NCBI GenBank assembly: GCA_964342405.1
Contig: CAYFGX010000002.1
Span: 209,969-273,968 of the forward strand
Direction of reading: 5' to 3'
Source of the DNA: an uncultured Verrucomicrobiota bacterium
Lineage (GTDB): Bacteria; Verrucomicrobiota; Verrucomicrobiia; Limisphaerales; AAA164-E04
DNA: 64,000 nt
The notes below the pieces were generated by a model, which was given only the letters and a program-made list of their open reading frames with translations, had not been told where the DNA came from and did no database searches. The stretch's first letter is position 1. Each line of letters starts with the position of its first letter. The position numbers and the translations under genes are program-made. Positions 1 to 64,000 of this stretch are shown here, piece by piece.

Positions 1-734
1 TCAAACCCCAAACCCACACCGTTGTCCCTCCAGAAGGTCCGCTGGACTGGCTACCGCTTCTGGCCATGATTGGAACAACCTTCTCCGTGGGCGGAGCATT
101 TTATCAGGCTTACCTGGTTCGCGAGAAAGGGTGGCTGTTGGGTGAAATCCGACGCGTGCAAACCGATTCAATCGTCAGCATTTCCACTCTCGGTTTGATC
201 ACCTGTGTGATTCTGCTCACCTCGTGGCGTGTTTTCTACGGACACGCTGAACCCGTCACGCTAGCCTCCGTCGGCGATGTTGCCCGACAACTGGAGCCTG
301 TGTTCGGCTCAGCCGCCAAAATCATTTTCTGTGTTGGGATTCTGGCCGGAGCTCTCAGTTCTTTTCTCGTGAACGCTCTTATTGGGGGAACGGTGATGTC
401 AGATGCCCTTGGCAAAGGAGCCCGGCTCGAAGATCGATGGCCGGTTCATCTCACCACCGCTGCCTTGCTCGTAGGGATGCTCGTCGCCATCGCTTCGCTG
501 GCCAAGGAAGGGAGCACGGTCCACCTGATCACACTCGCCCAAGCCCTGACCGTTCTCGGAATCCCCGCCTTGGCCGCCGCGTTGATCTACCTGGGAACAC
601 GCCCTGAGCTAGAAGGGAAACGCGCGATCCCCAAGACCATACTCGCTCTGGCCAGCATTGGCTTCATCGTCTCATGTGTCCTTGCCTGTTTGACCGCGGC
701 TAAAGTCTGGCAAAAAATTGGTGCGATCGGATGA
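1..734 (+). CDS. NRAMP-family divalent metal cation transporter, C-terminal part (5' end outside the window)
   Basis: Frame 3 is open from base 3 to the TGA at 732-734, so the listed Met at 66 is internal. The translation is a series of hydrophobic helices (IGTTFSVGGAFYQAYLVREKGW, GILAGALSSFLVNALIGGTVMSD) resembling the C-terminal half of Nramp/MntH transporters. Confidence 0.6.
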   Translation, partial: KPQTHTVVPPEGPLDWLPLLAMIGTTFSVGGAFYQAYLVREKGWLLGEIRRVQTDSIVSISTLGLITCVILLTSWRVFYGHAEPVTLASVGDVARQLEPVFGSAAKIIFCVGILAGALSSFLVNALIGGTVMSDALGKGARLEDRWPVHLTTAALLVGMLVAIASLAKEGSTVHLITLAQALTVLGIPALAAALIYLGTRPELEGKRAIPKTILALASIGFIVSCVLACLTAAKVWQKIGAIG

Positions 735-793
735 GCTTCGATCCAGCATTAAAACATTCAACAGAAGCTCCGACCCCATCTTCAAATCAGTTC

Positions 794-3439
794 ATGAAAA
801 CGGTCTCGCTACTTGCTCTCTTCCACCTTTCCTTGGTCCTCGTTACCGCTTCAACCCCACCTGCATTTCGCTTTCAGATCGAGGTATTGACCAGCGGGAT
901 GCCACGTCCGATGGAACTGGAAGTGGCACCTGATGGCCGGATCTTCTATAACGACCACTACGGCACGCTGAACGTTTATCTCCCTAAAACGAAAGAGACG
1001 GTCGAAGCAGGCAAACTGGATGTCTTCCTGGAACAAGAAAATGGTTTTCTAGGCTTCGCCCTGGATCCGAACTTTGCCGAGAACCAATGGATCTATCTCT
1101 TTTACTCGCCCACCGACTACGTGGGTCAGCGGCTCAGCCGTTTTACCCTGAACGGAAACCGTCTGGTGGCTGATTCAGAAACCGTCATTCTCGAGTTTCC
1201 CGAGCAACGTCGCCGCTGCTGTCACCACGCAGGAAGTGTCGAGTTCGCTCCAGATGGTTGTTTGTTAATTTCCACAGGAGACAACACCGACCCGGGCGCA
1301 GACACACGAGGCTATGCACCCATCGATGAACGCCCCGATCACGGCCCAATCGATGCTCAGAAATCTTCTGCCAATACGAACGACCTCAGAGGCAAGATCC
1401 TTCGCATCCGGCCCCAGAGCGACGGAACTTATACCATTCCCGAAGGCAACCTCTTTCCCTCAGACGGCTCGGCTGGACGACCCGAGATCTTCGTGATGGG
1501 TTGTCGCAATCCTTGGAGAATGAGCGTCGACGAAGAAACCGGAATCGTCTACTGGGGGGACGTAGGGCCCGACGCCGGGAATACCAGCCCGAGAGGCACC
1601 CGCGGCTACGACGAGCTCAATCAGGCCAAGAGAGCAGGCAATTACGGATGGCCTTACTTTGTGGGCAACAACTTTCCCTACGCAAACTACGACTACGCGA
1701 CTGGCGAGATTGGTGAGCTCTTTGATCCGCTCAAACCGGAGAATGAAAGCCCAAACAACACTGGCGCCCGCTTCCTACCGCCAGCCCAACCCGCAATGAT
1801 TTTCTGGCCTTACGCCGATTCCCCCGAATTCCCAATGCTAGGATCTGGGGGGCGAACGGCCTGTGCCGGGCCCGTGTTTCACTATCGGGCTGCTTTCGCT
1901 GACACGAACGGATTCCCAGAACACTTCGACAAGTGCCTCCTCTTCTGGGATTGGCAACGGCCCTTCATGCATTGGGCCCGTTTCGACGACAACAACAACC
2001 TGCGAAGCATCGAGGACTTCACAGAAGCTGTCTACCTGGCCAATGAAAGGAACGCCCCGAACTTCCAAGGAGCCGACGATCCGTTCTTGATCCAGCGACC
2101 TGTCGACGCAGATTTCGGTCCGGACGGTTGCCTTTATCTCTTGGACTACGGAAAAACCTGGGGACCCAATCCTGATTCCCAGCTCCTCAAGATTTCCTAC
2201 CTCCGGGGCAACCTACCTCCTGTGGCCAGAATCCATGCCGAGCCTACCGTCGGGAAAGAGCCCTTGGAAGTGCGGCTCAGTGCAGAGGGCTCTCGAGATC
2301 CAGAGAGCGAGGCGCTGGCCTATACCTGGACTCTCCATCCCGGAGGGAAGCCTCTGGGCGATCAGGATGAAATCCAGATTCGCCTTGCCGAACCGGGCAA
2401 TTACGTCGCGTCCCTTCAAGTTCAGGACTCGAGCGGGGCGAGCACGACTTCTACACTTCCGATCGTCGTGGGAAACAGTCGACCCCGCGTTGAATTCCGC
2501 TCTCCTTTGGACGGAGACTTCTACACGCCAGGTGAAACCCTGTCCTACGAGCTGTTAATCAATGACCCGGAGGATGGAAGTTCCGATGACTACGATGAGT
2601 TGATGGAAGGACGAACCTTCCTTCAGGCCCAGTTCAAGCAGCAGCTAGACGAAGTCGAGATCGTGCCTCCGGGACTTGCCATGATGAGATCTAGCGATTG
2701 CTTCAACTGTCACGCCGTCACGCAGAAAGTCGTCGGACCGCCCCTCATGGAAATTGCGGAAAAGTATCGCGATCAAGCCGGCGCTCTCGCCCTCTCAGTT
2801 CAACGCGTCATCAACGGATCAACAGGCGTCTGGGGCGAAGTTCCGATGTTGCCCCACAGCCAACACTCGGAACAGCAAATCGAGCAGATGGTGCGATGGA
2901 TCTATTCTCTTGAACCAGAGACTACAAACGGAACGACCCTCCGCGGTTTGTTCGGCGAGATCGCCATTCCTGAGAAGCCCGAAAGCCGTTACGCAGTCCT
3001 GACTGCAAGCTATACTGATCTGGGGAGAGCACCCGCAGCTTCATTGGTTGGTGAGACGGAGATTACGCTCCGCCACCGACAGCTTGAGGCTGAACAGTGC
3101 GATGCTTTCACCGGATTGAATAAAGAGCGTTCCAATCTCGGGTCCATCAGTCATGGATCGACTGCTAGCTTCTTCAATCTCAACCTTTCTGACACTCACA
3201 AGATCTGGGTCCAAGTCTCGTCGGGCGGGGCAGGGGGGACTCTTGAGGTCAGACAAGATTCCATGTCTGGCAAGATGCTGGCTGCCTTCAAAGTCCGAAA
3301 CACAGGAGGCTGGAACAATCAGATTCAGCTCTCTGCTGCCATCGAGCCGATCCAAGAGAGAACCGACATCGTGCTCGTCTTCCGAAACCCTGGGAAAGGG
3401 GGACTGATGAACATCGACTGGATCCGATTCGAGCAGTAG
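794..3439 (+). CDS. Secreted multidomain protein: PQQ-dependent sugar (glucose/sorbosone) dehydrogenase-like beta-propeller + PKD-like domain + class-I cytochrome c + C-terminal carbohydrate-binding (CBM6-like) module
   Basis: Signal peptide [20 protein letters not shown] from ATG 794. The ORF is also open from ATG 731, which overlaps the upstream stop as ATGA. Propeller motifs [37 protein letters not shown]-like segment [20 protein letters not shown]. Heme-binding CFNCH within [26 protein letters not shown]-terminus NIDWIRFE is typical of CBM6-type modules. Confidence 0.75.
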
Positions 3440-3548
3440 ACAGTTCGTAGATTCCCGTGAGTGGCTTCGCCTCCGATTCGAGGGCGCTAAGGTCTCTACC
3501 AAAGAAGAATCGACAAGTTCAACCAATCTCCTAACATCTCCCTCAATC

Positions 3549-4316
3549 ATGAAACTCCCTAAGAGCCGTCTTTCTACGCCGAATCGCTTGGCAGGGTTTA
3601 CCTTGATCGAACTCCTGGTCGTGATCGCGATCATTGCGATTCTCGCGGGCATGTTACTACCGGCCCTCTCCAAAGCAAAAGAGAGAGCCAAACGCACGAG
3701 TTGTATCAACAACATCAAGCAGCTCACTCTCGGGGTGATCATGTACTCAGATGATCATGACGGTTGGTTCCAAGCAGACGGCAACGTCAATCCGCACTGG
3801 TTCTCGATCACCTTCCGAAATACCTATCACGAGCAATACTCCGTGCCCCGCAGCTCATTCTACTGTCCGTCAAACAAGCACTGGGGACGCGACGATTTTT
3901 GGACTTGGCCGGATGGTCGATCGAGCGTGTTCGGCTATGTCTATTATGCGGGTAATGAAGACTACAATTCGAACCTCAGCTACTACCCAGATCGAAGTAT
4001 CTTCGATGGGCCACAGATCTTCGCCATGAAGAACACGGACAACCCGCACTACAAAGTCCTGTGGACGGATATCAACCGGAAGCTCAATGGTGATTGGAAA
4101 CGCCCAGGAGATCCTGATCCTCTAACGCGGGGCGTGAATCACTTCAACAAGCAAGGAGACGCTCCGGACGGCTCCAATGAAGGCTATCTTGATGGACACG
4201 TGGAATGGGCGAACGCCAACAAATTCATCCATCGACAGAAAATTACGATCGGCGGTACTCAGCACCATTTCTACGGCGGAGCCGACAACGAAATCGCAAC
4301 CCCACGAGGCCGCTAA
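3549..4316 (+). CDS. Prepilin-type N-terminal cleavage/methylation domain protein (type II secretion pseudopilin-like, DUF1559/H-X9-DG-type)
   Basis: N-terminus [33 protein letters not shown] is the canonical prepilin methylation motif plus hydrophobic helix. C-terminal GYLDGHVEW resembles the H-X9-DG family signature. Confidence 0.8.
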
Positions 4317-5779
4317 GCCAACAGCTCCTTCACAACCCGCGCCTCATCGTTTTCGACTAACCTCAGTTCCCGAGGTCCGACTCGAAAACTCAGCTCCCGG
4401 TGGTTGAGTCCGAAGCGATTCAGCACCGTTGCCAGCCAATCATAGTGGTGGACGATTCCATCCACGGCGTAATGTGAAAATTCATCGGTCGCACCGTGCA
4501 CATGGCCGCTCTTAAATCCACCACCCGCGACCCACATACTGAATCCATATGTATTGTGATCCCGTCCCACCTTATCTCGCTTCGTCAAGCCCTCTCGAAA
4601 TTGAATAACCGGCAAGCGGCCCATCTCGCCCCCCCAATGAACAATCGTCGAGTCTAGGAGCCCTCGCTGTTTCAGGTCGCGCACCAGAGCAGCCGCTGGC
4701 TGATCAATTTCCCGGCAGCGATCCGGCAAGGCTTTCAGAATGGATCCATGATGATCCCAAGACTGACCATTGCAGAAAATCTGCACAAAACGAACACCAC
4801 GCTCCACCAGACGCCGCGCAATCAAACAACGCGTTCCGTAGCTACGGGTTACTTTCTGGTCGATGCCATACATTCGTTTCGTCGCTTCCGATTCCTTTGA
4901 AAGGTCAAAGGCTTCCTTTGCTGCCAACTGCATTCGGGCGGCCAGGCCATAGCTCGACAGCCGCGCAGCCAGGTCGTTCTCGCCGGGATGTTCATCGAGA
5001 TGGGCTTGGTTGAATCGGTTCAAGAACTCTAACTGAGAATTCTGCGCCGCACCGCGAAGATGGGGTGGCGCATCCAAGTTGAAGATCCTGGGCTCACTCG
5101 GGCGGACCATAGTTCCCTGAAAGATCGAAGGAAGTTTGCCGTTATTCCAATTCTCTTTCGCAATCAGCGGGAGCCCTCTCGGATCCGTGAGGGCTACATA
5201 GGCTGGTAGATCCTGTGTTTCGCTACCCAATGCTTTCAACAACCAGCTTCCGAGAACCGGCCGTCCCCTCACAGGCTGCCCAGTGTTGAGCGCAAAGTTC
5301 GCCGGCAGATGATTGTTTGCAGCCGAATGCATGGAACGAATCAGCGTGATCTCATCGGCAATCTGACCAAGGTGGGGAACGAGCTCTGACAACTCCATCC
5401 CACATTGCCCATGCCGATTGAACTTCCAAGCGGGCCCCATGATCTCTCGACTGGCCTGGGCGGCGTTGTCGAATTTTAAGTTTCCAGTGAAAGTCTGTCC
5501 GTTCCGCTTGATCAGTTCTGGCTTGGGATCAAAGAGATCAATCTGACTCGGCCCCCCCAGCATGAACATCGAGATCATGGCCTTAGCCTGCTGGGGATAA
5601 GGCGGTGCCTTCGGAAGCAGGTCATAGGTCTTCTCTTCCAACTCGGGCTTGATCGGATTCGTACCCTTGTCGGCAGCCAGAAGGCCATCCTTTTTGAGAA
5701 GCAAGGACGCCGCGACAGACCCCAAACCAAAGGCAGAGGATCGGAGCATGTGGCGCCTAGAACAGATCAATGGATTCAT
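4313..5779 (-). CDS. DUF1501 domain-containing protein (sulfatase-fold, Tat-signal periplasmic protein)
   Basis: Tat-like N-terminus [18 protein letters not shown]. The conserved blocks [21 protein letters not shown] and GGEMGRLP are typical of DUF1501. It lies immediately downstream of a PSD1/DUF1553 gene, the standard pairing. Confidence 0.85.
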
Positions 5780-5797
5780 ACGTTTGCGTTCTCCTGA

Positions 5798-8416
5798 CTA
5801 ATCAACATAGAGGAATCGGTTAGAGGCTAAGAGTGTCTGGCAGAGTGTCGCAAGGGCATTCGAACCACTTTCTGGATTCGCCGTATGCTGAGCCTGAAGA
5901 CGACGCTGTTCACGAATGAAAGCCAAACAGGACTCTCGTTCTTCAGGGCTCGGAGGACGGGCAAACAAGGAAACGAACAAGGCGTCGATCTGTTGCTCCT
6001 CAGATTCAAAACCAGCCTTTAAGCGTTTGGCCAAAGCCGCCCCACGTCCAACCATGAGTGAATCGTTCAAGAACCACAAAGCCTGAGTGGCTACCGTCGT
6101 GGGTCTCCGGAGGTCGCAGTTGGGAGTCATCACGGGAAGATCAAAAGTCGAGAGCATGTTCAGGGGCAGGCTTCGATTGACTTCAATGTACGCACTCCGT
6201 CGAAAGGCATCCGGGTGGTTCTCATCTGCCCCAACGGGAATCCCGTCTCGAATCTTCTGAACACCAATGACGACTTTGCCTTCGCCGTTCTGTGTCACTG
6301 GCGTACTGGGTCCTTCAAGCTGATCATTCAATTGATCCGTCACGGCCAAGATCGCATCCCGAATGGACTCCGCCTCCAATCGTCGGAGATTCGCCCGACC
6401 CAGCAGCCGATTATCCGGATCGACCGCATCCAGAGCGGCAGTACGTTTGGAATTCTGACGATAGGTTCTTGAAAGCATCATCATTCGGTGAAGCCGCTTC
6501 TGATCCCATCCATGCCGCACAAGGTCTGTTGCCAACCAGTCCAATAGACCTGGATGAGAAGGCGTATCACCAGATCGGCCAAAGTCATTGGGCGTCGCCA
6601 CCAAACCTTGTCCAAAATGATGAAGCCACAGCCGGTTCACAAACACCCGCGCCAGGAGCGGATGCTGACCATCCGTCAACTGTCGCGCATACGCCAGTCG
6701 CCGACCCGTTGTGGGTAGATCGACCTCATTGTCCGGAATCGCTACCTCCCGACCCAGCCGCGTCAGCACCTTCAGTTCACCGGGAAGCACCTCCTCCTTC
6801 GGCGATGTAGGATTACCGCGAAAGAAGACCTGACTCACCGGCACGATACCCGGTCGCTCTTGCGTGCTCATCACCTTGGTTAACGCCGGCTTGGTGGCTC
6901 GGACAGCAGCGATCTTCTGTTGTTCCTTCTCAAACTCCCGGTAGGCGGGCATGTCGTACTCGACGAGCAGACCGATAATGAAGTTCACCGGTTTGACCAT
7001 GGGATAACGATCCAGCAACTCTCGCTGCCTCTCCGTGCGTTCGTTGCTCGCCGTCAACACGGCTTGGCGCGTTTCATCTCGAAGTGCTTCTGGAACATCC
7101 GCCAACTTGAGCTCTTGAATCTTTCCTCCCAGAGCCTGCCGGCGTTTATTGAGGTCCGCCTCCATTTCCTTTGCAATCGCTTCGATCCGATCCGCCTCGG
7201 CCTGGATTTCCGGAGGCGTCATATCCACCAAGCGTGAGCTCGGTTGTTGCCACTGCTTGAGGGGAAAAACCGGATCAAAGACCGCCCGAAACCGATAGTA
7301 ATCATCGATCCCAATCGGATCGTACTTGTGGTCATGACACTGCGCGCAACCCACACTCAGGCCCAACATCGAAGAGCTCACCACCTGAATCGCCGAGGCG
7401 GCCGCCATGTTCCGGTCAGCCAAGGTGTTACTCGACTGCGTAGGATCCGGAGCCATGCGAAGAAATCCCGTGGCGGTCAAGAGCTCCAGTTGCCGCTGGT
7501 TGTAGGGATCAAGGGGTGATTGAATCAGCTCATCCCCCGCAAGCTGTTCCAAGACAAAACGGTCGATGGGTTTGTTATCATTGAATGAGCGAATGACATA
7601 ATCTCGGTACCGCCAAGCATGGGCTCGTTTGGGATCACGATCCACTCCTCCGTCCGATTCCGCATATCCAGCGACATCTAGCCAATGGCGTCCCCAGCGC
7701 ACCCCAAATTGAGGAGAGGCAAGGAGTCGATCCACCAGCCGCGGATAAGCGTCCGCACGCGGATCATTGACAAAGGCCTCCACCTCGTCCGGGCTAGGGG
7801 GCAAACCAATCAGATCAAAAGTGACTCGTCGGATCAGGGTGGCGCGGTCTGCTTCTGGAGAAAAATCCAATCCCTTTTCAACCAAACGTCTCGCGATGAA
7901 GGCATCAATCGGCGTGTCAGAGGGCACCCCAGGGACAATCGGAATGTGGGTTTCCTGAACGGGTTGAAAGGCCCAATGACTGAGTTCTTCGAGCGTGAAG
8001 CGGGCATCCTCGACGTTTTCAGGCTCAGGCCGAGCGGTCGGAGCACCCGCCTCAATCCAGAGCCGAATGATCTCCTTCTCTTCAGGTGAGAGCTTCTTAT
8101 CTCCTTTCGGCATTTCATCCGCTTCGATCTGTTGCCAAAGGAGACTCGACGCAACATCACGCCGCACGAGGGCCGATCCGGAATCGCCCCCTTCCAACAT
8201 CAAACGAACCAAGCGAACATCGAGCCCGCCCTTGGTTTCACCGTCCTCACCATGACAATGAAAACAGGCAATCTTAAGAATCGGGCGAACATCCGCTTCA
8301 AAGGTGAGCGATTGGGCGAAGCCGAAGTGGGACGCGAGTGTCAGGAGCACAAGCACCGCCCAGACACTTCGACATCGAGAGTCTAAGTATGGATGATAAT
8401 ATCGCATCATTGCCAA
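5798..8416 (-). CDS. PSCyt1/DUF1549 (PSCyt2)/DUF1553 (PSD1) domain-containing protein
   Basis: N-terminal planctomycete-type cytochrome-c motif CFHCHGEDGETKGGLDVR. DUF1549-like block IDAFIARRLVEKGLDFSPEADRATLIRRVTFDLIGLPPSPDEVEAF. CAQCHDHKYDP block. DUF1553-like block LLARVFVNRLWLHHFGQGLV. Confidence 0.85.
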   Translation of the reverse strand: MAMMRYYHPYLDSRCRSVWAVLVLLTLASHFGFAQSLTFEADVRPILKIACFHCHGEDGETKGGLDVRLVRLMLEGGDSGSALVRRDVASSLLWQQIEADEMPKGDKKLSPEEKEIIRLWIEAGAPTARPEPENVEDARFTLEELSHWAFQPVQETHIPIVPGVPSDTPIDAFIARRLVEKGLDFSPEADRATLIRRVTFDLIGLPPSPDEVEAFVNDPRADAYPRLVDRLLASPQFGVRWGRHWLDVAGYAESDGGVDRDPKRAHAWRYRDYVIRSFNDNKPIDRFVLEQLAGDELIQSPLDPYNQRQLELLTATGFLRMAPDPTQSSNTLADRNMAAASAIQVVSSSMLGLSVGCAQCHDHKYDPIGIDDYYRFRAVFDPVFPLKQWQQPSSRLVDMTPPEIQAEADRIEAIAKEMEADLNKRRQALGGKIQELKLADVPEALRDETRQAVLTASNERTERQRELLDRYPMVKPVNFIIGLLVEYDMPAYREFEKEQQKIAAVRATKPALTKVMSTQERPGIVPVSQVFFRGNPTSPKEEVLPGELKVLTRLGREVAIPDNEVDLPTTGRRLAYARQLTDGQHPLLARVFVNRLWLHHFGQGLVATPNDFGRSGDTPSHPGLLDWLATDLVRHGWDQKRLHRMMMLSRTYRQNSKRTAALDAVDPDNRLLGRANLRRLEAESIRDAILAVTDQLNDQLEGPSTPVTQNGEGKVVIGVQKIRDGIPVGADENHPDAFRRSAYIEVNRSLPLNMLSTFDLPVMTPNCDLRRPTTVATQALWFLNDSLMVGRGAALAKRLKAGFESEEQQIDALFVSLFARPPSPEERESCLAFIREQRRLQAQHTANPESGSNALATLCQTLLASNRFLYVD

Positions 8417-8528
8417 ATATCCAACCGGTGATCCTCACGATCATACTCAGAACCATCTGATCTTCAAGATCAGGAACTAGCTTCCCGAATTTGGGGCGGG
8501 TCGTGATCGCAAGCCGGTTCTCCCAATC

Positions 8529-9686
8529 TCAATCCCCGGATACCAAGCTATTCTCAAGAAAGATGTGTTCTTTCTCTACGCTCCAAGGTTTGAAAACGAT
8601 ATCAACGTCTCCATCCCGATCCACATCTCCAGCCACCGCTTCGTGACAATGCTTTTCGGCAACCAGATGTTCTTTCCAAGTTAGAATCAGATCCCCATCA
8701 GAAGTCTCTCGTCGCTGCTCCCAGATGAAACATTGAAACGCCCGACCTTTGGTGAGAGGTCCGCCCCCGGAGAAAACATCCAGATCGCCATCATTGTCGA
8801 AGTCCGCCACAGCGAGCGAGTGGAAGTCCTGATGATCGCCCGCCTCTTTGATGATGTGCCGCTCCCAATTTCCGTTTCCATCGTTTTCAAACCAAGCGAC
8901 TCGTCCATCCGGATGATCCGCTTCCGACTGAATCACGTCGACATCGCCATCCCCATCGAGATCTCCGACCCAGGTTTTAACTGCCAAGCCGTAACGATGG
9001 TGTGAGCCGAAGTAAAGATTGTGGTGCGCTTGCCAATGCAGGCCTCGCCCGTCGGTGTTTTCGTACCACGCCTGCCCTGTGATCACATCGAGATCACCGT
9101 CGCCATCCACATCTCCAAAACCTTTTGGGGAAATTCCCCCGTGAATCTGGTGGTGCCGTCTGAGTGCAATCTCGTGCCGCTTCCAATCATCCTCGGGGTC
9201 GATCGGAACCGAATACCAAAAGAGCCCCGACTTATCAGAGTTCGCGATCACATCCGCTTGGCCGTCGCCATCCACGTCAGCGAAGACCGTGTCGTGAGAA
9301 TACAAAGTTCCCACGTTGATTTTCTTAAAGGCTTCAGATCGCGGCTGTCCCGAGTTGAGCAGCAGAACGCTACCGGCTAGAAAATCGACCCAAGCATCCC
9401 CGTTGACATCATGGGCTGCACCTCCCACATCCGTGTGCCCTTTTCCAATCTCGTGACGCCGCCAGCTATTTGACCCTTGAAATTCCCACCACCAGACGCG
9501 ACTCCCGCCATGGTCAGCCTCCCCGCAGATATAGTCGAGATCGCCGTCACGATCCACATCGACCAAGGCGGTTTGACCGAGCTTGTTGCCGATTCGGTCG
9601 ATCACGGTCAAGGTAAACTGGGGAAATGGCTCTCCATGAAGGAGCGGCACCCCAATGAGAACAAGAAGAAATCGAGCCACTTTCAT
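8529..9686 (-). CDS. FG-GAP/VCBS-repeat beta-propeller protein, secreted
   Basis: About seven repeats of the form D(V/L)DGDGD(L/V)D(V/I)..., e.g. VDRDGDLDYICGE, VDGDGQADVIANS, DVDGDGDLDVITGQAWYEN, DLDGDGDVDVIQSE, ADFDNDGDLDVFSGG, GDVDRDGDVDIVF. Signal peptide MKVARFLLVLIGVPLLHG from ATG 9686. The ORF is open to 9710. Confidence 0.75.
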   Translation of the reverse strand: MKVARFLLVLIGVPLLHGEPFPQFTLTVIDRIGNKLGQTALVDVDRDGDLDYICGEADHGGSRVWWWEFQGSNSWRRHEIGKGHTDVGGAAHDVNGDAWVDFLAGSVLLLNSGQPRSEAFKKINVGTLYSHDTVFADVDGDGQADVIANSDKSGLFWYSVPIDPEDDWKRHEIALRRHHQIHGGISPKGFGDVDGDGDLDVITGQAWYENTDGRGLHWQAHHNLYFGSHHRYGLAVKTWVGDLDGDGDVDVIQSEADHPDGRVAWFENDGNGNWERHIIKEAGDHQDFHSLAVADFDNDGDLDVFSGGGPLTKGRAFQCFIWEQRRETSDGDLILTWKEHLVAEKHCHEAVAGDVDRDGDVDIVFKPWSVEKEHIFLENSLVSGD

Positions 9687-9785
9687 GAAGCCACTATCGC
9701 ACATTGCCATTCGATGTCATGGTTGAATCGTCATCCTCTTGCGGTTAGGGAACGATTCAACACGACTCACCGACGAGCGATTCGA

Positions 9786-10553
9786 CTAGGAGAGGACGTC
9801 CACCAAATATCGGAGTTCATCTCGAAGATCTTCTTCACTATTGACGGTTTGCGCGATCTCCCCGCTCACGGCCTCCCGAAATCGTTTCCGGAGTCGGTGA
9901 ATCGCCACCTTCAGCGCCCCTTCAGTCATTTGAAGTTTCTCGAGTGCTTGGGTCTGCGACAATCCTGAGGCACCTGGCAACCAATGCTTTAGAATCTCGA
10001 ACTGTTCTCCCCTACCGGAACCCTCAGCTTCTACCCGAAGATGATTCAACGATCGCCTAAGAACAGTGACAGCCCATTCGCGATCAAATCTTTTATCGAG
10101 CAAATCCTCGCTACTGTCGGCGAGTTCCAGAACGGGCGATGTCTCACTTGGAGCCTCCATGGGGACAGGAGAGACGCCGCCACCTCTTTTTTCCGCACGT
10201 TCGTAGTCCCTTTGATCGGCTAGGAAATGTTTCACCGCTCCAAGGAGATACGATCGAAAGCGTGTCAGCCGACGCTCCGCTCGGTGAACTCCATTCGATT
10301 GCAAGAATTTGGCAAAGAATGCCTGCGTCAAGTCAGCCGCTTCCGACACATCCTTACGTTGACGAATAAAGGCTTCAACGGGCTTATAATACTGCTCACA
10401 AAGTTCCGCTAAAGCCACCCGCGATTCCGAATCTTTCCCTTGTGCTTGTTGAATCCGAGTCCAACGAGTTGTTGAGAAGGCAATCGTTTTTCTTTCGGAA
10501 TCTTCAGGGCGAGTGGAAGGAGAAGACATTAGGGTTGGAAAGGTTGAATTCAA
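9786..10553 (-). CDS. ECF-type RNA polymerase sigma-70 family factor
   Basis: Region-2-like DLTQAFFAKFL..FRSYLLGAVKHFLADQRD and region-4 HTH LSQTQALEKLQMTEGALKVAIHRLRKRFREAV. The start is either TTG 10553 (TTGA overlap with the kinase stop) or ATG 10529. Confidence 0.75.
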   Translation of the reverse strand: MNSTFPTLMSSPSTRPEDSERKTIAFSTTRWTRIQQAQGKDSESRVALAELCEQYYKPVEAFIRQRKDVSEAADLTQAFFAKFLQSNGVHRAERRLTRFRSYLLGAVKHFLADQRDYERAEKRGGGVSPVPMEAPSETSPVLELADSSEDLLDKRFDREWAVTVLRRSLNHLRVEAEGSGRGEQFEILKHWLPGASGLSQTQALEKLQMTEGALKVAIHRLRKRFREAVSGEIAQTVNSEEDLRDELRYLVDVLS

Positions 10554-13342
10554 TTTCCCTCAGGAACTAGAGCCACGGAATCGATCTCCATACTGAACCG
10601 GGGGCGGACAAACAGATTGAAAGTTGAGAAGGGCCCAATCTCAACTGGGTAACTCGCAATGATCTGATTATCCTCAAACCGAATCCTGTCTGTATGCATC
10701 GAGAGAGTTTTCACCATCGAGTGCCCCCACATCTCGAAGCTCCATTCTTCCGCCTTCCCAAACCACTCGGCTACCTGTTCACCTTCTTCAGAATCTCGAT
10801 TCCAACGGAATCTCACATCCGCGGAATGTTGCCGATCACCCAAGGTCTTTGACTGACCTAGGTGGACGGATTTCGTTGGCGTGACCGAGAAATGACAACC
10901 AAGCTCCGCCCTTGAATCAGGAATCGCAAACGTAAGTATCCGGTGCCGTGGGTCGACGTATTGAACTAAGGGAAGAATACTTTGATTCTCGCCAAATGAA
11001 ATCTCCATCGACCTGGGCTCTCCGATCGATTCAGCAAGTCGAACTAAGACATGGCAAGTCTTGGAATTGGGCTCGGGCACGACAGCTTCGGCTCCAACCG
11101 TTACTTGAGGAGGTCGGCTGGTGATCCGCCCTTCAGGACTCCACCAAGTGTCTCCGAGTTGATCGTTAGTCACGGCCAAGACCGTCATGAGCGACTCGGC
11201 AGGATCCTCGATTTGGGTTTGCAGCGTCTGGACTTCTTCGGGAAGAAACTCCATTTCATACGAATCAACCTTGTTCTTGGCGAGAGTTTCACCGCCAACC
11301 TCGAACAAGTAGGCTAGACCACCCGTTGCGATGACACCGATGCCCACTGTCAGCACGAGGGCTCGCAACAAGGTCTTGGGAGTGAGAATCAAAGATTGCC
11401 GAATCATTGGCACGAATCCGGAACGACGAAGTTCAAGACCAAAATGGGCCAATAATCTAGGCTTCAAAAGGACAGCCAATGCTCCGATGGGAACGAGGAA
11501 CACGATCAGCTGATGCAGCAAAAAACCGAGTGGAATGCCCCTACCCATATTCTGAACAGCCAACATTCGATAGGTGATATCCAGGAACTGGTAGATCCCA
11601 CATAAAACAGCACAGAGCCACATGCAGCTAGAAAGAATCGCGATTCTTCTCCAGGCACGCGATTGCCCCACCAGTGCCAACCCGACCGACCCCAGATAGA
11701 TAGAATACACAAACCAACCCAAGCTAAGCGATTCGGGACCAAGCAGGTCCACCGATCGTGCGGATGCCGCACCGGTGGCGTTGACGTTAGTATCTTGCAA
11801 TGACAGGAGTCGCACCAGACAAGGAGAGAGGCATCCTAGCCAAAGAAACGTTTTCCCCACCAACAACGACGACGGATTCGCCCGATAACCCATACGTGAA
11901 GGAACCGCCAATCGAATACTTGCGAGTCCAAGAATTACACCCGATCCAAAAACAAGACCCAAGGAATAGACAGATCCCACAGCGATAGCCATGGTTCTCG
12001 CAATTGGAATCGAGGCAAGGATCAGAGCCGTTAAAGCTAAGGGGTAGAGGGTTAGAGGTAGGTTAGGATGTCGCAGGGGAAACGGATCCAATAGCGGCCC
12101 GCGCTTCATCCAGACAAGCTGGCAAATCCCGAGGATTATCCCTCCCTCAAAGGCTACTCTCCCGAAGAACCGGCCATCCTTGTAGATTGACAGATGCCGC
12201 ATCAGTTCATCGTAGCCCGCTATGAGCTTCAGAATATCATAGCCAACCGTGAAGATTAGCCATGTCAGCAACAGACCAAGAGACCAGAAATACAAAGGCC
12301 TCAAGTTTGTAGGAGAACGAGGCGGAGCAGGTTCCTCAACAACCTTTTTCCGAGCAGCGAAACTCGTCGCGTTCTCGACCTCAGAACGCATCTCGCCAGC
12401 CGATTGCTGGCGCGCCTCGCGTTCCTTCTCAAGCGCCTTCAGCACGACTAAATCCATACCTGGATCCGCGTCCGATTTCTTCGAAGGCGGGGCGAATCGC
12501 CCAATCGGAAGCTCACCCGTCAACAGCTCATACAAGACCACACCCAGTGAATAGATATCAGCTCGATGATCCACATCTCGAGGTTTCTCTATCTGTTCAG
12601 GAGCCATGTAGTGAGGCGTTCCTAGTGTACCACCGGTATGAGTCAGCGTGAGGTCAGAACGATCGCCCCCACCCAACTTCGCAATGCCGAAATCCACCAG
12701 CTTCACCTCGCCTTTCGCATTGAGCAGTATATTGGCAGGTTTGATGTCTCGATGCAGCACCCCTTGTTGATGGGCATAGTCTAACGCATCGCAGAGAGAG
12801 GGAACCACCTTGAGAGCCTGCTCCGGAGAGAAGCGAGATGCTTGCATGGCTTGCCGAAGATTCACCCCGTCGACATATTCCATCAGTAAGTAATAGATTC
12901 CCTCGCGCTCACCAAAATCGTGTAGCGTGACGATTGCGGGATGACTCAACCGCGCCAGGGCCTGCGCCTCGCGAGCAAAACGTTCAGCAAACTCTGGATT
13001 CTTGCCCAGCCGTTCCGGAAGCACTTTGAGCGCCACCAATCGGTTCATTCGCTTCTGAGTCGCCCGAAACACGGCCCCCATGCCCCCTTGACCAATCAAC
13101 TCATGAACTTCCAACTCCGGAAACGCCGCTGCCAGACGATCGAAACTGGGCGGAGGCGCTCCCGTCGATTTGGATTCTGGCGCTTCAGAATCTGCGACCT
13201 GTTTCAGAAGACAGCTAGGGCACAAGCCCTCGGGAGCGTCGGGAGCAAGTGACGCCCTACATTCGGGACAGATTCTGTTGGACGATTCTTCAGTCATACT
13301 CCCTACCTGAGGAATCGAAGCGGAAAGGTTACACAGAATCAA
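10550..13342 (-). CDS. Serine/threonine protein kinase with N-terminal zinc ribbon, about 9-10 TM helices and a C-terminal extracytoplasmic domain
   Basis: Zinc ribbon CPECRASL..GLCPSCLL. Hanks kinase motifs GQGGMGAVFRA, VALKVL, HRDIKPANILL, DFGIAK, GTPHYMAPEQ. These are followed by many hydrophobic segments and a roughly 260-aa hydrophilic C-terminus. An alternative start is ATG 13297 (MTEESSN). Confidence 0.85.
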   Translation of the reverse strand: MILCNLSASIPQVGSMTEESSNRICPECRASLAPDAPEGLCPSCLLKQVADSEAPESKSTGAPPPSFDRLAAAFPELEVHELIGQGGMGAVFRATQKRMNRLVALKVLPERLGKNPEFAERFAREAQALARLSHPAIVTLHDFGEREGIYYLLMEYVDGVNLRQAMQASRFSPEQALKVVPSLCDALDYAHQQGVLHRDIKPANILLNAKGEVKLVDFGIAKLGGGDRSDLTLTHTGGTLGTPHYMAPEQIEKPRDVDHRADIYSLGVVLYELLTGELPIGRFAPPSKKSDADPGMDLVVLKALEKEREARQQSAGEMRSEVENATSFAARKKVVEEPAPPRSPTNLRPLYFWSLGLLLTWLIFTVGYDILKLIAGYDELMRHLSIYKDGRFFGRVAFEGGIILGICQLVWMKRGPLLDPFPLRHPNLPLTLYPLALTALILASIPIARTMAIAVGSVYSLGLVFGSGVILGLASIRLAVPSRMGYRANPSSLLVGKTFLWLGCLSPCLVRLLSLQDTNVNATGAASARSVDLLGPESLSLGWFVYSIYLGSVGLALVGQSRAWRRIAILSSCMWLCAVLCGIYQFLDITYRMLAVQNMGRGIPLGFLLHQLIVFLVPIGALAVLLKPRLLAHFGLELRRSGFVPMIRQSLILTPKTLLRALVLTVGIGVIATGGLAYLFEVGGETLAKNKVDSYEMEFLPEEVQTLQTQIEDPAESLMTVLAVTNDQLGDTWWSPEGRITSRPPQVTVGAEAVVPEPNSKTCHVLVRLAESIGEPRSMEISFGENQSILPLVQYVDPRHRILTFAIPDSRAELGCHFSVTPTKSVHLGQSKTLGDRQHSADVRFRWNRDSEEGEQVAEWFGKAEEWSFEMWGHSMVKTLSMHTDRIRFEDNQIIASYPVEIGPFSTFNLFVRPRFSMEIDSVALVPEGN

Positions 13343-13442
13343 AGGATTCTTTTGCAGCAGCGACTTCCCAGATCAGGAAATGATTGGAGCCAAGGAAGGA
13401 ATCTGGGATTCTCCTCCGTGTGAAAAAGCAAGGAGCAGAGCG

Positions 13443-14381
13443 ATGAATCGAATCGCTATCATAGGCTGTGGTGGTGTTGGAGGCTATTTCGGCGGAAAGC
13501 TGTGTCAGCTACGCCATGAGGATCCTGAGCTTCATCTCACGATGGTGGCACGGGGAGAGCATCTGGAGGCGATTCGAGCCAACGGTCTCACACTCAACAC
13601 CGAGAAAGAAGGCTCCTTTACCTGTCAGCCCAGTAGAGCGACGGACGACTTGGAATCACTCGACGAACAAGACGTGATTCTCCTTTGCGTGAAGGAGTTT
13701 GATTTGGCCGAAACGATCAAACGGATGAAGACCGCGATCGGCCAAGATACTGTTGTGCTCCCGCTCCTGAACGGCGTCGATGTCTACGATCGCATTCGTC
13801 AAATTCAAAAGTCTGGCAAGGTGTTTCCGGCGTGTGTTTATGTCGGCACCCACATCGAATCCCCCGGCGTCGTCACGCAGAAGGGAGGCGCTTGTAAGAT
13901 TCTCCTAGGACCCGACCCGCAGTCGCCGGATTTCATTCCACAGGAGCTTCTGGATAAACTCACGGAAGCAAAGGTGCGTTTCGAATGGAGCCCAGACGTT
14001 CAGTCATCGATCTGGGAAAAATTCACGTTCATCTGTTCCTTCGGTCTGATCACCGCAGCCTATGACAAGGTTTTGGGTGAAGTCACGGAGACGCCGGAGC
14101 TACGGCAGCGAGTGGAAGAAATCATGGCGGAGATTGTGGGCGTCGCGAGCGCCCTCAAGGTCGATCTCCCATCGGACATCACTCAAGTAGCGCTCGCCAA
14201 GGCCGATGGCTTTCCCTACGAAACCAAGACATCATTTCAGAGGGACTTCGAGCGATCGGACAAGCGAGACGAGCGCGAGCTCTTCGCTGGAGCGATGTTG
14301 AAATATGGAGAAACGCTCGGTATTCAACTCCCGCGAATCGCAGAGATGAGGCATCAAATAGACCAGAAAAAACCTCAGTGA
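13443..14381 (+). CDS. panE: 2-dehydropantoate 2-reductase (ketopantoate reductase, ApbA/PanE family)
   Basis: Rossmann N-terminus MNRIAIIGCGGVGGYFGGKL from ATG 13443. Length and the C-terminal ApbA_C-like region (SSIWEKFTFICSFGLITAAYD, TSFQRDFE) fit PanE. The ORF is open from 13380. Confidence 0.7.
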   Translation: MNRIAIIGCGGVGGYFGGKLCQLRHEDPELHLTMVARGEHLEAIRANGLTLNTEKEGSFTCQPSRATDDLESLDEQDVILLCVKEFDLAETIKRMKTAIGQDTVVLPLLNGVDVYDRIRQIQKSGKVFPACVYVGTHIESPGVVTQKGGACKILLGPDPQSPDFIPQELLDKLTEAKVRFEWSPDVQSSIWEKFTFICSFGLITAAYDKVLGEVTETPELRQRVEEIMAEIVGVASALKVDLPSDITQVALAKADGFPYETKTSFQRDFERSDKRDERELFAGAMLKYGETLGIQLPRIAEMRHQIDQKKPQ

Positions 14382-14456
14382 GGTGGACCTATCTCGAGAT
14401 GCATCTCCGTTACATTTTCTCCTGGCGGCAACACACCACGAACTTCAGACCCTCTC

Positions 14457-15626
14457 ATGACAAACTTCATACCAATCCCTAATCGCCTTCTCATTGGCCT
14501 TTCACAAGTTCGTCTGCATCTGACAACGAGCGGACTCCTCCTGCTCTTCGCTCTGCTTCCCCTGAACCTTATCCAAAGTCAATCAATGCCAAAAATCGGA
14601 TCGTCCCTCAGCCCGGACCAAGTCAATGCGTTTGCCGAGCTTGCCCTGAAGAACATCGACATCGAATACCCGAACAAACCCTCCAATGTGATGGCTGGCC
14701 CCGAATCAGTACGATCCCCGAAAGCCATGCACCCTGCCTTCTACGGCTCTTTCGACTGGCATAGCAGCGTGCACGGACATTGGATGCTCATCAGGCTCCT
14801 CAAGATGTATCCCAACCAAAAACATGCAGAGAGGATTCGGTGTGCGATGGACTCCCACCTTTCGAAAGAGAACCTCGAGGCAGAGACAGCCTACTTCGCC
14901 GCGAAGCACAACAAGAGCTTCGAACGGATGTATGGCTGGGCCTGGTTCTTCCGCCTCGCACTGGAATTGGAGGAATGGGATGACGTCCAAGGCAAGCAGT
15001 GGCGAGAGAACCTGAGACCTTTGGAAACTCTACTCGTTCGGCGTACAGTCGAATACATCCCCCTGCTCACATTTCCAATCCGGACAGGCGTTCATCCGGA
15101 TACGGGTTTTGCGCTGAGCCTCACCTTGGACTATGCGCGCGGGACAGGAAATCAGGCCCTCGAGAAGCTGATTGTCAGCCGAGCGAAAGACTACTATCTC
15201 AAGGACACTCAATACCCCTTCGCCTACGAGCCCTCAGGACAAGACTTTTTCTCTTCCGGACTGAATGAAGCCGATCTGATGTGGCGTATTCTTTCGGCGG
15301 CTGACTACGCGGATTGGATCCGAAACTTCCTCCCTTCAAGTCGCGAAGATTTGAGCCGCCTTCTCAGCCCGGTTGAAGTCAGTGATGTAACCGATGGCAA
15401 GATTGTCCACTTGGCTGGACTCGATCTATCGAGGGCTTGGTGTCTTCAGGGAATTGCTGACGCCCTGAAGAAAGACGATCCGTGGATTCAAGACCTCACG
15501 GCGCTCGCTCAAAGCCATGCTGACATGGGTTTCCGCTACATCTTCAGCGGGCACTACGAGGGAGAACACTGGCTCGCCACCTTTGCCATCTACACACTCA
15601 CGGAAGCATGGCAGCCAAATCACTGA
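14457..15626 (+). CDS. DUF2891 domain-containing protein, secreted
   Basis: Hydrophobic N-terminal signal-like segment. The blocks HPAFYGSFDWHSSVHGHWMLIRLL and YGWAWFFRLALEL match my recollection of the DUF2891 family. No experimentally defined function is known to me. Confidence 0.5.
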   Translation: MTNFIPIPNRLLIGLSQVRLHLTTSGLLLLFALLPLNLIQSQSMPKIGSSLSPDQVNAFAELALKNIDIEYPNKPSNVMAGPESVRSPKAMHPAFYGSFDWHSSVHGHWMLIRLLKMYPNQKHAERIRCAMDSHLSKENLEAETAYFAAKHNKSFERMYGWAWFFRLALELEEWDDVQGKQWRENLRPLETLLVRRTVEYIPLLTFPIRTGVHPDTGFALSLTLDYARGTGNQALEKLIVSRAKDYYLKDTQYPFAYEPSGQDFFSSGLNEADLMWRILSAADYADWIRNFLPSSREDLSRLLSPVEVSDVTDGKIVHLAGLDLSRAWCLQGIADALKKDDPWIQDLTALAQSHADMGFRYIFSGHYEGEHWLATFAIYTLTEAWQPNH

Positions 15627-15653
15627 GCGAAGAACTCCCTAAAGGAGACGACA

Positions 15654-15680
15654 TAAAAAAACCCGGAGGAAACCTCCGGG
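15654..15680 (-). terminator. Rho-independent terminator of the small minus-strand gene, between convergent genes
   Basis: The minus strand reads CCCGGAGG-UUU-CCUCCGGG followed by U7 (plus strand: A7 at 15654-15660, stem arms 15662-15669 / 15673-15680), 25 nt after the stop at 15705. Confidence 0.85.
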
Positions 15681-15704
15681 CTGCAAAATGAATGAGGAAG
15701 GGCC

Positions 15705-16085
15705 TTATGCCTTTTTCTTCTTGGCTTTTGCCTTCTCGATCTTGGAAGCTGTGATGGTGGCGTTCTTGCCTTTGCCTTCACGTTTGCCGGTGACGGCTAC
15801 AGGCACCTTGTCACCAGAGCAGATGTTCTTGTGAAACGCCTTGGCAACGTCATTGTTGGTCAACAAGAAGGTGCGTTTGATTTCTTTGCCTTCTTTGTTC
15901 TTGCGATCGATGACCAGGGCAGCTTGGCAAGACTCGGTCTTCTTCAGCGAGCACTTGGCACAAACGAGGGTACCTTTGGTGGTGCGTTCTTTCTTAGCTT
16001 TCTTTTCACCGTCAGCAGCAGATGCGGCGAACGGAATGGCGAGAGCCAATGCGGCAATTGCGAGGATTGATTTGAATGATTTCAT
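15705..16085 (-). CDS. Hypothetical small secreted Lys-rich protein with four Cys
   Basis: Signal peptide MKSFKSILAIAALALAIPFAASA. The mature part is Lys-rich (GEKKAKKERTTKG, KAKAKKKKA) with CAKC..C..C. It is followed by a strong terminator. No family recognised. Confidence 0.55.
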   Translation of the reverse strand: MKSFKSILAIAALALAIPFAASAADGEKKAKKERTTKGTLVCAKCSLKKTESCQAALVIDRKNKEGKEIKRTFLLTNNDVAKAFHKNICSGDKVPVAVTGKREGKGKNATITASKIEKAKAKKKKA

Positions 16086-16105
16086 TGTTTCTAGATCTAG
16101 TTGAA

Positions 16106-16404
16106 GCTCGCGATTTTATGTGCACGAATCGCAAGGACTAAGCTTTAAGTCTTCTCCGCGAGCCAAAAGGTTACAAGCTAAATCCACTGAAGGGGTGCAC
16201 AACGAACCATGGCTCGCGATCAGGCGGGTGGAAAAAGTCACCGCGGGAGTCCTCGCAAGCCGTTGTTATTGGTGAGAGGGATTGAAATAAGAGGGCCAAT
16301 GCACGTCATCCGCGTTCCTGAATGACATCGCTTAGGGGGTTCTGTCGTAGGGCGTCGCGACTCTCCCAGGAGTGGCGATCACTGTCGCGCCGACGGCTCG
16401 CGAC
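16106..16404. repeat. Cluster of GGCTCGCGA / TCGCGA-core repeats in an ORF-free spacer
   Basis: GCTCGCGA 16106-16113. Inverted copy CGCGAGCC 16157-16164. GGCTCGCGA 16211-16219. GTCGCGAC 16354-16361. GGCTCGCGAC 16395-16404. Confidence 0.8.
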
Positions 16405-16441
16405 GACTCTCGCCCCACCTAGAGAGCAGAATCGGTGAGAC

Positions 16442-17275
16442 TCACTCCACCAACCGGAAGTCTGCCGACTCACTCTTCATCCCAAAATGGTAGGATTTCC
16501 AGAGAACACGGGCATCGAAAAAGGCCTGGACCGCTTGGTCCACCCACTGATTGGCACCCAATCGGGCCTGATTCACCGTGATCTTAATATCCTTAACCGC
16601 GCCCCCAATCCCACCCAGGAAGGTCACATCGTCTTGGAGCTTCGCCTCCAGCTTGGCGACCTCGAAATCCTCCTGGTCGATCCAAACTCGCAAGGATAGC
16701 TGATTAAAGATTCGGTCGACGATCCGATGGCTGATTCGGTAGTCCTCATCCGGCCGCAAATCGAGCACGTAGGCAGAACGCTCCCTGACCTTCTCTTCGC
16801 CCAGTAATCGGGGTTGGAACTTATCGCGGAAGAGTTTGATATTCCGATCCATGAGATTCTCTTTGCGCCCCCCGGTGGCAGCTGGGTTCATTGGATCTGC
16901 GTTGAGAAAACGTCGCTTGTGCTTTCGGCCACGTTCGCGTTCCTTCTCAATCTCCTCCGCAGTCGCCGGCCGGCCATTCACGGTTAGGAGTTCTTGTTCC
17001 CGCTCATCGGTGTAAGCCCGGAAGGTCTTCTTTTGTTTCTTGGATACCTTTCCCTCCGAATCCACATCACTCAAAACAACTTCCCGCAAGAAGGTGTAAA
17101 CCCGCTCCTGCAGTCCCTTCTGCTGAGCGGCTAAGTGGGCGCGGCGAACGATTTCCTTGGCATCGAGCGCCTCTCCCAAGGCGTTACAGCTCAAAGACAA
17201 GCAGATGGCGATTAGGCTCCCTAGCCAGAATCCCACCGACCTTAACCGGGCTAAGTTGGCAAGAGAGTACCTCAT
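16442..17275 (-). CDS. Hypothetical secreted protein (possibly LolA-like/outer-membrane lipoprotein-sorting fold)
   Basis: N-terminal hydrophobic signal/anchor WLGSLIAICLSLSCNALG. A charged central region is followed by a beta-rich C-terminus. It overlaps the upstream SGNH hydrolase gene by 4 nt, suggesting an operon. The family assignment is weak. Confidence 0.35.
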   Translation of the reverse strand: MRYSLANLARLRSVGFWLGSLIAICLSLSCNALGEALDAKEIVRRAHLAAQQKGLQERVYTFLREVVLSDVDSEGKVSKKQKKTFRAYTDEREQELLTVNGRPATAEEIEKERERGRKHKRRFLNADPMNPAATGGRKENLMDRNIKLFRDKFQPRLLGEEKVRERSAYVLDLRPDEDYRISHRIVDRIFNQLSLRVWIDQEDFEVAKLEAKLQDDVTFLGGIGGAVKDIKITVNQARLGANQWVDQAVQAFFDARVLWKSYHFGMKSESADFRLVE

Positions 17276-17988
17276 CTCGTTGCCGGTGTTTCAGCTAGTC
17301 CAAGGGCGGTCACAATGCCTCGCTCGACGAATCGGGCCAAGGCCCGATACCCGTCTTTCGTGAAATGGACGTTCCCGGGACCCACGAACCAATCCGGTTC
17401 GAATTCTCGGGACACGGTGTTCAGATCTGCGATCGCAATTCCATGCCTATTCATGATTTCGGCCGCCACTTGATTGTATCGCAGATCATCCCCCAATACT
17501 CGTCCCGCCTCCCCGGGCGGCACGACCGTTGTGTTTGCCCAGATGAGTTTCGCGTCCGTCGCCTTAAGACGCTTGACGAGGCGTTCCAAGTTTTCACCGT
17601 AAACTTTGAGGGAAGTAGTCAACTGACCGCGCTCTTTGTCACGTCGACCCTGCACCTCGGATTCCGGATGGCGATAGCAAAGGTCCCACAAACCCCAGTT
17701 GAACTGAATCAGGTCCCAGCCCTCCGTTCCCAACCATTCGTCCAGCTTCTCGAGACCCGTCCCAGTGTGCTGGGCGTTTCCCGGGTGATGGTGCACCCGC
17801 ACTCGCCCCGCCAGAGACTCAGCCACGAAGGGCGTATAGCCGATCGATATTGAGTCGCCGATGATGAGGACGCGAGGTAGGGAGGAGGCGGAGCCTGTGT
17901 CTGCATCCGACATCGCGGGGTTCTGAGCCAAGAAAGTACCGGCAATCAAGACACTCCACAATACCCTCCTGTGCAACCGGTTGCCCAT
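17272..17988 (-). CDS. SGNH/GDSL-family hydrolase, secreted
   Basis: Block I VLIIGDSISIGYTP carries the catalytic Ser in GDS. Block V-like GNVHFTKDGY. N-terminal signal-like segment. Confidence 0.75.
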   Translation of the reverse strand: MGNRLHRRVLWSVLIAGTFLAQNPAMSDADTGSASSLPRVLIIGDSISIGYTPFVAESLAGRVRVHHHPGNAQHTGTGLEKLDEWLGTEGWDLIQFNWGLWDLCYRHPESEVQGRRDKERGQLTTSLKVYGENLERLVKRLKATDAKLIWANTTVVPPGEAGRVLGDDLRYNQVAAEIMNRHGIAIADLNTVSREFEPDWFVGPGNVHFTKDGYRALARFVERGIVTALGLAETPATR

Positions 17989-18009
17989 CTCCTGCTCTCA
18001 AGCTACTTA

Positions 18010-18411
18010 CTAATGTTGCGCCCAATAATCGATCACGAACACATCCGCTAGCACGGGGCCCAGCATCTTGCCAAAGGCCACATGATCAGGGTGCTTCAGG
18101 TAAACCTCCCGATCTTTCTCCGAGTGAAAGGTCAAGAGGTAGCAATGCTCGAACCCTTTGTTCAGTCCTTCTGGGCTATTGTTCGTTCCCTTTTCGAAAG
18201 CTTTGATTTCTGAAATGGTCTTCTTCAGGTGAGCGAACGCCTTCTCGACCTTAGCAATCTGTTCTTTGGTTGTACCTTCCTTGTATTTAAAGGAAACAAC
18301 ATGACGGAGGAGTTTCTCGTGATGATCTGCCAAGAGCGGACTCATAGCCCCAATCAGAAAGAAGGCTAAGAGGGCACAGGTGATGGTAGAGAGTCGATAG
18401 TTGATGTTCAT
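18010..18411 (-). CDS. Dabb (stress-responsive A/B barrel) domain protein with signal peptide
   Basis: LRHVVSFKYKEGTTKEQIAKVEKAF..HCYLLTFHSEKDREVYLKHPDHVAF is the typical Dabb domain pattern. The N-terminus is hydrophobic. Confidence 0.7.
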   Translation of the reverse strand: MNINYRLSTITCALLAFFLIGAMSPLLADHHEKLLRHVVSFKYKEGTTKEQIAKVEKAFAHLKKTISEIKAFEKGTNNSPEGLNKGFEHCYLLTFHSEKDREVYLKHPDHVAFGKMLGPVLADVFVIDYWAQH

Positions 18412-18540
18412 GACGCTTCAGTATTGAGAATCCCCCGATCGAAGACAATTCCTGTTTTCGCCCCTCGTGGGAGCCAGATTGCCTTTGACAGGGTATGCAA
18501 TTGGACGTAGTAAACACCCCTTTATTCGATCCGTACAATC

Positions 18541-19119
18541 ATGTCATTCCCAAGTAAAACCGGGGCAATCCACCAACGAGGAAGCCAGACACTCTCGATC
18601 TTTGCGACCGTCATGATCATCATGAGTTCGCTCGTAGCTTGTAAGGACGCCCCGTCTCCCGAGACGATCTCCGAAAAGCCATCGACGCCCGAAACGTCCG
18701 CTCCATCCGTTCCTGCAGCGAGTGAAGACGCCAGTCCGGAAGAAATTTCAGAAAGCAAGCCCGAGCCCAAGGAGCCTGCGACTCCGGCCGTTGTCACTGC
18801 CAAAGAGAAACCAAAGGCTAGTCTAGAACCCAAGGCATCGCCGAAGGTGTCCACGCCCGTTGCCGCTAGCCCCCCAAAGGTCCAGTTCCCCGAAATGAAA
18901 ATGTCCGAGAAGGCGCTTGCCGTCCGGAAGCTCTTCGTCGAGGCCAATAATCAATTCAAGGAGAAGCGTTACGTTGGGGCGATCCAAACCATCCGCAAAT
19001 TGGATGCTATGGAACTCAGTGAGAAAGAAGAACAAGCCGTAGACTTGTTCCTCAAACGAATCGAAAAGGCCCTGAGCGAAGGATCAGGAACGACGGCTGA
19101 GTCCACTGAAAAGAAGTAG
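18541..19119 (+). CDS. Hypothetical lipoprotein with a Pro/Glu/Ser/Lys-rich disordered linker
   Basis: Lipobox-like SSLVAC, a long PE/S/K-rich low-complexity region, and a helical C-terminus. The antisense ORF 18522..18947 is treated as a shadow of the low-complexity region. Confidence 0.5.
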   Translation: MSFPSKTGAIHQRGSQTLSIFATVMIIMSSLVACKDAPSPETISEKPSTPETSAPSVPAASEDASPEEISESKPEPKEPATPAVVTAKEKPKASLEPKASPKVSTPVAASPPKVQFPEMKMSEKALAVRKLFVEANNQFKEKRYVGAIQTIRKLDAMELSEKEEQAVDLFLKRIEKALSEGSGTTAESTEKK

Positions 19120-19181
19120 GTGAATAATTGCAACGCCGATGCGTCTGATCGACTAAACCCAAGAAACAAGATTACTTTTCA

Positions 19182-19943
19182 ATGATGAACGTAAAACGCG
19201 TGATAAACCGAACCTTCCAACTTGCCTGCGTCGTCTTGGCAACCAATCTCACTCTGACAAGCACTTTTGCAGCGGAAGCCGAGGTTGAAGAAAAGCCCAA
19301 ATGGGAGACATCAGCCGCACTCGGCTTCACACTAACCCAGGGAAACAGCGACACGGTTCTGGCTACAGCAAGCCTCCTGAGCTTGAAGAAATGGGAACTC
19401 AACGAGCTCTCGGCAGGCATCAACGGAAGCTATGGTGAAGTCGACAGCGTCAAAAACAACGAAACAGCTCGAGGAACGGTTCAATACAATCGTCTTATCG
19501 GAGATTCCGATTCCTACTTCTTTGGAAAAGCGGATCTGCTGCATGATTCTATCGCTGATGTGGAATACCGACTGAGCCTCAGTGCTGGTTACGGTTACTA
19601 CCTCGTCAAAAACGACAGAATGCAGCTCAGCGCTGAAATCGGTCCCGGTTACATTTTCGAGAAACTCGGGTCGGGCAGCGACGATTACCTGACCCTTCGA
19701 GCGGGTGAACGATTTGAATACAAGATCAGTGATCGAGCCCGAATCTGGCAAAGCTTGGAATACCTGCCTCAGGTAGAAGAGTTCGGCAACTTCCTCTTGG
19801 TCGGTGAAATCGGAATCGAGTCCGACCTAACCGAGAAGATGAGCCTCCGAGTTTCCCTGCAAGACAACTACGATAATGAGCCTGCTCCAGGCCGGAAATC
19901 CAATGATCTCCGCCTCATCACCGGCATCGGCTACAAATTCTAA
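19182..19943 (+). CDS. DUF481 domain-containing outer-membrane beta-barrel protein (YdiY-like)
   Basis: Signal peptide, then GFTLTQGNSDT. Alternating beta-strand pattern. C-terminus ITGIGYKF ends in an aromatic residue, as in OM barrels. Confidence 0.7.
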   Translation: MMNVKRVINRTFQLACVVLATNLTLTSTFAAEAEVEEKPKWETSAALGFTLTQGNSDTVLATASLLSLKKWELNELSAGINGSYGEVDSVKNNETARGTVQYNRLIGDSDSYFFGKADLLHDSIADVEYRLSLSAGYGYYLVKNDRMQLSAEIGPGYIFEKLGSGSDDYLTLRAGERFEYKISDRARIWQSLEYLPQVEEFGNFLLVGEIGIESDLTEKMSLRVSLQDNYDNEPAPGRKSNDLRLITGIGYKF

Positions 19944-19958
19944 CACGCTCCTAACGTC

Positions 19959-20654
19959 ATGCTTCGCGCTATCACTTCCTTAAAACTCAACTTCACGTCT
20001 TACCGGGCCGGCGCCTGGATGACGTTGCTCCTCGTAGCCCTCTTGACCGGAACGGGTTGCCGCACATCCTACTACGCGGTCATGGAAAGCTTCGGGAAGC
20101 ACAAGCGCGACCTCTTGAAGCAATCGCTGAATGACGCGAATAGCGAGCAAAAGGAAGCCAGTGAGCAATTCAAGGACACCCTGACCCAGCTCCAAGAGTT
20201 GACCGGGTCTGACGGCGGTGAACTGCAGAAGCGCTACAACGCCTTCAAAGACAATTACGAGCGAAGTGTTTCGATGGCCGATGGAGTTTCAGGCCGCATT
20301 GAAAAGGTCGAACAACTGGCCGCTGATCTCTTCGCGGAGTGGGAGAGTGAGATTGAAGAAATCAACAGCCCGACGCTAAAGAGCAACAGCCGTTCTAAGC
20401 TCACCAATACTCAGGCTCGATACCAAAAGCTCTACCTCTCGCTCGTTCGAGCGGAGGCCGCCATGCCCCCGGTGCTCACCCAGATGAAGGACTACGTTCT
20501 CTATCTGAAGCACAATCTCAATGCCCAAGCCATTGGTTCTCTCAAGGACGAAGCGCTGAACATCGAGCAGGAAATCGGGCAGTTGATTGCCGACATGAAC
20601 ACATCCATTGAAGAGACCGAAAGCTTCATCGAGCTTCTGGATGGAGGAAACTAG
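19959..20654 (+). CDS. DUF2959 domain-containing lipoprotein
   Basis: Lipobox LLTGTGC followed by RTSYYAVMESFGKHKRDLL and a long coiled-coil region. This matches my recollection of DUF2959. Confidence 0.6.
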   Translation: MLRAITSLKLNFTSYRAGAWMTLLLVALLTGTGCRTSYYAVMESFGKHKRDLLKQSLNDANSEQKEASEQFKDTLTQLQELTGSDGGELQKRYNAFKDNYERSVSMADGVSGRIEKVEQLAADLFAEWESEIEEINSPTLKSNSRSKLTNTQARYQKLYLSLVRAEAAMPPVLTQMKDYVLYLKHNLNAQAIGSLKDEALNIEQEIGQLIADMNTSIEETESFIELLDGGN

Positions 20655-20707
20655 TCGATCCGAGTTGATCGGTCAGAACGAGAGACCTTCTCTCGCATCA
20701 ATCACCT

Positions 20708-20735
20708 GAGAAAGCGCCTTCCGAGGCGCTTTCTC
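20708..20735 (+). terminator. Intrinsic terminator-like hairpin after the DUF2959 gene
   Basis: Perfect 11-bp stem GAGAAAGCGCC / GGCGCTTTCTC (20708-20718 / 20725-20735) with a 6-nt loop, followed by a T-rich tract. A second 7-bp hairpin CGAGAGA-CCT-TCTCTCG lies just upstream. Confidence 0.65.
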
Positions 20736-20851
20736 TTAATCTATCTTCGTTCTCGACGATCCTGCGCTTGCGGTCTTTCGGGGTTCTGCTAGCCTACGGT
20801 TCCTTTGATGGATCTCACGGATCCATCGCCATTTACTCTGTTCGCATCCAA

Positions 20852-21589
20852 ATGAGAATTGTCGGAATCATTCCTGCTCGCTTTGCCTCTTCCCGGTTTC
20901 CCGGGAAGCCACTGGTCTCCATCGCTGGGAAAAGCTTGATCCAGCGTGTTGTCGAGCAATGCGAAAAGGCGAGCGGTCTGGCTGAAACGATCGTGGCGAC
21001 GGACGACCAAAGAATTTGCGACGCCGTTCAATCGTTCTGCCGAGTGGAGATGACACGAGAGGACCATCCAAGTGGTACCGATCGTGTCGCCGAGGTAGCC
21101 GACAAGATCGAATGCGATGGTGTCGTCAACATTCAAGGAGACGAGCCCCTCATCGATCCGACAGTGATCAATACCGTGGCTGAGGGACTCAAGAAGATGC
21201 CGATGACCACCGCTGCGACAGCGATCAAAGATGTCAGCGAATACAGCAATCCCAACGTCACGAAAGCCGTGGTCAGTAGCTCCGGAAAAGCGCTTCTCTT
21301 CTCTCGCCGAACCGTGCCTTACTTGCGAGAACACGCCGACGAACCCGAAGAGCTGCAGCTCACTCGCTACCCTTTTCTCAAACACCTCGGAATCTACGGC
21401 TACCAAAAGGAAACGCTTCGACGACTCGTCGGGCTTCCTGAGTCCGCTCTCGAAAAAGTAGAACGGCTGGAACAACTTCGAGCTCTTGAGAACGACATCG
21501 GAATCCAGGTCTTCCATGTCGATTACGAAAGTATCGGAGTTGATGTTCCCGAAGACGTGAGCAAAGTCGAATCGTTACTCCTTTCCTAA
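20852..21589 (+). CDS. kdsB: 3-deoxy-manno-octulosonate cytidylyltransferase (CMP-Kdo synthetase)
   Basis: MRIVGIIPARFASSRFPGKPL.., SGTDRVAEVA and NIQGDEPLIDP are canonical KdsB blocks. ATG 20852 is preferred over the upstream TTG 20768. Confidence 0.9.
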   Translation: MRIVGIIPARFASSRFPGKPLVSIAGKSLIQRVVEQCEKASGLAETIVATDDQRICDAVQSFCRVEMTREDHPSGTDRVAEVADKIECDGVVNIQGDEPLIDPTVINTVAEGLKKMPMTTAATAIKDVSEYSNPNVTKAVVSSSGKALLFSRRTVPYLREHADEPEELQLTRYPFLKHLGIYGYQKETLRRLVGLPESALEKVERLEQLRALENDIGIQVFHVDYESIGVDVPEDVSKVESLLLS

Positions 21590-23239
<1,650 letters not shown>

Positions 23240-23283
23240 GCCTCAGCAAATCCAGCACTGTTGCTACCGGTAGTCAAAGTGAG

Positions 23284-24612
23284 ATGAGCTCGTCCCCTTC
23301 GCCCAACGTCCTCACAACGGCGGCGGAAGCGATCGATTACCTCTACGAGCTCCGCCTGTTCGGAACCAAGCTAGGGCTTGAAAACCCGCTGCGCCTGGCC
23401 CGACACTTCGGCAACCCTCAAGCCGATCTCAAGTTCATTCATGTCGCCGGCACGAATGGCAAAGGCTCTGTGTGCGCTATGCTGGAGTGCATTTACCGGA
23501 GAGCCGGATACCGCGTTGGCTTGTTTACGTCGCCTCATCTCGTTCATTTCGGAGAGCGGATTCAGGTCAATCGATCTCTTCTTCCAGATGAGTCTCTCGT
23601 CGCGTTGGTCAACGAGATCCGAGAGGCCTTGAGTCAGTTTAAGATCGAGCATCATCCTACCTTCTTCGAGATCGTCGTTGTTTTAGGGCTGCTTCATTTT
23701 CAAAGGGAGCACTGTGATATCGTCATCTGGGAAACTGGGATGGGCGGCCGTTTGGACGCGACGAATATTGTACAGCCGATACTTAGCGTGATCACCAACG
23801 TCGGACTTGATCATCAGAAGTGGCTCGGGGACACCATTGAGGCTATCGCAACTCAGAAGGCCGGAATCATCAAACCACACACTCCCTCAGTCCATGGTGT
23901 AATGGACCCCAAGGCGGCGCAGATCATTCGAAGCCAAGCTGCGAGCGTCTCCAGTCCCTTGACTTCTATTGAGAACAATGAGGTCGAAGCTCTAACGGCA
24001 GACACCCCGCTCTCATTGCTCGGTAGGCATCAGCAGGAGAACGCTGCGCTCGCGCTTCGTGCCGTTGAGATACTGGATAAGCAGGTTCCGGTTCCAGTCA
24101 GCTCACGGAAGGAAAGTTTAGGTCACGTCCGTTGGCCAGGCCGCCTTCAGACTGTCGATCGAGAGGGACAGTGCATTCTACTCGACGGTGCTCACAACGA
24201 ACCAAGCATCACAGCTCTCTGCGAGTTTCTCAAAACTTTTCGGCAAGATCGACAAATCGCATTCCTCTTGGGAGTGTTGGAAGACAAGGGCATAGAGAAT
24301 TGGATTCCCAGTCTGACGAGGCTGGCCAATCGATTCTACTTAGCACCCGTTTCCAGCGGCCGATCCCTCGACACCAAGTCCCTCACAAAACTTATCAAGG
24401 GAGCCAGCGATGAGGCTACCGTAGAATGCTACGCCACGAGCAAAGACGCCCTAGACGCGGCTCTGACCACATCGCCTTTGCTCGTCGTTTGCGGATCCAT
24501 CTACCTGGTGGGAGAGATCATCGGTTACCTCGAAAACGAGACGTTTTCCCAGACCGAGCAAAAGCTCAATGACTGGGGCGGCACAACAGACGACATCGCC
24601 GGCCGACCGTAG
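23284..24612 (+). CDS. folC: Bifunctional folylpolyglutamate synthase / dihydrofolate synthase
   Basis: P-loop HVAGTNGKGSV, FTSPHLVHFGERI, ETGMGGRLDATN and LDGAHNEPS are Mur-ligase/FolC signatures. Confidence 0.9.
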   Translation: MSSSPSPNVLTTAAEAIDYLYELRLFGTKLGLENPLRLARHFGNPQADLKFIHVAGTNGKGSVCAMLECIYRRAGYRVGLFTSPHLVHFGERIQVNRSLLPDESLVALVNEIREALSQFKIEHHPTFFEIVVVLGLLHFQREHCDIVIWETGMGGRLDATNIVQPILSVITNVGLDHQKWLGDTIEAIATQKAGIIKPHTPSVHGVMDPKAAQIIRSQAASVSSPLTSIENNEVEALTADTPLSLLGRHQQENAALALRAVEILDKQVPVPVSSRKESLGHVRWPGRLQTVDREGQCILLDGAHNEPSITALCEFLKTFRQDRQIAFLLGVLEDKGIENWIPSLTRLANRFYLAPVSSGRSLDTKSLTKLIKGASDEATVECYATSKDALDAALTTSPLLVVCGSIYLVGEIIGYLENETFSQTEQKLNDWGGTTDDIAGRP

Positions 24613-24644
24613 CACGCTCAGCTTTGCCCGCACCAAATTCCAAC

Positions 24645-26426
24645 CTAGCCTAAACGGTCAGTGGCAACGTGGTAGTTTGGATCCTCGGATAGATTGAGCT
24701 CCACAATATCGTCGGCTCGATCAAGCAGTTGCTGGCACTCCGGTGATAAATGCCGAAGGTGCAATCGCTTATTCAAACTACGATACTTCTCTGAAAGCTT
24801 GTTGATAGCCTCCAGGCCCGATTGATCGTAAACCCGAGAGTAATAAAAATCGATGACAACATCATCTGGATCATTGGCGGGATCGAACAATCCGTTGAAG
24901 CTCGATATCGAAGCGAAGAATACGGGACCGTGGAGTTGGTAAATCTTCGATCCGAACTCATTCAGCTGCTTGTCGGCAAAAAGGTGGGTCGCATGTTTCC
25001 ATGCAAAAACCAGCGCCTGAACCACAACACCGAGAATCACAGCCATCGCTAAGTTGTGGAACACCACCGTGTATCCCGCGACCAGGATCATGACCAACAC
25101 ATCCGAGCTAGGCACCTTTTTCCAAGTGTGCAGGGTGGACCACTCGAAGGTCCCAATCACCACCATAAACATCACGCCGACCAGGGCAGCGATCGGAATC
25201 ATCATGATCCAAGAACTGAGAACGAGTACGAAAATCAGCAAAGAGACCGCCGCTACGATCCCGGACAATCGACCTCGTCCTCCCGAGTTCACGTTGATCA
25301 ACGATTGACCAATCATCGCGCAGCCGCCCATGCCTCCAAAAACGCCACAAACAAAGTTTGCCAAACCCTGACCCACACACTCACGGTTGCCCCGTCCTCG
25401 AGTCTCCGTAATCTCATCGATCAAAGAGAGGGTCATCAAAGACTCAATCAGCCCCACACCGGCTAGAACTAAGGCGAAGGGAAGAATGATCATAAGGGTC
25501 TCCCAATTGAGCGGGGGCACTTCGAGAGCAGCCTGCCAAAAGAAAGGACGGGGAAATCCGCTCTGAGGCACTTCACTGACGGTTGCTACAGCGGTTTGGA
25601 CCTCTTCAGACGACAATTGATATTCATCAGCTATGGACCGATCGGCTGCATCCACGGAAACCAACTGAGCCCCGATCAAAGCAGCTTGCTCCGAGGCCTC
25701 CGATCGGGCTTCACTCATCTTCTCGGCACTCGCCTCGGTAACAGCTTGAACACGAAGGTTCGAAAGCAAGAGATCGCCGACCGTCAGGGTAGCGGTCTGC
25801 GTTCCGGGAATGTGAAGTTTCTCATTGGCGAACTGATTGATTCCCCAGCTCAATCCCGTCACGACAAGAATGGCAGCCAAAGAACTCGGGACCAACTTTG
25901 TCAACTTCGGCAAGAAAGCAATGATCGCCATGGTGATGGCCACCAAAACGAGCATCAAGATAAGGGGCGATCCGCTTAGATACTCAAGTTTTCCATCAGC
26001 CCCTAGCGTCTTGAAACTGCTCAATTGAGCCAAGCCAATCACGATCGCGAGTCCATTAACAAAGCCCAACATAACGGAGTGGGGAACCAGTCTAATGAGT
26101 TTCCCAAGCCGGCACAGGCCCACAATGATCTGCAGAATCCCGCACAATATCACAGTCGGAACGAGGTAGCCGATCCCATGAATGGCCACTAGACTGACCA
26201 CCACGACAGCCATCGCTCCCGTCGCTCCGGAAATCATGCCCGGCCGACCTCCAAAGGCAGCCGTAATGAATCCCACGATAATCGCTGAATACAAACCTAC
26301 GTGTGGCGGCAGCCCAGCTACAAAGGCGAAAGCGATCGCCTCAGGCACTAATGCCAGTGCGACTGTTAATCCCGAAAGGATATCGTTCTTGGCCGAAGCG
26401 GCACGCTTCGCAAATAAATTTAACAT
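24645..26426 (-). CDS. SulP-family inorganic anion transporter with C-terminal STAS domain
   Basis: From ATG 26426: [39 protein letters not shown], the typical SulP N-terminus. Multiple TM helices and a STAS-like C-terminus ([21 protein letters not shown]). The ORF-track start at 26663 adds 79 implausible residues. Confidence 0.85.
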
Positions 26427-26681
26427 AGAATAAAACCAACGAGGGGAAGGGCAGGTGAAATAAAAACCGCGAAGTGGTTGACGTCCGGCCCCTGGAACCC
26501 CGGAAAGAGCGGGGACAGTAGTGGCAGCCCACCAGCCAGTCAATGGGAAATAATCGTTCCCTCTGAGCGAAACCAATGAGAGAGGCCGCATCCATTCGCA
26601 GCCAATCGACTTCACGGGCCCCCGTGTTTCACGACTGACTGCTCCATTGCAGACAGAGCACACATTGGTTAAAACGACCCT

Positions 26682-28148
26682 ATGAACCGAAGGTTTCTCC
26701 TTTCCTGGCCATGCACCTTGGGAACGTTTTTTCTCCTACTGGGACTAGTGCCCGCTCGAAACGCCGATGCGGAGCCCCGTAAGCCCTACAATGTTCTGTT
26801 CATCATTTCTGACGACCTGACAGCGACCGCGCTTTCCTGTTACGGCAATCAGGTCTGCCAAACTCCCAACATCGACCGGCTTGCTGCACGGGGCACCCGC
26901 TTCACTCAAGCATTTTGCCAAGGCACCTATTGTGGACCATCCCGTGCCTCCTTTATGTCCGGTTACTACCCACATGCAACCGGAGTCCTGGGTTACAAAA
27001 ACCCCCGACCCCAAATCGGCAATCGCTCCACCTGGTCTCAACATTTCAAGAACCATGGATACTACTCTGCCCGAGTGAGCAAGATCTTTCACATGGGCGT
27101 TCCTGGTGGCATCGAAGACGGTGGCCACGGCGCCGATGATGCCTTGTCGTGGACAGAACGCTTCAACAGCCCTGGTCCCGAGTGGAAAGCGCCTGGGACG
27201 GGAGAAACCCTCGAGGGCAATCCCGACGGGAGCAAACCCGTTATGGGAGGCAACACTTTCGTCGTCGTCGAGGCAGACGGAGATGATTTGGTTCACTCAG
27301 ACGGTAAAACCGCTGCCAAGGCAGTCTCTTTGATCCAGGAGCACAAAGACGAATCGTTCTTCCTGGGCGTCGGTTTCGTTCGCCCTCACGTCCCTTTCGT
27401 CTCTCCCCGAGCTTACTACGAGCCCTTCCTACCCTATGAGAAGATGATCCTGCCAGAGAAGTTCCCCAACGATTGGGATGACATCCCTACAGCGGGCATC
27501 AACTATAAGACGAGCAAGAACATGAAGATGGATATCCGCCGTCAAAAGAAAGCAGTCGGAGGCTACTACGCTTCTGTTCGCTACATGGACGCCCAAGTTG
27601 GAAAAGTCCTCGATGCCTTGGAGCAAACGGGGCTGGACGACTCAACCATCGTCATTTTCACGAGCGACCACGGATATCATCTCGGAGAACATGACTTCTG
27701 GGCAAAGGTCAGTCTGCGAGACGAATCCGCAGCAGTCCCACTCATTATCTCCGTTCCGGGAAAAAAAGCAGCTGTTTGTCACTCGCTGGTCGAGCTCCTC
27801 GATCTCTACCCAACACTCGCCAGCCTTTGCAATCTGCCCGCCCAACCTCGACTTCAAGGAAAAGACATCTCGCCTCTCCTCGACAATCCAAACCTCGAAG
27901 TCCGGGACGCCGCATTCAGCGTCGCACCGATGCGAAAAGGATTCCTGATTCGGGAACACGATTGGGCCTACATCCAATACAATGAGGATGCCTCAGGTGG
28001 CCGAGAACTTTTCGACCTGAAGAAGGACCCAAAACAATACACCAACCTCGCGGACAGCCCTGAGCACGCCGATCAGCTTCAGCGATTGCAAAAGCAACTG
28101 CAGGCCAAACTGGCAGCGGTCCGAAACAACGATCTCGAACTGAACTAG
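26682..28148 (+). CDS. Sulfatase (formylglycine-dependent, iduronate-2-sulfatase-like), secreted
   Basis: Signal peptide. Metal-binding FIISDDL. Intact FGly motif C-G-P-S-R in [30 protein letters not shown]. Confidence 0.85.
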
Positions 28149-28195
28149 GCCGAATGGCCACCGGCGGACTTCCGTAGGCTGCGCGCCAGGATCTC

Positions 28196-29299
28196 CTAGA
28201 GCGTGACGACCTTGCCGCCCTGACGGGCTGACTCCAGGCAGGCCATCATGACCTTCTGAGTCTTGATGGTGATCTCGCCCCATTCGGGATCTAGTTTGCC
28301 ACTCAGAACAAGATCTCCGAAATTGCGGAAAAGACCGGTTTCTTGCGCTGTCGGATGGCTGCCCCCGTACTCCTGAGTGATCACCCGCTTCTCACGGCGC
28401 TCCATGTTGAAGTCGCAGACGTACTGGTTGCTCGTCATCTTGGCAACCGTGAACCCGACTTCGCTCCCATAACAGGGAACGACAAAATCATCGAGGTGGA
28501 TGTTGCCCTCGGTCCCGCACAGATTCGCCCATTGCTGCATCGCCGTAATGAAAGAACAGTAGTAGCTCGCAGAGACGCCGTCGTCATAGAACATTTCACC
28601 GGAGAACTCCGTAGGAACCTTTTCTGGACTGTCTGGTCGGGAAGCTCCCTGCAGCATGTTACCCGTGACCGAGGAGGGCATCCGATAGTTCATCACCCAA
28701 AGGTTGAATCGGATGTTGTACCAGCCTAGATCACCCAGACAACCCAGTGGTTCGAGATCACTGTGCATCCGAATGTTACCCTGCAGGAAATCATCGGGAG
28801 CACAGAAGCTAAACTGAGAATTAATGCGCCGGAGTTTCCCTAGGCTCGTTCCATCATCGATGGCGGCCCGAAGATCCTTCAAGCGCAAGCTATGCATGAA
28901 CATGACACCGTCCATGAACTGCACCCCGGCTTCGCGGCATGCCGCCACGATCTCCTCAACATCTTCAAGGGACGTCCCACAGGGCTTCTCGCTCAAGACA
29001 TGTTTTCCAGCTTTCGCTGCCTTGATAACCCACTCCTTGCGAACGCCCGTGGGCAAGGGAATGTAAACGGCATCGATATCATCCCGCTCCAGCAATGCGT
29101 CGTATCCTTCGACCGCTTCAGGCCTCTGAGGAAATGGGACATGGGCCGAACATTCGTCGATCCACGCATCCGCTTTCGCTTTCTCGCGACTGGCGACCGC
29201 TACAATCTCACCATTGCCTGACAAGGCAACCGATTGCCAATTTTTGATTCCGATCCAAGCGGCACTTAAAAAACCCCAACGACACTTCTTCTCGCTCAT
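28196..29299 (-). CDS. Gfo/Idh/MocA-family oxidoreductase
   Basis: The N-terminal Rossmann region, EKP motif (HVLSEKP) and C-terminal alpha/beta domain are typical of the family. Confidence 0.8.
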   Translation of the reverse strand: MSEKKCRWGFLSAAWIGIKNWQSVALSGNGEIVAVASREKAKADAWIDECSAHVPFPQRPEAVEGYDALLERDDIDAVYIPLPTGVRKEWVIKAAKAGKHVLSEKPCGTSLEDVEEIVAACREAGVQFMDGVMFMHSLRLKDLRAAIDDGTSLGKLRRINSQFSFCAPDDFLQGNIRMHSDLEPLGCLGDLGWYNIRFNLWVMNYRMPSSVTGNMLQGASRPDSPEKVPTEFSGEMFYDDGVSASYYCSFITAMQQWANLCGTEGNIHLDDFVVPCYGSEVGFTVAKMTSNQYVCDFNMERREKRVITQEYGGSHPTAQETGLFRNFGDLVLSGKLDPEWGEITIKTQKVMMACLESARQGGKVVTL

Positions 29300-29401
29300 A
29301 ACACTTGCACTAAGATTCCTGCGGAATCATTCCGAGCGAAACATTTTTTGCAAGCCTGGAGGATTGGCTTGATTTCAGGCGGCGCTCGCCGCCGGCCAAA
29401 G

Positions 29402-30157
29402 CTATCCACCGGAGAGGATGCGCCGTCGCAACCTGAGAACCGCCAAGGTCCCCCCAGCCATCAGGCAACAGCTTAATCCCAAACCTGCCACGGCTTGAGT
29501 CGTGTGGTAACTCGACAACATCGCACCATCGATCGGTGTCTGCGTCCGGTAGAAAAGAATCGTGATCGCCTGCCCTAAAACAAACAATCCAACGAATGCC
29601 CCAACAACCAGGGCCATTGAAATCGCCGGCTTCTGTCTCAACAACCACGAGAACGGAACTCCCTGACCGCCAAATCCGCCCTGACAACGGCGAAAAAGAA
29701 ATCCCGCGAATGCCAACCAAGGCAACAATAGGAGCAGAACACCCAGAGCGTTCGCCCAAGTGGCCCCTAGCCCCAACATAGAAGCCCCCATGCCGCCCAC
29801 CTTTGAGAGCACGCCAGCAAGATCGCCTACGAGGTGGAAACTCAGAAAGCCTACCAACATCCAGCACACACGGACAGACCACTGCCGGCTAGGATAGAGC
29901 TTGCCGAACTCCGAGCCGAGGCTGGCAGGCGAACCCATTCGCTTTCGGGATACAAGAAAGGCCTCCTCCTCATTCAAACCCAGCTCGACCAATTCCTCAC
30001 ACGAATCTCTTAAGTGAGATTCCAACTCATCTAGATCGTAGACTGCAACTGAGTCTCCCGATTGGAACTGTGCTCTCCAATCTCGAATGGCATCTGCTAG
30101 GCAAAACGGATTCTTGGATTCCATAATTTCGTCAATGTTTTGTGAACCTGGAGCCAT
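29402..30157 (-). CDS. Membrane protein with HAAS / 'permease prefix'-like N-terminal helical domain (PadR-associated)
   Basis: The N-terminal soluble segment ..ELESHLRDSCEELVELGLNEEEAFLVSRKRMGSPASLGSEFGKL matches the pattern of PadR-linked DUF1700/HAAS-type domains. It is followed by about 5 TM helices. The gene overlaps the 3' end of the PadR gene. The start is uncertain (30157 or ATG 30124). Confidence 0.5.
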   Translation of the reverse strand: MAPGSQNIDEIMESKNPFCLADAIRDWRAQFQSGDSVAVYDLDELESHLRDSCEELVELGLNEEEAFLVSRKRMGSPASLGSEFGKLYPSRQWSVRVCWMLVGFLSFHLVGDLAGVLSKVGGMGASMLGLGATWANALGVLLLLLPWLAFAGFLFRRCQGGFGGQGVPFSWLLRQKPAISMALVVGAFVGLFVLGQAITILFYRTQTPIDGAMLSSYHTTQAVAGLGLSCCLMAGGTLAVLRLRRRILSGG

Positions 30158-30474
30158 TGCTCCTGCTCGACTTTGAGAGCAGCACGGCCCTCAGCTTTCA
30201 ACTTGTAATACTTGCGTTTCCGCCCCGACTCAGGAGTCCGCCACTCCGAAACAATGAGCCCCTCTCGCTCCAACCGATGGAGTACCGGATACAACATCCC
30301 ATCCGTCCAGTTGAGCTGTTCTTCCGACAACTCCTTCACCCGCTGAATAATCGCATACCCATAACTCTCACCCTCACCGAGAATCGACAAAACAAGGGGA
30401 CGAGACGATGCAGCGACGAGTTCCTTCGTTATCATAGATCTCTTATGCATTACACTTCTATGTATTGCAAGCAA
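30097..30474 (-). CDS. PadR-family transcriptional regulator
   Basis: PLVLSILGEGESYGYAIIQRVKELSEEQLNWTDGMLYPVLHRLEREGLIVSEWR is the canonical PadR winged-helix. The exact start is uncertain because there are several in-frame Met codons. Confidence 0.85.
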   Translation of the reverse strand: MLAIHRSVMHKRSMITKELVAASSRPLVLSILGEGESYGYAIIQRVKELSEEQLNWTDGMLYPVLHRLEREGLIVSEWRTPESGRKRKYYKLKAEGRAALKVEQEQWLQVHKTLTKLWNPRIRFA

Positions 30475-30519
30475 AACATTTGCTGGACATTTTTCGAGCC
30501 CTCGGCCTGGGCCTTCGCA

Positions 30520-31302
30520 CTAGCTAGGATCGGCAGATGAAAGTATCATCCGAACGCTCGTGCCTTGGTTCGGAAGGGAGTTGATGTCCAGCTCAGCGTG
30601 ATGAAGATGACTCACAAGCTGCACAGAGGTCAAACCGAGGCCGGCGGAATGGGTGCCTTTAGTTGAGAAGAACGGTTCAAAGCATTTTTTCTGAGTGGGA
30701 ATATCCATACCCATGCCATCGTCTAAAACTTCTAGGATCACTTGATGTTCGCGGTCCCAGGTGCTGATCTGAATATGCCCCGAAGCATCGATGGCTTCTT
30801 GCGCATTCTCAATCAGAGCCTTAACAGCATCCTTGAGTAGCGTCCCGTTTACGAGGACCGGACGCTGAGAACGAAGGTCGAATGAGATCTCCGCCGAGGC
30901 GGATTCTGGGACACCAGGTACCGACTGGATTGCATCGCGAACGATCGGATTCACAATAAGATTGACGAACTCCGGGTCACGGCAGGAGATCACGGCTGTT
31001 TCGTTGAATCGATTGCTTAGATAAGCCATTTGCGTTAGAGCGGCCTCGATATCAGCAATCAGTTGATGGTTGTTACGTAAAGAATCGGGATCGCTTGAAC
31101 CTGCGCTCAGAAGAGAGACGCCTCCAAGTGCGACTGTTAGGAGATTATTAAATCGGTGAGAGACGCCCGAGGCAATTTGCTGAATCGCGAGTAAACAGTC
31201 TCGTCGAAGCTGCTGCTCTGTCCGAGCTGCTTCAGCGAGGATTCTGGACTGACTCGGGCGTGGATTGAGGTACGCGTCGTCGGCGGTGCGCGAAGGTTTC
31301 AT
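30520..31302 (-). CDS. Cytoplasmic histidine kinase lacking TM and recognisable sensor domains
   Basis: HisKA H-box GVSHRFNNLLTVALG. HATPase_c N, G1 and G2 boxes (IENAQEAI, DDGMGM, GLGLTSV). ATG 31302 is chosen because the longer ORF (to 31578) runs into the divergent response-regulator gene. Confidence 0.7.
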   Translation of the reverse strand: MKPSRTADDAYLNPRPSQSRILAEAARTEQQLRRDCLLAIQQIASGVSHRFNNLLTVALGGVSLLSAGSSDPDSLRNNHQLIADIEAALTQMAYLSNRFNETAVISCRDPEFVNLIVNPIVRDAIQSVPGVPESASAEISFDLRSQRPVLVNGTLLKDAVKALIENAQEAIDASGHIQISTWDREHQVILEVLDDGMGMDIPTQKKCFEPFFSTKGTHSAGLGLTSVQLVSHLHHAELDINSLPNQGTSVRMILSSADPS

Positions 31303-31368
31303 TCTAAGATTCTGGTCCAGATGCTGTCGGTGATTAAGAATTAAGGGTAGAGTAACTTGTGAAAGATG

Positions 31369-31411
31369 AAGGGAAGATGAAGAGAACAAACTTGCGTCTT
31401 CATCTTCCCTT
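31369..31411. repeat. 15-bp perfect inverted repeat in the divergent promoter region
   Basis: AAGGGAAGATGAAGA (31369-31383), a 13-nt spacer, then TCTTCATCTTCCCTT (31397-31411). It sits 33 nt upstream of the response-regulator GTG. Confidence 0.9.
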
Positions 31412-31443
31412 AATGTTTCTAACGTATGTTGTGCTGAAGGTCT

Positions 31444-32121
31444 GTGAGAGTTCTGGTTATTGAAGACTATGCCCCGATCCGCGAGTCGGTATCGGCGCGC
31501 CTGCGTGAACTGGGTTTCTCTGTTTCCGAGGCGGTCGATGGCGAGGAAGGGCTCTGGCTCGCTCAGCAAGAACCGCACGATGCCATCGTACTCGATATCA
31601 TGTTGCCTAAGCTTGATGGACTGGAACTGCTACAGCGGCTCCGAAAAGGTGGGAAGGATGCCCTGGTGTTGATCCTCACGGCCAAAGATGAGCTGGACGA
31701 TCGAATTATGGGCTTGGACAGTGGGGCCGATGATTACCTCACGAAACCGTTCGCTCTGGCAGAGTTGGTTTCGCGAATTAAGGCACTCCTGAGAAGGCGC
31801 CATGGGTTTCGGCACCCCACCATCATAGAAGGCTCCATTGAAATTGACCTCAATACTCGTAAAGTTTTGCGGGAGGGGCAGGAACTCAAATTGACCGGAC
31901 GCGAGTATAGCATTCTCGAATTGTTGGCGCTCCGACGAGGACAGATATTGACGCGAACCGAGATTTGGGAGGCGGTCTATGATCCGGAGGCGGAGCTAAC
32001 GAGCAATTCTGTCGATGTGCACATATCGCAGCTGCGCAAGAAGCTGTCTGTCGAGGGAGAGTCAGCACTGATCCAGACCCGTCGTGGACTCGGATATGTA
32101 TTCGAATCGAAATCCAAATAG
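31444..32121 (+). CDS. OmpR-family response regulator (receiver + winged-helix DNA-binding domain)
   Basis: MRVLVIEDY..., phospho-acceptor context VLDIMLPKLDG, LTAKD, KPF. C-terminal LTGREYSILELL..VDVHISQLRKKL..IQTRRGLGYVF. GTG start. Confidence 0.9.
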   Translation: MRVLVIEDYAPIRESVSARLRELGFSVSEAVDGEEGLWLAQQEPHDAIVLDIMLPKLDGLELLQRLRKGGKDALVLILTAKDELDDRIMGLDSGADDYLTKPFALAELVSRIKALLRRRHGFRHPTIIEGSIEIDLNTRKVLREGQELKLTGREYSILELLALRRGQILTRTEIWEAVYDPEAELTSNSVDVHISQLRKKLSVEGESALIQTRRGLGYVFESKSK

Positions 32122-33682
32122 CTCGTTGCGCAAGTCGCTTGTACGGGGAGCGGTGACTGGGGGCTCTATCGTCATGACGATTTGCCTGATAAGCGCCTAT
32201 GGTCTCATGCGATATGGCCTCGAGAAGCACTTTGATATCAGTATGGTCGAGAGGTTGGAGTCCATTCCGGATATTTCGGGCTACCTACGTCATCCGGAAC
32301 AGGACGTGAACCTTTTTGTTAACAAGATCGAAGAGATGGGTGTTCGCCCGTTTCGTACTGCAGATCTGGTGGAGGTGAGACCACTCATTGAAGTTAAGAA
32401 TCTGAATGGGCAAACTTTGTTTCGCTCAAAATATCTGCTGAACGACGACGCCCATTTGGTTTTCCCAGATAAGCTAGGTACGGTCCGGTGGATGCGGCTG
32501 AAGGACCAGCATTTCCGAGTCGTGTCAAGGAAGGTCGACCTCGTGGAGCGCTTTATCACCGATATGCTTCCCAGAAAGAAGCGGCCGAAAGACCCCTACG
32601 ATCCGATCGTGATTGCAGAGGTGATGAAACGTGATAACGCGTTAGTGACGGAGCTGAAGGAAGAGATTGCCTCAGCTCCCCGATTTTCAGAAGGACTTAA
32701 ACAGCAACCCAGCGTGATCGTTGCTCTTGCCCGTCCAGCCGAAGATTTGAACGAGACGCTGCGACAAATGGCCGTTGTCCTAGGGATCGTCTACGTCGTC
32801 TCCTTGATAGCAATGGCTGTCACACTTCATCGAATCGTGCTGCAACAACTTCGTCCTCTGAGCGTGTTGGCAGAGGAGATCGACCGAGTTGACAGCGATC
32901 AGATGGGACATCGCATTGCGCGCCCCTTGCCAGAAGAGTTGCGCCCAGCTGCGGATCGGTTGAATGAGCTTCTGGATCAGCTTTCTACAAGTATGGCTCG
33001 TGAGCGAGCATTTAGCTCAGATCTAGCGCACGAGTTCAAAACCCCCTTGGCAGGAATTCGAGCTAAGATCGACTTGGCGCGAAGTCGAGATCGGCAAGCC
33101 GAGAACTATCGTCAAACGCTCGATGATTGCCTAACCATCTCCCGAGAAATGGAGGCAACGGTTGAGAGCATGTTGACCTTGGCCCGACTTGAAGGTGGAA
33201 AGCTTCGCCTGGGCCAACGAGAAATCCCCCTTCGCAGTGCAATCGAACGAGTCTGGCGTGACTTCAAAGCTCAGGCAGAGGCCCAAGGGACTACGATACA
33301 CCATCAGATCCAAGCAGGGATGACCCTCCATACCGATCCAACCCTGCTGCGAATTATTCTGCGAAATCTCCTCGAGAACGCTGTGGTTCATAGCGGGAAC
33401 AAGGACGTGATTCGAATTGAAGGTGCCACGAGCGACGAGGGTCGGCGAATCGCGATCACTAACGGAGGAAGCAGTCTGACTCAGGCTGAAGCGGAGCGGG
33501 CTTGCGAGCGATTCTGGCGCGGCGACAGCGCCCGACCCACCCCGGGTCGGCACTGTGGCTTGGGATTGTCACTCGTTCGCCAATCAGTAAAGCTTCTGGG
33601 CGGCCAGCTCGCCATCGCTTCGGAGCGCGGAGGCGAGTTTCGCGTAGAATTGATCTTCTCCAATGAACAGAAGGATGCTTGA
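32096..33682 (+). CDS. Membrane sensor histidine kinase (periplasmic loop + HAMP + HisKA + HATPase_c)
   Basis: N-terminal SLRKSLVRGAVTGGSIVMTICLISAYGL TM helix, second TM helix VVLGIVYVVSLIAMAVTL, H-box FSSDLAHEFKTPL, and GLGLSLV. Overlaps the response-regulator gene by 26 nt (38 nt if GTG 32084 is used). Confidence 0.85.
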   Translation: MYSNRNPNSSLRKSLVRGAVTGGSIVMTICLISAYGLMRYGLEKHFDISMVERLESIPDISGYLRHPEQDVNLFVNKIEEMGVRPFRTADLVEVRPLIEVKNLNGQTLFRSKYLLNDDAHLVFPDKLGTVRWMRLKDQHFRVVSRKVDLVERFITDMLPRKKRPKDPYDPIVIAEVMKRDNALVTELKEEIASAPRFSEGLKQQPSVIVALARPAEDLNETLRQMAVVLGIVYVVSLIAMAVTLHRIVLQQLRPLSVLAEEIDRVDSDQMGHRIARPLPEELRPAADRLNELLDQLSTSMARERAFSSDLAHEFKTPLAGIRAKIDLARSRDRQAENYRQTLDDCLTISREMEATVESMLTLARLEGGKLRLGQREIPLRSAIERVWRDFKAQAEAQGTTIHHQIQAGMTLHTDPTLLRIILRNLLENAVVHSGNKDVIRIEGATSDEGRRIAITNGGSSLTQAEAERACERFWRGDSARPTPGRHCGLGLSLVRQSVKLLGGQLAIASERGGEFRVELIFSNEQKDA

Positions 33683-33790
33683 GGAGCTTCTGAGGAAGGA
33701 TCTTTCCCCTCGGCCACCTCATCCACGAGACAAGATCCGAAACGCCGGATTTGAATAGATCGGTGAGACCGAAGCGAGTGTTTCGTGAAA

Positions 33791-33866
33791 TGGTACTCCC
33801 ACCAGGAGTTGAACCCGGATCCGCGGTTTAGGAAACCGCTGCTCTATCCACTTGAGCTATGGGAGC
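33791..33866 (-). tRNA. tRNA-Arg (anticodon CCU), 76 nt with encoded CCA
   Basis: The minus strand reads GCTCCCA-TA-GCTC-AAGTGGATA-GAGC-A-GCGGT-TTCCTAA-ACCGC-GGAT-CCGGG-TTCAACT-CCTGG-TGGGAGT-A-CCA. This is a full cloverleaf with anticodon loop TT-CCT-AA and T-loop TTCAACT. The acceptor stem has a G1-U72 wobble. Confidence 0.9.
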
Positions 33867-34002
33867 CTTGCGTGCGCGGGGACAATCTATCAATTCAATC
33901 ATCCGGGGCCAGAAAATTGTTCGGTCTATCAGGCGCCCGTAAACTCGGAGGAGGCTGGTCCTCGGCTGCCATCGTGAATCATGCTGGAACTCAATGATCG
34001 GC

Positions 34003-36399
34003 TCAGTTCGATCGCGGAATGAGCTCAAGTCTTCGAGCCGTTCGCATCGTCTCTAGCTGAAGCTCACGCTGTCGGATCTTGACGGTCACCAGACCGTCCG
34101 TTCCGGTAAAGTAAAGCCTGGTTGGCGTCTTAGAAAACGAGTCCGCGAGTAGGCGGACCCAGCGTTCTCCAAAGCCAGTATCGCTCCCGGTGACAATGAT
34201 GACTCGGGGATTCAACTGTTGCAGTACGAACTGGTTCGCCTCCGCCATATCGGATGGAAGATTGAGACTGAGAAGATCCACCTCAAGGGCCGGATCTCGA
34301 TTTAGAAGCTCCTTCTGTGTGTCTCGGCTGAGGTCCGAAAGGAGCAAGATCTTGAAGCCGTTTATTTGTCCGAGCAAGACTAGTGGGGCGGCATCGGCGG
34401 GGCTCGCGTTACTAGTCGCCTCCGGGAACAGAACCGTCCAAGCTGCCAGTTCATTCCCAGCAGTGACACGTTCTACTTGATAGGCACTGCCGCTCAAGTC
34501 GTCGATCAATTGACGATAGAAGCTGGATCGAAACCGAAGCGGGCTGATGAAGACCTTGGTATCTCGCGGCTTCTTCAAGATTTCCGCTGCAGCTTCTACA
34601 TGCTCCTTGTCGCCGTGGGTGAGCAAGAAATTCGGAAAGGTTTCATCCCTTACGAAGGACTCAAGAAACGGCATCACGTATCGTTGAGCACTCCACTTCG
34701 GACCACCATCGATTTGGAGATCCCAATCCTTACCCGGTGCGTCGATAAAAATAGCTTCACCCCGCGTCGTGGGTAGAAAGTTTAGCTCGGTGGTCTCTCG
34801 CCTCGCATTCTCATTCCACGCATAGATTCCACTGATAGCGACCGCGCCTACCATCAATCGCATTACGGCGGCACGCCATTCCGAGATCGTCAAAACAGAC
34901 AGAAGGGTCAGGTAGTATATGCAAAGGGCTGCGACTGGCGGTGTTCCAATGGAAAGTGCCGCTCCCGGGAACTCCGCGATCGCCCCGCTTGATCGAATCA
35001 TCGTTTCCATCCAAAACCACGCGCTGGAGTTTGCCAGGTGGGAGACACCGGGAACAAACGACCCCATCAACAAGGACATCATCGCGCTCGCCATCGTCAG
35101 GCTCGCGAGCGGAATCAAGACAAGATTCGCAACAACACCTAGAGGCGTTACCAAATTAAAGTACGTCGCTATCAACGGTAAGGAACCCAACCAAGCTGCA
35201 AGCGAAACACTCATCGCCGACCACAATCGTCTGAAAAGCCGGAGAGCCATGCGACGAAGCGGCGATCGCAGTTGTATGGGCACCAAGTCTTCATCCGAGA
35301 AAAATCTCAGACCGAGGCCCTCAAGCCTTGGATACAGCACCAATAAGGTGACAACGACCGTGAACGATAGTTGAAAGCCAGCTTGAAACAACTGAAGGGG
35401 CTCCCAGCTCAATAACAGGATTGCCGCCAAGCCAACTGAGTTCAATGCGTCAGGCGGTCGATCAAGAATTCTTCCTAAAAGGACAATGGTTGCGACTGTG
35501 GACGCACGAATGGCAGATGCTGGAGCTCCTGTCGCGAGAGTGTAGAACCAGATCAGAGGAATGATCATGCTTGCCGCTGCCCGGCGAGGAATCCGGATCG
35601 CCTTAGCGATCACGACCATAAAACCAGCAATCAGGGCGACATGAAGCCCACTAATCGCAAACAGATGCAAGGTGCCTGAACGCATGAAGGGATCCTTCGC
35701 ATCGGCGGTCAACCATGTTCGCCAACCTAGCACCATCGCCCAGACTAAACGGATCGACCGTGACTCAGGATTCTGACCACGACTCAAGCAACTCCGAGCC
35801 CATGCTTGAAATCGCTGAGGCAGGGGAACACCCCGGTCGCGAGCGAGAATCGACACATGCGGCTCCCACGCTTCTCTCTGGATTTCATAGTAGATTCGTT
35901 GAAGTCGGAGATAGCGTCGGTAGTCAAATCCACCCGGAAGCCGGGCGGATTCCGGACGCCGAAGGGCCCCAGTTATTTGGATTGAAACGCCTTGATGAAC
36001 TTCCGATAGGCTTGGGGCATCGATCCGAACGGCGACTCGACCGACCGCAGGACGCCAGCGAGAGCCATTCCGAATTCTCGATACGCTCAGAACGAAGTGC
36101 GTCCGAAATTGTGCCTCCATCCCGTCCTCGATCGCTCGCATCAAGGGAACCGAAGCGATCGTTCCTTCCAGTGTTACTAATCGAGGCGTATTTCCGATTA
36201 AGACACGCAAATCGTTCTCTGAACGGATGCGAGTCTCCTTAAAGGCCAGCACGACACCAAGCGAACTTATGGCTAAGCCGCTCCAATAAATCCTCCTAGG
36301 GCAAACGATCCAGACGACCACGAAGATACCGACGAGGGCTCCAACCCACGGCCAAGAAAGGCCGGGAATCCGCTCAGCGAAGAAGATACCAACCATCAT
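34003..36399 (-). CDS. comEC: ComEC/Rec2-family DNA internalisation competence protein (with C-terminal metallo-beta-lactamase-like domain)
   Basis: Polytopic membrane core containing LHLFAISGLHVALIAG (competence domain signature). C-terminal soluble domain with LLTHGDKEH. 798 aa. Confidence 0.85.
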   Translation of the reverse strand: MMVGIFFAERIPGLSWPWVGALVGIFVVVWIVCPRRIYWSGLAISSLGVVLAFKETRIRSENDLRVLIGNTPRLVTLEGTIASVPLMRAIEDGMEAQFRTHFVLSVSRIRNGSRWRPAVGRVAVRIDAPSLSEVHQGVSIQITGALRRPESARLPGGFDYRRYLRLQRIYYEIQREAWEPHVSILARDRGVPLPQRFQAWARSCLSRGQNPESRSIRLVWAMVLGWRTWLTADAKDPFMRSGTLHLFAISGLHVALIAGFMVVIAKAIRIPRRAAASMIIPLIWFYTLATGAPASAIRASTVATIVLLGRILDRPPDALNSVGLAAILLLSWEPLQLFQAGFQLSFTVVVTLLVLYPRLEGLGLRFFSDEDLVPIQLRSPLRRMALRLFRRLWSAMSVSLAAWLGSLPLIATYFNLVTPLGVVANLVLIPLASLTMASAMMSLLMGSFVPGVSHLANSSAWFWMETMIRSSGAIAEFPGAALSIGTPPVAALCIYYLTLLSVLTISEWRAAVMRLMVGAVAISGIYAWNENARRETTELNFLPTTRGEAIFIDAPGKDWDLQIDGGPKWSAQRYVMPFLESFVRDETFPNFLLTHGDKEHVEAAAEILKKPRDTKVFISPLRFRSSFYRQLIDDLSGSAYQVERVTAGNELAAWTVLFPEATSNASPADAAPLVLLGQINGFKILLLSDLSRDTQKELLNRDPALEVDLLSLNLPSDMAEANQFVLQQLNPRVIIVTGSDTGFGERWVRLLADSFSKTPTRLYFTGTDGLVTVKIRQRELQLETMRTARRLELIPRSN

Positions 36400-36564
36400 T
36401 GCGACAGCCGCCCACGCACTTGGCCGCCTCAGAATCGCTCGCTGCAGCGATAGCCTAACGGAATCGTAAGTTCGAATCTCGGAAGCGTCAGAGATCCTCT
36501 AATTTTTAATCAGTATCTTGACGATGTCTAGCTACTTCTTACCAAGACAAAAAGAGAAGCGTCG

Positions 36565-36795
36565 TCAAAAATTGAACTTGGCATTCATCTCACTGCAATT
36601 CGGGCATCGAGATCGCTCCACGTTGGGATCATCCGTATAAACATAGGCGCAACCCCCACAGCGAAAAACATTGTCATCACTACGAGGCGGCTCGAAGCGG
36701 CGGCGCCTGAACTCGGAGTAGAGCCCAACCAAGCCAATCCCCGTGAGCAAGAGAGCCACATACCAAAACAGAATTTCACTTAAGGTAAGCGTCAT
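36565..36795 (-). CDS. Small membrane-anchored zinc-ribbon protein (76 aa) coupled to the tonB-like gene
   Basis: From ATG 36795 (ATGA overlap with the upstream stop): one TM helix ILFWYVALLLTGIGLVGLY, then CGGC..(15 aa)..CPNC. The ORF-track start at 36867 would overlap the upstream gene by 76 nt. Confidence 0.45.
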   Translation of the reverse strand: MTLTLSEILFWYVALLLTGIGLVGLYSEFRRRRFEPPRSDDNVFRCGGCAYVYTDDPNVERSRCPNCSEMNAKFNF

Positions 36796-37574
36796 TGGAT
36801 CGGGGCGGAAGCTGGGACCGCATTTGTTAGCGGGCGAGTGGCCCATCGAAACGTGATCTCGCCCCAACTCAAGCCGGGATCAATCCCATCGTTTCGCGCT
36901 GGCAAGCTTTCGAACTGGGTTTGCCGCAACCATTGTCGAGCATGCGCATCGGCCACCGGAAGACTATTGGAAACCATCAGGACCGAGTGAGCCCATCCGA
37001 ACTGATCCAAAGCGACCGAGATCACAGTAGGTTGAACCAAGTTCGTGTGAGACCAGGCGGGGAGGGATTCAAACTCCCTCGGACGTCGATTCTGGATTTC
37101 CCCGGTTACCACGAAGGAAGACTCTCGCGGCTGAAGCGGCGGAGGCAGTTCCGCACTCGAAAGTTCGGGTATCGACCGAGACACAACAGACCCAGGAATG
37201 ACTTGCTCGCGCGTGTGCGCACGCAAGGCGGCACCCGCCGTATACTGATTCCGTTGGAAATACCGGGGCTCTTCGGTCCAATCTTTGTAATCCCTCTCCG
37301 GTGCGAGAGCTTCCTCCCAGAGGGCGCCAGTGAAACTGTGACCATGCGGGCGGCTCAGTAGAGAAGCGTCTCGGGCGAGGACTCGATTGATCATGGGCAG
37401 CTCATCCCAGCCTGGTCCCAAATAGTAGACAGCGGGAGGGGGAGCCGATGCTTGCTCGGGAAGCGTCTCGCGCTCGGAAAACAAGAAGACGAGCAGGGCT
37501 TGCACACCAATGAGCGATCCGATCATCGCAAACCATTTAGAGATCGACCAAGCCTCTGGACTCGCTGTGCTCAT
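36792..37574 (-). CDS. TonB-like energy-transducer candidate (N-terminal anchor, Pro-rich spacer, divergent C-terminal domain)
   Basis: TM anchor WFAMIGSLIGVQALLVFLF followed by EQASAPPPAVY. Its position is directly after exbB-exbD with an ATGA overlap. The C-terminus only loosely resembles the TonB C-terminal domain. Confidence 0.45.
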   Translation of the reverse strand: MSTASPEAWSISKWFAMIGSLIGVQALLVFLFSERETLPEQASAPPPAVYYLGPGWDELPMINRVLARDASLLSRPHGHSFTGALWEEALAPERDYKDWTEEPRYFQRNQYTAGAALRAHTREQVIPGSVVSRSIPELSSAELPPPLQPRESSFVVTGEIQNRRPREFESLPAWSHTNLVQPTVISVALDQFGWAHSVLMVSNSLPVADAHARQWLRQTQFESLPARNDGIDPGLSWGEITFRWATRPLTNAVPASAPIQ

Positions 37575-38035
37575 TCAAGCGGTGCGTTTGGCACGACAGG
37601 CGGGCTGAAGGCTTGCGCCCGTCCCGCCCAAATCGTTTGTTTGATTCCTACCTCAGCAGCGGTCTGGCATATCTGGAGAATCGTTTCCAGGTCGGCGTTC
37701 TTATCAGCTTGCAAAACAAGCGTCGGCGCGTTCGTAGGCATCGTCGCGGTGAATCGCCCGACTGCGAACTGCAGTCTGTCCTTCAACTGATCACTCGCAA
37801 CGACCTGGCTTTCAAACACGATATCTCCCGCCGAGGTCACAGCCACATCCAGTTTGGGCAAGGTGGCCCTGGCAAAGTTCGTTCCGGTCAGCTCGGGCAA
37901 CTGTATTTTCACACCGGGAGACGAAACCAACAGAGAGCTGAAGATCATGAACAAGGCCAAAAGGAAGAACACCGATGCAAAGGGAGCCACATCCAACTGA
38001 CCTCTGAAGATCTTTGCGTTTCGGGGGAACTTCAT
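37571..38035 (-). CDS. exbD: ExbD/TolR-family biopolymer transport protein
   Basis: N-terminal DVAPFASVFFLLALFMIF TM helix, then a periplasmic domain with ..TLVLQADKNADLETILQICQTA, as in ExbD/TolR. Confidence 0.8.
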   Translation of the reverse strand: MKFPRNAKIFRGQLDVAPFASVFFLLALFMIFSSLLVSSPGVKIQLPELTGTNFARATLPKLDVAVTSAGDIVFESQVVASDQLKDRLQFAVGRFTATMPTNAPTLVLQADKNADLETILQICQTAAEVGIKQTIWAGRAQAFSPPVVPNAPLE

Positions 38036-38036
38036 C

Positions 38037-38690
38037 TCACACCTTGGTCTCGGAAACGATGTTCACGATCTCGGTCGAGGCCTTCTCCATATCCAGGACG
38101 ATGGAATTCACTCGGCTCACGAGATAGTTATAGGCGGCATAACTCGGAATCGCGATTCCAAGCCCGGTCGCGGTGCAGATCAGGGACTTCCAAACCCCCC
38201 GGGCCAAATCTGTCGTTTCCGAGTAGAGCCCACTATCTGAAACAACGCCAAAAGTATCGATCATGCCCAAGGTCGTCCCAAACAACCCAATCAGAGGAGC
38301 GATCTGGGCGATCGTTGCCAGTAGGTTCAACTTTTCTTCTAGGCGAGGGACTTCCATGAGGCCCGCTTCTTCCAAGGCTTCACGGACCCCTTCGCGTCCA
38401 GAGTCACGACTTAACACGGCCGCCTTCACGAGACGGGCGACAGGTCCTGGCGTCGCGTCACAGATCGAGATGGCCTCCACCACGTTCGCCTGACGCAGGA
38501 CGTTGCGAATTCCCTCAATGAACTCCATCGAATTGATCTGCGCTCGGTGATAGTGGAGCAAGCGCTCGATGAAGACAGAGATCGCTATCGCACTTGTGAC
38601 CAGGAGGATCCACATCACCGGACCGCCGAGAGTAACCAACTTAGGCAATAGCATGGCGCCACTTATAGGCCTGCCCTGAAAGTCTCGCAA
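38037..38690 (-). CDS. exbB: MotA/TolQ/ExbB proton-channel family protein
   Basis: Three TM helices. The conserved LATIAQIAPLIGLFGTTLGMI block is typical of ExbB/TolQ. Confidence 0.85.
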   Translation of the reverse strand: MRDFQGRPISGAMLLPKLVTLGGPVMWILLVTSAIAISVFIERLLHYHRAQINSMEFIEGIRNVLRQANVVEAISICDATPGPVARLVKAAVLSRDSGREGVREALEEAGLMEVPRLEEKLNLLATIAQIAPLIGLFGTTLGMIDTFGVVSDSGLYSETTDLARGVWKSLICTATGLGIAIPSYAAYNYLVSRVNSIVLDMEKASTEIVNIVSETKV

Positions 38691-38728
38691 GTTTAGTTCA
38701 TGATGAATCTACCGACTTCGAGCAAACA

Positions 38729-39145
38729 TTGATGAATCCTTCGTTTCGCGATACGCTCGCGCCAATGGAAAGCAGTGATCAACTACGCGAACTCTTCCGC
38801 ATGCAGCGGGCCCTCAATGAACGGATTGGCGTGAAGCTAGACGACCTGAGTGACGAAGAGAAGACGACTTGGGTCCTCAACTACACTCGGGCAATGACAC
38901 AAGAGCTAGCGGAGCTGACCGATAGTGTTCCCTGGAAATGGTGGGCAAAATACCAAAAGCTCGACGAACAGAACGCTCGGGTCGAGGTGGTAGACCTGTT
39001 CCATTTCTTAATCAGCCTGGCCCAGGTATTAGGAATGAGCGCTGACGACGTCTTCCAAGCCTATGTGAAGAAAAATGAGGTGAATTTCAAGCGACAGGAG
39101 TCAGGCTACACCAAGAAGGACGAGGACGACTCCCGTCACATTTAA
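38729..39145 (+). CDS. Dimeric (all-alpha) dUTPase-like / MazG-like nucleotide pyrophosphohydrolase
   Basis: The pattern ..LNYTRAMTQELAELTDSVPWKWWAK..VEVVDLFHFLISLAQVLGM.. resembles dUTPase_2-family proteins. ATG at 38732 is the likely start. Confidence 0.5.
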   Translation: MMNPSFRDTLAPMESSDQLRELFRMQRALNERIGVKLDDLSDEEKTTWVLNYTRAMTQELAELTDSVPWKWWAKYQKLDEQNARVEVVDLFHFLISLAQVLGMSADDVFQAYVKKNEVNFKRQESGYTKKDEDDSRHI

Positions 39146-39166
39146 GCTCCCGAAAGGGCTGCCTGA

Positions 39167-40123
39167 CTAGTGTGTCAGAGCGTAGTAGACAATATTGATT
39201 CCCATGGGATAGGAGTATTTCTCCGAGTAGGCTGAGAAAAACCATTGGCTGATCCCTTCCTCCTCCCATCCATCGCTCAGGTCGGTGTTATGACACATGA
39301 GCACCATGATCCGTCCTTTATCGTCGACAATCGCCTGATAATTGGCTGGGGCTGGAGTCTCATTGTAGATTTCATCCTCCCACGATTCCAAAGCCGTGCC
39401 TCGATTTCGATGGGCAGAGTCTTCACTGGGGACTTGGGGAAACTTATCCAGAGGAAAAACACAGCTGAAGATCGGATGACTTAGCGGCAGCTTTTGTGCT
39501 TTCCGATTCGGAAAGACTTTTTCCATCTCCGCCAAAAAGTCCCCGAGCATGCGCTTGCCCCAGAAATCGTCCACCATGAGAAAGCCGCCATTCAACAAGT
39601 AGCGACGAAGTGATTCCGCTTCTGTCTCCGAAATACGAAAAGATCTGGGATCGATCATGAAGATGAACGGGTAGTCATACAGCCGGTCATCAATGAACTC
39701 CAGAATCTCACCCTCCGGATCGACCTTCATCGAAGTCAGCTGCTCAAGTCGGTATGAGAAATTGAGATCGGCCGCAGGGTAATCCACCCTCCAGCTTCCA
39801 CCCCGGCGCCCCCAACCTCCTCCTCCGTATTTGATACGAACAAAGGTGAAAATATCCTCACGGAAGGTCTCAGCCACATCCCACTCTGGAACTCCTGCCC
39901 GCGAAGAAGGCCCTCGGCGTGAGATCAGCTTCTCTTGCCCCAAGCCTCGACCGCCCTGGGCTCCCGACCCACCGCGCTGTCCGGACTGTGGTCCCTCCAA
40001 GAAAGGCTGGGCCTGGGCAAGATGGACAGTGAAACTCGATATGAGAACCAGCAACAAGGCCTGAAACTGCTGGCTCAAGGACCGTTTCTGGATTTCATTT
40101 CTCATACAAATCACCGATGCCAT
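39167..40123 (-). CDS. DUF4159 domain-containing protein, secreted
   Basis: Signal peptide. WRVDYPAADLNFSYRLEQLTSMKV, DDRLYDYPFIFMIDPRSF..ETEAESLRRYLLNGGFLMVDDFWG matches my recollection of DUF4159. Confidence 0.6.
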   Translation of the reverse strand: MASVICMRNEIQKRSLSQQFQALLLVLISSFTVHLAQAQPFLEGPQSGQRGGSGAQGGRGLGQEKLISRRGPSSRAGVPEWDVAETFREDIFTFVRIKYGGGGWGRRGGSWRVDYPAADLNFSYRLEQLTSMKVDPEGEILEFIDDRLYDYPFIFMIDPRSFRISETEAESLRRYLLNGGFLMVDDFWGKRMLGDFLAEMEKVFPNRKAQKLPLSHPIFSCVFPLDKFPQVPSEDSAHRNRGTALESWEDEIYNETPAPANYQAIVDDKGRIMVLMCHNTDLSDGWEEEGISQWFFSAYSEKYSYPMGINIVYYALTH

Positions 40124-40231
40124 ACCCTTAGCCAGACTTCAAACGCAGCCAGTTTGTTACAGTTTTATGCCGAATGGCAATGCTTTATGGCCTCTCATCC
40201 CTTAGGCGCTGCACGGACTGTTCCTCGTCTA

Positions 40232-40588
40232 CTAATCAACGGTCAAAGGACCATCAAACACTGTCAGGCTGATCACCTCGTTTAAGGCTTTATGCGGTCC
40301 ATGTTCTTCGCCCTTAGGTGCGTGGAAACAGGTTCCTTTCCGGTAAACAAGGCCGGATTCCTCCCATTCACCTGACAAGATATAGGCTGTTTCATTGGCT
40401 TCACGATGCACATGTGCAGGCACGGTGACACCCGCTCGAAAACGCCGCAATACGGTGACGGCACCACTGGATTCGTCCTTGTAGAGCACCTTTAGATCGA
40501 CCCCCTCATAGGGCCCGGGCTTCCAGTCGATTTCTTCGCTAAGCACAATGTGCGGAAACATCCATAACCAATACCTCCAATCACTCAT
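40232..40588 (-). CDS. Cupin-domain protein (ChrR-like cupin)
   Basis: About 118 aa. The beta-rich motif GVTVPAHVHREANETAYILSGEWEE..G.CFHAPKGEEHGPH is typical of cupin metal-binding motifs. Confidence 0.6.
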   Translation of the reverse strand: MSDWRYWLWMFPHIVLSEEIDWKPGPYEGVDLKVLYKDESSGAVTVLRRFRAGVTVPAHVHREANETAYILSGEWEESGLVYRKGTCFHAPKGEEHGPHKALNEVISLTVFDGPLTVD

Positions 40589-40636
40589 TCCCGCAATGGA
40601 TGAGGTTTCGCTTGCGTGTAGCCATCGTCCAGGTAA

Positions 40637-41218
40637 TTGAAAGGGATGCTAATGTTGCGAGCGCAGGTCGCTCCGGACTGGTTTTCCAAAATTGAATCTA
40701 ATATCGGGGCCGTCCTCGTCGATCACGCCCATCTTGAGAAACGAGCTGCTACCACGGCGCTGACCCTTGAGCGCTATCCGGAGCTCTACGGACGGGTCGA
40801 GGAGCTGAATGCCATCGCCATTGAAGAACTTGAACACTTCCAACTGGTCATGAACCTTCTCCGGAGCCGTCAGATCCCCTATGGTCCGGCCATGCCCAGC
40901 CCCTGGATTAAAGGGCTGATGCGGGCCATGCGAGGCGGGCAGCGCGAGCAAGTGATTGATCATTTGATTTGCTGCAGCCTCATTGAGGGGCGCAGCTGCG
41001 AAAAGTTCCAACTTTTGGCAGACGGCTTTCAGACAAGCGATCCAGAACTCTCCCGCTTCTACGGAAGTCTCGTCGAATCAGAAGGCAACCACTACGCCGC
41101 GTACCTCTTGATGGCACGAGAGATCAATGAAAGAGAAACCGACCGGCGCCTCGATTACTATCTCGATCTCGACGCCGAACTCATGGAGGCTCCCAACCCT
41201 TGGCCAGCACTACATTGA
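40637..41218 (+). CDS. miaE: tRNA-(ms2io6A37)-hydroxylase (non-heme di-iron)
   Basis: VDHAHLEKRAA, EELEHFQLV, SLIEGRSCEKF and ESEGNHY are di-iron ligand blocks characteristic of MiaE. The start is TTG 40637 or ATG 40646. Confidence 0.8.
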   Translation: MKGMLMLRAQVAPDWFSKIESNIGAVLVDHAHLEKRAATTALTLERYPELYGRVEELNAIAIEELEHFQLVMNLLRSRQIPYGPAMPSPWIKGLMRAMRGGQREQVIDHLICCSLIEGRSCEKFQLLADGFQTSDPELSRFYGSLVESEGNHYAAYLLMAREINERETDRRLDYYLDLDAELMEAPNPWPALH

Positions 41219-41298
41219 GCGAGAAGCATCGCGTCTCACTATGTTAATTCGCTATCAATCGTCCCAAACCATTTAGGAATTTCATCCTCGCCCAAAAA

Positions 41299-42651
41299 AT
41301 GCTCTCATCCGCCCCAACGATGCGTTTCCTTTGCCTAATCATCCTATCACTCAGCCTGCTCATACACACGGCTCAAGCTCAGCGATCCGACCGGAAACTG
41401 TCGCGGCCCAATGTGATCCTAATCGTGGCAGAGAATCTGGGTTTCGGGGATCTTGGAGCCTACGGACAAACTCATTTCCAAACCCCTCGCATCGATCAGT
41501 TCGCGAAACAGGGCCTCCGATTTACCAATTACTACGCCGGAAGCAGTATTGGTGTGGCCTCCCGCGGCACGATCATGACAGGAAAACATACCGGCTCGGC
41601 CCGTATCCGCGGCGACAAAAACCTGTCGCTTGCTTCAATGGATCAAACACTCGGTGAGCTGGCTAAACAGGCCGGCTACCATACGGCAGCCATCGGGAAA
41701 TGGGGACTCGGAGATGCGGGCTCAGAGGGCATCCCGACTGTGAAAGGATTCGACGAATGGTTCGGCTACCTCACGGAATCTTCCGCCAACACTCACTACC
41801 CAACCACGCTCTGGCGCAACCAGACCAACCTCTTCTGGTCCGGAAACACGCACGGCAAGCAAGATACCTTCGCCCCTTATCTCTTTACGCAGGCCAGCAC
41901 AAACTTCGTTCACTTGAACCAACGCAAGCCCTTCTTTCTCTACCTCGCTTACGCACTCCCAGCTCCGCCGCTGGAATCTCCCACTGACAAACCCTACAAG
42001 AACGAAACCTGGCCCAAGCCACAAAAGACCTTGGCTGCCATGATGTACCGACTCGATCGTGAAGTTGGACGAATCGTGGATTCACTCAAACAACTCAAAC
42101 TCGATGAGAAAACGGTCGTTCTGTTCACAAGCTCTGGGGGGCCCAAAGCCACCGAGGGCATCGATCCTTCCTTCTTCAACTCAACCGGCAGCCACCGTCA
42201 TCAAGGTGGAGCGCTCTACGAAGGCAGCATTCGCGTCCCACTCATCGTGCGCTGGCCCGGTACGGTCGACGCCGGAAAAACCAGTGCACACATCTGCGCT
42301 GCTTGGGATCTTTACCCAACAATCGCCAACCTAATGGGCATTTCAGAGTTCGACCCGGGCGACGGCATTTCCCTCACCCCGACACTCGTAGGACGCCGTC
42401 AGACCAAGCACTCGTATCTTTACTGGGAGACTCACGAGGGAGAGAACTTCGCTCAAGCAGCGCGAAGTGGAGACTGGAAGGCCGTTCGTTCAGGCCCAGG
42501 TCAAGCTACCGAGCTCTATCGCCTCGACCGCGACCCGACCGAGACAAAGAATCTTGCCGGACGATATCGAAGGACTACTCGTCGGATGGAACGTATCCTC
42601 AACGAAGCTCGAACTCCGTCAAGCGATTGGCCGAGCCCCTTGGATCCCTAG
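41299..42651 (+). CDS. Sulfatase-family protein with degenerate active site (probable non-catalytic homologue)
   Basis: Signal peptide and overall type-I sulfatase blocks (PNVILIVAENLGFGDLG, TGKHTG, GKWGLG, FTSSGGP). The FGly motif reads G-V-A-S-R (G85, 41551-41553) instead of C/S-x-P-x-R. The DD metal pair is E-N. KWHLG is KWGLG. Confidence 0.8.
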   Translation: MLSSAPTMRFLCLIILSLSLLIHTAQAQRSDRKLSRPNVILIVAENLGFGDLGAYGQTHFQTPRIDQFAKQGLRFTNYYAGSSIGVASRGTIMTGKHTGSARIRGDKNLSLASMDQTLGELAKQAGYHTAAIGKWGLGDAGSEGIPTVKGFDEWFGYLTESSANTHYPTTLWRNQTNLFWSGNTHGKQDTFAPYLFTQASTNFVHLNQRKPFFLYLAYALPAPPLESPTDKPYKNETWPKPQKTLAAMMYRLDREVGRIVDSLKQLKLDEKTVVLFTSSGGPKATEGIDPSFFNSTGSHRHQGGALYEGSIRVPLIVRWPGTVDAGKTSAHICAAWDLYPTIANLMGISEFDPGDGISLTPTLVGRRQTKHSYLYWETHEGENFAQAARSGDWKAVRSGPGQATELYRLDRDPTETKNLAGRYRRTTRRMERILNEARTPSSDWPSPLDP

Positions 42652-42682
42652 TCCACGGGTCTCGCAGCCACTCGCGGGCAGG

Positions 42683-43639
42683 CTACAGATTCCAACTAAG
42701 CCTGATCCAGAAGAGAAGCGCGGCAACAGGAATGAAGCTCAGCAGCGTTGAGTAGAAAACGGCTGCAGCAGCCGTTTGGCTATCGGCATCAAATTCATGG
42801 GCCAAGAGGGCCGTATTCACCGCCGTTGGCGCTGCCGATCCGATAATCAGTACCGCCGCAATCGCCGGTTCAAAACGAAAGATTCCAACCAGAATCAAGG
42901 CACACACGGGACCGGCTAGGAGACGAATCGAAAGCGCCCATACAAGCGGCCCACGAAATTCCGATCGCTTGGTCTTGGAAAGCTGCACGCCGAGCGTGAC
43001 CAGGGCGAGCCCAACGAGAGCATCCGCGAGAAACTCGGCCGGTTTCCAGATAAACACAACCTCATCAATAGGAAAGTCAGCGAGCTTCAGTCCAATCGCC
43101 GTGAATATGGCATAGAGAGATGGCTGTCGAAATACTGGCCCTAAGCTCAGTCGCAAAGACTTATTCTTCGGGCACGGCTCCGCCGTCGCAAGCATGAGTC
43201 CCAACGAGAAAGTCGCAATGTTCATTGTCATCAGAACGAACACTTGTACTCCGGGTCCGAACTCTGGAAAAGCTAAGGCCGTCAGTGGGATACCATAGTT
43301 CCCACTGTTGTAGAACATGCTGGTCAACAGCAGGGTTCTCTTGTGTTCAGTCGAATAGCCGCGAAGCTTGGCAAGCAACAAACTCAGGAATCCCATCGAA
43401 CCGATCATGGTGATCGTGAATCCGACGATCAGTAAACCGAGACCTGTCGCCACCTCAGAATTCGTCACTCTTACGAAGATGAAGGCAGGGACGAACAGAT
43501 AGATATTGAGCTTTACCAGCGTTTCAAGATCGAGCCGGAAACGCCGATCGAAGTACCATCCCAATCCAATCACGGACAGAATGGGGAAACAAACATCTCG
43601 TAGAATGACCCAAACTGTCGCGAGAGGATCAGCGCTCAT
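42683..43639 (-). CDS. AEC (auxin efflux carrier) family transporter
   Basis: About 10 TM helices, 318 aa. The N-terminal and C-terminal halves resemble the membrane-transport (Mem_trans) family, e.g. LLTSMFYNSGNYGIPL. Confidence 0.75.
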   Translation of the reverse strand: MSADPLATVWVILRDVCFPILSVIGLGWYFDRRFRLDLETLVKLNIYLFVPAFIFVRVTNSEVATGLGLLIVGFTITMIGSMGFLSLLLAKLRGYSTEHKRTLLLTSMFYNSGNYGIPLTALAFPEFGPGVQVFVLMTMNIATFSLGLMLATAEPCPKNKSLRLSLGPVFRQPSLYAIFTAIGLKLADFPIDEVVFIWKPAEFLADALVGLALVTLGVQLSKTKRSEFRGPLVWALSIRLLAGPVCALILVGIFRFEPAIAAVLIIGSAAPTAVNTALLAHEFDADSQTAAAAVFYSTLLSFIPVAALLFWIRLSWNL

Positions 43640-43675
43640 TCGACGAGAAAGGAAATCTTGAGCCCTTCAGCGCGG

Positions 43676-45097
43676 CTAAGCACTGGCACTCATCGGGCGC
43701 GATGCGAAACCAAACGCACGTCGCTCCTTGATTTGCGCGACAATATCGGCAGGAACCGATTGCTCCCAGGTGGCGTTGTCGGTCTCAATCCCCCGAATGA
43801 TATCATCATGGTCGGCTTCGAGGCATTCCTCGCGATATCCCCGAATCGACTCGATTCGCTGATTCTCGGCGAGGTGCCGATACAAGTGTCTGAGATGGGA
43901 GGCGACTTGGAGGTTCTCTGCCGTGATCGTCGCTCCCGTCTTCTTGTGCCGGGTCGGATAGCTGTAGACTTTCAAGTCATTCTTAAACATCCGTCCGAAA
44001 GACTCCAGAATACCACCAGAGAGATCCGTGTAATACTTCTCTTCAAATAACTCCTGTAGGCTCGGAATTCCCATGACCAGACCAACCATCTTGTTCGTGT
44101 ATCGGAACAAGTAACTGGCGAGCCGATAGAATCGGTAGTAGTTGGAAATCAATACAGGATGCCCCAGTGAAGCGAGAATATCAGCCCGGTCGAGAAAGTC
44201 TTTGGAATCCACGCCGACATCTCCGACCAATTGCTTCATGTTCATCTCGAAAAGAACCAAAGGTTCCTCGCCCTCGTTCTGAGGCTCTTGAATGAAATGT
44301 GCCTGGGCACATTCCAACATGTCCAGATGAACATTGGACGGAGGTCTGAAGGATCCCCGTTCAACAAGCACGGGACGCTTATAAAGAACTTCAGCCGGTT
44401 GGACGACCTCTCCATTCGCCGTAAACATCGCAGCCCGGGTCACACCAAACTCCACGAGCTTCAGAGCCATCAAGCGATTGTCCAATCCCTCAAACGCGGG
44501 CCCCGTCATCTTAATCATATCGATCTCGATGCGGCGATCCGTCAACCCATCCACTAGCGAACGAATCAACGAATCTGGATCTTTGAAGAGAACCGTGGCG
44601 CCATAGATCAGATTCACACCGATAATTCCCAGAGCATCCTGTTGTTGAATATTTTCGGGATCAAGGAGGCGAGCATGAATAATCACCTGAGACGATTCCG
44701 CTTTCGGTTCGTGCTGAAAACGTACCCCCATCCACCCATGAGAGTCAGAGTCGCGCTGGTAACTCTTGGCTGCAACGGTATTGGCGAAAGCAAAGAAGCG
44801 AGAACTGTCACCCCGCTTTTCATCGAGTCTTTCTAAAAGCAACTCGTACTCCCGACTCAGCATGGTCGTCAGACGTTCACGGCTGACATAGCGCTTGGCA
44901 CTGCCGTAGATGGCATCGCTGAATTGCATGTCGTAGGCTGACATCGTTTTAGCGATGCTCCCCGAGGCTCCGCCGACACGAAAAAACCATCTCGCGACCT
45001 CCTGGCCCGCTCCGATTTCAGCGAGCGTCCCGTAGACAGAATTATCGAGATTCAACTCGAATGCTTTTTGAGAAGTATCCAGCGTTGCAGTGTTCAT
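43676..45097 (-). CDS. Conserved hypothetical cytoplasmic protein (473 aa), function unknown
   Basis: Long uninterrupted ORF with non-repetitive, globular-looking composition. No signal peptide or TM helix. N-terminal block GTLAEIGAGQEVARWFFRVGGASGSIAKTMSAYDM. No family confidently recognised. Confidence 0.6.
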   Translation of the reverse strand: MNTATLDTSQKAFELNLDNSVYGTLAEIGAGQEVARWFFRVGGASGSIAKTMSAYDMQFSDAIYGSAKRYVSRERLTTMLSREYELLLERLDEKRGDSSRFFAFANTVAAKSYQRDSDSHGWMGVRFQHEPKAESSQVIIHARLLDPENIQQQDALGIIGVNLIYGATVLFKDPDSLIRSLVDGLTDRRIEIDMIKMTGPAFEGLDNRLMALKLVEFGVTRAAMFTANGEVVQPAEVLYKRPVLVERGSFRPPSNVHLDMLECAQAHFIQEPQNEGEEPLVLFEMNMKQLVGDVGVDSKDFLDRADILASLGHPVLISNYYRFYRLASYLFRYTNKMVGLVMGIPSLQELFEEKYYTDLSGGILESFGRMFKNDLKVYSYPTRHKKTGATITAENLQVASHLRHLYRHLAENQRIESIRGYREECLEADHDDIIRGIETDNATWEQSVPADIVAQIKERRAFGFASRPMSASA

Positions 45098-45123
45098 TCT
45101 TGGAATTCGCGATCTTGAACGGA

Positions 45124-47784
45124 CTAGGATTTCAAGGCAGCTCGAGCGGCTTCTAAACTCTTTTGCGTATGAGCCAGTTTGTCACCCCATTCTGCCAATC
45201 GTTTCCGATGTTCATCAACGACGGCTGGAGGTGCCTTGGCGGCAAAATTCGGATTGCTCAACTTAGCGTTGGCCTTCTCAATCTCCTTCTCGATCTTCTC
45301 GGCTTCCTTGGTCAACCGCTCCACCTCGGCCTCGAAATCGACCAAGCCTTCCAATGGCAAGTAGAGATCTCCCAGCTCGGAGTGAACACTTGGTGTTCCT
45401 TGAGGCGCTTCGTAGTCGGGATCGAGATCAAGGGGTTCCGCATTCAACAAGCCCTGGAGAACGCTCGCGTCATGGGGCATGATCTCGCGGGAATTCTTCA
45501 TGACGAAGCGCACCCGCTTGTTTGAAGCGATGTTTGCTTCCGCTCGAAGGTTCCGTCCTTCTCTCACCAGGGCATACTTCGCTTCCACAAACTCGAGATA
45601 ACAGTCATCGAGTCCATAACAGTCCTTGAAGTCTTGATCAAAGGCTTTCGGCCAGCGGGCGTTCATCACGGTAAAGCCTCCTTGCTCCTCGGGAAGTTCC
45701 GTGGCGAAGCCCATTCCCTGCCAAAGCTCTTCCGTGATGAACGGCAAAAAGGGATGGAGGAGTCGCAGGGTGTTCCCCAGGACAAAATCAATGACCGCCA
45801 AGGTATTCGCTTTCTGAGCCTCGTCCTCTCCATAGAGTATCGCCTTGGAAGCCTCGACATACCAATCGCAGTATTCACTCCAAAAGAAGCGATAAAGAAC
45901 ATTGGTTGCCTCGTTCAACTTGTGCTCTTCAATTGAGGCAGTGACCTCGTCGATCGCACGACCTAGCTTCAATAGAATCCACTTGTCATCCGTGGTCAGA
46001 AGGCCTTCATTCAACTCAGCTTCTGTTTCGCCGCCTTGCATCTGACGAAAGCGGCAAGCGTTCCAAAGCTTGTTACAGAAGTTTCGTCCCAGCTCCACAT
46101 TCTGTTCGTCGAACAACGTATCTTGCCCGCGGGGTGTCGAACGCATGATTCCAAACCGAAGCGCATCTGCTCCGTACTGCGCAATCAAATCCAAGGGGTC
46201 CGGGGAATTGCCAAGACTCTTCGACATCTTTCTTCCTTGTCGATCTCGGACGATGCCATGAAGCACGACCGTCTCGAAGGGCTTCACATCCTTGTATTCC
46301 AAGCCCGCCATAATCATTCGAGCCACCCAGAAGAAAAGAATCTCAGGGGCGGTGACCAGTACTGAGGTCGGATAGAATTTTTTGAGCGTAGCCTCATCCA
46401 TCGTGGCAAAAGGCCACAACCATGAAGAACACCAGGTGTCTAGAACGTCTGGATCTTGAGTCCAATCATCGCCTGGGGAATCCACTTGGCATTTAACCTC
46501 ATCACCACGATACCAGACCGGAATCTGATGCCCCCACCAAAGCTGTCGGCTGATACACCAGTCCTGCAGGTTCTCCATCCAGTGATCGTAGACCTTAGTC
46601 CAACGTTCCGGAAAAAACTTCATTTCACCGGAGTCCACAACTTCCTTGGCTTGTGCGGCGCTCGGGTACTTCATGAACCATTGCTCCGAGAGACGAGGCT
46701 CAATGGGAACATCCGCACGTTCGCTGAATCCGACATTGTTGGTGTAGGCTTCTTCTTTCTCCAACAGGCCCATTTCATCCAACACCTGGGACGCTACCTT
46801 CCGTGCCTTGAATCGATCCAATCCCTTGAGATCTGCGCCAGCGGCCTCGGCCATGCGCCCATCAGATTCGATCACTTCAATCACAGCTAGAGAATGTCGC
46901 TCGCCGATCTCAAAGTCGGCTTTGTCATGCGCAGGGGTCACCTTGAGCACACCTGTTCCGAATTCAAAATCAACATGCTCATCCGCGACGATCGGGATTT
47001 GCTTCTCGTCATCTGAGAGTTCCCGAGGCAGAGGTCGACGGACATGTTTCCCGATGTATTTCGCATAACGGGGATCCTTCGGATTGACGGCGATTCCTGA
47101 GTCACCTGGGATCGTTTCGGGTCGGGTGGTTGCAATGGTGAGAAAGGTTCCCGGTTCTTCAATGATCTCCACCTTGAAGTAATAGAGAAGCCCCTTCTGC
47201 TCTTTCATGATCACCTCTTCATCTGAAAGAGCCGTCAAGGATACCGGACACCAGTTCACCATTCGCTTCCCTCGATAGATCAGCCCCTTGTTATAGAGAT
47301 CTACAAAGGTTTCCGCCACCATTCGCGAGTAGTCCTCATCCATGGTGAATCGTTCTCTCGACCAGTCGCAGGAACAGCCCAACTTCTTCAACTGATCGAT
47401 GATGATTCCGCCGTGCTTCTCCTTCCACTGCCACACCTTCTCGATGAATTTCTCACGGCCGAGATCATGACGGGATTGACCCTGTTCTTTCTTCAGCCGT
47501 TTCTCCACCACAACCTGGGTGGCGATTCCCGCGTGGTCTGTCCCTGGAAGCCAGAGCACTTCGCAACCATCCATTCTCGCCTTCCTCGCAAGAATGTCTT
47601 GGATCGTATTGTTGAGCACGTGTCCCATGTGAAGAACGCCGGTCACATTGGGCGGAGGGATCACAATGGAGAAGGCAGGCTTCGATGATTGTGGATCCGC
47701 TTGGAAGCAATCATGGTCCAACCATCGTTGATACCATTTGGACTCAAAGTTCTGCGGTTCGTATGCTTTTGGGATGTCGGACAT
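45124..47784 (-). CDS. valS: Valine--tRNA ligase
   Basis: From ATG 47784: MSDIPKAYEPQNFESKWYQRW, HIGH motif (PNVTGVLHMGH), KMSKS, and a C-terminal coiled coil. The ORF-track start at 47859 overlaps cimA and is rejected. Confidence 0.97.
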   Translation of the reverse strand: MSDIPKAYEPQNFESKWYQRWLDHDCFQADPQSSKPAFSIVIPPPNVTGVLHMGHVLNNTIQDILARKARMDGCEVLWLPGTDHAGIATQVVVEKRLKKEQGQSRHDLGREKFIEKVWQWKEKHGGIIIDQLKKLGCSCDWSRERFTMDEDYSRMVAETFVDLYNKGLIYRGKRMVNWCPVSLTALSDEEVIMKEQKGLLYYFKVEIIEEPGTFLTIATTRPETIPGDSGIAVNPKDPRYAKYIGKHVRRPLPRELSDDEKQIPIVADEHVDFEFGTGVLKVTPAHDKADFEIGERHSLAVIEVIESDGRMAEAAGADLKGLDRFKARKVASQVLDEMGLLEKEEAYTNNVGFSERADVPIEPRLSEQWFMKYPSAAQAKEVVDSGEMKFFPERWTKVYDHWMENLQDWCISRQLWWGHQIPVWYRGDEVKCQVDSPGDDWTQDPDVLDTWCSSWLWPFATMDEATLKKFYPTSVLVTAPEILFFWVARMIMAGLEYKDVKPFETVVLHGIVRDRQGRKMSKSLGNSPDPLDLIAQYGADALRFGIMRSTPRGQDTLFDEQNVELGRNFCNKLWNACRFRQMQGGETEAELNEGLLTTDDKWILLKLGRAIDEVTASIEEHKLNEATNVLYRFFWSEYCDWYVEASKAILYGEDEAQKANTLAVIDFVLGNTLRLLHPFLPFITEELWQGMGFATELPEEQGGFTVMNARWPKAFDQDFKDCYGLDDCYLEFVEAKYALVREGRNLRAEANIASNKRVRFVMKNSREIMPHDASVLQGLLNAEPLDLDPDYEAPQGTPSVHSELGDLYLPLEGLVDFEAEVERLTKEAEKIEKEIEKANAKLSNPNFAAKAPPAVVDEHRKRLAEWGDKLAHTQKSLEAARAALKS

Positions 47785-47821
47785 AGAGCACTCGTTCGTA
47801 GATTTCTGGATCACGCGAAGC

Positions 47822-49438
47822 CTAACGCCGCGCTTTCTTCTTCTTAGCCTTGGACGCAACAGCTGGCTTCTGAATCATTAACCGATACTCCAAACTGTCG
47901 ATCAGAGCTCGGAGACTGGCTTCGACGATATTGTCATGGGCGGCAACCGTACACCAACTGGTCGTCCCGTCGGAGGATTCGAGAAAGACTCGCGTCTTGG
48001 CCGCCGTGCCACTGGAGGAGTCCAGAATCCTCACCTTGTAATCGATCAGCTTCACCGGTCCTACCTGCTTGGGAAAGAACTGACGAAGGGCCAATCGCAA
48101 GGCCCCGTCCAACGCGTTTACGGGTCCGTCTCCCTCAGCAACGGTATGGGCGACTTCGTCTCCCACACGAACTTTAGTCGTCGCCTGACAGACAGAAGTC
48201 TGGTCATCTCGACGCATGGAAACATGATAGCCTTCCACTTCAAAGGGTAGCGAAACTCCCTTAATTCTTCGATGTATGAGAAGCGCCAAAGAAGCCTCTG
48301 CCGCCTCAAACTCATAGCCCTCGTGCTCAAGTTTTTTGACATCTTTCAAGATGTCTTTGAGTTCGGGAGTACTGTTATCGATGTTGAAACCCATTTCCTG
48401 GGCCTTCATGACGATATTGCTTCGGCCCGCTAAGTCGCTCATCAGAATCCGACGATGGTTGCCCACGGTTTCCGGCTGGCTGTGCTCGAAGCTATGAGCC
48501 ACCTTCTGTACTGCATTGACATGCATGCCACCTTTGTGAGCAAAGGCTGAAGACCCTACCCACGGTCGTCGACTTTCGTGAGCCAAGTTTGCGATTTCCG
48601 CCACGTAGTTCGAAAGATCCACGAGAGACCGGATCGACTTCTTCGGCACGCAGGGCCGGTTCATCTTGAGAGCCACGTTAGGGATGATCGAAGTGAGGCT
48701 GCAGTTTCCGGTCCGCTCACCGTATCCGTTGATCGTTCCTTGTACTTGCATTGCTCCGACATCGATCGCTGCCAAAGCGTTGGCAACACCGAGGCCGATA
48801 TCATCGTGGGTATGGATCCCAATCGGGCAAGCGACTTTCTCTACGGCTTCCTGAGTGATGCGCTGCACCTCAGACGGTAGGCTGCCGCCGTTCGTGTCAC
48901 AGAGCGTTACCGTATCTGCTCCAGCTTCAGCAGCGGCGATCCAAGTTTGCAGAGCATAATCAGGGCTGTCCTTGAAACCATCAAACGCATGCTCCGCATC
49001 ATAGATCACGTAGCGTCCATTTTTCTTCAAGTAGCGGACCGTATCGGCGATCATCTTGAGATTCTCCTCTGGAGTCGTCTTGATGACCTCTTGGACGTGC
49101 AAAAGCCAGGTCTTTCCAAAAATCGTGACGACCGGAGTCTCAGCCTTGAGCAACAACTCCACTTGAGCGTCCTTGTGCACCTTGACCCCCTTCCGTCGCG
49201 TGGAACCAAAGGCCGCGATCTTCGCTTTTTTCCATCGACGCTTCCGAGCCAGCTCGAAGAATTCAATGTCACGAGGATTGGATCCCGGCCATCCACCCTC
49301 AATGTAGTGAATTCCAAAATGGTCGAAGCGTTCGGCGAGACGAATCTTATCGGCCACCGAGAAGTTAACTCCCTCGCCTTGCGTGCCATCACGCAAGGTC
49401 GTGTCGTAGATTTCGATTTTGGAATTTTTCTTAGCCAT
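47822..49438 (-). CDS. cimA: Citramalate synthase (LeuA/CimA family, long-form CimA type)
   Basis: IEIYDTTLRDGTQGEGVNFSVADKIRLAERFDHFGIHYIEGGWPGSNPRDIEFF and the C-terminal LeuA-dimer-like regulatory domain match the citramalate synthase subfamily rather than classical LeuA. Confidence 0.8.
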   Translation of the reverse strand: MAKKNSKIEIYDTTLRDGTQGEGVNFSVADKIRLAERFDHFGIHYIEGGWPGSNPRDIEFFELARKRRWKKAKIAAFGSTRRKGVKVHKDAQVELLLKAETPVVTIFGKTWLLHVQEVIKTTPEENLKMIADTVRYLKKNGRYVIYDAEHAFDGFKDSPDYALQTWIAAAEAGADTVTLCDTNGGSLPSEVQRITQEAVEKVACPIGIHTHDDIGLGVANALAAIDVGAMQVQGTINGYGERTGNCSLTSIIPNVALKMNRPCVPKKSIRSLVDLSNYVAEIANLAHESRRPWVGSSAFAHKGGMHVNAVQKVAHSFEHSQPETVGNHRRILMSDLAGRSNIVMKAQEMGFNIDNSTPELKDILKDVKKLEHEGYEFEAAEASLALLIHRRIKGVSLPFEVEGYHVSMRRDDQTSVCQATTKVRVGDEVAHTVAEGDGPVNALDGALRLALRQFFPKQVGPVKLIDYKVRILDSSSGTAAKTRVFLESSDGTTSWCTVAAHDNIVEASLRALIDSLEYRLMIQKPAVASKAKKKKARR

Positions 49439-49486
49439 GGGATCGTTGGTAAACGGTTAGAAGTGCAGCCGTGAGAAGGCGAGAGG

Positions 49487-49636
49487 AAAAAACCGGCGAA
49501 GCGCCAGTTTCTAGTCGATAATAATAATAGACCCTACAACACAAACACTCGCCGTCTTTCGAGTGAAAGACAGAACGTGGCAGGACAGAGAATCACTAGC
49601 CGCTGAGGTTTTTGGTTGTAGAGTTATTGGAGCCAT
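49487..49636 (-). promoter_or_regulatory. Candidate Ile-responsive leader: 41-codon leader ORF ending IIIID-stop, plus an intrinsic terminator upstream of cimA
   Basis: Minus strand: ATG 49636..TAG 49513-49511 encodes MAPITLQPKTSAASDSLSCHVLSFTRKTASVCVVGSIIIID. The codons AUU AUU AUU AUC GAC UAG are followed after 3 nt by CUGGCG-CUU-CGCCGG + U6 (49507-49487). The cimA ATG lies 48 nt further on. Confidence 0.5.
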
Positions 49637-49858
49637 AGGAGGCCTTATCGGGGAGCAAGATGCCCCAACCTCAAAGAGAAATCAAGCATTGAGGTTGGGA
49701 TACTGTGAAATCTGGGAAAGGTATGCTAGCGGGCAAACCGTTCGTGAATCGCCCGAGCTGCCTGCGTCCACCAGGTCGCAACTCCCTCTTCTTTCTACCG
49801 GTTCTCAACACGGGTAGTCGTCCTTACTCGTTCCTTTGCCTCTGAAACACGAACTCGG

Positions 49859-50929
49859 TTAAGCACCGGCCGCTCGTTCTCGACGGTCTCTTACGGCTGC
49901 TGCCAAGGAATCGAGGATGGGTTCCGTTTGCTCCCAAGAAATGCAGGCATCGGTGATACTCTTGCCATAATCAGATTCTTCGGGCGTGGTGTATTTCTGT
50001 TTCCCCTCTTCGAGGTGGCTCTCCAACATCACACCAAAGATCTCCGTAGATCCATTGCTGATCTGCTTGGCCAAGTCCTCAGCAACGGCAGGTTGACGTC
50101 GATGGTCTTTCTTGCTGTTTCCGTGACTGCAGTCAACCATCACGGACGGCCAGAGTCCGGAGTCTTTTAGCTTGGCAGTCACCTCAGCAACCGATGCCTC
50201 ATCGAAATTAGGTCCTTTGTTCGAGCCACGAAGAATGAGGTGACAGCAATCATTCCCCCGAGTCTCAACGATCGCAGCCAAGCCTTGTTTGGTCACGGAC
50301 AGGAATCGATGTTTTTGGCACGAGGCACCTACAGCGTCGATCGCGATCTGAACACTCCCGTCTGTTCCGTTCTTGAATCCAACCGGCATGGATAAACCAG
50401 AGGCTAGCTCACGGTGCACTTGGCTCTCGGTAGTTCGGGCACCAATCGCGCCCCAGGCTACTAGATCACCGGTAAACTGAGGAACGATCGTATCAAGAAA
50501 CTCACTTCCCGCAGGAAGTCCCATTTCGGCGAGATCGATCAAGAGCTTACGGGCAAGCCGAAGACCATGGTTTATCTGGAAACTACCATCAATTCCCGGG
50601 TCGTTTATCAAACCTTTCCAGCCAACGGTCGTGCGGGGCTTCTCGAAATAGACCCGCATCACAATCAAGAGATCTTTGTCTAGACGCTGCTTCACCTGCA
50701 CGAGCTTCTCGCCATACTCCAAAGCCGCCTCTGGATCGTGGATCGAGCACGGCCCCACAATGACCATGATCCGATCATCTTCTCCGCGCACTATTCTTTC
50801 TGCCGCGCGGCGTCCTTCCGCCACAACATCCGAAGCTCGCTCACTTATCGGAAGCTCCTCCATCAGGATTGCCGGCGGCAACAGAGGGTGAAGAGATTGA
50901 ATTCTTAAATCGTCAGTGTCCTTTATCAT
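49859..50929 (-). CDS. aroG: 3-deoxy-7-phosphoheptulonate (DAHP) synthase, class I
   Basis: 356 aa. The blocks IVGPCSIHDPEAALEYG, RVYFEKPRTTVGWKGLINDP and DCSHGNS are canonical for class I-alpha DAHP synthases. The feedback specificity (F/Y/W) is not determinable. Confidence 0.92.
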   Translation of the reverse strand: MIKDTDDLRIQSLHPLLPPAILMEELPISERASDVVAEGRRAAERIVRGEDDRIMVIVGPCSIHDPEAALEYGEKLVQVKQRLDKDLLIVMRVYFEKPRTTVGWKGLINDPGIDGSFQINHGLRLARKLLIDLAEMGLPAGSEFLDTIVPQFTGDLVAWGAIGARTTESQVHRELASGLSMPVGFKNGTDGSVQIAIDAVGASCQKHRFLSVTKQGLAAIVETRGNDCCHLILRGSNKGPNFDEASVAEVTAKLKDSGLWPSVMVDCSHGNSKKDHRRQPAVAEDLAKQISNGSTEIFGVMLESHLEEGKQKYTTPEESDYGKSITDACISWEQTEPILDSLAAAVRDRRERAAGA

Positions 50930-51178
50930 TTCTCAGGGGCCTGGAGTATATGGATCACCTTCAAGGAGAAAAGAACGAGTTGAAAAGAACCTAAGTTTTT
51001 TGCGGAGAATGATTCGCACAGCCTGGAATACCAATTTTCTTTGCCTAGACAATTAAAATTAGTTGCATCTAAGTTGAACTGCCGAAAGCCCGCCGATCAG
51101 GAACGATCGACGGTGAGTTGAAGCTCGCTTCTCCGTCCATGCCTCCGGGCCATCGTCTGACCTCCGAGAGCGACGAGT

Positions 51179-51697
51179 CTAAGGTTCTTTGCGATCAATC
51201 TCTTGAATCAGAGCTCGAATCGCAAAATCAATATGCTCCGTGCCACTCTCTGGAGATTGAGTCGGCCGAGCCTTTTGTCTTCCGAAAAAGCGTGAGAAAC
51301 TATTCTGCTCTCCAGGCACATCGCAGACATTCCAAAATCGGAGCCTATCTTTCTGTTCAAGAATCTTCGGGATTTGCCCAAATCTTTCCCGCAACATTGG
51401 CTCGTGTTCCTCGCGGTTCAAGGCGATTAACAGATCGGCCTCTTCAAGATCCGAGACCTTGAGCTGCATCGGATTCCGGGTCGGATCGACGTGGGGCGAC
51501 AAGCCACGTTTTTCTAGGTACTCAAAAGTGAAAGGCGAAATACCCCGTAAGCCTCCACTTTCAACCATACCACGAGAGGTCGCTTCCCAAGGAAGGTCTG
51601 TTTGCTGAACGTAGAAGTTAAACAGTTCCTCGGCGAGTCGGCTCCGGTAATAGTTTCCGGTGCAAATGAAAATGACTTGGCTGTATTCTTCTTCCAT
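51179..51697 (-). CDS. Low-molecular-weight protein-tyrosine phosphatase / ArsC-like (LMWPc) family protein
   Basis: P-loop VIFICTGNYYRSRLAE (C-X5-R-S). Size 172 aa. Confidence 0.7.
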   Translation of the reverse strand: MEEEYSQVIFICTGNYYRSRLAEELFNFYVQQTDLPWEATSRGMVESGGLRGISPFTFEYLEKRGLSPHVDPTRNPMQLKVSDLEEADLLIALNREEHEPMLRERFGQIPKILEQKDRLRFWNVCDVPGEQNSFSRFFGRQKARPTQSPESGTEHIDFAIRALIQEIDRKEP

Positions 51698-52002
51698 ACT
51701 ACTTCCTACCTACAAACAAGGCTGCGACTGAGCGTTCGCCGGACCAGCGTCCTACCTTGTCGCTTATTTGCTTTTCTTTACCGTTCGGTAGAGATCTAAG
51801 CAACGAGACCTGGGCTTATCAGCCGGGTTCGATTTCCGCCAGAAAATTCTCCCGGATTCTGGATACACGTTGTTGATTCTGCGCCGAAGCACAGATTGCA
51901 CGACTCACAACTTTGTACGCCGATCTCGTTTCTGCAAATGATGAGCACATCTCTGAGATTTTTCCTTTAACTCCTTTATCTCAATGGGCCAAAACGATTT
52001 AA

Positions 52003-52980
52003 TTGGTCCGGCGTATCGTCAGTATGTGTCGTGTCAGAACTTATATCCCCTGGACCCGGTGGCTCCTGTCATCGTCTCTCTTTTGCTGCTTCGGAAATGT
52101 CCTGCTCATGCAGGCTCAAGAAACGGCCCCGAAAATTCCGACCGAGCTCTTAGAGATTGAGCAAAGCTGGCGACTTGATTCTAGAGGGAGCCGTTTCGAT
52201 GCATCCGGAATCGAACGAGGCCCCAAGGGCGAAATCCTCGTGGTCCGTGACTCTGAACTGGCTGTATATGGAGTGAGATTCCAAGAGGGATCAGATTCTG
52301 CCAAATTGATCAAGCACGCCAGGTACCTCGTTGATAAAGATCAGCTCAACGTCGGCGTCCGCCGCTTCGACATGGAAGGTTTGGCTACGGACTCAACCGG
52401 ACTCCTTTATGCCTGCGACGAGCATGCCCGAAGAATCCTTCGCTTCACAGCGAGAGGTCTCATCGATGCGATCCCGATCGATTTTAGTTCCTTCTCGAGC
52501 TATTTTAACAAGAGCGACATCAATGCGTCCTTCGAAGGAATCGCCATTGGCGACGGAACCATCTACGTCGCCAATGAGCGCAGCTACGGACGCATTATCG
52601 AGGTCGACTTGAAGACAAACACGACCAAGGGGAGCTTCACCTTCAGGACGGGTGGCACGGCATGGCCGGATACTCATTTTTCCGGTCTCGATTGGGACGA
52701 TGGAAAACTCTACGCGTTGCTCCGAGAGGAGCAGACCATTGCACAGATCGATACACAGACCAAGAAACCGAATCGTCTGATTCGCTACCACGAAGTCGAG
52801 TTCGCCAAGGAACACCGATATCAGACGCTTCTTCCCTTCTTTGGCGTGATGGAGGGACTCATGGTCGAGGGCGATACTTTCTGGCTTCTCGCAGACAACA
52901 ACGGCCAAGGCAGATACGCGAACAAAAGCGATAGCAGACCCACGCTTTTTAAATGCCGTATCAAATCGGAAGCTAGATAA
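52003..52980 (+). CDS. Secreted beta-propeller-like protein (SdiA-regulated / phytase-like family candidate)
   Basis: Hydrophobic N-terminus [21 protein letters not shown]. Repeated motifs such as [25 protein letters not shown] and [15 protein letters not shown]. The family assignment is weak and the start is uncertain (several Met codons). Confidence 0.4.
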
Positions 52981-53015
52981 ACTATTTATTCATAACGAGT
53001 TACAATCACACAAAT

Positions 53016-54611
53016 ATGAAGAGCACAAACTCATGGGAACGCTTCACGCGTTGGCAGATTCCGGTTCCAAACCTGGATTTCGCATTCGATTTCAGCCGAA
53101 TGCACTTCGAGCAAAGCGATCTCGATGGTCTCGCTTCAAAGCTCGATGCAGCCTTTGCTGCAATGGCGGACTTAGAGAACGGGGCAATCGCAAATCCAGA
53201 CGAGAATAGGCAAGTAGGACACTACTGGCTCCGAGCTCCGGAATTATCTCCCGACGAGGCCACACGTGGCGAGATCGAGGGGACGGTCCAAGCAATCAAG
53301 GCGTTCAGCAATTCCGTCCACGCAGGCGAGATCAAGGGAGCCGGAGGAGATTTCAAGCATCTGTTGATCATCGGAATTGGCGGCTCTGCTCTTGGGCCTC
53401 AATTTGTAGGCAAGGCCTTGTGTTCATCCCGAAGCGATCGCCTCCGCTTGTCCTTCTTCGACAACACGGATCCCGATGGTATTGAGTCCGTTCTCGAAGC
53501 CCTCGAGGGCCAACTCGACCAAACCCTGGCAGTGGTGATCTCAAAATCGGGCGGCACCAAAGAAACCCGAAATGGAATGCTCGAGGCCAGTCGCGCATTC
53601 GAGCGGGCGGGACTCAAGTTCGCAGATCATGCGGTCGCCGTGACCGGTGTAGGCAGCAAGCTCGATCAAGTGGCGGCAGAACAGGGCTGGCTGAAACGAT
53701 TTCCGATGTGGGATTGGGTCGGCGGCCGAACGAGTGAAATGTCAGCGGTGGGTTTGCTTCCAGCCGCCCTCCAAGGAATTGATATTGACGCCTTCCTTGA
53801 CGGAGCGAAGCAAATGGATGCAGCTACTCGGATTCAGGACATTGAAAAGAATCCGGCTGCCATGATGGCTGCCCTCTGGTATCTCAGCGGAAAAGGCAAG
53901 GGAGAGAAGAACATGGTGATTGTACCCTACAAAGATCGCCTGGAATTGTTCTCGAAATACCTTCAGCAGCTCGTCATGGAGTCTCTCGGAAAAGATCTCG
54001 ATCTCGAGGGCAAGACCGTCAACCAGGGCATCAGTGTCTTCGGGAACAAGGGATCCACGGATCAACACGCCTATATTCAACAACTCCGTGATGGCAGAAA
54101 TGATTTCTTCGCCACCTTCATCGAAGTCCTGAAAGATCGCAGTGGCGAAGACTTGATGGTTGAGAGCGACGTTACAACCGGCGATTTTCTTTTTGGCTTT
54201 CTCGTCGGAACGCAAGAGGCTCTAACCGGGTCCGGACGCGAATCCATGTCGATCTCCGTTCCCCAAGTCGATGCCCGAAGCGTCGGGGCTTTGATTGCCG
54301 TCTTTGAGAGAGCGGTTGGATTCTACGCCTTGATTATTGGCATCAATGCCTACCACCAACCCGGTGTGGAAGCAGGCAAAAAGGCCGCAGGAGAAGTCAT
54401 CGAGCTTCAAAGCCGGATCCTAGCCTGCCTGAAGCGAGCAGCACCAAACGGTCTGACTGTGCAAGAAATCGTCTCCGATCTGGACAACTCGGATGCTCCT
54501 GAGATCGTCTTTCGGATATGTCAGCACCTTGCTTCAAATCGCGGGGATATACAGTCAGAACCCAACGCCACGAATCCTCAATCCGCCCGTTTCTCCGCAC
54601 TCTCTTCGTAA
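53016..54611 (+). CDS. pgi: Glucose-6-phosphate isomerase
   Basis: [69 protein letters not shown]. Confidence 0.92.
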
Positions 54612-54620
54612 TCTGCCCCG

Positions 54621-56525
54621 ATGTTCACTTATCCTAGATCCTTTGATGTCATCGTTGTTGGTGCCGGTCATGCCGGTGTAGAGGCTGCGCTCGCAGCTGC
54701 TCGCATGGGAATGAATACCCTCATGCTTGCAATCAACATCGATACCGTGGGCCAAATGTCGTGCAATCCTGCCATCGGCGGCCTTGCAAAAGGGCATCTC
54801 GCAAGAGAAATCGACGCCATGGGTGGGGAGATGGGAATCAACACGGACCTATCCGGACTCCAGTTCAGAATGTTGAACACCAGCAAGGGGCCCTCGGTTT
54901 GGGCACCGAGGGCTCAGTGTGATAAGAAGGCCTATCAGTTTCGACTGAAGTGGATTTGCGAGCGCCAAGAGAATCTGACCATGATCCAGGGTCAAGCTGG
55001 CCGCATCCTTTTCGAGGATAAACGAGCAACTGGAATCGAGACAAACCTTGGCGTCCGCTACCTCGGTAAGACCGTTGTCATCACCACCGGGACCTTTCTT
55101 CGGGGACTGATGCATATTGGGGCGGCACAGGCAAAGGGAGGTCGCGCTGGTGAATCGGCAGCAATGGGACTCTCGGATTCACTCGCAGAAGTCGGTCTCG
55201 AATTGGGCCGACTGAAGACCGGGACTCCACCGCGACTCCTCCGTAGATCGATTGATTTTACTGAACTCGAAGAACAACCGGGCGATGAGCCCGTGCCCTA
55301 TTTTAGCTACTGGGCAGACGAATTGTTCCACGTGGAACATGAGTCCGATGCTGATTCAGGGCAGAAACGCTACCCAAACGGTTCGATTCTCGAAGAAATC
55401 GGCGGACAGCTGCCCTGCCACATCACATCGACCACTACGAGGACCAAAGAGTTAATCGAGGCCAATCTTCACAAGTCACCCATGTATTCCGGTGAGATCG
55501 AAGGAACGGGACCACGCTATTGTCCTTCCATCGAGGACAAGATTGTCCGTTTCAACGACAAAAAAACACACCAAATATTCCTGGAACCTGAGGGAACAAA
55601 AACGGATGAGTTCTACGTCAACGGATTCTCAACGTGTCTTCCTTACGAACTGCAGATCGATTTGGTGCGCTCGATCAAGGGATGCGAGGAGGCGGAGATT
55701 CTCCGACCCGCCTACGCAGTGGAGTACGATTTCGTTCACCCCACACAACTCAGCCCATCCTTAGAGACCCAAGCCTGCGAGAACCTTTTCTTAGCCGGAC
55801 AGATCAACGGTACGTCCGGATACGAAGAAGCCGGTGCTCAAGGATTGATTGCAGGGATCAACGCCGGCCTCAAAGTTCAGGAGAAAGCACCCCTCATATT
55901 AAAACGAAACGAAGCTTACATCGGCGTCCTCATAGACGATCTCGTGACAAAGGGAACATCAGAACCGTATCGTATGTTTACATCGCGGGCTGAATACCGT
56001 CTCTTGCTTCGCCAAGATAATGCTGACCTCCGTCTTTGCGATCACGCCCATGCTGTCGGCTTGCTCTCAGGCACACGGTTCGAACGATTCGAATCCAAGC
56101 GTCGAGCGATTCAGGGCGAAATCGATCGACTCGGAAAAACACGAGATGGAACCGTCAGCATGACCCAACTTCTCAAACGGCCTGACGTTCACTACTCAGA
56201 CTTGCCATCCAAAGACGAATCTCTGTCCTCGGAAGTCATCCAACAAGTCGAGATCTCAATCAAATATGAGGGCTACATTTCTCGCCAACAACAGGAGGTT
56301 GAGAAATTCCAAAAGCTGGAATCGAAACAGATTCCCGATTGGATCGACTACTCGACGATCTCCAGCCTAAGAAACGAGGCTCGGCAGAAACTGAAGGACA
56401 TTCAGCCGAAGACGATCGGGCAAGCTGCTCGGATTTCAGGCATCTCTCCGTCAGATGTCAGCCTCCTCATGGTGCACCTGAAAAGAGGTCCACAGGAGAT
56501 AGATCAGCAAGATTGCTGCTCGTAA
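54621..56525 (+). CDS. mnmG: tRNA uridine-5-carboxymethylaminomethyl(34) synthesis enzyme MnmG (GidA)
   Basis: [26 protein letters not shown]-binding site, [41 protein letters not shown]. Confidence 0.97.
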
Positions 56526-56548
56526 TCCGTCCTTGGGACGGTGCCCAG

Positions 56549-56564
56549 TGTTCCACGTGGAACA
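56549..56564. repeat. 16-bp perfect palindrome TGTTCCACGTGGAACA between mnmG and corA
   Basis: Self-complementary 16-mer at 56549-56564, preceded by the hairpin CCGTCC-TTG-GGACGG at 56527-56541. Confidence 0.9.
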
Positions 56565-56642
56565 TTCTGTCTCAATGAAAGATCGACGTTTCGCCGTCAG
56601 ATTGGCTTAAATGCCATCTGAACGCGGGAGAACGCACCAAAA

Positions 56643-57641
56643 ATGATTCGCTCATACACATTCTCAACTCAGGGCCGGTTGAATAGCCAGAATATTGAGC
56701 CATTTTTGATGCCAACCATTCTGGCCGATACTCAGCTCTTTCTCTGGGTCGATCTGCAGGACCCAAGTCCAGAGGAGGTTCGAATGGTGCTCCAGGATGT
56801 GTTCAAGTTTCATCCTCTATCGATCGAGGATTGCATCAATGAAAGCTCCACTCCGAAGGTCGAAGAGTATCTCCCCAAGGATGAGGATCTCTTCTCGCCC
56901 TATTTGTTCCTGGTGATTCACGCCGTCGACTACTCGCGGAAGGATGGAGTCTTTGCGACGAGCGAGCTCAACTTTTTCTTGGGTCGGAAGTTTCTGGTCA
57001 CGTTTCACGACAAAGCGCTCCGAAGCATCGAGCAGGCGTTCGAGATCTGCGGGCGAAAGAAGTCCAACGTAGCAAGAGCTCCTGACCGTGTAGCTCATCT
57101 ATTATTGGATGCTCTCGTTGACAACTACAGACCGGCGCTCGAAGAGCTTGCTCTCGAAATATCAGAAATCGAGGAGCAGGTTCTGGATGGCACCCCAAAG
57201 GAGTGCCTGAACAAGATCATCCAGGTTAAGAAGGAGGTCTTCCATCTACGGCAAATCATGGAACCGCAGCGACAAGTCCTCTCACGCTTGGCTCGGGGTG
57301 AGTTCCAACTGATTCGAGCGAAGATGGTGCCTTACTATCGAGACGTCTACGACGGTCTGTTTCAGATCTACGAGAGAGCGCAGACTTATACCGATTCCGT
57401 CACAGGCATCCTCCAAGTCTACCTTAATCTGTCATCAAACCAAACAGGGGAGGTCGTCAAGCTGCTCACCATGATCACCCTAATTACAACCCCGATGATG
57501 ATGGTTGGCAGTTGGTATGGCATGAACTTCAACCACATGCCGGAGCTCACTTCTAAGTGGGGGTATCTCATCGTAACGATTCTCACCGCAGCCTCCACCG
57601 GGACAACCTACTGGTATTTCAAACGGAAGAAGTGGCTCTGA
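56643..57641 (+). CDS. corA: Magnesium/cobalt transporter CorA
   Basis: Cytoplasmic N-domain followed by two C-terminal TM helices with the YGMNF signature (GSWYGMNFNHMPEL). Confidence 0.9.
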   Translation: MIRSYTFSTQGRLNSQNIEPFLMPTILADTQLFLWVDLQDPSPEEVRMVLQDVFKFHPLSIEDCINESSTPKVEEYLPKDEDLFSPYLFLVIHAVDYSRKDGVFATSELNFFLGRKFLVTFHDKALRSIEQAFEICGRKKSNVARAPDRVAHLLLDALVDNYRPALEELALEISEIEEQVLDGTPKECLNKIIQVKKEVFHLRQIMEPQRQVLSRLARGEFQLIRAKMVPYYRDVYDGLFQIYERAQTYTDSVTGILQVYLNLSSNQTGEVVKLLTMITLITTPMMMVGSWYGMNFNHMPELTSKWGYLIVTILTAASTGTTYWYFKRKKWL

Positions 57642-57684
57642 GATTCAGTCGTAGCGATCGCAGAAAACAATCAGGTAAGCTGAC

Positions 57685-58986
57685 GTGCCCAAATCGAATT
57701 CAAGTTTTCTAGAAAAAGCTCTCGGTAGAATCGATCGCCTCGACACCGAAAGCATTCACGCCGTCGTCGGACGCCTCGCCCAGGAGCATCAGTTCCTCGA
57801 AACCCTTTTCGATACGATTCACGACGGCGTCATCGTGGTCGAGGAGTCCGGAAAGATTCTCTATTTCAATCGGGCGGCCACACAGCTTCTAGGTCTTCCC
57901 GAGGAGGGCTCTACCAATGAACCGATCACTCGATTCATCCCGTGCCTCGACTGGGAAACCATCGTGGAAGTAGACCAGAGCGGGTCCACCGAAGCCCACT
58001 CCTTCGAGATCGAAGTCTCATATCCCCAAGACAGATTTCTCGAAGTTGTCGCTGCTCCACTCGATGGAAAATCTCAGGGAAGCGCGGGCGTGATGCTGAT
58101 TTTCCATGACGCCACGGAATCCAGAAAAGAGACCTTCGAAGCAATCGAAAGCGAGCGGGTGCAAGCCCTCACACTCCTCGCCGCAAGCGTGGCTCACGAG
58201 ATCGGAAACCCCCTTCATGCCCTCCATATCCACCTCCAACTCTTCGAACGCCAACTGAATAAACTCGCCCCTTCCGATCAACTCGATGACACACTCATCG
58301 AAGCTGATGCACCCCCTTCGGAGACCTCTCTACTGGGGCCAGATGCTAAGGAAGCGATCCAGAAACTCCGCCACTATCTGCAGGTTTCCAAAGGAGAGAT
58401 TTCTCGCTTGGACTACATCGTGAAACAATTCCTGGCAGCCATTCGCCCCGTCAAGCCAGTGTTGAAGCTAAGCGACGTGAATATGGTGGTGCAAGAAACG
58501 CTGGACCTCCTGCAACCGGAGCTAGAGAATCGTGGCCTCGAAGTGATCGACCAGCGCTGGGACCGACCAGCGAGGGCACTGATTGACTCAGGTCAGATTA
58601 AACAAGTATTAGTCAATCTAATTAAAAACGCCATGCAAGCAATGACCCGAGGCGGCACACTGACGGTTCGCACCATCGACGAGGACGGAGGCGTCTCGCT
58701 TGTCGTTGAGGATACAGGCGTCGGGATCTCGAAGGAGAAGATCAGTCGAATCTTTGAACCCTACTTCACGACCAAGAAAAAAGGAACGGGCCTCGGGCTC
58801 ATGATCGTCCATCGAATCGTGGACCAACACGAGGGACGCATCCATGTTCAAGCAGGTGAAAAAGCAGGCACCACCTTCACCATTTGGTTGCCTCGGGAAT
58901 CCAAAGGGCCCAAACTGCTGGCAACATCAGTCTCCAAACAGAAGCCCGCCCAGTCTGCTTCAACCGGTCCTCGCTCCAAACAATAA
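57685..58986 (+). CDS. Cytoplasmic PAS-domain sensor histidine kinase (NtrB/AtoS-like)
   Basis: PAS-like TLFDTIHDGVIVVEESGKILYFNRAA. H-box AASVAHEIGNPL. N box NLIKNAMQAM. G boxes DTGVGI and GTGLGLMIV. GTG start. Confidence 0.8.
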   Translation: MPKSNSSFLEKALGRIDRLDTESIHAVVGRLAQEHQFLETLFDTIHDGVIVVEESGKILYFNRAATQLLGLPEEGSTNEPITRFIPCLDWETIVEVDQSGSTEAHSFEIEVSYPQDRFLEVVAAPLDGKSQGSAGVMLIFHDATESRKETFEAIESERVQALTLLAASVAHEIGNPLHALHIHLQLFERQLNKLAPSDQLDDTLIEADAPPSETSLLGPDAKEAIQKLRHYLQVSKGEISRLDYIVKQFLAAIRPVKPVLKLSDVNMVVQETLDLLQPELENRGLEVIDQRWDRPARALIDSGQIKQVLVNLIKNAMQAMTRGGTLTVRTIDEDGGVSLVVEDTGVGISKEKISRIFEPYFTTKKKGTGLGLMIVHRIVDQHEGRIHVQAGEKAGTTFTIWLPRESKGPKLLATSVSKQKPAQSASTGPRSKQ

Positions 58987-58987
58987 C

Positions 58988-60358
<1,371 letters not shown>

Positions 60359-60365
60359 AGAGCGA

Positions 60366-62177
60366 ATGCAGACAATTCAGGATATCATTCATCGATTTGA
60401 GGTCGGCGAAGACCGTCGCTATCTCCCTATAGGTGCCGGAATACTTCTTTTTATCGCGATTCTCGCCATCTATAATCTCCGAGAAAAGACGGGCTTCGCA
60501 TCCATCGAGGCGATGGACCTGAGCCAAGTAGCGCATAACATCGAACAAGGGGAAGGCTTCACAACGAACTTCATTCGGCCACTCAGCCTTGCCCTCGTAC
60601 AGAAACAGAACGATGGCGATGCTGACGATCCCATGAGCCTCAAGGGCCCACACCCCGACCTGGCCAATCCGCCGCTCTACCCTTACCTCCTCGCGGCGGC
60701 CATGAAAGTGCTGCCGTTCGACTATTCCATCCCCGAACTGCGTTCCAAGAACTTCAGACATTTCCAACCCGAAGTCATGATCGGGATCGTCAATCAGATC
60801 TTGTTCGTCCTAAGTGCCGTCACACTCTTTCTCATTGGACGTCGACTCTTCGATGATTCCATTGCCTGGTTCGCAACGATCGTATTCTTGGGAACAGATC
60901 TGCTCTGGCGTTTTTCATTCTCTGGTCTTTCGACCAACCTAGCTCTCTTTCTGTTTCTCTTACTGATCGCCGTTCTTATCAAACTGGAGTCTGGTCACCC
61001 AGTCGACCACTACGAAGAAAAAGATAATCCCGCACGTAAGGAGCGAGGAGTTGCCTACTACGCGATCCTCACAGGAATTGCGGGAATCCTCCTCGGCGCT
61101 CTGGCGTTGACTCGCTACTCACTACTCGCGCTCATCGTGCCAACTTGTCTCTTCTTCATCTTCTACCTCCCCGGGAAGCGCCTCATCTCAGTTGGGACAA
61201 CACTCGTCATGGTTCTCCTTGTCATCAGTCCATGGCTCTTGAGAAACCATCAACTCAGCGGCAACTTCTTCGGGACGGCGGGATACGCCCCCATTCACGA
61301 ATCGAGCCGGTATTCTGGGACTGCACTCGAACGAACTCTTGAGGCCGATATCGGCTCCATCTCTCTGAGGGAATCCATCCGCAAATTCCTTCGAAACACG
61401 GCTCACATTGCCGAACATGAACTTCCGCGATTGGGTGGAAGCTGGCTCACGGCACTCTTCCTCGCCGGGTTCCTGGTTCCATTCACAAACCGCTCACTCA
61501 ATCGAGTCCGTCATTTCGCTTTGCTCACCCTTATCGCACTAACAGTCGTGCAGGCCATGGGCAGAACCCACTTATCCGACCACTCCCCGGAGATCAATAC
61601 AGAGAACCTCCTCGTTTTCGCCATCCCCTTAGCTTACCTGTTTGGAGCCGGATTGTTCTTCTTACTCTTAGACCAACTAAACCTCAGCTTTGCTGGAGCC
61701 CACTTCTACGTCTGTCTCCTCGCAGCTGGACTCGCTTGTCTTCCCCTGATATTCAGGATCCTGCCACCGAGGAACAGCCCCGTGGCGTATCCGCCATACA
61801 GCCCACCTTTGATCCAAAGGGTCGGACACTGGTTTGAGCAAGACGAACTGATGATGAGCGACATGCCTTGGGCAATCGGCTGGTACGCCGACAAGAAGTG
61901 CCTCTGGCTCACCCGCAACCTCGAGCCCGACTTCTATACGATCAACGATCGATTCAAATCTATTAACGGTCTTTATTTGACTCCCATCACAACTGATGGG
62001 AGATTTGTTTCCGACATGGTCCGGAATTCCAATTGGGCTTGGGGTCGCTTACACATGGATGTGACACTCAGAAAGAATCTCCCGAAAGGATTTCCATTAC
62101 TCCACGTCGATGACGGCTTCATGCCGGATCAACTAATACTTACGGATTGGCCACGCTGGAATTCAGCCCGCAACTAA
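60366..62177 (+). CDS. Polytopic membrane protein, GT-C fold glycosyltransferase-like (ArnT/PMT, GT39/GT83-like)
   Basis: At least 10 TM helices. The first loop, with ..EAMDLSQVAHNIEQGEGFTT.. and ..NPPLYPYLLAAAMK.., resembles the Asp-containing loop and PPL(Y/F)YW block of ArnT/PMT enzymes. It starts 7 nt after the NtrC-like gene. Confidence 0.45.
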   Translation: MQTIQDIIHRFEVGEDRRYLPIGAGILLFIAILAIYNLREKTGFASIEAMDLSQVAHNIEQGEGFTTNFIRPLSLALVQKQNDGDADDPMSLKGPHPDLANPPLYPYLLAAAMKVLPFDYSIPELRSKNFRHFQPEVMIGIVNQILFVLSAVTLFLIGRRLFDDSIAWFATIVFLGTDLLWRFSFSGLSTNLALFLFLLLIAVLIKLESGHPVDHYEEKDNPARKERGVAYYAILTGIAGILLGALALTRYSLLALIVPTCLFFIFYLPGKRLISVGTTLVMVLLVISPWLLRNHQLSGNFFGTAGYAPIHESSRYSGTALERTLEADIGSISLRESIRKFLRNTAHIAEHELPRLGGSWLTALFLAGFLVPFTNRSLNRVRHFALLTLIALTVVQAMGRTHLSDHSPEINTENLLVFAIPLAYLFGAGLFFLLLDQLNLSFAGAHFYVCLLAAGLACLPLIFRILPPRNSPVAYPPYSPPLIQRVGHWFEQDELMMSDMPWAIGWYADKKCLWLTRNLEPDFYTINDRFKSINGLYLTPITTDGRFVSDMVRNSNWAWGRLHMDVTLRKNLPKGFPLLHVDDGFMPDQLILTDWPRWNSARN

Positions 62178-62213
62178 AGACGGAGCAATTCCTTTGTGAT
62201 CAATGATTTCTGT

Positions 62214-62242
62214 TTGACAACGCCAAGGGAGGACACTAAAAA
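62214..62242 (+). promoter_or_regulatory. Sigma-70-like promoter candidate upstream of the OM barrel gene
   Basis: TTGACA (62214-62219), a 17-nt spacer, then TAAAAA (62237-62242), 55 nt upstream of ATG 62297. The promoter consensus for this lineage is not known to me. Confidence 0.25.
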
Positions 62243-62296
62243 CACCTGACGTATCAGAAAGAGACCAACCCGGGAAACACGATTTAACAGGATTTT

Positions 62297-63556
62297 TTGT
62301 ACGGTATGAAAAAACTAATTGCTTCAGCCGGTATTGCTGCTGTCGGTGCCGCCACACTTCAGGCAGCACCGCAGGTCGGACTCGGCCCGAACCAAACATC
62401 GAAACCGTGGAGCATCTCAGCATCACTTCGGGGCTTTTACGATGACAACATCACCACAGTCCCGAACGCCATCGCAGAGGAGAGCTTCGGAATCGAAGTA
62501 TCTCCTTCGATCAATTACAATGTTGTCCGTGATCAGACTCAGATCGGTCTTGGCTACACCTTCGGACTTCGCTGGTTCGAAGATCGAGAGCCAGATAGTA
62601 GTGACGAATCCCACACGGTCTCTGCCAATGTTGTCCACGACGCTTCACCAACACTCCGATTTGAACTATCCGATACTTTCCGCGTAGCCCAGGAGCCTAC
62701 TATTGCGAACGGTGCACGCACACGTGTTATCCGAGGTGAACAAGATTACATTCATAATGAGGCTGCCATCGGAGTCACCAAAGCTCTGAACAACACCTTC
62801 TCACTCTTTGGACAATACTCCAACCGAGTGATCAACTACGATGATCCTGGATTCTCCGGAATTCTTGATCGTGTCGAGCATACACCTCTCGTCCATCTCA
62901 TGAAGCAGTTCAACCCGAACACCGTGGGTCTCATCGGTTACCGCTTCAAAGCCGTCCGATACACGGCCGACGAAATCATTCCTGGCTCCGGGCTTGATTC
63001 TGACATTCGAGACTCAGACGGTCACTACGCCTATCTCGGGGTTGATCATTCTTTCACCCCAGCATTGCAAGGTTCAGCTCGTGTGGGTCTTCAGTTCACC
63101 GACTTTACCAACGCTCCCGCTGGAGTTGACGACGACGTCACCAACCCATTTGCCGATGCCCAACTCAGCTATGGCTATGCCGAGGGAAGCAACATCCAAG
63201 TGGGTGTGAAGCATGAACGAAATCGAAACGATTTGGCCTTCGCCGGCGCAAGCTCACTGATTCTCGATCAAGAGCAAACTGTTATCTACAGTGCGATCAA
63301 TCATCGCATCACCCCCAAACTCATGGCTTCACTCCAAGGCACCTTCCTCAACGGTAGTTACGAGGGCGGCGGACCAGGAGTTGACGGAGCGAACGATGAA
63401 TACTGGGCTTTCGGTGTAAACATCAATTACGCGATCAACCAATTCCTGGCAGCTGAAGCTGGCTACAACTTTGACGATCTTGATTCTGGCGTCCTCGATG
63501 CCTTCAGAAGTTATGATCGAAATCGCGTTTACATTGGGCTTCGAGCAAGCTATTAA
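62297..63556 (+). CDS. Outer-membrane beta-barrel protein (polysaccharide-locus associated candidate)
   Basis: Signal peptide MKKLIASAGIAAVGAATLQA. Amphipathic beta-strand periodicity throughout. C-terminal YIGLRASY with a terminal aromatic residue. Located immediately upstream of a Wzz-like gene. Confidence 0.55.
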   Translation: MYGMKKLIASAGIAAVGAATLQAAPQVGLGPNQTSKPWSISASLRGFYDDNITTVPNAIAEESFGIEVSPSINYNVVRDQTQIGLGYTFGLRWFEDREPDSSDESHTVSANVVHDASPTLRFELSDTFRVAQEPTIANGARTRVIRGEQDYIHNEAAIGVTKALNNTFSLFGQYSNRVINYDDPGFSGILDRVEHTPLVHLMKQFNPNTVGLIGYRFKAVRYTADEIIPGSGLDSDIRDSDGHYAYLGVDHSFTPALQGSARVGLQFTDFTNAPAGVDDDVTNPFADAQLSYGYAEGSNIQVGVKHERNRNDLAFAGASSLILDQEQTVIYSAINHRITPKLMASLQGTFLNGSYEGGGPGVDGANDEYWAFGVNINYAINQFLAAEAGYNFDDLDSGVLDAFRSYDRNRVYIGLRASY

Positions 63557-63584
63557 TCTAAGAGCGATTTAAACACAGTGTTAG

Positions 63585-63620
63585 GGAGGCTAGAACCTAC
63601 ATTCTGGCCTCCTTTTTTTT
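63585..63620 (+). terminator. Rho-independent terminator after the OM barrel gene
   Basis: GGAGGCTAGAA-CCTACA-TTCTGGCCTCC (11-bp stem with one G-U pair) followed by T8 (63613-63620). Confidence 0.85.
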
Positions 63621-63626
63621 GACGAC

Positions 63627-64000
63627 ATGCAGCAAAACAATAACAACAAGAAAGAGCAGGACTCGAAGCTGCACTTTCTTGACTACTGGCGAATCATTCG
63701 CATCAGGAAGACCGTTATTCTCGCAGTCTTCCTTCTCGTGGTCCTGACCACTACAGTGGTGACCTTCCTTCTCAAGCCAACCTACTCAAGTACGGTTCGC
63801 ATAGCCATTGAGAAAGACAACTCAGACATCGCTCCGCTGCTTGGGATTCAAGCTTCGATGCAGTACGACCCATACTTCATCCAAACTGAATTCGAAAAGA
63901 TCCAGTCAAAGAAAGTTCTCCATCGAGTGATCAACTCCCTGGGACTGAACCAAGTCTGGGCAGAACGCTACAACGCGGAAACACTCACGACAAATGAGAC
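63627..64000 (+). CDS. Polysaccharide chain-length determinant (Wzz/GumC-like) protein, N-terminal part (3' end outside the window)
   Basis: MQQNNNNKKEQDSKLHFLDYWRIIRIRKTVILAVFLLVVLTTTVVTFLLKPTYSSTVRIAIEKD is the typical Wzz N-terminal TM helix plus P-x-Y motif. The ORF is open to the window end. Confidence 0.65.
   Translation, partial: MQQNNNNKKEQDSKLHFLDYWRIIRIRKTVILAVFLLVVLTTTVVTFLLKPTYSSTVRIAIEKDNSDIAPLLGIQASMQYDPYFIQTEFEKIQSKKVLHRVINSLGLNQVWAERYNAETLTTNE

Follow-up and report, generated by a model that had tools for sequence, protein, structure and literature searches.

A ribosome-dependent leader-peptide attenuator, which would read the charging of tRNA-Ile (and probably of tRNA-Val) without an antiterminator RNA, with the ribosome itself competing with the terminator, is on balance our preferred reading of the region upstream of cimA in a 64-kb stretch of DNA (hereafter, the window) from an uncultured Verrucomicrobiota bacterium. 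The initial annotation had proposed an isoleucine attenuator at this site. Of that proposal, the leader ORF, its Ile run and the adjacent hairpin have held up and are conserved in the closest relatives, while the switching structures that accompanied them have not.

Organization of the cimA leader

The leader unit sits between aroG and cimA-valS on the minus strand, and the order aroG - leader - cimA - valS is retained in two relatives (L162 and L164). The cimA gene (47822..49438, minus strand) encodes (R)-citramalate synthase (TIGR00977 equivalog, 710 bits against a cut-off of 450), which is the committed step in the citramalate route to isoleucine, and valS (45124..47784, minus strand) encodes a valine-tRNA ligase (NF004349, 1113 bits). 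The true ATG of valS is at 47784, 37 nt past the cimA stop codon, and the intervening gap contains no terminator; valS is probably co-transcribed with cimA. No promoter belonging to cimA itself was recognisable downstream of the leader, and there are no further amino-acid genes for comparison within the 64-kb window. A comparable conserved leader in front of aroG was considered and rejected, as the 7-codon ORF located there (MQLILIV) is present in the window copy only.

The leader ORF (49511..49636, minus strand) has 41 codons and a stop (MAPITLQPKTSAASDSLSCHVLSFTRKTASVCVVGSIIIID, ending GSIIIID-stop), with its ATG at 49636 and its TAG at 49513-49511. Four Ile codons, AUU AUU AUU AUC, occupy codons 37-40 (49517..49528, minus strand). 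The initial annotation had described the ORF, its ATG, the Ile run and the TAG correctly, and required a small correction only for AAGG, which it had placed 8-11 nt upstream and which is actually at -10 to -7 from the ATG (49646-49643). The source genome is Shine-Dalgarno-poor. 'III' does not occur in 12,162 residues of window proteins. Both strands of the window (128 kb of strand) were scanned for ORFs that start with ATG, span 8-70 codons and carry, among their last 8 codons, a run of three or more identical residues; a hairpin at least as stable as -9 kcal/mol had to lie no more than 14 nt from the stop, together with a U-rich tail. The leader site was the sole match. When 1.1 Mb of loci were scanned on both strands, cimA leaders alone combined this signature with an Ile run. 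As judged from these sequence scans, the co-occurrence of leader ORF, Ile run and hairpin is beyond chance.

The predicted intrinsic terminator (49487..49510, minus strand) reads AAACUGGCG-CUU-CGCCGGUUU followed by UUU, begins directly past the TAG, and has its U6 at 49492-49487. The hairpin first noted here, CUGGCG-CUU-CGCCGG, is indeed found at 49507-49493 and can be extended to AAACUGGCG/CGCCGGUUU (49510-49490), which makes the window terminator a canonical one with a 9-bp stem and U6; the cimA ATG at 49438 is likewise where it had been placed, 48 nt beyond the U-tract. Hairpin-plus-U terminators stand behind just 3 of the 45 large ORFs in the window, so canonical terminators are rare there. 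A generic terminator scan did not list the leader hairpin, though the hairpin apparently meets the rules of that scan. The spacer between the terminator and cimA (49439..49486, minus strand) is rich in C, U and A, poor in G, and contains a conserved box, AACCGUUUACCAAC (49458-49445). A Rho site in this C-rich spacer was not supported, since its composition is like that of ordinary 5' UTRs of this genome and no stall-dependent effect appeared in any model. A translational switch, in which the terminator 3' arm would pair with the conserved AAACCG-like box before the cimA ATG, was also rejected, because such pairings are no better than those of shuffles (0.10-0.99) and vary in position.

According to the alignment of orthologs, the leader would have its own promoter, with a predicted -35 box TTGATT (49680..49685, minus strand; CTTGCG in most orthologs) and a predicted -10 box CATCTT (49657..49662, minus strand; CATAAT in L006-type leaders). 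Across 8 aligned orthologs, CTTG of the -35 box and C-A-n-n-n-T of the -10 box are invariant and the spacer between the boxes is constant at 17 nt, and the L162 and L163 sequences have the same arrangement. In the window copy, L162 and L163, the leader ATG follows the -10 box at 19-21 nt, from which we infer a 5' UTR of about 13 nt. This promoter was unlisted in a generic promoter scan, being too far from the E. coli consensus.

Conservation of the unit and covariation of its helices

Thirteen distinct leaders were compared, i.e., the window copy (WIN) and 12 relatives, which belong to the closest CimA relatives and are all Limisphaerales-type Verrucomicrobiota; the sample amounts to about a dozen sequences, all uncultured, from a single narrow clade. 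The leader unit precedes cimA in 12/12 distinct relatives, and in 13/13 leaders the cimA ATG follows the leader stop after 72-78 nt. When the upstream regions are aligned, the ORF, the Ile run, the adjacent hairpin and the promoter are seen to be kept in the closest relatives, while the distant members (L006 type and L005) keep the ORF and have no significant hairpin or P1 helix (described below). A covariance model of the leader recovers independent members (L002, 50 bits; L161, 84 bits). Paralogous leaders were found neither by a search of 1.19 Mb with this model, which returned cimA leaders only, nor by a profile search of 5.8 billion proteins, which returned the L003 and L163 leaders only. 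Rfam gave no gathering-score match in the whole window and nothing but noise for 49300-50000 at E-values up to 10, and the searchable literature contains no precedent for cimA or for Verrucomicrobia; the initial guess that the arrangement is novel agrees with both searches.

Eleven of the 13 distinct leaders have an open ORF, the two others being L161, whose 5' end is lost at a contig end, and L004, which carries a 26-nt deletion. Open leaders, all in frame, are 41 codons (5 leaders), 42, 43, 44 (3 leaders) or 55 codons long. Frames +1 and +2 are closed in 8/8 leaders tested, and the joint chance of an open middle, with length uncounted, is about 0.03. The middle of the peptide is unconserved and unalignable, and the tail, Gly-Ser-Ile-Ile-Ile-Val-Asp-stop, is conserved. 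Third positions account for 5/7 of the variable sites in the last 8 codons of the seven leaders of the WIN group, with GGG/GGA, UCU/UCC/UCA/UCG, AUU/AUC, GAC/GAU and UAG/UAA as the variants. Two source annotations include the leader ORF as a gene. These data suggest that it is a real coding frame, predicted to be translated. The seven WIN-group leaders have III(I/V), with 3-4 consecutive Ile codons, and Ile is found at positions -5 and -4 counted from the stop in 7/8 lineages; only 1-2 Ile codons are present in L002, the L006 type and L005. The final sense codon, behind the run, is Asp or Gly.

The terminator hairpin is found at the homologous place in the seven WIN-group leaders, each matched by no more than 3% of shuffles, and its 7 pairs have 90.5% of cells paired, with two-sided changes at 3 pairs. 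Its first nucleotide falls between -2 and +1 nt relative to the stop in seven leaders, and at -9, within the final codons, in L163 and L005. Only WIN, L082, L162 and L006 have a canonical U-tract; it is weak or missing in several orthologs, such as L003, L002 and L163, so termination may not be intrinsic in these. A MAFFT alignment of the bare terminator arms introduced gaps and was left out of the analysis.

The 262-nt leader is folded more stably than its dinucleotide shuffles (z = -5.9). Its minimum-energy fold contains a long-range helix, P1, which closes the body of the ORF. The 5' strand of P1, AAUAACUCUACAAC (codons 3.3-8.1; 49615..49628, minus strand), covaries with the 3' strand, GUUGUAGGGUCUAUU (codons 33-37; 49526..49540, minus strand), which ends at the start of the Ile run; the helix itself ends some 1-2 nt before the run. 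The 11 pairs of P1 have 81.8% of cells paired, as compared to 20-48% in slid controls, with two-sided changes at 4 pairs. When P1 and the terminator hairpin are taken together, 85.2% of cells are paired, as compared to 23-48% in slid controls, with two-sided changes at 7 pairs, and no more than 2 of 500 shuffles reach the observed values. On this comparative evidence, the covarying P1 helix, joining codons 4-8 to codons 33-36, which was absent from the initial annotation, is the best-supported structural feature of the leader. It lies 10-13 nt upstream of conserved pyrimidine-G steps. The inner 7-bp hairpin inside the P1 domain, GUCUUUC-ACUC-GAAAGAC (49554..49571, minus strand), which had been pointed out earlier, is present in the fold of the window copy, but its sequence is unconserved, and orthologs have other inner hairpins within P1.

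The ribosome, the terminator and competing readings

The initial annotation had suggested that ACGGCG could pair with CGCCG of the terminator 3' arm as an antiterminator-like alternative. This pairing is found in the window copy only, where the duplex of CGGCGAG with CUUCGCCG has an (intermolecular) energy of -11.4 kcal/mol vs. -12.7 kcal/mol for the terminator hairpin. Five orthologs were folded under constraints that mimic a ribosome on codons 2-11, on each of the final codons or on the stop, and each leader window was scanned for duplexes with the two terminator arms. Neither approach revealed a conserved alternative structure that displaces the hairpin, and the best partners of either arm are weak and differently placed in L001, L082, L003 and L002. 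The mutually exclusive structures that had been envisaged are not a conserved property of the leader. With the ribosomal A site on the Ile codons, the terminator stays intact in the five orthologs, with a pairing probability of about 0.9. In the folding model, the hairpin is free when the A site is at one of the first conserved Ile codons (the fifth and fourth before the stop), and is abolished when the ribosome is on the last two sense codons or the stop. Only stalls at the last Ile or Val codon could occlude it. The layout, as modelled, is of the direct-occlusion type, in which a ribosome that has reached the ORF end covers the 5' arm of the hairpin. The earlier caveat that a ribosome at the stop codon would mask the 5' arm, and that the switching logic was uncertain, is borne out and has become the central issue. 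Two further candidates were rejected. L163 cannot be taken as a classical antiterminator/terminator pair, as its hairpin at the homologous position has only -0.5 kcal/mol, which indicates that the L163 hairpin is merely shifted over the last codons. For T-box-like tRNA binding, UGGU is found in only some terminator arms, the middle of the leader is unconserved, and there is no RF00230-type match.

In the mechanism that we propose, RNA polymerase would transcribe the leader while the first ribosome translates it, and P1 would form upon synthesis of its 3' strand. P1 would probably pause the polymerase about 10-13 nt downstream, at the conserved AUC-GUC-GAC steps, and, in this Shine-Dalgarno-poor organism, would also keep further ribosomes from initiating at the closed start region. 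The incoming ribosome would melt P1, so that ribosome and polymerase would enter the last 30 nt together. When Ile- and Val-tRNA are plentiful, the ribosome would reach the efficient UAA/UAG stop and depart, and the hairpin could then form and terminate transcription at 49487. When Ile- or Val-tRNA is scarce, the ribosome would be slow over the last Ile/Val codons and would be parked on or against the 5' arm while the 3' arm is synthesised, leading to read-through of the polymerase into cimA-valS. We infer this direction of the response, in which starvation leads to read-through, from the physiology and from the proximity of the codon run to the hairpin. The most specific form of the proposal, in which a single pioneer ribosome, synchronised by P1, gates the abutting terminator purely by its dwell on the last Ile/Val codons and needs no antiterminator, is put forward tentatively, as possible rather than probable.

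The sign of the response, however, may be the opposite. In E. coli, repression by the ribosome is nearly complete for a terminator a few bp past a stop codon, and the corresponding model gives higher termination at stop-proximal terminators when translation is slower (PMC4824070). By analogy with pyrBI/pyrE-type coupling, a ribosome that keeps pace would mask the cimA leader terminator, a delay at the Ile codons would lead to termination, and cimA-valS would be on when Ile is read fast. Such behavior is a direct prediction of the leader geometry in constraint folding and follows from the E. coli distance-efficiency measurements and model (PMC4824070); the position of P1 immediately ahead of the Ile run, as for a pause hairpin that synchronises ribosome and polymerase, and the absence of an antiterminator fit it as well. 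We nevertheless consider it unlikely, in that cutting an enzyme of the Ile pathway during Ile-tRNA scarcity would worsen the shortage and has no apparent physiological rationale, the tight packing of Ile run, stop and hairpin is unneeded for a pure coupling sensor, and the known devices of this kind sense nucleotide pools through polymerase speed rather than amino acids. The starvation-induced read-through that we prefer may be preserved if ribosome release at the stop is quicker than polymerase escape from the U-tract.

The unit could also be a stand-alone gene for a small RNA or small protein, or a protein-bound RNA, in which case the reading frame and the Ile codons would be incidental to an A/U-rich linker. 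Two covarying helices that flank an A/U-rich linker resemble many terminator-ended small RNAs, and the unconserved middle of the peptide and the predicted promoter and terminator of the unit are compatible with this. We regard it as quite improbable, given that frame and length are conserved and the substitutions in the tail are biased to third positions, that cimA always lies directly behind the unit, at a constant distance of 72-78 nt, that a separate cimA promoter is unrecognisable, and that the covariance model finds no other copy in 1.19 Mb. The codons also match the amino acid of the downstream pathway.

Classical trp/ilv-type attenuation, in which a stall on the Ile run would free ACGGCG to pair with the terminator 3' arm, would have precedents in other phyla, where antiterminator/terminator attenuators with branched-chain amino acid (BCAA) codons exist (e.g., ilvB1 of Mycobacterium tuberculosis; PMC13236596), and the window duplex approaches the hairpin in energy (-11.4 vs. 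-12.7 kcal/mol). The ACGGCG pairing is unconserved, however, with partners that are weak and scattered in L001, L082, L003 and L002, and a ribosome positioned on the Ile codons leaves the terminator paired with a probability of about 0.9. The segments would moreover need to pair across the stalled ribosome, and the terminators of classical attenuators are more than 20 bp from the leader ORF, where the gap here is 0-3 nt. It is thus very unlikely that the leader works in this way. That an ORF, an AUU repeat and a hairpin came together by chance in an intergenic region, for which nothing speaks except the small size of each element, is scarcely credible and is already refuted by the comparative data, i.e., by the conservation of the unit with covariation in 12 distinct relatives, the single match in the whole-window signature scan, and the independent L002 and L161 leaders (50 and 84 bits) found by the covariance model.

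Relation to known leaders and implications

The cimA leader shares several features with the classical attenuators of E. coli (trp, his, thr, leu, ilvGMEDA and ilvBN) and with that of M. tuberculosis ilvB1, namely a short 5'-leader ORF (here, predicted to be translated), a run of end-product codons near the end of the ORF, a terminator before the first structural gene (here, predicted), and a short terminated transcript (here, expected). The M. tuberculosis ilvB1 uORF, for instance, contains 'LVVI' (PMC13236596). On the other hand, the cimA leader has no antiterminator (2:3) structure and no Rfam leader family match, its terminator is 0-3 nt past the stop and not more than 20 bp away (PMC4824070), and its ORF is long (41 codons), with the whole ORF body closed by one long-range helix.

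In E. coli pyrBI and pyrE, the ribosome suppresses an intrinsic terminator by direct occlusion, according to Roland, Liu and Turnbough (1988) as cited in PMC4824070. Like the cimA leader, these systems have a leader or upstream ORF that reaches or crosses the terminator hairpin, lack an antiterminator, and have an outcome set by the proximity of ribosome and polymerase (for the cimA leader, a proposed feature); the pyrBI leader of 135 bp is also similar in length to the cimA leader ORF of 126 bp. Both pyrBI and pyrE sense UTP through polymerase pausing at U-runs. The cimA leader, by contrast, has an Ile codon run in the decisive window and would regulate an isoleucine-pathway gene, and its sign may differ. 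The Ile codons and the cimA context argue for an amino-acid signal over nucleotide-dependent pausing.

Comparative genomics of actinobacterial ilvB leaders has described short ORFs with Ile/Val/Leu runs that overlap or abut a poly-U terminator, for which an antiterminator was not evident and the mode of regulation was called unclear (PMC1262725). Later work has assigned antiterminators to the C. glutamicum and M. tuberculosis leaders (PMC11857589; PMC13236596). The likeness to the cimA leader is in the BCAA codon run that abuts the terminator and in the antiterminator not being evident; the cimA leader is from another phylum, precedes another gene, encodes a much longer peptide, and has no sequence similarity to them. 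In tnaC, as proposed for the cimA leader, a ribosome at the very end of the leader ORF decides on read-through, and the C-terminal peptide is conserved (GSIIIVD in the cimA leader). The tnaC system acts on Rho, senses a free amino acid and induces a catabolic operon, with arrest at the stop codon blocking access of the termination factor. The cimA leader differs in showing no sign of stop-codon arrest, and the conservation of Gly-Ser in its tail is explained by the P1 helix.

Leader-peptide attenuation, a textbook mechanism, is known chiefly from Proteobacteria and Actinobacteria, with a few cases in Firmicutes (PMC2965389). If the preferred reading is true, the mechanism would extend to a new phylum, the Verrucomicrobiota, and to a new gene, that of the citramalate route to isoleucine. 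In its most specific, pioneer-ribosome form, which is put forward tentatively, the antiterminator-free design would represent a distinct class of leader-peptide control, without precedent in the PVC superphylum or for the citramalate route. Should the E. coli kinetics hold instead, the leader would be the first sign-inverted, feed-forward amino-acid attenuator. Relatives outside one small clade have a different region upstream of cimA; because only this clade has the leader, such a device, if true, would arise repeatedly. For annotation, the 41-codon ORF would be better described as a predicted regulatory leader than as a hypothetical protein. The leader would also offer a natural and simple test case for how the distance between ribosome and polymerase affects intrinsic termination, in an organism in which Shine-Dalgarno sequences are seldom used.

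Locus and upstream signals of the cimA leader

On the minus strand, a 172-aa unknown ORF and aroG (DAHP synthase, 50929-49859) are followed by a gap of 420 nt, cimA (citramalate synthase, 49438-47822; TIGR00977, 710 bits versus a cut-off of 450) and valS, the real start of which is an ATG at 47784, 37 nt past the cimA stop with no terminator in between. The gap contains a leader ORF of 41 codons (49636-49511, minus strand), which ends in AUU AUU AUU AUC GAC UAG, and the terminator hairpin CUGGCG-CUU-CGCCGG, which extends to AAACUGGCG/CGCCGGUUU (49510-49487 including the U-tract, minus strand); its U6 ends at 49487, 48 nt upstream of the cimA ATG. The ORF, Ile run, hairpin, U6 and spacing to the cimA ATG were all found where the initial annotation had placed them; an AAGG before the leader ATG lies at -10 to -7, one base off the original count. 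Folding gives a highly structured leader (-83.2 kcal/mol, z = -5.9).

A scan for a small ATG ORF with at least three identical residues in its last eight codons, a stable hairpin no more than 14 nt from the stop and a U-rich tail matched only the leader site on both strands of the window. In 1.1 Mb of related loci (both strands), the identical scan found an Ile run solely in a cimA leader, and about a dozen further matches look like noise. The string III is absent from the 12,162 residues of window proteins, and hairpin-plus-U terminators lie 3' of just 3 of 45 large window ORFs. The strongest window terminator (12-bp stem and U7) is located ~27 nt past an ORF ending at 63556. A generic terminator scan of 47500-51500 listed weaker sites within genes and did not list the AAACUGGCG-CUU-CGCCGGUUU+U hairpin at 49510-49487, though this hairpin seemingly falls within its stated rules.

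The only conserved blocks upstream of the leader ORF are CTTG(C/A)N (49685-49680, minus strand) and, 17 nt later, CAnnnT (49662-49657, minus strand); the CTTG and the C, A, and T are the same in all eight aligned orthologs. These blocks fit the -35 and -10 boxes of a predicted sigma-70-type promoter with a 5' UTR of ~13 nt; 19-21 nt separate the -10 box from the ATG in the window leader, L162, and L163. Nothing resembling this promoter can be recognised in the stretch from the hairpin to cimA. The predicted -35 box also lies within the 14-nt loop of a perfect 11-bp inverted repeat (CCCAACCUCAA...UUGAGGUUGGG, 49664-49699, minus strand), which is not seen in the eight aligned orthologs and is possibly a genome-specific element, either a terminator on the aroG side or something like an operator. 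In addition, a box, AAACCGUU(N)A(C/U)CAA, is conserved ~10-20 nt before the cimA ATG (49445-49458, minus strand, in the window and at the same place in orthologs), in a spacer of fixed length (72-78 nt). In several orthologs, this box looks like the 5' arm of the hairpin, but it pairs with the 3' arm no more strongly than expected by chance.

No leader ORF is conserved ahead of aroG. Its upstream region carries a conserved palindrome of the TTAGAT-N-ATCTAA type (CTTAGATGCAACTAATTT in the window, 51050-51073, minus strand) and, in the 5' UTR just before the ATG (50930-50985, minus strand), two conserved blocks, CAACTCGNNCTTTTC and TATACTCCNGNCCCNTNAGAA, all shared with L001, L002, L003, and L162; aromatic amino acids might be controlled here by a repressor operator or an RNA element.

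Conservation of the leader ORF and of two helices

The comparison took in 160 cimA loci drawn from collections of genomes and metagenomes, plus six contigs obtained via a protein database; of the named records, almost all belong to Verrucomicrobiota, chiefly as MAGs of the Limisphaerales/Pedosphaera type. Among these loci, the leader is restricted to the closest relatives, with CimA at least 78% identical: L001 (=L081), L161 (5' end cut), L082 (=L164), L003, L162, L163, L002, L006, L165, L166, L004, and L005. Most of these closest CimA relatives keep an intact leader ORF, and many also the post-stop hairpin; this is the comparison that the initial annotation had put forward as a check. AroG is encoded immediately upstream in L001, L082/L164, L002, L003, and L162, and valS was called downstream in L162, L165, and L166. 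A covariance model built from six leaders matched cimA leaders exclusively in 1.19 Mb and recovered members outside the building set (L002, 50 bits; L161, 84 bits), while a leader-peptide profile gave just two matches in 5.8 billion proteins, both leaders of this set. Judging by these distribution, covariance-model and peptide-profile results, the element is limited to one small clade. Distant cimA relatives are preceded by another kind of region. In L012-L080 and most of L088-L160, the ~70 nt that lead up to the cimA ATG (L025 3930-4000, for example) contain no leader; they share a promoter-like box, TTTGAGCTTTGCAA ... GCGTAAAAAT, and then, abutting the start codon, a short hairpin (TTCCGC-loop-GCGGAA). 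This design differs from the leader and is far more widespread.

By its pattern of variation, the leader ORF behaves as coding sequence. Every intact ORF is a multiple of three long (41 codons in five leaders, 42, 43, 44 in three leaders, and 55), although the peptide middle is unalignable. Of eight leaders tested, seven have an open frame 0 and none has an open frame +1 or +2; the joint chance of open middles is ~0.03, before counting the multiple-of-three lengths. Within the last eight codons of the WIN-group (seven leaders, including that of the window, with a III(I/V)-type tail), five of seven variable sites are third positions (hand binomial ~0.045); serine appears as each of the four UCN codons, and AUU/AUC, GAC/GAU, and UAG/UAA interchange. 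Aligned on the stop codon, the tails have the consensus G/S, S, I, I, I/N/S, V, D/G, and an additional Ile codon is kept at codon 4-6. Compared with L166, to which it is otherwise almost identical, the L004 leader lacks 26 nt, through natural loss or an error of assembly. In this complete-chromosome MAG (about 3817-3925), the deletion breaks a 44-codon ORF, and an internal ATG leaves 13 codons (MSFIEPSMIISVG).

Covariation supports two helices, the post-stop hairpin and P1, a long-range helix closing the body of the ORF. In P1, which stops 1-2 nt short of the Ile run and is part of the minimum-energy fold of WIN-group leaders, codons 4.3-8.1 form pairs with codons 33.1-36.2; 81.8% of P1 cells are paired versus 20-48% with a slid partner, and four pairs are altered on both sides (e.g., C:G in the window versus U:A in others). 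The hairpin varies in sequence (CUGGCG, CCAGC, UCCUCG, and others) and keeps its pairing, each WIN-group hairpin being equalled by at most 3% of shuffles. Together, the helices are 85.2% paired with seven compensatory pairs, values as high in at most 2 of 500 shuffles. The 7-bp inner hairpin reported initially is present in the window, but neither its sequence nor that of other inner hairpins is conserved. A canonical U-tract is found only in the window leader, L082, L162, and L006, the others having a C/U-rich tract, and in L002, L005, and the L006 type the ORF persists but the structures are weaker or shifted. The constant feature is hairpin/stop geometry: the hairpin starts at -2 to +1 nt relative to the stop codon of seven leaders, and inside the last codons in L163 (GUCGACUAG-GAAA-CUAGUCGAC) and L005. 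On this comparative evidence, the leader is real and conserved.

Probable terminator occlusion rather than a conserved switch

The alternative pairing needed for classical attenuation was sought by folding and partner scans and was not found. The best partners of either terminator arm are weak and at differing places between orthologs, and a candidate downstream partner of the 3' arm does no better than shuffled sequence. The antiterminator suggested initially, ACGGCG:CGCCG, is a window-specific, non-conserved pairing, and RNA folding gave no conserved mutually exclusive structures. When a ribosome (footprint -15 to +11 around the A site) was imposed on the conserved Ile codons of five orthologs, terminator probability was ~0.9 in four and 0.65 in L082, equal to its value without a ribosome; a stall at the early Ile codon likewise had no effect. 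The terminator was lost only with the A site on the last two sense codons or the stop. A trp-type switch is very unlikely, as no conserved antiterminator was found and the hairpin adjoins the stop. The isoleucine attenuator of the initial annotation is a reasonable general idea for a real, conserved element, but its proposed switch is wrong in detail.

In E. coli, a ribosome almost fully represses a terminator a few bp past the stop codon, termination efficiency is regained only beyond ~18-30 bp from the stop, and for that reason all classical amino-acid attenuators have >20 bp between leader and terminator (PMC4824070). Taken with the hairpin/stop geometry, these distances group the cimA leader with pyrBI and pyrE, which are direct-occlusion devices, and set it apart from trp-type switches. 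It is proposed to work, like the classical family, as a leader-peptide attenuator, but it lacks that family's two defining features, the antiterminator and the stop-to-terminator distance. Actinobacterial ilvB leaders, in which I/V/L codon runs overlap the terminator, were first described with an unclear mode of action (PMC1262725); later work gave classical antiterminators for the C. glutamicum and M. tuberculosis leaders (PMC11857589, PMC13236596). A 2010 survey knew leader peptides from Proteobacteria and Actinobacteria only, and added Firmicutes hisS (PMC2965389). The leader has no match in Rfam, full-text literature searches found no cimA attenuator, and among the papers listed for attenuation together with Verrucomicrobia none names Verrucomicrobia, in line with the novelty suspected at the outset.

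Direction of the response

We infer that an attenuator of the usual sign would result if a terminating ribosome departed before the polymerase escapes the U-tract and one slowed on the last Ile/Val codons remained against the hairpin 5' arm. P1 would make the polymerase pause shortly after the Ile run and would also shut the unstructured start region to later ribosomes. The genome is SD-poor (a Shine-Dalgarno-like 4-mer in 6 of 31 ATG-start window ORFs), and window 5' UTRs are A/C-rich and G-poor; because P1 would close the start region in such a genome, no second ribosome would keep the hairpin arm covered. These proposed roles of P1 fit the usual sign, as do the codon run, which is as near the hairpin as the stop codon permits, and the leader stops, UAA or UAG, whose contexts are probably efficient. 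A weakness is that the hairpin stays free when the ribosome is stopped at the first Ile codon.

The opposite sign, in which scarce Ile-tRNA would lower cimA, is the outcome of the E. coli model for stop-proximal terminators, where slower translation leads to more termination (PMC4824070); such a response makes no physiological sense, and we consider it unlikely. The conserved Val at -2 and the presence of valS in the operon suggest that valine is read as well as isoleucine.
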